Under the pieces are notes generated by a model. The model saw nothing but the letters and a program-made list of their open reading frames with translations. It was not told where the DNA came from and ran no database searches. Shown in pieces: positions 1-64,000 of a DNA stretch of 64,000 bases (positions within the stretch are counted from its first letter, which is position 1; every line of letters begins with the position of its first letter). This stretch comes from Macrostomum lignano (taxonomy: Eukaryota): contig NIVC01000382.1 of NCBI GenBank assembly GCA_002269645.1, positions 434,001 to 498,000 on the forward strand, read 5' to 3'. The position numbers were made by a program, and so were the translations under genes.

Positions 1-1090
1 AACACCGTATGTGACCAAGCTGATAAGCAAGGGCAGCTTGTCGCTGATCTGCAACTCTACAGAGCTGCATGGCGACAGTGACAATAGTGTCGCGGATGGC
101 TCAAACAGGGATGTGGCACTTTAGCACCAGATTTGTGCAGGTGGCAAGGACATGGTTGGTATACTGCTTTCTACCAGCAGCTCTTAGCTCCTGCGTCTGC
201 AGTACATGCATCTGGCCAGCTTGGAATATGACCTGGAGCTGTTGGATCTGTTTGGTGTTTAGAGTACTGTATGTTTGAAGAACAATCCTTCCCAATCTCA
301 GTCATTCCCAATCTGACACCCAACCCTTGCACTATATCCAATGCACCATAGTGACAAGTCAACAACAATCTTACTCATGCAACTTATGCGACTTTTCAAA
401 GTAGCCAGCATTTCATGCATCTCGCGCAGCTCGGCATGCACCAAGGCATTTCTACGCTCAGCAGCAGCTTCCACTTGAGCAGCCTGGTGACGTTTCTTGG
501 CTAGCTTGGCCTCACTCATCTCTACCAGTTGCCGGCTTTTGCTGCTCAATTGCTGTCAAACTACATGCAGCCAATCTTTCAGATGCCGGACACACTGCAA
601 CCACACTTTTCGCTGTGGACACTTGGCCAGCTTATTGTGCAGCTTTTGTATAGTCACCTCTGACCGTTCCAGCTAGGCCAAAAGATAGCATACAGCTTCT
701 CAAAGGCCTGTATTGGTGCCCCACTCCTCTTCAGGGGACCAAGCAGCAGCAGTAGCAGAAGAAGTTTGGGTTGGCATGCTAGGAGCCGGCTGTGGCACAT
801 TTGCAGCTGGGACTAGTACCACTGCAGGAAAGGCGAACACTTTGTCCATATAGATGGCCCAGGCACTCTGCTTGCTAGCAGCTTTCTTGCGCACCTTCAA
901 ACTTTCCAGATCCAGTGCCTTTGCTTTCACTTTTGTTGCACATCTGCTTCAGTGTCAGCAGGCAGACAAAGACTGTCAGCCTAGGCTTTCTGCACCTCGG
1001 AGCTGGGTAACTTAGCCTTGATAGATGCCTCCAGGGTGGCAAGCATCAGACTGTTGCTACATGTAACTGGCTCAGTCATTGCACTGCAAA
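1..1090 (-). pseudogene. Degenerate coding-like remnant of unknown identity, possibly a decayed transposon ORF
   Basis: Several short minus-strand ORFs (700-930, 298-549, 101-295) lie end to end, broken by stops and frame changes. They read as protein-like text (e.g. GRKQYTNHVLATCTNLVLKCHIP). No family recognised. Confidence 0.3.
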
Positions 1091-3983
1091 GTGGTTATAG
1101 TGAAAAATTCAATGAATCAATCAAATGATGCAGGTAAACTATAAAGGTAGAGTCCATTACTGAATTGGGGCATGGCCTTTTAAAACATTAAAATCCATGA
1201 TTTAGTAGCATACTACTTAGTAAAGCATGAATCCCTCCTTGTCAGCTATAATAGTGCTATAGACATTTTTGGACAAGTATTTTGTGATGAATAAATAGAC
1301 TCCTACTCTAAACTTCCAGTGTTTGTATAACAACTACTAGTTATATTGACTCAAACAGTTACAAAAATAATTAAGACAACAATACATAAGAATTAAAAAA
1401 TCCACATGCAGTCCAGAAATGTACATACACAGCTGTATACTTGCAATCTTAAAGTGGGGATCAAGGACCACTATAACTTAGTTGAATCAGGAGATAACAC
1501 TCAAAATTGTTGCACATTTTTGAGGGCTCGCTTGTTTATGTATGTACTTGCATTGTTAAAGCTTTAATTCCTATTAAATCTATATTATTCTAGTGGTCCT
1601 AGTACCCAGTGGTACTAACACTGACCATATCACCCTGGCATCCACCAGCATCATATATACATCTATATACATGTACACTCATGAATAGATATAGCAGTTA
1701 TTCCTCATTTATAGTACATGATTTAGTATATTGTGATATTTGAAGTACATGATATTTGGAGTACATGATATTTGGAGTACATGATATTTGGAGTATGCTA
1801 TCTAGAAAGGCAGATCAGTTAATGGGATTTGGAGCTGGCTCTTCATTGTTTAAAAAAGGCTGGGCAAGGGTGAGAACCAGGTTGTTCACCTTGTCTTCGT
1901 AGTAACTAGGAATCCCGCTGGCTAAAGCTGAGGCTGTTAGGACATCGTTAAACAGAGTAGACCAATTTATGTCACCACTCATGTTAGTTTACCATACTAT
2001 AAGTCAAATATGCAGGTGAAAAATGTATAATAGTGTCAATGTCGCTACATACATGTATGCCTACACAACATACACTATACCAACCTCAACAGGACCTCAA
2101 CAGGATACTATATAGTAGGAACAACCCAAACAGACATCTACACTCAATGATAGACACAAACATACAAATTGTGTTTTAAATATACAAGTAATTACTTAAC
2201 CCCACTGTGGCATGTGCACTAGTGTAGGAGGGGGTGGGGAAAGAGGCAGAGATGGTGGAGGATTGCAACAATATAGGAGCAAGGGCAGTCTAAAAAAATA
2301 TTTGCCCAGTTCATCATCATTATTCTCTTCCTCTTGATCATCTTCTGCTGCATCTTGTTGCTGCATTTGAAGCTCCAACACCTGCTGTCTCTGCATGCCC
2401 ACCTGCTAGTAGCTGTTGCTGTTGCTCCAACAGCCGCTGTTGCTCCCCAGGCAGCCGGTCTAATGCAGCAAGCCTGTCTTGCTGCTGCTACATGCTGGGG
2501 TTGTGTACATTATGTGGCTGCAGTAATTGCTGCTGCTGATGCAGGTTCACTTGCAGCTGCTCAATTACTAGCTACTGTTGCTCCTTAAACTCTTCCTGCA
2601 AGTCCTCCAGATAAGGTATCACAACCTTGGGTGCCTTGTCCTCCATCATGTCCTCCTCTTTTGCTCATTATGTCAATCCATGGGTACCTATTATAGCTGC
2701 AAAAAGCAGCTATGCAGTAGTATTGCTGTCCTAATTACATATCTCCCACCATTTAGGCTATAGCCAACTATTATTTATCAACTATTTGCAATCCATCTAA
2801 GGAACTTGTCTCACTTCCCTAGTTAAAATGGTGTAGACAAATCAAGCAGCAGAATCAGATGTACACATGCAACAAAGCCTTCATATGATAAAATGAACAA
2901 CACAAGAAAAAAGTAAAACTAATCAGGATTAAAAAGCACCTCGAGTGCTGGCAGTTGCCAAACTGGCTAACTGTAGTTATAAAACATTTTGAAGCAAATG
3001 GCTCATTTCTAAGTTTGCATTTAATTTCTCTTGAAATAAAGTCTTTTACATGCAAAAGCAAACATTGAAGGCATTCAGAAGCTGGAGTTAAGGTATATGC
3101 TATATCCTATACATCACACAAAAATTCAAACATATCAGACACCTACAATTATTGCTAACAGAATGATAATTTATTAAGAAGCAAATAGAAGTCACAAAAT
3201 CTTCTCTGTAACACACTTCCCTGCACTGTATAAACCATATTCTAGTTAATAGACTGTCCAATGTCAGCCTTTGACCAATGACAGTTGGTACAAAACCTGT
3301 CTCAACATTTAAAGCTACAAGAGTGAGTAAAGGGGTTTCTTAAACTGTAATAGACATAGCTTTAGCCTATTTAACTCTAATTGCACTCTAACTAGCCTAC
3401 TAAGTTAGTATGAGTAGCTTTCTACAACTTAACTTATAGAAAGTTAAGCATCAGCACAATGATTCTTGGATGACTTTTTTGCTAAGTTAGAGAGTTGTTT
3501 GCTACAACTTTTTACTAACTCTTGTCACATTATTGTTTTAAACAGGTTAAGGTTGACAGGTGCTACATAGATTTTTAGACACCCTTGACATCTAGAGTGG
3601 CACTTTGGAAGACCCATTTTTATGAAAATAATGGTCAACCATTTGCATAATACTTACAGTAGGAAGTAAAAATGTTACTAATCAAAGTGATAACCTAGAA
3701 TCATTAGAAACACAAGTATTAGGCTTGCTTTCTATGACCAAGGCTCTCAACCCTAGGATAGAATATAAGTTTACTGATGGAACATTTTGATTTTGAATTT
3801 TGCTAGGATTTACGCATTTATCTTTGTCAATGTTCGACTCACTTGTTGAGCAATTGTCTAGAAAATGCTTTGTTGCTAGTCAATTAGATCTTTTTATAGG
3901 TAGGCATAAATAGAAAATAGTATGTTATTTTCATTTTTAGCATATGGACAAAAGCAAAAAAAGTATTATAAGACTTAAATTAC

Positions 3984-4063
3984 CAGTCAAGAAAAGTCAA
4001 TACAGGTTAGAATCATGACAACAAAATTGAATACTTCTAACCTATATTGACTTTTCTTGACTA
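3984..4063. repeat. Inverted repeat / hairpin, ~29-bp arms with ~22-nt spacer
   Basis: cagtcaagaaaagtcaatacaggttagaa (3984-4012) pairs with ttctaacctatattgacttttcttgacta (4035-4063), with only isolated mismatches. Confidence 0.8.
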
Positions 4064-4805
4064 GAATATGCCTTGTCTTGACTGGACTAGATTATGCTTA
4101 CTCAGTGTGAAAGCCCACTTAAATAAGATTTTGTTTTGGCATGGCACAGTGCCCTCACTTTGTTTGTTACAATTTAAATATATAAAACTTTATAATTAAA
4201 TTAGTTGTAAATCTTAGCTTTACCAATTTGTCTCTATTTTTTAGTATTAATAAAGAATTATTTTAAAATCATTTTAATATAGGTTAGCCTTGTTGAAATA
4301 TCTTCAGTTTTTGCCTATATTTACTATATATATTGAAAAGGCCTTTGAGTTGTGCTCTAGCCATAAGGCCTAACAATTTTTAGGCTATCAATCATTAATA
4401 GATCTCTTTTATTATACAAGAATAAAAGTATTTATTTCTGATCACATAGATAGACATAGACAGACCATTTTTAGTATATAGTAAGTATTTATTTTAACTT
4501 TGAAAGTTGAAAATAGTAGATGATTGTCAAGCATAATCATTTTATTTATATTTTTAATTCTTATATAGTTCTATCTAATTTATACAAATTTCAGTAAAAG
4601 TCTAGTCATTGTTCAAAACTATAACTTCCTATATACTAAAAATCATAGTCTAAATACAAAATTAACATAATACTATAAAATCAGCCCAATAAACTCACAA
4701 CCTTGGAAGGCATGGTTTGAATGTTATGTCAGCAGAAAGCTATGTGTTTGTGTATATAAAGTTAAAATGACACTGCAATTAACCCCCCCCTCCCCCTCCC
4801 CCTAG

Positions 4806-6796
4806 ATGACAACTCTTTACCAGCAGCAGCAGCAGCTGGCCTGCCTGACCTCACGGGTTTTGGCGGTCACCATCAAGCTCATCACAAGTCAAACAATTTA
4901 CAACTGTGGGGCAATCGAGAATCAATGAACTTGAACTCAATGGTGCTCACTAATATTAAACAGTCGCCATATTTTAAATATGAGCTAGCCGAGGTTAAAA
5001 CTTTTCACGAAGTTGTCGACGCAATTTACTTTAAGGTGAGTTCTGACTCATTAAGTGACTCTTTTGACCTGCAAAATTTTATGCAATCTTGAATATATTA
5101 CGAAGTTTTCACTGCATCAGACAAAGCAGATATCTGAGACTGTCTTGCCAGTCCTGGTCACTAGTCGTGAGCTGTTTGGTATTGGATAAATCATCATTGA
5201 TCTAATCGAGGGTGAGATTTTGCAGGTTTTGAAATTTAATTGTATAAGTACAAAACTGTCCCTAATGAAATATGCGATAGACAGTTGAATTATCAAATAA
5301 TATTGCCACATTTCAGAACACTTGTGAGTACTAAATCTCAGCCTACCATTCAATCTCCCAGCCTACCATTCAATCTCACAGCCTACCATTCAATCTCACA
5401 GCCTACCATTCGATCTCACAGCCTACCATTCAATCTCATTGCCTACCATTCAATCTCATTGCCTACCATTCAATCTAATTGCATACCATTCATTGCCTAC
5501 CATTTAATCTCATTGCCTACCATTCAATCTCACAGCCTACCCTTCAATCTCACTGCCTACCATTCAATCTCACAGCCTACCCTTCAATCTCACTGCCTAC
5601 CATTCAATCTCACAGCCTACCATTCAATCTCACAGCCTACCATTCAATCTCACAGCCTACCATTCAATCTCACAGCCTACCATTCAATCTCCCAGTCTAC
5701 CATTTAATCTCCCAGTCTACCCTTCAATCTCACAGCCTACCATTCAATCTCACAGCCTACCATTCAATCTCCCAGTCTACCATTTAATCTCCCAGTCTAC
5801 CATTCAATCTCACAGCCTACCATTCAATCTCACAGCCTACCATTCAATCTCACAGCCTACCATTCAATCTCCCAGTCTACCATTTAATCTCCCAGTCTAC
5901 CATTCAATCTCACAGCCTACCATTCAATCTCACAGCCTACCCTTCAATCTCCCAGCCTACCATTTAATCTCCCAGTCTACCATTCAATCTCACAGCCTAC
6001 CATTCAATCTCACAGCCTACCCTTCAATCTCACAGCCTACCATTCAATCTCACAGCCTACCATTCAATCTCACAGCCTACCATTCAATCTCACAGCCTAC
6101 CATTCAATCTCCCAGTCTACCATTTAATCTCCCAGTCTACCATTCAATCTCACAGCCTACCATTCAATCTCACAGCCTACCATTCAATCTCATTGCCTAC
6201 CATTCAATCTCACAGCCTACCATTCAATCCCACACCTAACTATTCTACATCTCATTTAGAACGTCTCCATTCCAATTTAACTGGTGCCGATCGGTTTTTA
6301 TTGTTTTTCAATAAGCCGTCACGTAAGCAACTACAAGATTTTGCCTCCAACCCCCATCTCCGGCTTTCCCAGGTGTCCCACCTGGAGCCCTGGGAGCGCG
6401 GTACTCGCCGAACCACCGGCCTAAGCGGCTCCAGCGGCGGCGGCCTCCAAGTTCGAGGCGTCGGTGCCGGCGGCGTGGTGAGCACCGCCTACTGCCTGCT
6501 GTACAAGCTGTTCACCCTGCGGCTGAATAGGAAGCAGCTGCAGACTCTGCTGGACCATCCGGACTCGCCTTTCATTCGCGCTCTGGGATTCATGTACATC
6601 CGCTACTGCTTGGATCCCAAAGAGCTCTGGGAGTGGTACGAGCCCTATTTTGACGACGCTGAGGTGAGTGTTGGTGAGTTGACTGGCACCGGTTTGCTGT
6701 TTTCACTTATTCCTTTTGTGTAATGCATAATTGTGCGTGTTTTTATATGCTGTTTTATCCTTTCGACTCATCTGAGCAGACAGACGCATACTTACT

Positions 6797-6843
<47 letters not shown>

Positions 6844-6844
6844 G

Positions 6845-6887
<43 letters not shown>

Positions 6888-6888
6888 G

Positions 6889-6923
<35 letters not shown>

Positions 6924-6924
6924 G

Positions 6925-6959
<35 letters not shown>

Positions 6960-6960
6960 G

Positions 6961-7001
<41 letters not shown>

Positions 7002-7038
7002 GTCTATCTATCTATCTATCTGTCTATCTATCTATCTG

Positions 7039-7101
<63 letters not shown>

Positions 7102-7138
7102 GTCTATCTATCTATCTATCTGTCTATCTATCTATCTG

Positions 7139-7169
<31 letters not shown>

Positions 7170-7261
7170 GTCTATCTATCTATCTATCTGTCTATCTATC
7201 TATCTGTCTATCTATCTATCTATCTATCTATCTGTCTATCTATCTATCTGTCTATCTATCT

Positions 7262-7338
<77 letters not shown>

Positions 7339-8598
7339 ATCTCTCTGTCTATCCACAGGAGCTGGACGTGAAGGCCGGGGGCGGCTGCCTCATCACCATC
7401 GGTGAGATGCTGCGCCAGTTCCTCACCCAGCTAGACTGGTATTCCACTCTGTTCCCGCGCATCCCGGTGCCAATCGAGAAAGACATCCGGGCTAAACTGC
7501 AGGACAGAGCCGCGCAGCTGCAGAGACAGCGCGGCAGGGAGGAGGACGGCCCCGCACGAGCGGCTGTCAAAATGAGCGACAGGTTCGCGAGAATCGGATT
7601 GCCTGCTGGTTCTGTGCAGCTAATTTTTATAGGCCGAGATGTACGAAAGAAGGGATTTAGGTTAAGGTAGCGAAGAAATCGGTGATTAAGGTAGCGATGA
7701 AAGGAGAGAGCTGCAGGTAGAGAATGAAGGAAGGGATACATGTAGAGAATGAAGGGAGAGATGTAGGTAGAGAATGAAGGGAGAAATACAGGTAGAGAAT
7801 GAAGGGAGAAATGCAGGTAGAGAATGAAAAGAGAGCTGCAGGTAGAGAATGAAGGAAGAAATGCATGTAGAGAATGAAGGGAGAGATGTAGGTAGAGAAT
7901 GAAGGGAGAAATGCAGGTAGAGAATGAAAAGAGAGCTGCAGGTAGAGAATGAAGGAAGAAATACATGTAGAGAATGAAGGGAGAGATGTAGGTAGAGAAT
8001 GAAGGGAGAAATGCAGGTAGAGAATGAAGACAGAGATGCAGGTAGAGTGAAGAGAGATGCAGGTAGAGAATGAAAAGAGAGAGATGCAGGCAGAGATGCA
8101 GATGGAGAATGAAAGGAGAGAGATGCAGGTAGAGAATGAAGAGAGTTGCAGGTAGAGAATGAAGAGAGAGATGCAGATGGAGAATGAAAATAGAGAGATG
8201 CAGGCAGAGAGTGAAGAGAGATGTTAGGAGAGAATACTGGTCAATCAATCCCTGTTTATCACCAATATTGCAGATCGAGATCCAGATCCCGTCTTAGATC
8301 GCATTCCCGGGATCGGGACCGCGAGCAGCGTCACAGCAAGTCGTGCGATTCTCGAGACCGTGACCGGGCACGTGATCGAGACCGTGATCGGGACCGTGAT
8401 CGTGATCGAGACCGTGATCGGGACCGTGATCGTGACCGTGACCATGATCGGGACCGTGACCGTGATCGGGACCGTGACCGACACCGGGACAGAGACCGGG
8501 ATCGCGACCGGGATAGAGAGGACAGGCATCGAAAGCACAGCAGCAACAAAGAGCATCATCGGCATCGAGACAAAGACCGTGACAGGCGGGATAGATGA
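4806..8598 (+). CDS. PRPF38B: Pre-mRNA-splicing factor 38B (PRP38 domain plus RD/RS-rich tail); 5' start unresolved
   Basis: Exons 4806-5035, 6373-6663, 7359-7582, 8274-8598, with GT-AG and consistent phases (0,0,2). Translation KSNNLQLWGNRESMNLNSMVLTNIKQSPYFK / VSHLEPWERG...VSTAYCLLYKLFTLRL...SPFIRALGFMYIRY / ELDVKAGGG...LFPRIPVP matches the PRP38B family. The last exon is RD-dipeptide rich. AATAAA near 8916. Confidence 0.95.
5335..6240 (+). repeat. 20-nt minisatellite (cattcaatctcacagcctac)n in a PRPF38B intron
   Basis: Exact 20-nt periodicity is visible, with variant units such as cccagtctac. Confidence 0.95.
6795..7350 (+). repeat. Compound microsatellite (TCTG)n grading into (TCTA)n, running up to the 3' splice site
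   Basis: Direct reading; the array ends ~8 nt before the acceptor AG at 7357-7358. Confidence 0.95.
7695..8225 (+). repeat. ~25-nt purine-rich minisatellite (gcaggtagagaatgaagggagaaat)n in a PRPF38B intron
   Basis: About 20 degenerate tandem units. Confidence 0.9.
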
Positions 8599-9164
8599 TT
8601 TATAATGGCACAATTTTAAGCATTTTTTCGTGCCCGTTGTAATATTCTGGCTGTCCTTAGTAAAATGATACGTCAATAACAAATTATCGTTTAGTGCAGT
8701 TTTGGCAGCTCTCAGTGTGCTTAAAATATAATTATTGTGAGGCTCTGTATGCGTCTTACTGTCTGATATTCCAGTAATAAGCAGTAATAATTTATATGTA
8801 ATTCTGCAACTTTATAGCTTCTCTATCGCATACATGCATAAATATATTTCGTAACTAATCAATACCTTATATGCATCGTTATTTGTACGTTTAACAAGTC
8901 AGCTTTGTGGTTTCAAATAAATATATGCTTGTACTTTTAATAATGTTCTTATAGTACATGTTATATATTTACTACTTGAGATTGTCCGTCACGGTAATTT
9001 TGTAGACTTTGTGAATTTTTACCATACTTGACTTATTTACCATTACCATCCTCTCTTCTAATTTCTCATGTCTGCTTCTGAGATTTATCTACTGAAATCG
9101 CTATCTATCTACTCCCTACTCTACCATATCTACCACTCGCTCTCCACTTTGCACTATGTTTCAT

Positions 9165-9410
9165 ACTTATTCTCTCTAGACTACCATATCCGCTACCTAC
9201 TCTCTACTCTACCAGATCCGCTACCTACTCTCTACTCTACCATATCCGCTACCTACACTCTACTCTACCAGATCCGCTACCTACACTCTACTCTACCATC
9301 TCCGCTACCTACTCTCTACTCTACCATATCCGCTACCTTCTTCTCTACTCTACCATATCTGCTACCTATTCTCTACCGTATCTGCTAACTACTCTACTCT
9401 ACCATATTCG
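9165..9410 (+). repeat. ~28-nt degenerate tandem repeat (tccgctacctactctctactctaccaga)
   Basis: Direct reading; intergenic. Confidence 0.8.
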
Positions 9411-10004
9411 CCACGTACATGTACTCACCAAGTCATGGGGTAAATTAGGGAAAAATTAACGTAAACAAGCAAAGTAGTTACTTTTGAAGCTTATAATATC
9501 GGTAGTGTGCATTGTGTTTTTATCAATTGTATTGCACACTATGAAACTAATTTATATTATATTTAGTGTCAGTTCAGTATGTATGATATATGTAGTGCGG
9601 CAGATCCGAGCAGCCTAATTAGCAAGTGTAAAGTGCAGAACAAGCTTGTGAAGTGCGATAAACTTGGGTTGCAAAATAATGATAATATTAGACTTCAAAA
9701 TCTAATTGAAAACCAGTTTTGCACAGCTAAAATTACTTAAGTTACGAATTACTGCAGAAGGTAGGCTAAAATTTCTAAGCTAAAAATCTGTTTCCTACAC
9801 GAACAGACCTATAACAAATCGAATTCCTATTCAGTATGGTCTCAAAAAGTTAAAATAACTTCCACAACAATGTCTACAACATCTAGTTTGTCTTCCAGAA
9901 AAATCCGGACAAAGTTGTCTCACTCACTTCAAAAAATTTAAGATGTAGAAATAACATTAACGTTTTTTCTTGCTAATGAATTTTGGCGAAACCAGCGATC
10001 TAGA

Positions 10005-10430
10005 CTAGAATAACTAGATGGGCCACTCGGCACATTTGCGTGTAAGCTACTTTCAGTTCAGTAGTGAGCTAAACTGAAGCATTTTAATGTATTTTAAAGC
10101 CAAGGCTCATTTATTGGCTCTTATCTTATCTTAGCTTAAACCCTCCAACCGCGCCTTTCCACACTGACCCCCCCGCTCCGCCCCAATTTTAATTGCCTTT
10201 CTCGGAACTGCCATGTACATTTCAGTGGACTGGCTAATGTACATTATTGCTGAACCAATTAGCAAGTTGTTAACGCCTGCAAGCTTGGGCTTCTAAACTT
10301 ATCAAAGTCATTTCAGCTGCCTTTATTTTTATAAAACAGCTTATGTATTCTTCTTTGCTACTGAACTGAAAGCAGAAAGCTGCTTTACTAAATATAAATG
10401 TGCCTGAGTGGCCCAACTAGTCATTTTAGT
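10005..10430. mobile_element. MITE-like element with ~60-bp imperfect terminal inverted repeats
   Basis: actagatgggccactcggcacattt...tttcagttcagtag (10013-10064) is the reverse complement of ctactgaactgaaa...aaatgtgcctgagtggcccaactagt (10358-10421). No ORF inside. Confidence 0.6.
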
Positions 10431-10718
10431 ATCTGTGGGCGAAACTGAGCCTTAAATTTGCTTTCCAAAAATACTTGCAAGTGTCCCGTATTCAAATTAT
10501 TCATTATCAAGTCTTCAGACGTTGGTGCCGTTCTCTTCCTGTTGTACAGGATCGTCAGCAAGGTGGCCGCCCATCAGGTGAATGGTCTGGTTCTGAAATG
10601 CGAGTGAAAAATATGAAACTTGGGGAGTGCAATAAGAATTTGGGATACGAGCTACTTCAGGGTAAGCTCGGCTTCGGTCGAAGCGTCTGCTTAAAAGAAA
10701 CTCAGGTCTACTTCAGGG

Positions 10719-17242
<6,524 letters not shown>

Positions 17243-17769
17243 GTCTGCTGCTTGAGCAATCCTACAGCTCCTAGGGAGGGGTCGAAGCATCCGAAGCCCC
17301 CTTTTATAGAATCTTTTATCGCTTAAGTCAGCGCAGTTTGCCAATTAAGGCTCTATCAAAGCCCGGATCGCGAGCGTGACACAACGAATGTTGAAGAACA
17401 CGCACGACAAAGACAACTAATTGATTGTAGGATAGTTCTAATTACTGGAACTGATAATACAGCGAATTTATAGGAAATTTACAATGCCAAAGTTTGTTTG
17501 AGATTGCCATGATAGAACTAATTGCTTTAATAATCAAAAGCGGGTGAAAGAGTTTGTGTTCCAGTGCCGCTCTCTCAAAAAAGGAAAATATGTTTATTCC
17601 CTAATTAACGCTTTGAAAATGGCACAGCACCCGCAACCCCGCCCTTGGAAAAAACGACTCACATTAACGAGCATCGAACGACAACTGAATCATTAAAACT
17701 GATGCAATTTTACACATACTGGGACTCTTTCATGGACCCACGAAGGTCGTGCAAATTGCATGACTTAGC

Positions 17770-18665
17770 ATCTAACTAAGCATCTAGCTAAGCATCTAGC
17801 TAAGCATCTAGCTAAGCATCTAGCTAAGCATCTAGCTAAGCATCTAGCTAAGCATCTAGCTAAGCATCTAGCTATGCATCTAGCTAGGCATCCAGCTAAG
17901 CATCTAGCTAAGCATCTAGCTAAGCATCTAGCTAAGCATCTAGCTAAGCATCTAGCTAAGCATCTAGCTAAGCATCTAGCTAAGCATCTAGCTAAGCATC
18001 TAGCTAAGCATCTAGCTATGCATCTAGCTAGGCATCCAGCTAAGCATCTAGCTAAGCATCTAGCTAAGCATCTAGCTAAGCATCTAGCTAAGCATCTAGC
18101 TAAGCATCTAGCTAAGCATCTAGCTAAGCATCTAGCTAAGCATCTAGCTAAGCATCTAGCTAAGCATCTAGCTAAGCATCTAGCTAAGCATCTAGCTAAG
18201 CATCTAGCTAAGCATCTAGCTAAGCATCTAGCTAAGCATCTAGCTATGCATCTAGCTAAGCATCTAGCTATGCATCTAGCTAAGCATCTAGCTAAGCATC
18301 TAGCTAAGCATCTAGCTAAGCATCCAGCTAAGCATCTAGCTAAGCATCTAGCTAAGCATCTAGCTATGCATCTAGCTAAGCATCTAGCTAAGCATCTAGC
18401 TAAGCATCTAGCTATGCATCTAGCTAAGCATCTAGCTAAGCATCTAGCTAAGCATCTAGCTAAGCATCTAGCTAAGCATCTAGCTAAGCATCTAGCTAAG
18501 CATCTAGCTAAGCATCTAGCTAAGCATCTAGCTAAGCATCTAGCTAAGCATCTAGCTAGGCATCTAGCTAGGCATCCAGCTAAGCATCTAGCTAGGCATC
18601 TAGCTAGGCATCCAGCTAAGCATCTAGCTAGGCATCCAGCTAAGCATCTAGCTAAGCATCTAGCT
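17770..18665. repeat. 12-nt minisatellite (catctagctaag)n, ~75 copies
   Basis: Exact 12-nt period; lies between the SLC7 stop codon and the guanylyl cyclase 5' end. Confidence 0.97.
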
Positions 18666-18692
18666 AATTTACTTAGCAGTAATAATCGGCTT

Positions 18693-25773
<7,081 letters not shown>

Positions 25774-26089
25774 TTTAGCTGCACAAGTTGATTCAGTACT
25801 CAGACAGAAAGTTCTGAACTTAAACTATTGGTTTTTAAATCTCTTTTTTATGAGCACTGCATGATTTTGGCGCATTCTGATTGGCTTATAAAAGTCAATT
25901 AATGATTGCCAGACTCAAAGTCATGTCGCTGCTGAACACTTTTCGGATTGGTCGATTCTGTGAAAAAACAATACGCATATGATACTACTAAAAGGGTATA
26001 AAAGTAGCTATTAAAGCGTGGAAATTAAATAAGAAATTAAACTGAGAAAGTAGACCGATAAATTTAGGCAAATATAAAGAATGTTTTAC

Positions 26090-26615
<526 letters not shown>

Positions 26616-27859
26616 GAGTGTTCCTCTAAATACAAAAAATTCAATTTCGTCTAAATTCGCCGAATTTATAGCGCCTCTGTGATGACGCAATCGCAGCCTC
26701 CCATGCGCCATCATCAGCGCATCATCCATCTTGCTGCTCGGCAATAATTGTGTCATGTCGCGCCTCCTCCATCCGTGACACACCCATTCACCGCCCACTG
26801 TATGCAACACACAATTCTAAAAGCCTGGCAGCTCGCGACACTCAACGAGTTTAGTCTTGGCAGAAATTGAACACAAATTGGCAACGATAATGCAAGCCTC
26901 CCAATCGAGTGACTCATTCTGTAGAAGCGGGCATAGTGTAGCCGGGATTCTATGGACCGGAAAATTGAAAATAGAGCGGTAAGAAAGGATGAATTGGGCA
27001 AAAAATGTCTTCCATACTTAATAACAGCAACAGCACCGACGACAGCGGTTGTCGGATGATTTGAACCAACGTTGCAGTCAACAAAAACTAGAGCATCAAC
27101 AACAACAAAACCAACAATAGTAATAACAACAGCGACAACAACAAAACCAACAATAGTAATAACAACAGCGACAACAACAACTGCAAAGAAAGCGACAACA
27201 AAAAACAACAACAACAACAACAAGAACAGCAACTTTAGTCATGTGTTCAATGTTATTTGGCCAATGCTAAAATTCACCTCGTACTTTTACCCCATGCATT
27301 GGAGTCACAAAGACCCGAAAATTTTTCGAGTCTTCTTTTATTGAAAATTTAATACAACTACTAAGGTATTAAAACTCTCGATAAAAGCCATCAGTCCATT
27401 GAAGAGTACTTAGAGCTTCATTGCATGGATAAAGAAACATCTACGTTGGTATTAATCCAGATTCCAGTCCATTTTTTTCAGAAAAAGAGTTTTTAGCTCG
27501 AATTGAAATTTCAGCTGGGCATTGTATGCCATCTTCGAACTGCAATTTTATTTATTGAGTAGCAAAAAAGAAGAAAAGTGTCTTTTTCTATCGAAATATT
27601 AATCCAGGAGTACGTGAATTCAATAACTACGAGTATATATCAGCTGTACAGCTTTTACAGATAGAGCAATAAAAACCGTGGTTTTATGACATAAGTCATC
27701 AAATACGAAATTATAATATTGTTCAAAAGTTTCAATTTAAAACTTAACAATGCAAGGTCATGTAAAGGGGAAGAATGAGATAGTTATAGGAAGTGCTAAG
27801 CGGCAGGAAATTTCTATTGAAGGGTATGTAGAAATGGGGGTGGTGGGTGTGTGGGGCAC

Positions 27860-28070
27860 ATCGAACAGCCCAGAGGGGAAGGAATGAGGTGGTGGCACAT
27901 CGACCAGTCCAGAGGGGTAGGAATGGAATGGTGGGTTAGTGGGACATCGACCAGCCCAGAGGGGTAGGAATGGAATGGTGGGTTAGTGGGACATCGACCA
28001 GCCCAGAGGGGTAGGAATGGAGTGGTGGGTTGGTGGCATATCGACCAGCCCAGAGGGGTAGGAAAGGGGT
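27860..28070 (+). repeat. ~47-nt G-rich tandem repeat, ~5 copies
   Basis: catcgaccagcccagaggggtaggaatggaatggtgggttagtggga is repeated with period 47 (27945, 27992). Confidence 0.85.
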
Positions 28071-28524
28071 AATGGGTGCACTAAAGGCGTATATCATACA
28101 TTAGGTAAAGTTTTGAAGGAGTACAAAGCTCGTGAAACAGTTTACATGTAGCATTACCAACTAAAACAATGTACTGTTTCGATACAATTCAATTCAAGTT
28201 TTCACAGGACTCGTTTCACTGTCTCGCTGCTAATGCTCCCGTTGTTGTTGACTCAGACATGAGGAGGTCACCCGCGCTGTCGTAGAGAGACGCCATCTCG
28301 CACGGACCTTCATCAGTTGGGTGATGCCTGGATTCTGAATCACTTGCTGTTGCTGTTGTTGTTGTTGTTGTTGTTTGTAGTGATTTTCAGCGCCTGAACA
28401 TCTGAAGTAATCAGGATCAGTCAGTGGGTAAAGAAGCTTCTGAGTAAACCGTGAAATAAGAAATCCGTGCCTATCGGTATGGAAAGCAGGGCCGGCCATA
28501 GACAATCGCTGCCACTTTAACACT

Positions 28525-29678
28525 TCACAGCCTAGAGTAGAGCGTTTTGTCTGTACGGAGGCTTGACTGTCCATTATATATGAACTATATCAGATTAACT
28601 AGCCATAGCTCTCTGTAGAACTCGGTCTTGTCTCACCCAAAACTGCAAAATACATGTACGAGCGCATTATCTGTGACTTTACTTACATTAAAGTACATTA
28701 AGGTAGTTTACATTTGAACCGATTGAGCTCTCACCTCATCGCAGTCTGCTGCTGCAGATGTTGCTGCCGTCCTTGGTTCCCATTCTGACCAGATGAATTT
28801 GCAGAATCAGCCACGGCGGCAGCCGCCAGTCTCGATCCAATAGGGTCCCGCGATCGACTTGACGTCAAAGTGCTGATTTTTGACGACAAGCTGGCCGACG
28901 CCGTCAGGTCAATTTTCTTCGACGCCACCTCCTCGGCCATGGAACCCTCCGATGCCAGGGACGTCGCACGCGGTGGCGGCGGAAACTGACGACTTCCTGA
29001 CAACGCGGCCGGGTGATGAGAGTGCCTCACCCGAGCTCGGTAGGCCGACCGCTGGCCAGCAATGATCGCTAGAAGGCCCGCTATTAGCAGCAGGCAAATG
29101 ATCAGGGCCGCTAGTAGCGCCGGCAGCCAAGTCGCGTTTCCATCGCCGGACGCGGTCGGTGTCTGTCGAGGATTTTGTCCAGCAGGCCAGGACGATGACG
29201 ACTCTGGCGGCGATTTCGTCGTCGACCTTAACGGAGCAGCTGTGGTCGTCGAAGGCGGCTCGGCACACAGAGCCCCGGCCTGGTAGTGCGAGCAGTCGGC
29301 GAACCCCACATTGTCAGGAGCTGTCAAGGTTAGACACTCGTTTCGCGTGAGCGAGGAAGTCTCCGATACAGCGGCCTGTGTCGCAGCACCGACGCCAGCG
29401 AACTCCCAGTCGCAGCTGCACTGACGCTGCGTCCGTCGACCGTCAATCCAGAGCCGCTTAGTAACGCGGTCGCGAGCCAACATGGCCCGGGCCTCGGCCA
29501 GGCCCGCCCTGGAGGCCGCTGCCGGAGCCAAAATCAGCGACAGTCGAGCGCAGCCCTCCGCAGCTTCCGACCAGGTCATAGTGCCGGGTAGGACTCGGAA
29601 TTCGTAGCTTTCGCTCACAGCTACCCTGACGAAGGCCAAGAGCGCTAAGCTGACCACTATGGCTCGGCGGTGCGGCAT
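28525..29678 (-). CDS. Type I membrane protein: signal peptide, divergent C-type lectin-like domain, S/T/P stalk, TM helix, cytoplasmic tail
   Basis: Main exon 29678-28735: MPHRRAIVVSLALLAFVRVAVS signal; TWSEAAEGC...LWIDG...CLTL...DC...ALC CTLD pattern; TM WLPALLAALIICLLLIAGLLAIIAG. Probable AG|gtgaga donor and a short last exon 28584-28525 (SSYNGQSSLRTDKTLYSRL*). Without splicing the ORF stops at 28731. Confidence 0.75.
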
Positions 29679-31427
29679 CTCTGACGAAGTGTTGCTGGCT
29701 GACTGCTCAAGCACCAGCTCGAATCGATGCTACTTTTATCCCACTTTTTTCGGAGGGAGAGAAGGATAGCACGGTGAATTCTGGCCAACAAAATGTAATT
29801 CTTCGTTTGGAGAGGCAGGCAACCGTTCTGATCTGCTCTGTCTTCTTTGCTCTCTGGCTCTATGCTGTTAAAATGAAGAGACGGTAAATTGAGCGAAAGA
29901 GAGGGAGAAGGGAGAGAGGGAGAGCAAACCACTGTTAGTCGCGTTTCTGGGATCGAAGCAGAACTTAGCTGCAAGATTGGATCTGCGGACAATGAGAGTC
30001 CCTCCCCAACAGCGGGGCTGAGAAGGATTTTGGAGAAGTGCTTTGGTGAAACAGGGGGTGGGGGTTAGTTGGGATATTTCTACCGATGTTCCGTCAAAAT
30101 TGGTCGCTTATTGAGACCCTCTTCGGTTCTAACAGGCGCCCAGCTAGACAAGCCAATCCTGCGTGCTCCGACCCTCCCCTCCTCCTGTCCTTGACGAGAA
30201 GGAGAGGCGGAATGGAGAGGGGAGGGCAGAGGGATCTACAGGAGTCCGTACCGGGTGGGTGAGGAGAGATAAGTGAATTTGCCGCGGGGATAACTTTTCC
30301 CCTGGACGATTCAATTTTGCTCCATCGATAACGAAGAGAGAACGAGTGAGAGCGCGAGTGAGAGGGGCAGGAGGGAGGGTGAGACGCTGAGAATATGAAA
30401 GAGGCCGAAGATGGAGCGTTGTTGGCTTGCTTCACTGGCTCTAATCAATTGTGATTCCCGCACTCGCCCCTCCCCCCAAAGTCGTCTAGTATTTTTTCTT
30501 CATCATTCTGTCCTTCCGTCGCCCAGAAAATAAAAGCTGGTGGGAAATCCTGTCGTCTCTCGCGACTGACGCGGCTGTGCAATAATCCCCTGTCCAGCTG
30601 CAGCCGCTGAGACCCCTGGAGTAGTAGAAGCGCGTGTGGGCCCAACTCACTGCTCAGTGATTGAGTCGGACAGTTCAAGAATTAGTCAGAAGAAGTAACC
30701 TGATCCCTCTCTGCCCCTCTTATTCTGGCTGTTCCGAGGTTGCGCCGGAATTTCCTTCAACTGGTCGTGTCGCGTGATATTTTTAAGCCTATAGCTAGCA
30801 CTACACCCGGAAATTGGTGCCTCAAAATAATCTCAGCTAAGAGAGTAAAAACTAAACAAATATTTTCAGGCAGGTTTGTTCGTTCCGCCTTGTAACGAAA
30901 CTTTTTTGCAGCTTCTTAATTTAATAATCGCCTTAAACAACACAATAGCAAGGTTAACCTTCACAAACTTGCCATTCTCATTAAATTAAAAAAACAGCAA
31001 TTATTTGTCAGCAAACAAAAACCGAAAAACGCAATTTAAAATCGCACGCGTGTTTGAAATTGAATTGTTGATTAAGATTATTCGTGAAGTTGCGCAAATA
31101 GTACAGTACGTTTTGATCGTTAAAAAATTTACTAGTCATACACGATATTGTTACTCAACGAATGACGGTTTCATAGTAAGAATAAGTTAGTATGAAGCAT
31201 AAGGTACTTATTTAGTCAATTAATAATAGCTCAGTTTGGAAGCATGCAAGCTTAAAATTTTAGTTTACGTGGATTTACTATTTTGCATAGAAAGGTGCAG
31301 CATCCAAGGGTTGTGCACAGTTTGAAGACATCTTGTACAGTGAGAGCTGAGGTTGTGGGATTGCAACTCCTGCCCTGTAGTTCTACCGAAGATCAGTGCT
31401 GCTGCATCCAGCGGCCCAAGAAACAGG

Positions 31428-32070
31428 GTGTGTCCATGAAGAGACTGGGGTGTCCATGAAGAGACTGGGGTGTCCATGAAGAGACCAGGTGTCCATGAAG
31501 AGACTGGGGTGTCCATGAAGAGACCAGGTGTCCATGAAGAGACTGGGGTGTCCATGAAGAGACTGGGGTGTCCATGAAGAGACTGGGGTGTCCATGAAGA
31601 GACCAGGTGTCCATGAAGAGACCAGGTGTCCATGAAGAGACCAGGTGTCCATGAAGAGACCAGGTGTCCATGAAGAGACCAGGTGTCCATGAAGAGACCA
31701 GGTGTCCATGAAGAGACCAGGTGTCCATGAAGAGACCAGGTGTCCATGAAGAGACCAGGTGTCCATGAAGAGACCCATGAAGAGACTGGGGTGTCCATGA
31801 AGAGACTGGGGTGTCCATGAAGAGACCAGGTGTCCATGAAGAGACCAGGTGTCCATGAAGAGACCAGGTGTCCATGAAGAGACCAGGTGTCCATGAAGAG
31901 ACCAGGTGTCCATGAAGAGACCAGGTGTCCATGAAGAGACCAGGTGTCCATGAAGAGACCAGGTGTCCATGAAGAGACCAGGTGTCCATGAAGAGACCAG
32001 GTGTCCATGAAGAGACCAGGTGTCCATGAAGAGACCAGGTGTCCATGAAGAGACCAGGTGTCCATGAAGA
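31428..32070. repeat. 19/20-nt minisatellite (gagaccaggtgtccatgaa / gagactggggtgtccatgaa)n
   Basis: Direct reading; two interspersed unit variants. Confidence 0.95.
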
Positions 32071-32160
32071 AACCCTTAGGGTTGCGGCCCTCCTCCAATT
32101 AAAATTCCTCCGTACGCCACTGACGCCATAGCGCTCAGCCTAAGCCCCTCACTCAGTTCG

Positions 32161-32214
32161 ACTCAAGCAGCCCATTTATCTGCGTACTAACCGGTGGCTA
32201 ACTCTGCTTAACTT
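32161..32214 (-). other. 5S rRNA-like fragment (pseudogene or SINE3-type head)
   Basis: The reverse complement aagttaagcagagttagccaccggttagtacg aligns loosely to the 5S internal control region (aagctaagcagggtcgggcctggttagtact). Short and degenerate. Confidence 0.3.
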
Positions 32215-32948
32215 AAGTTAACTTTACCCACTGTGCTATTAGACCTCTTCGTTGCACATAAGTGATCTTGGCAAATTGCTCGATTTACTCATGGTAGTCA
32301 CATTTGGTCTAAAAAATATCCTGACAGTATTCCATAATTGACGAAGCACAAAATCAGTTAGCATTACAAGCAAAATTTGTTAATAATTTTTGAAGCGCTG
32401 CGGTCAGCAATATTCTGATAAAATATACGGAAACCGTCACCAAAAGCGTTTTGCATTTAAAACGTGAATAAACAGTCAAGGACAGAGGAGAATTACTGTA
32501 TTTTTCGCGTGACAGGGTTAGTAGCAAGTGTAATACTTTTTAACTGGTAGTTGGGAGGCAGGTTTATGCAGAGTTTAGTAAATGAGCAAACGGTATTGAT
32601 AAGGGACAGAGAGAAATAGTCGAATAGTAATGACGATTTCAATAATTCTCATACCAAAATAAACGAAAATGAAGGCTGATCACTTCGCATACAAATAACA
32701 TGAACTACGAGTGCATGTAAACAGCATGAACAGAAAATCGAAAAAATAAAATCAGAATTATTTTAGGCAGATTTCACCCGAGCATTTTTTTCTGTTCTAT
32801 TCGGAGAGAAGAAAAGTTCATTGAAAAAGGAGTTTGCGGTTCGAAAATACGCTCTAAACTGCGTTGATAGAAATTTCCACTCGCGAAATTGATAGATAAA
32901 CAGTAAAAGTATCGCTCGAAACATTTCATTCCGCCGAATGTGTCAACA

Positions 32949-55211
<22,263 letters not shown>

Positions 55212-57323
55212 CTAAGTTCCGTCCTTATTATTTTCTATTCTGCAAGGCAAGAAGCGTAAGCAAAAGCGGATTTATACTGAGGCGCTATGCTAGAACAGGC
55301 TTATTGTTTTTTTAGTGTAGTTCTTCCTTCAAATCCAAGAAATTCTGTTGTAGCCGACTTCCTGAGTGTAATAAAAAGCAAGTATCTGTGTTTTTTGGGG
55401 GTGTGTGACGGTGAGGTTCGATGACCAGGGTCTAACTAGCCAGGTAGAGTATAAATGAAGATGCATCAGAACTGGAACTTCCAGGTATTCCATTTATTCA
55501 CCTGCACACTGGCCCCCAATCAGACGATCCCCTCTTCTAGCCCATAGCAACATACGAGCTAGAATAGGCTGAGTGGTGGAGAACGCGTGTCTTTAACCAA
55601 CATCGCATTCCTCGCGGCGAAGATAAAAAATGAAGCTAGCCCAGGGATGAGGGGTGCCCAGCTTCTCGCTCTGACACCCTCTCTATCCTGTCCGAAGTGG
55701 AATGCCTCAAGCGATCGGGTGCCAAGGCGTAGCATTTTGTTAGTGCATACAGGGTGATACCGCTATAGCAACAATTTAACGCAACAAAAATAAAGGTACC
55801 GCCGTCTTCTGCTGCAGTTTAAAGCTGCCGGCTCATCAATGAATAAAACGGACAGGAAAAGTAGTAATAGGGGGATGGGAGCCAGTGAGTGCCCCTTGCA
55901 GCTTCAGTTGCAGTTTACAGCGACATTTCGACATTGCACTGGGGCTAGTTCTACGACAAAAGCCTGCGAGAGGTGAAACGGCGAGGCCCATTTTACGACT
56001 TGGATTTGGCCTGCTGCCTAATGCGACAGGCCTGCCTGATAAAGAGGTTGGACACTGCAGCGAGAGAGCGGGAAGTGCTTAATTCTTTGGTTAGTTGCCA
56101 TACTGTTCTGCAATAAGGATGCCACAATCTGCGAGGTCTCTGCCAGTGAGAAAATGTCATATTCCTCGGAGGTTGGATAAAGTTCATAGCGGCTCGGTGC
56201 GAAATCGGTTCGGGATTAGCTTGATTCTGACAAAAGTGACAATAGCTATGTCGGAATCAAACGGGGGGCTCATCCAAAATACCGTAGGTCCCTTATTGTT
56301 GCAGCGACTAATTTTTTGTCCTGATTTGATCTGATTTGGCATCAGACATTACCAACTCAGTTTGCTATGCTTTACTGCGAGCTAGACATTTACTGCTAAG
56401 TAAAAAACTTAACAAGAGCAACAAAGTGTTTAGGTGTCAATTTCCACCTGGACACAAATGGAATCGGAGCACAATTTTCAATAATCTTAACGAACCTTAC
56501 CTAAAAAAGCAGATGAAATCGAGCCAGAAAAATTTCTGCTTTCCAAGAATCTTCAATTTCTCTCCGATGAAAAGAAATTCAACGCTTCTTATAGCGGCAA
56601 CTATTAGCAAGGAACTGCTAGAATGAAAAGGTTGCTATGCTTCTGATTATTCTCCGTCCCTCCCTTCTCGAGCTCTTAGTCTCTGGGGAGAGCAGAAGAG
56701 AGGCCGATCAGAGAAATCGAAAAACCACCGCAAAGTTTGCCTTCTAGAAGAAGAATTTGGTGAGCGAAATTTCTGAAAATTGCTGTCCTTCCCCTGGCCC
56801 TGTCAGCATCGGCGCAGTCTAGATAAGAGGGCCGGGGGCCTGGGGCTCAGGTAGCATTTGGTCGCCGCGAGTTCCGCTAACAGCGGGCCCAGGTAGGGCG
56901 GTGAAGGGGTGGATTGGATTCCAAACAGCCGAGTGGCCATTGGCGGCCCGTTGACGCGTATTAAGCAGGAACCCGCTGGAAGTTGGCACGAGAGGGATAA
57001 ATTGGAGAAATGCCCGTTTTAGATAGGGGAATTAGGAATTAGGATCAGAGGAAAATTGCCAGACTTTTTTATCCTCGCTCGATAATTAGAAATGGTACGA
57101 AACTGAGGTTGGCGATTTTGCACCTCTTTGAAACGGAATGCATGGGGAGTGTTCGTTGCAATCGGATATCCCCTGCGCCCGATATTTTGCCTTAGCTACC
57201 TCACTTTTCCATCTTTCTCCCTTGCCTGCCTGATAGGCGCTCGTATTCTTGCAAACCGCTTGCTAGCATGTGTGCACCATGGCGCACTTTAAGCGACATT
57301 GTCGCACAACTACAGAGAGGCAC

Positions 57324-57591
57324 TACTGCCCATTCCTCCGACTCCCCTGAGCAGGCACACAAGCGCGCGGATACGTACGCAGTTATACGCACAGTCACAC
57401 GCTCACACAGGAGTGTACAGCGCGGCCCTAGCTTTATTTATCGTTAGGCATGTACACTTCACTGTCTCTTTGGGAGTTGGCCCTAAAGACCCTTAGCTCG
57501 TAATTGCACGAGCAGAGCCAAGCCGAGATTCCAGTTTAACCCAAAATGAATGCGAATGCACTTGAAATCGAGCCTGGATCGCTGGCACATA
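57324..57591 (-). mobile_element. SINE family B copy
   Basis: Co-linear with 50011-50205 and contains the middle segment seen at 39120 and 25035. Confidence 0.75.
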
Positions 57592-59458
57592 AATTTCAAA
57601 CTTCCAACTATAGTTCATTAACTCACCTGAGATGACGTGATCCGAACATTTCGTATGTTTAATCATGGTGGCGAATTAGCTAAATTTTTGTTTCTATAAA
57701 TGATATTCAATTATTTTAAATGGTGCTACTCATTGTACTGTGTTACGAGTATGTTCTAAAGCCTTTGGTCATGTTTTCGTACAAACATGAAGCAAACATT
57801 CGTTTTTCGATTTGCCCGTATAAATAAAAATTATGTTTTGCACTACAGCCTTAGGGATGTCCTATCGATGACTTTTTGCGTCAAATTTCGCGGCGCATGA
57901 TTGTGAAATTTTCTGTGATGTCATCGGCTATGATACCGTGTCCATCATCAATGGAATCGAATTAACATCGAAACTAACAAAGAATGTTCTATAAATTCAT
58001 TAGACCTTTAAAAAAATTCATAACTCGTAAAGTTTTAGTGATCTATTTTCAAAAAAAAAGTTTCTTAAAATGATTTTTGAAATTTTTGTGAAAAGTTTTT
58101 ACTGCTTGAATCAGAAAAGTGGTTTCAATGGCTTAAAGTTACCTCTCCGAATTCATTGTCTAGAGCTTCCTGAACTCGGTGATAGAAAGGCGCAATTTTT
58201 TGGAGCGTAAATCACCTGTAGGCCGCTGTAAGACGCATGGGTGCTTTGTCTATCGCGTCGGTAAGTCAAGAAAGATTGGGAAACGCAGGATGCTGTACTT
58301 GTTGACAAGCTGTGTGGATCAGGGTATGCAGGGCTGCAGAATAGCCCGAATGTTAAGCGAACGTTTCACACTTATCTTGTCTGATGGAGTATTGCGTCGA
58401 TTCTTGCTAGGACCGACACGTATCTTAAACCTCAGTAGCTCAGCCACTCTCCTAGTCACACCTTGTCTTTCAGCCACCCTTTGGTTAGTAGTCCGCCAGT
58501 CCAGTTACCCCTTTTCACTGTTCAGTCACTCTCGAGTCACTCCTTGTCCCTTTCATTCACTGCCAGTTTCAATTCACTCACACAGAAAGTTTCTGCCACT
58601 CACTGTTTGGTTGCCATTATCCCGTCACTGACAAGACATTGTCTCCTCATTATGTGATCCCATAGTCACCGTTTCCACTTCCCCTTCCCACCGGCACTAG
58701 AAAAAGTTCATTCAAGGCAACAAGGAGGGAGCTGCCTAAATGCTAATTAGTTCCGCCCCAGAGGCAGTATGAAACTCTGTACGTGGCTCCCTTTCAGATC
58801 CTTGCCAACTGTCAGGATCATGAAGCCGCAAAATCAGTTCTCTGACCCGCAGAAACCCGGCACCATTGCAGTTTGGCTCTACTTTGTTTTACAACCGAAT
58901 GGAGAATGCACTTAGCGAAGGTATTGCCATGCCCCAAAGTTCTCTAATGAGGTAGAAAATGGCTGCATGTTAGGCCGCCTCTCCGAGCTGAGGGTTCAAG
59001 GTTGAAAAAGTCACTATGTATTTATTAATTGCAACTGCACTGGCCTTCGCTATTTAGCAGTAAAAGGCACCCCTTCTAAAAAGAGTTAATATAATCGCCT
59101 ATCATGAAATTAGGCAACCTTCTAAAAAATAATGCACATTCCAAAAAAGATTAGTTTTCTGCTAAATAAAAGATGAATACATTTTAAAAGAAACATGACT
59201 CCTTTTAGTAGTTGCGAAATCGTTTTGTCTTCGTGAGTTGAAACAGATCCCAGAGGTACTAAATTAAGCCTAGAGTCTGTTCCATTTCTTAACCTGCTTC
59301 TGCAACATTAAGTACATTTAGTACATCTAGAAAACTGTATAAAAATAATAAATAGGAAAGCGTTCCACAACTGATGACCCGCCTTCAGCGACATCGTCCC
59401 CCACAACCAGAGGTGAGGAATGTCTACCTATTCCACTGACTCCTGAGCATGTACCAGC

Positions 59459-59461
59459 GCC

Positions 59462-59531
<70 letters not shown>

Positions 59532-59880
59532 GAATACGCAGTTTGCGTCACAGGGCGCGCTTCAAGGCCAGGTCGCAAATGAACGCCACGCCGCCGGCCG
59601 AATCCGGGGCGCCGGCGTCAGCCAGCAGGCAGTCGACGAAACGCCGAGTGCGCGCCTACCCCCGCCGGCAGCGTTAGCAGCAGCACCTCCTGCACCGGCT
59701 CTGGGCAGTACGACCCGGCGCGGATGATGTGGCCTGCCAGATGGAGTCACCGACGGCGCAACAGGTCGCTTGGACGGACCAGGCCGGCGCGGTGATGCAA
59801 AGCCGCATAGGTCACTCGCTTGTAGCCGATCTTGAAGGCGGCGCGCCGCGTAGCAATATGCTGGCGCGTAGCGTAGCGCC
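59459..59880 (-). mobile_element. 5'-truncated non-LTR retrotransposon (RTE-like) 3' remnant followed by a (TTG)n tract
   Basis: The minus strand translates RAAFKIGYKRVTYAALHHRAGLVRPSDLLRRR*LHLAGHIIR, like the RTE ORF2 C-terminal RRRLRWAGHVxR motif. It has one CGA>TGA stop and one frameshift, and (TTG)n at 59531-59459 follows the ORF end. Confidence 0.65.
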
Positions 59881-60795
59881 AGGATATTGTAAACAGCTCA
59901 GGCACGCACTTATACACACACTGACACAGGAAAGAACTGAATTTTATTCCATTCCAATAGAATACCTAACTAACTTCCTTTCTTTATGAATCAGGATCTC
60001 TACTGTCTACTAGCAGTAGTAAGCGTACGTGTATATAATCACTTTTCTTTGCAACCGTACTTTGCTCCTTACTCTCGTAGCTATCGGTTACATGTAAGTA
60101 GTAGTTCGTTGGAAGGCTTTTGAGCTGGGCACTTTAGGCGATTTATTAATAAGCTTTAGTACTCATGAAAACCTTCGATTTCTTAGGAAAAGTCAGTTAC
60201 GGACATCAGTTTTTCAATTGCACGAATTTCTATAAAGTAGCTATTAGAAAGTTGTGCTCATTTTGATGCGTTAAGCTATCATCATTGGAAATGGAGCTAT
60301 TGGTAAGAATGCCAGGCAGTGTGCAGACATTTTTTCTCACTACAATTGTATCAGTGATTGATTCCAGCACCTCCATTTCTGCTTTGCTGCTCCAGCACAA
60401 CAGCTTTTTTGCATTGAAAATGCACATGCAGTACAAGAAGAATGTACAATCAGAGTTTGCGCGGAAGCCTTTCCCTCTGTCGTTCTCTTTTGCTCTCTCT
60501 CTCTCTCCTCTCTCTTCTTTCCACCGTTGTGTACACGTGCACTGTCAGGGATAAGCACAGGCGTGATATATATGTAGAATATTGGTGGGTGCGCGATACA
60601 GAACTTCTTTCTCACATCTTGGCTGGGCTCTGGGCTTCGTCCCGCCATCTCTCCACGCCGCGGCCGTGGGGTGAGCCGTACCCTCTCACCCTTTGCTAGC
60701 TACGCAGCTATTGTGGCTGTACGCAGCACTCGATCGCATGTCCTGCGCGTACGATAACAACATATTCTAGCCTTCCTCTGCGTCTGCTGTCTAGT

Positions 60796-60799
<4 letters not shown>

Positions 60800-60874
<75 letters not shown>
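60800..60874. repeat. (CT)n microsatellite
   Basis: Direct reading. Confidence 0.95.
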
Positions 60875-60878
<4 letters not shown>

Positions 60879-62673
60879 CCACTGTCGATCTTTTCTCTCT
60901 TTTTCTGTCATACTACTCTCAACCCGACTGTGTACGCTCAAAACATGCGCACAGACTATCTATCCATTACTAACCAACATGTTCTTCACCTATTCGCTTC
61001 TTTCCGTCTCTCCTATTCCGAGCCCAATTCTGCTAGCGGAAAGTCTTCTAACAAATTTCAGGCTCCTTCAATGCCTAAAAGTGAAATCTGGTATAAACTA
61101 CTCCAATTGGTTAGAGGTTTGGCGGTGTGGCTTTAGTGACAGTTCAAGTGCAAACAGACACTTAATGAGACCATCTAGCCATTCTTCATAGTACTTATAG
61201 AATGCGAGAAGTAGGGTCTAACACTTTCCAGGGAGTTTCCAGTTTCCAGTGAGCTAGGTCAAAACAATGAGAAAGAAAAAGAATGCGTCACTACATGTAT
61301 TATGAGCACTCCCAAATAAACCTTTCTTATTCCAGCTGAAATGGTGCGAAAAGATGCTCCCCGCTCTGTCTCGCTCTCGATACTCTCTCTCACCTTTCTT
61401 TCCACCTCTCTTTTCCTCCGTCGTACCCTTCTTCCATTCCTGAACAACTGCCGCCCTCATATTCCGAGAAACGCCCCAACTGAAGCGCAAGGGTCCCCCC
61501 CCGCCCAGGAAGTTAAGCGTACTGCCGAGGGGTGTACTTCTCCAAAGGAGGGACCAGTGTTCTGACCCTTTCCGCACTCTTTCTGCCTCTCACTATATTC
61601 TATTTCCACCTTGCCTCACCCGGATTGAAGGCCATACAAACCGTTATTGGGTCACTCTTCCTCCTCGGTGAGTACATTCATTCGGACTGCGCGTCCAGTT
61701 CACAAAAGCTTAGCATCGGCACAGGATAGAGAGACCCGTAGGAAACCACCTCCGTCTCCTAGGAGGACGGGAACTTGGGCCGCGCAGTGCCAACCAACAG
61801 CGAACAGTCATGTTCCAAGTTTAATACACACACACGGCGCGCTTGCGCACAAAATCCGTGCCAACCTCACCCAGGGGCCAACCAACGCGATAGCAGAACG
61901 CCCTCTCTGTCTCCCCCTCTCTCTTTCTCTTTCTCTCGCCGGCCCCCACATGCAGGCGCCCGCCCCATTTCCCTTGAAAAATGGCCTTCCCTAGCCCAAA
62001 ATTTGCAGCCACATTGGGCGCACGCGCGCACTCTGCCTCTTCTACTGTCCAGCCAAAAACGGCATCGCTCACTCACCCCCGTCTGCACATGCACGCGACA
62101 ACAGCTTGTGTGTGTGGTGTGTGTGTGTATGTCTTAGCGAGTGTGCCCTTGGCTTAAAGGGTGCCTCACTCTCCGTCCCTTCCCATTCTTTCTCTCCACT
62201 TGCCCCCTCCCCTCTAGCCTTCTCGCGTACCAACAAACTGGCCAGACCCCCCTCCTCTCTACCTTCTCCCCCAAGCTTTGCAGCAGCTCCGCCGTGTCCT
62301 GGCCTCTCCCTCCTCCGCCTCCCCCGATCGCACACGCGCGCACGCACCTACTCCTCCTGGCTGGTCCCCGCCCTCAAGGCCTGTCTCTTCACCGTCCCCG
62401 TTTCTAAAGTCGAGTTCCACTCTACCAACTATATCCCTCACAAAAAGGCTCCGTGCAGCGCAGAGCTACCGCATGAAGCATAAGGAGAGAAACTGGAGGC
62501 TGACACTGTCATGAACTCGACGATTCTGTGAAATTTTTGGATTTAGCTATACGTTTGGAGTCAAAAGAACTGAATTTGATTTTGTACGCATCAGCAGCGT
62601 ATGCCTCAGTTCTGCTAAGGCTTATCACTTCTAGACTGAATTGACCCCGTCTCAGTTCCATCGTGGAATAGTA

Positions 62674-64000
62674 ATGGAAACAGACGTTATCAAGCGTGAT
62701 CCGATTTTTTCGACGAGCACAAATCAAATAACTTCGTCTTCTCCGCTCGAACAGTCCGATCTACCAAAGCTAGATTCAGACTCTACGACTTCTGCTGCTG
62801 TGCCAACATCGTATTTGCCTGCAGTTGATCGGAAACAGAAAAAGCAAATGCCGCCTGTACAAGACCGAAAACGCGATCTTTCGCCACAGGTATGCAATTG
62901 TCTACCCGAGGCCATGGTCTCGACCGACTCTCCGCCAGCCTATCGCCATCTTGGCGCTGCGTCTACTGTCCAAGAGCTGCGTTGCCGCCTAGAAACCAGT
63001 CTCTGCCTGCAGCCTGCATCGCTGCGTATTGAAACTGTGATGCCAAGTGAGCGCGAGGGGGCCACGGAGAGAGGCTGCCCTGCAGCTAAATGGGTGCTAC
63101 GTCGAACCGGTGAACAAGAGAAGTTTCTAGCCCTGGTCAGAGTTCGCCAGGGTCACGCATGCCCACAGCCGTAATCGTTGTTGCTTTGGTTAGCTGGGAG
63201 GGCCTCCCCAGAGAATTAGCTGATCGCGCATTCGATTATTTATCCGGCGAGCTCCCACACCAGGGCATCCCAATCGAACGTCGGTGCGCTGCAAACGAGA
63301 GCCGCACCTGCGGTTGCCAAGGATTCGATGATGCCACCTGCGGCGCTTCTTATAGCTTCGGCTGCTCATGGAGTATGTTTCATAACGCCTGTAAGTTCGC
63401 TCGCACCCGAGAGCAGGCCAGAAAGTTTCGCCTACGCTCGCTGGACGCCGAAACTGAATTGGCCTGCAGACTTAACTGTCTCGCTGACGTAGCTGGCCGA
63501 GTGCTCGAAGCCGCAGCGCCCGAGGCTTTTCAAGCGCAAGTGCAGGACTCGCAGCTGGCCGCCGACTGCCGTCTCGGCTGCAATGCGCCGCCAGATAAGC
63601 GACCGTTTAGCGGAGTTACAGCCTGCATTGACTTCTGCATGCACGCGCATAAGGACACGTTCGCACTAGACGGAGGCTGCAACGTGGTGGTGACTCTCAC
63701 CTCCAGTCGATCGACTGACGAGCAGCTGCACGTGCTGCCGGGATACATGCCCGGCGAAGTGGACGAATTCGGCTCAGAGGTCGGCCAGCGCGAGAGAATA
63801 ACTAATGGTGCCATCCAAGAACTACGACATGTCAACTTGGTGACACGGGTTCGCGGATCTCCGATGGCCCCCTGCGCTGTTAGAAAGAAGATAAAGAAGT
63901 CGGCACAGCAGCAAGTACAGCAGAAGCCACAGCAGGGTGCACAGAAGCAACTTCACAACCAGAAGGCTGGAAAAGCTGTCACGTCTAAGGAAGAGCATTC
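62674..64000 (+). CDS. TET: TET-family methylcytosine dioxygenase (Cys-rich region plus start of the DSBH domain); runs off the window end; apparent 1-nt frameshift at ~63163
   Basis: Frame 1: CNC...AYRHLGAA...LRIE...GCPAAKWVLRR...EKFLALVRVRQGHAC. After a 1-nt shift the frame is open to 64000: TAVIVVALVSWEGLP...RRCAANESRTCGCQG...CGASYSFGCSWSMFHNACKFAR...RPFSGVTACIDFCMHAHKD...DEQLHVLPGY...VDEFGS. These match hallmark TET motifs, including the Fe(II)-binding HxD at 63648-63656. Confidence 0.93.

What the first reader, a model, noticed from the sequence alone, without database searches (positions are those of the whole stretch)
62674..64000. Compact, intronless TET dioxygenase missed by the ORF track
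The Cys-rich zinc-binding region and first DSBH half, including HxD (HAHKD), are clearly TET. They are encoded without introns, whereas vertebrate TETs split this region over many exons, and follow only ~70 N-terminal residues with no CXXC domain visible. This suggests a minimal or retroposed TET. A single missing C at 63162-63164 (TGC CC ACA) gives a premature TAA at 63172; the rest is intact, so a homopolymer error is likely. If the host is a flatworm, where 5mC machinery is reduced in several lineages, the substrate (DNA 5mC, RNA 5mC or 6mA) is an open question.
Basis: partly seen in the sequence, partly recalled or inferred. Interest (0 to 1): 0.7.

Follow-up and report, generated by a model that had tools for sequence, protein, structure and literature searches.

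The report
Compact flatworm TET with altered active site
The window holds the first half of a real, short, single-exon TET gene of the flatworm Macrostomum lignano; its frameshift is most likely an assembly artefact, but the protein lacks two residues that all other TET enzymes use to bind their co-substrate and 5-methylcytosine.

Summary
Window 62674-64000 encodes a TET Cys-rich domain and the first DSBH half, HxD included. The match to human TET2 is colinear (E 7e-86) and is broken by one missing base at 63161-63164.

The window is Macrostomum lignano assembly Mlig_3_7, contig NIVC01000382.1. Reading on in that contig gives a 930-codon, single-exon, CXXC-less TET that ends at window-equivalent 65465. 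Two more near-identical copies exist in the same assembly. One is fully intact (930 aa). The other has its own 1-nt deletion elsewhere.

Both deletions sit exactly on sites where the other two copies differ C versus T (chance about 4e-6). That points to consensus dropout among duplicated copies of a PacBio assembly, not decay.

The 5mC-contacting Asn (TET2 N1387) is Ala. The 2-oxoglutarate-binding Arg (R1896, the "Rx5a" signature) is Ser. Y1902 is Phe. Each change is unique among about 150-200 TET cluster representatives and is present in every copy. The Fe(II) triad, R1261, H1416, S1898 and the conserved Zn-site Cys/His are kept.

The gene is a TET by descent, but canonical 5mC oxidation is doubtful. 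No retroposition hallmarks were found.

The parts
62674..63162 (+). CDS segment 1 (frame of 62674): codons 1-163. These are a 73-residue low-complexity N-terminus and then the start of the Cys-rich domain (CNC at 62893).
   Evidence: Translation. The TET2 alignment starts at residue 74. Identical to residues 1-163 of the intact paralogue P0287 and of P0150. The codon-usage score is positive only in this frame.
63160..63167 (+). Frameshift site: TGC CC- ACA, one base short (codon 164). Sister copies read TGC CCC ACA (Pro) and TGC CTC ACA (Leu).
   Evidence: In 62600-64000 this is the only difference from copy B. The three-way CDS alignment shows -/C/T at this column.
63159..63161 (+). Internal ATG, out of frame with codons 1-163. 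The public annotation of this contig uses it as the start of a 768-aa product (P0286).
   Evidence: P0286 starts MPTAVIVV. Gene position L004:10001 equals window 63159.
63162..64000 (+). CDS segment 2 (frame of 63162): codons 164-442. It holds the rest of the Cys-rich domain, the first DSBH half and the start of the Q/P-rich insert. The CDS continues beyond the window to window-equivalent 65465.
   Evidence: Translation. Pfam Tet_JBP. 100% identical to P0150 residues 164-442. The continuation was read in L004.
63279..63284 (+). Arg203-Arg204, equivalents of TET2 R1261/R1262. R1261 binds the C1 carboxylate of 2-oxoglutarate. Both are kept.
   Evidence: Alignments. Role taken from PMC7854593.
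63642..63656 (+). HAHKD: the HxD Fe(II) ligands His326 and Asp328 (TET2 H1382, D1384). Both are kept.
63657..63683 (+). Divergent substrate loop TFALDGGCN. Phe330 stands for TET2 H1386, Ala331 (GCA 63663-63665) for N1387 and Asn337 for T1393.
   Evidence: Ungapped alignment to TET2. Ala at this position occurs only in the three M. lignano copies among 208 TET representatives: N 201, D 4, A 3. N1387 hydrogen-bonds N4 of 5mC, and substitutions cut mC oxidation 10-40 fold or more (PMC11804724).
63894..64000 (+). Start of the low-complexity insert (about 385 residues, 24% Gln and 18% Pro). It splits the DSBH as in other TETs.
   Evidence: The AlphaFold model has pLDDT below 50 over about residues 386-833.
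62638..62673 (+). In-frame TGA (62638-40) and 33 nt of leader before the ATG. That AG is unverified and lacks the T-rich tract of this genome's acceptors.
   Evidence: The transcript-based annotations of copies B and C also start at METDV.

Best explanation
This is the 5' 1.3 kb of a real TET-family gene of the flatworm Macrostomum lignano. The full gene is one coding exon of 930 codons. It has a short disordered N-terminus, a TET2-type Cys-rich zinc domain, DSBH half 1, a Q/P-rich insert of about 385 residues, DSBH half 2 and a Lys/Glu-rich tail. It has no CXXC. At least three near-identical copies exist in the redundant Mlig_3_7 assembly. These points are shown.

The missing base in the window's copy is most likely a consensus artefact. 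It was probably made where reads from copies carrying C (Pro164) and T (Leu164) were mixed. This is inferred, at about 0.8.

The likely working of the protein is also inferred. It should still fold like TET2, bind zinc and Fe(II), and engage DNA and a flipped base. But it has lost the Arg that holds the C5 carboxylate of 2-oxoglutarate (Ser870). It has also lost the Asn that reads N4 of 5-methylcytosine (Ala331). So ordinary 2-oxoglutarate-driven 5mC-to-5hmC oxidation is probably weak or absent. The protein then serves either as a poor or altered-specificity oxidase or in a non-catalytic chromatin role.
For: TET identity. The fold search hits only TET2 structures (E 7e-28).

Source and continuation: P0150, P0286 and P0287 are all on GCA_002269645.1. 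L004 is 100% identical to window 53159-64000. NIVC is M. lignano Mlig_3_7: PacBio reads, Canu assembly, Pilon polish, with 180 Mb of duplicated blocks at least 95% identical.

Single exon: the 2,793-nt CDS is contiguous in copy C, and one base short in copies A and B. The C-terminal DSBH half lies directly downstream.

Artefact: the three CDS copies differ at only 8 columns. Both deletions fall on columns where the other two copies differ C/T: -/C/T at codon 164 and C/-/T at codon 773. The chance of that is about (4/2793)x(7/2793) = 3.6e-6. Similar three-state indels occur in the flanks.

Pocket: Ala for N1387, Ser for R1896 and Phe for Y1902 are each unique to M. lignano among 208 or 147 representatives. 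R1261 and R1896 are the two strictly conserved 2-OG-binding arginines (PMC7854593). TET2 R1896S is used as a catalytic-dead control (PMC10406918). N1387 substitutions, Ala included, depress mC oxidation (PMC11804724).

Constraint: all invariant Cys/His columns, HxD, the distal His, and the R1261, H1416, S1898 and H1904 equivalents are retained. A 930-codon ORF is open.
Against: No reads were available, so a real 1-nt deletion in this copy cannot be excluded. The same window carries more than 3,200 twitchin codons with no frameshift, so the assembly is not generally indel-ridden.

Loss of activity is inferred from residues only. A compensating basic residue or another co-substrate is possible. 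The AlphaFold model is of low confidence exactly at the active-site loop (residues 325-335, pLDDT below 50).

Expression is only implied by the transcript-based annotation. dN/dS among the copies (4 nonsynonymous to 4 synonymous changes, about 0.36) is not significant.
Confidence: 0.7

Rival explanations
1. The frameshift is real. The window's copy is a recently disabled duplicate, a young pseudogene, among redundant TET copies of the partly polyploid DV1 line. At least one other copy stays intact.
For: Redundant copies exist. The deletion survived Pilon polishing with DNA and RNA reads. Other long ORFs in the window are clean. Copy B also carries a single-base deletion.
Against: Apart from the one base, this copy is identical to copy B over 1.4 kb. 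Both deletions coincide with C/T variant columns (P about 4e-6), which real independent deletions would not do. Multi-copy regions are where short-read polishing fails.
Confidence: 0.17
2. The whole gene family is a decaying relic: a catalytically dead TET on its way out in a lineage with little 5mC. It has no remaining function.
For: Two otherwise near-universal pocket residues are lost, plus Y1902F, H1386F and T1393N. It is among the more divergent TETs at conserved columns, deviating at 13% of columns that are at least 90% conserved. M. lignano is reported to have only low 5mC. No flatworm TET appeared among the homologues retrieved.
Against: A 930-codon ORF is open. This includes a 385-residue insert in which frameshifts would be easy. 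All conserved Zn and Fe ligands and several 2-OG and DNA contacts are retained. The divergence is no greater than in the mite, sponge or Nematostella TETs. Gene models in this assembly are transcript-based.
Confidence: 0.2
3. The gene is a processed retrogene, a reverse-transcribed copy of an intron-containing parental TET. This would explain the single exon and the short N-terminus.
For: The CDS has no intron, whereas M. lignano genes average 4.9 introns. TETs of other animals are multi-exon: the honeybee gene spans more than 150 kb with many exons.
Against: There is no poly(A) remnant and no flanking direct repeat. No parental copy was seen. The same window has a 6.1-kb twitchin exon and a 670-codon single ORF, so large exons and intron loss are common here. 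This rival concerns origin only and is compatible with the best explanation.
Confidence: 0.25
4. The shift is decoded by programmed -1 ribosomal frameshifting or by transcriptional slippage.
For: A -1 slip after CCA would give exactly GHAC-P-TAV.
Against: There is no X_XXY_YYZ slippery heptamer. Two sister copies are simply in frame at this site.
Confidence: 0.01

Closest known systems
Human TET2 catalytic domain (PDB 4NM6) and bilaterian TETs in general
   Same: The Cys-rich domain and the split DSBH are colinear, at 43-55% identity in the core. The HxD...H triad and the R1261, H1416, S1898, T1372, W1291, M1293 and H1904 equivalents are present. A low-complexity insert sits at the same place. 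There is no CXXC, as in TET2 and, per PMC11292947, in annelids and many other invertebrates.
   Different: It is 930 aa, against about 1,300-2,400 aa for the nearest homologues. The coding sequence is a single exon. Only 73 residues lie N-terminal to the Cys-rich domain. N1387 is Ala, R1896 is Ser, Y1902 is Phe, H1386 is Phe and T1393 is Asn.
Chlamydomonas CMD1, a TET homologue that uses vitamin C instead of 2-oxoglutarate
   Same: It is a TET/JBP-fold enzyme that keeps the Fe(II) triad but lacks a functional basic residue for the C5 carboxylate of 2-OG. It has Phe at the stacking position (PMC7854593).
   Different: CMD1 is algal and has no metazoan Cys-rich domain. It keeps an acidic or amide residue (Asp350) to read N4 of 5mC, where the flatworm protein has Ala. 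No biochemical data exist for the flatworm protein. The resemblance is a lead, not a test.
Leukaemia-derived TET2 pocket mutants (R1896S, N1387 variants)
   Same: The same positions are changed. R1896S is used as a catalytic-dead control. N1387 variants lose mC oxidation, and some gain thymine oxidation.
   Different: Those are somatic single mutations in an otherwise canonical enzyme. Here the changes are germline, combined, shared by all copies, and accompanied by T1393N and H1386F in the same loop. In hTET2, N1387A itself did not gain thymine activity.
Short single-ORF TETs from metagenome contigs (P0043, 703 aa, ENA ERZ27289012)
   Same: Compact and CXXC-less. Both DSBH halves lie in one uninterrupted ORF. 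They share the EGLPRELADRA motif.
   Different: Only about 45% identical. They have canonical Asn and Arg (HAHKDTNNM, PHRIGLVFYQHK). The organism is unknown, and so is whether the contig is DNA or RNA.

Membership tests
TET/JBP dioxygenases (Pfam Tet_JBP; metazoan TET subfamily) | Significant match to the Tet_JBP oxygenase domain and to solved TET2 | tested here: met
   Pfam PF12851 at 6.2e-24, 84.5 bits against a cut-off of 34.9. PDB TET2 at E 7.4e-86. Foldseek hits TET2 only, E 7e-28.
TET/JBP dioxygenases (metazoan TET subfamily) | Cys-rich zinc-binding domain directly N-terminal to the DSBH, with conserved Cys/His | tested here: met
   All invariant and at-least-90%-conserved Cys/His columns are retained: C135, H161, C163, C205, C213, C215, C231, C240, C299, C322, H324.
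TET/JBP dioxygenases | HxD Fe(II) motif | tested here: met
   H326-K-D328, window 63648-63656.
TET/JBP dioxygenases | Distal Fe(II) His (Hxs motif) in DSBH half 2 | tested here: met
   H854-A-T in the continuation of the same contig (L004) and in all copies. It lies outside the window.
TET/JBP dioxygenases | 2-oxoglutarate recognition signature Rx5a (TET2 R1896...Y1902) | tested here: not met
   S870-M-S-L-V-F-F876 in place of R-I-S-L-V-F-Y. R occurs in 145 of 147 representatives, and S only in M. lignano. The signature is as defined in PMC4150289. The role of R1896 is from PMC7854593.
TET/JBP dioxygenases | Second 2-OG arginine (TET2 R1261) and the H1416/S1898 contacts | tested here: met
   R203, H353 and S872 are aligned without gaps.
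5-methylcytosine-specific TET | Asn or Asp that hydrogen-bonds N4 of 5mC (TET2 N1387, NgTET1 D234) | tested here: not met
   Ala331 (GCA 63663-63665). The distribution is N 201, D 4, A 3, and the three Ala are the M. lignano copies. Role from PMC11804724.
5-methylcytosine-specific TET | Stacking aromatic and His that reads N3 (TET2 Y1902, H1904) | tested here: met
   F876, a conservative change that is also Phe in NgTET1 and CMD1, and H878.
TET (architecture) | Low-complexity insert splitting the DSBH | tested here: met
   About residues 415-800, Q/P-rich, predicted disordered.
TET (architecture) | N-terminal CXXC zinc finger (optional; absent in TET2 and many invertebrates) | tested here: not met
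   No CXXC pattern in any frame of the 64-kb window. The annotated products start at METDV.
TET (function) | 2-OG/Fe(II)-dependent oxidation of 5mC to 5hmC | not testable with these tools
   Needs an enzyme assay or LC-MS.
Processed retrogene | Intronless CDS, a poly(A) remnant, target-site duplications, and an intron-bearing parent elsewhere | tested here: inconclusive
   The intronless CDS is met. A poly(A) remnant and flanking repeats were not found. A parent gene cannot be searched in this genome with the tools given.

The most novel reading that the evidence does not exclude
A bilaterian TET has been kept as an open 930-codon gene in several copies. It retains its iron and zinc sites but has given up both the 2-oxoglutarate C5-carboxylate arginine and the asparagine that reads N4 of 5mC. 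It would then be a naturally re-tooled TET. It could use another co-substrate, as algal CMD1 does with ascorbate. It could use another substrate: thymine, RNA 5mC or 6mA. Or it could be a dedicated non-catalytic 'pseudo-TET' in an animal with DNMT1/3 but very little 5mC.
Probability: 0.25. Interest if true: 0.75.

Novelty: new variant of a known kind. Interest (0 to 1): 0.45.

Why it matters
TET enzymes are the only known erasers of animal DNA methylation, and their pocket residues are almost invariant from sponges to mammals. Here a TET in a transgenic, RNAi-tractable regenerating flatworm carries germline equivalents of residue changes known from leukaemia mutants (R1896S, N1387 variants). 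That would allow a direct test of what a TET does without canonical 2-oxoglutarate and 5mC recognition, and of how methylation machinery decays or is re-purposed in flatworms.

There is also a practical point. Frameshifts in Mlig_3_7 gene models can be consensus dropouts at variant sites between duplicated copies. The public 768-aa and 836-aa products of this gene are truncated for that reason.

Tried and rejected
- An intron or programmed frameshift as the cause of the frame change. Rejected: the spacing to TET2 is exact minus one base, there is no slippery site, and the sister copies are in frame.
- Upstream coding or CXXC exons. No CXXC pattern occurs in six frames of the window. No upstream open frame between 52.3 and 62.7 kb has coding-like codon usage.
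- The prokaryote-type promoter/terminator scan is irrelevant for this eukaryote.
- Rfam found nothing in the window.
- The first homologue search returned nothing above about 49% identity and did not show the source genome's own proteins. The exhaustive representative search did.
- Taxon assignment from twitchin was inconclusive: rotifer and flatworm hits at about 45-50%.
- The Wasik et al. 2015 genome paper was not held. No paper in the library discusses the M. lignano TET.
- The AlphaFold model used 27 sequences and has mean pLDDT 50.7. The core scores 70-90, but the active-site loop scores below 50. It confirmed the fold and could not show whether another basic residue replaces R1896.
- dN/dS among the three copies rests on too few differences.

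Full report
**1. What is in the window**

From the ATG at 62674, frame 1 reads 163 codons (METDV...RQGHAC) and then runs into PQP and a TAA at 63172. From 63162, the frame shifted by +2 reads PTAVIVVALVSWEG... without a stop to the end of the window. Joined, the two pieces align colinearly with the crystallised human TET2 catalytic domain (4nm6 residues 8-353, E 7.4e-86). The downstream piece passes Pfam Tet_JBP (6e-24). The HxD motif (HAHKD) lies at 63642-63656.

At the junction the sequence is TGC CC ACA. TET2 has C-x-x-A-V-I-V at the same spacing, so exactly one base is missing and there is no room for an intron.

**2. Context and controls inside the window**

The window is metazoan. It carries a twitchin/unc-22-like giant gene on the minus strand (open frames of 2,044, 650 and 558 codons, with a protein kinase domain). 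It also carries a ubiquitin-domain gene, PRP38, a NIT-domain gene, an amino-acid permease and many satellites.

The twitchin gene shows what introns look like here: 70-95 nt, GT..AG, with a T-rich tract and a TTTCAG or TTTTAG acceptor. None occurs in the TET region.

No CXXC-type zinc-finger pattern exists in any frame of the 64 kb. None of the open frames in the 10.3 kb between the upstream plus-strand gene (which ends at 52336) and the ATG has coding-like codon usage. The 73 N-terminal codons do.

**3. Where the window comes from, and the rest of the gene**

A word-indexed homologue search found only TETs at 49% identity or less. The exhaustive representative search found P0150 (836 aa), 100% identical to the downstream piece. 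P0150 lies on GCA_002269645.1 contig NIVC01005213.1. Its 90% cluster has two more members on other contigs of the same assembly: P0286 (768 aa) and P0287 (930 aa).

NIVC00000000 is Macrostomum lignano Mlig_3_7. It is a PacBio/Canu assembly of the DV1 line, polished with Pilon. It has 180 Mb of duplicated blocks at least 95% identical, because DV1 carries extra large chromosomes. The paper gives an average of 4.9 introns per gene and reports 38.8% of genes as trans-spliced (PMC5730564).

Locus L004 (NIVC01000382.1) is 100% identical to window 53159-64000. So the window is that contig, at about 434,001-498,000. Its annotated product, P0286, starts at the out-of-frame ATG at 63159 (MPTAVIVV...). 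The first 163 codons are therefore missing from the public protein.

Reading on in L004, the CDS ends at window-equivalent 65465. It is 2,792 nt, which is 930 codons plus the stop codon, one base short (2,793 nt in the intact copy). It is contiguous, with the second DSBH half directly downstream of a Q/P-rich insert of about 385 residues.

**4. The frameshift**

The three CDS copies are A (the window), B (L003) and C (L005, intact, 930 aa). They differ at only eight columns: four synonymous, two plain nonsynonymous, and two columns that carry the two single-base deletions.

At codon 164 the copies read -/C/T (deletion, Pro, Leu). At codon 773 they read C/-/T. Each deletion therefore falls exactly where the other two copies differ by a C/T transition. 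Independent real deletions would do this with probability of about (4/2793) x (7/2793) = 3.6e-6.

A consensus step that sees a mixture of C and T reads from near-identical copies, and drops the column, explains the pattern directly. Two more such three-state indels lie in the flanks. Over 62600-64000 the window and copy B differ by nothing else. Further upstream they differ by about 2%.

I therefore rate an assembly artefact at about 0.8. The caveat is that the window's other long ORFs are clean and no reads could be examined.

**5.

The catalytic pocket is not canonical. In the window, HAHKD is followed by TFAL, where TET2 has LHNM. The N1387 equivalent is Ala331 (63663-63665), H1386 is Phe and T1393 is Asn. 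Downstream, TET2's HPTRISLVFYQHK reads HPTSMSLVFFQHK, so R1896 is Ser870 and Y1902 is Phe876. H1881, S1898 and H1904 are kept.

A motif census was run over the TET cluster representatives retrieved here:

| TET2 position | Sequences with the motif | Distribution |
|---|---|---|
| N1387 | 208 | N 201, D 4, A 3 (the three M. lignano copies) |
| R1896 | 147 | R 145, S 2 (both M. lignano) |
| Y1902 | 147 | Y 145, F 2 (both M. lignano) |

According to PMC7854593, R1261 and R1896 are the two strictly conserved arginines that hold the C1 and C5 carboxylates of 2-oxoglutarate. CMD1 lacks a functional C5 partner, cannot use 2-oxoglutarate and uses vitamin C instead. TET2 R1896S serves as a catalytic-dead control. 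N1387 hydrogen-bonds N4 of 5mC, and its substitution lowers mC oxidation 10-40 fold or more. Some substitutions shift activity to thymine, though N1387A in human TET2 does not, while the equivalent D234A in NgTET1 does. T1393 normally constrains the N1387 amide (PMC11804724). The family signature 'Rx5a' (PMC4150289) is thus not met.

**6. Is it decaying?**

Overall divergence is high but within the range of working TETs. It deviates at 13% of columns that are at least 90% conserved, like the mite, sponge and P0053 sequences. Mean core identity is 49%, like Nematostella and the sponge. All conserved Cys/His columns, the Fe triad and several 2-OG and DNA contacts are retained. A 930-codon ORF remains open through a long repetitive insert.

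The AlphaFold model has a confident TET2-like core (pLDDT 70-90) that matches only TET2 structures (E 7e-28). It is uncertain at the 325-335 loop.

The pattern is selective loss of two pocket residues with everything else preserved. That argues for a retained but altered or non-catalytic role rather than free decay. This is inference.

**7. Architecture claims**

'Compact' holds. The protein is 930 aa, against 1,300-2,400 aa for the ten nearest named homologues. These come from insects, spiders, Limulus, scallop, amphioxus and coelacanth, all at about 50% identity.

'CXXC-less' is ordinary. Annelid TETs, many other invertebrate TETs and TET2 lack it (PMC11292947).

'Intronless' holds for the CDS. 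It is notable against 4.9 introns per gene, but very large exons are common in this window.

'Retroposed' is unsupported. There is no poly(A) remnant and no flanking duplication, and a parental gene could not be searched for.

**8. Biological setting**

This part comes from the literature. M. lignano is reported to keep DNMT1 and DNMT3 and to have low 5mC, while planarians and schistosomes have lost 5mC (PMC11292947, PMC10658182). No paper in the held library describes its TET. No flatworm TET was among the homologues recovered.

**9. Verdict**

The finding is real and mostly well read. The gene is already in public annotation, truncated in two of its three copies. The frameshift is most likely an artefact, and the compact CXXC-less form is a variant of a known kind. 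The point worth following is the unique loss of the 2-oxoglutarate arginine and the 5mC asparagine in an otherwise conserved, multi-copy TET of a tractable flatworm.

Noticed in passing
window 60858; L004:14269 (window-equivalent 67427); CDS codons 164 and 773: There are four 'three-state' columns (base / other base / deletion) among the three near-identical copies. This suggests that Mlig_3_7 consensus calling drops a base where duplicated copies differ. Other frameshifted gene models in this assembly may have the same cause.
   Followed up: partly
window 33581-47279 (-): A twitchin/unc-22-like giant muscle protein gene (I-set, fn3, protein kinase). It has a single 6.1-kb open exon of 2,044 codons and short 70-95 nt GT..AG introns around the kinase domain. 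The public model (3,853 aa) is drawn as reaching to about window 55175.
   Followed up: partly
window 49517-52336 (+): A gene with a ubiquitin-like domain. It has a 670-codon uninterrupted ORF and a 750-aa public product. It is the upstream plus-strand neighbour of the TET gene.
   Followed up: no
window 6193-7670 (+): PRP38-family splicing-factor exons separated by a 540-nt (TCTA)n microsatellite at 6811-7353, which is presumably intronic.
   Followed up: no
window 14369-16459 (-): Two open frames match the NIT (nitrate/nitrite-sensing) domain, which is unusual in animals. (CT)n runs lie next to them.
   Followed up: no
window 18693-22306 (-): Exons of an amino-acid permease (AA_permease_2) are interleaved with long 12-, 26- and 8-nt satellites.
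   Followed up: no
window 5339-6238, 12157-13431, 17767-18667, 19129-20430, 26091-26615, 31430-32074, 53884-54778: The density of micro- and minisatellites is very high. Examples are 1.3 kb of (CTAA)n, a 12-mer x75, a 15-mer x60 and a 20-mer x45. This agrees with the 15% simple and tandem repeats reported for this genome.
   Followed up: no
window 61750-64000 versus 59500-61750: Divergence between copies A and B drops from about 1.9% substitutions to almost none across the TET promoter and CDS. Which copy is the outlier changes along the locus. This suggests gene conversion or recombination among the copies.
   Followed up: partly
L004:20187-22307 (about 10 kb downstream of the TET stop): Downstream neighbours on the minus strand are an F-box gene and a gene with a PCIF1_WW domain, of the cap-adenosine methyltransferase family.
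   Followed up: no
L001:450-2561 (ENA ERZ27289012 contig k119_1344072): A 703-aa CXXC-less TET is encoded as a single ORF on a metagenome contig of unknown organism, with canonical Asn and Arg. It belongs to a divergent group (P0043, P0046, P0053), and P0046 also carries a PWWP domain.
   Followed up: partly
window 61990-62470: A C/T-rich, GC-rich (about 59%) stretch lies just upstream of the TET leader. It is nearly identical in all three copies and may be the promoter or 5' UTR.
   Followed up: no
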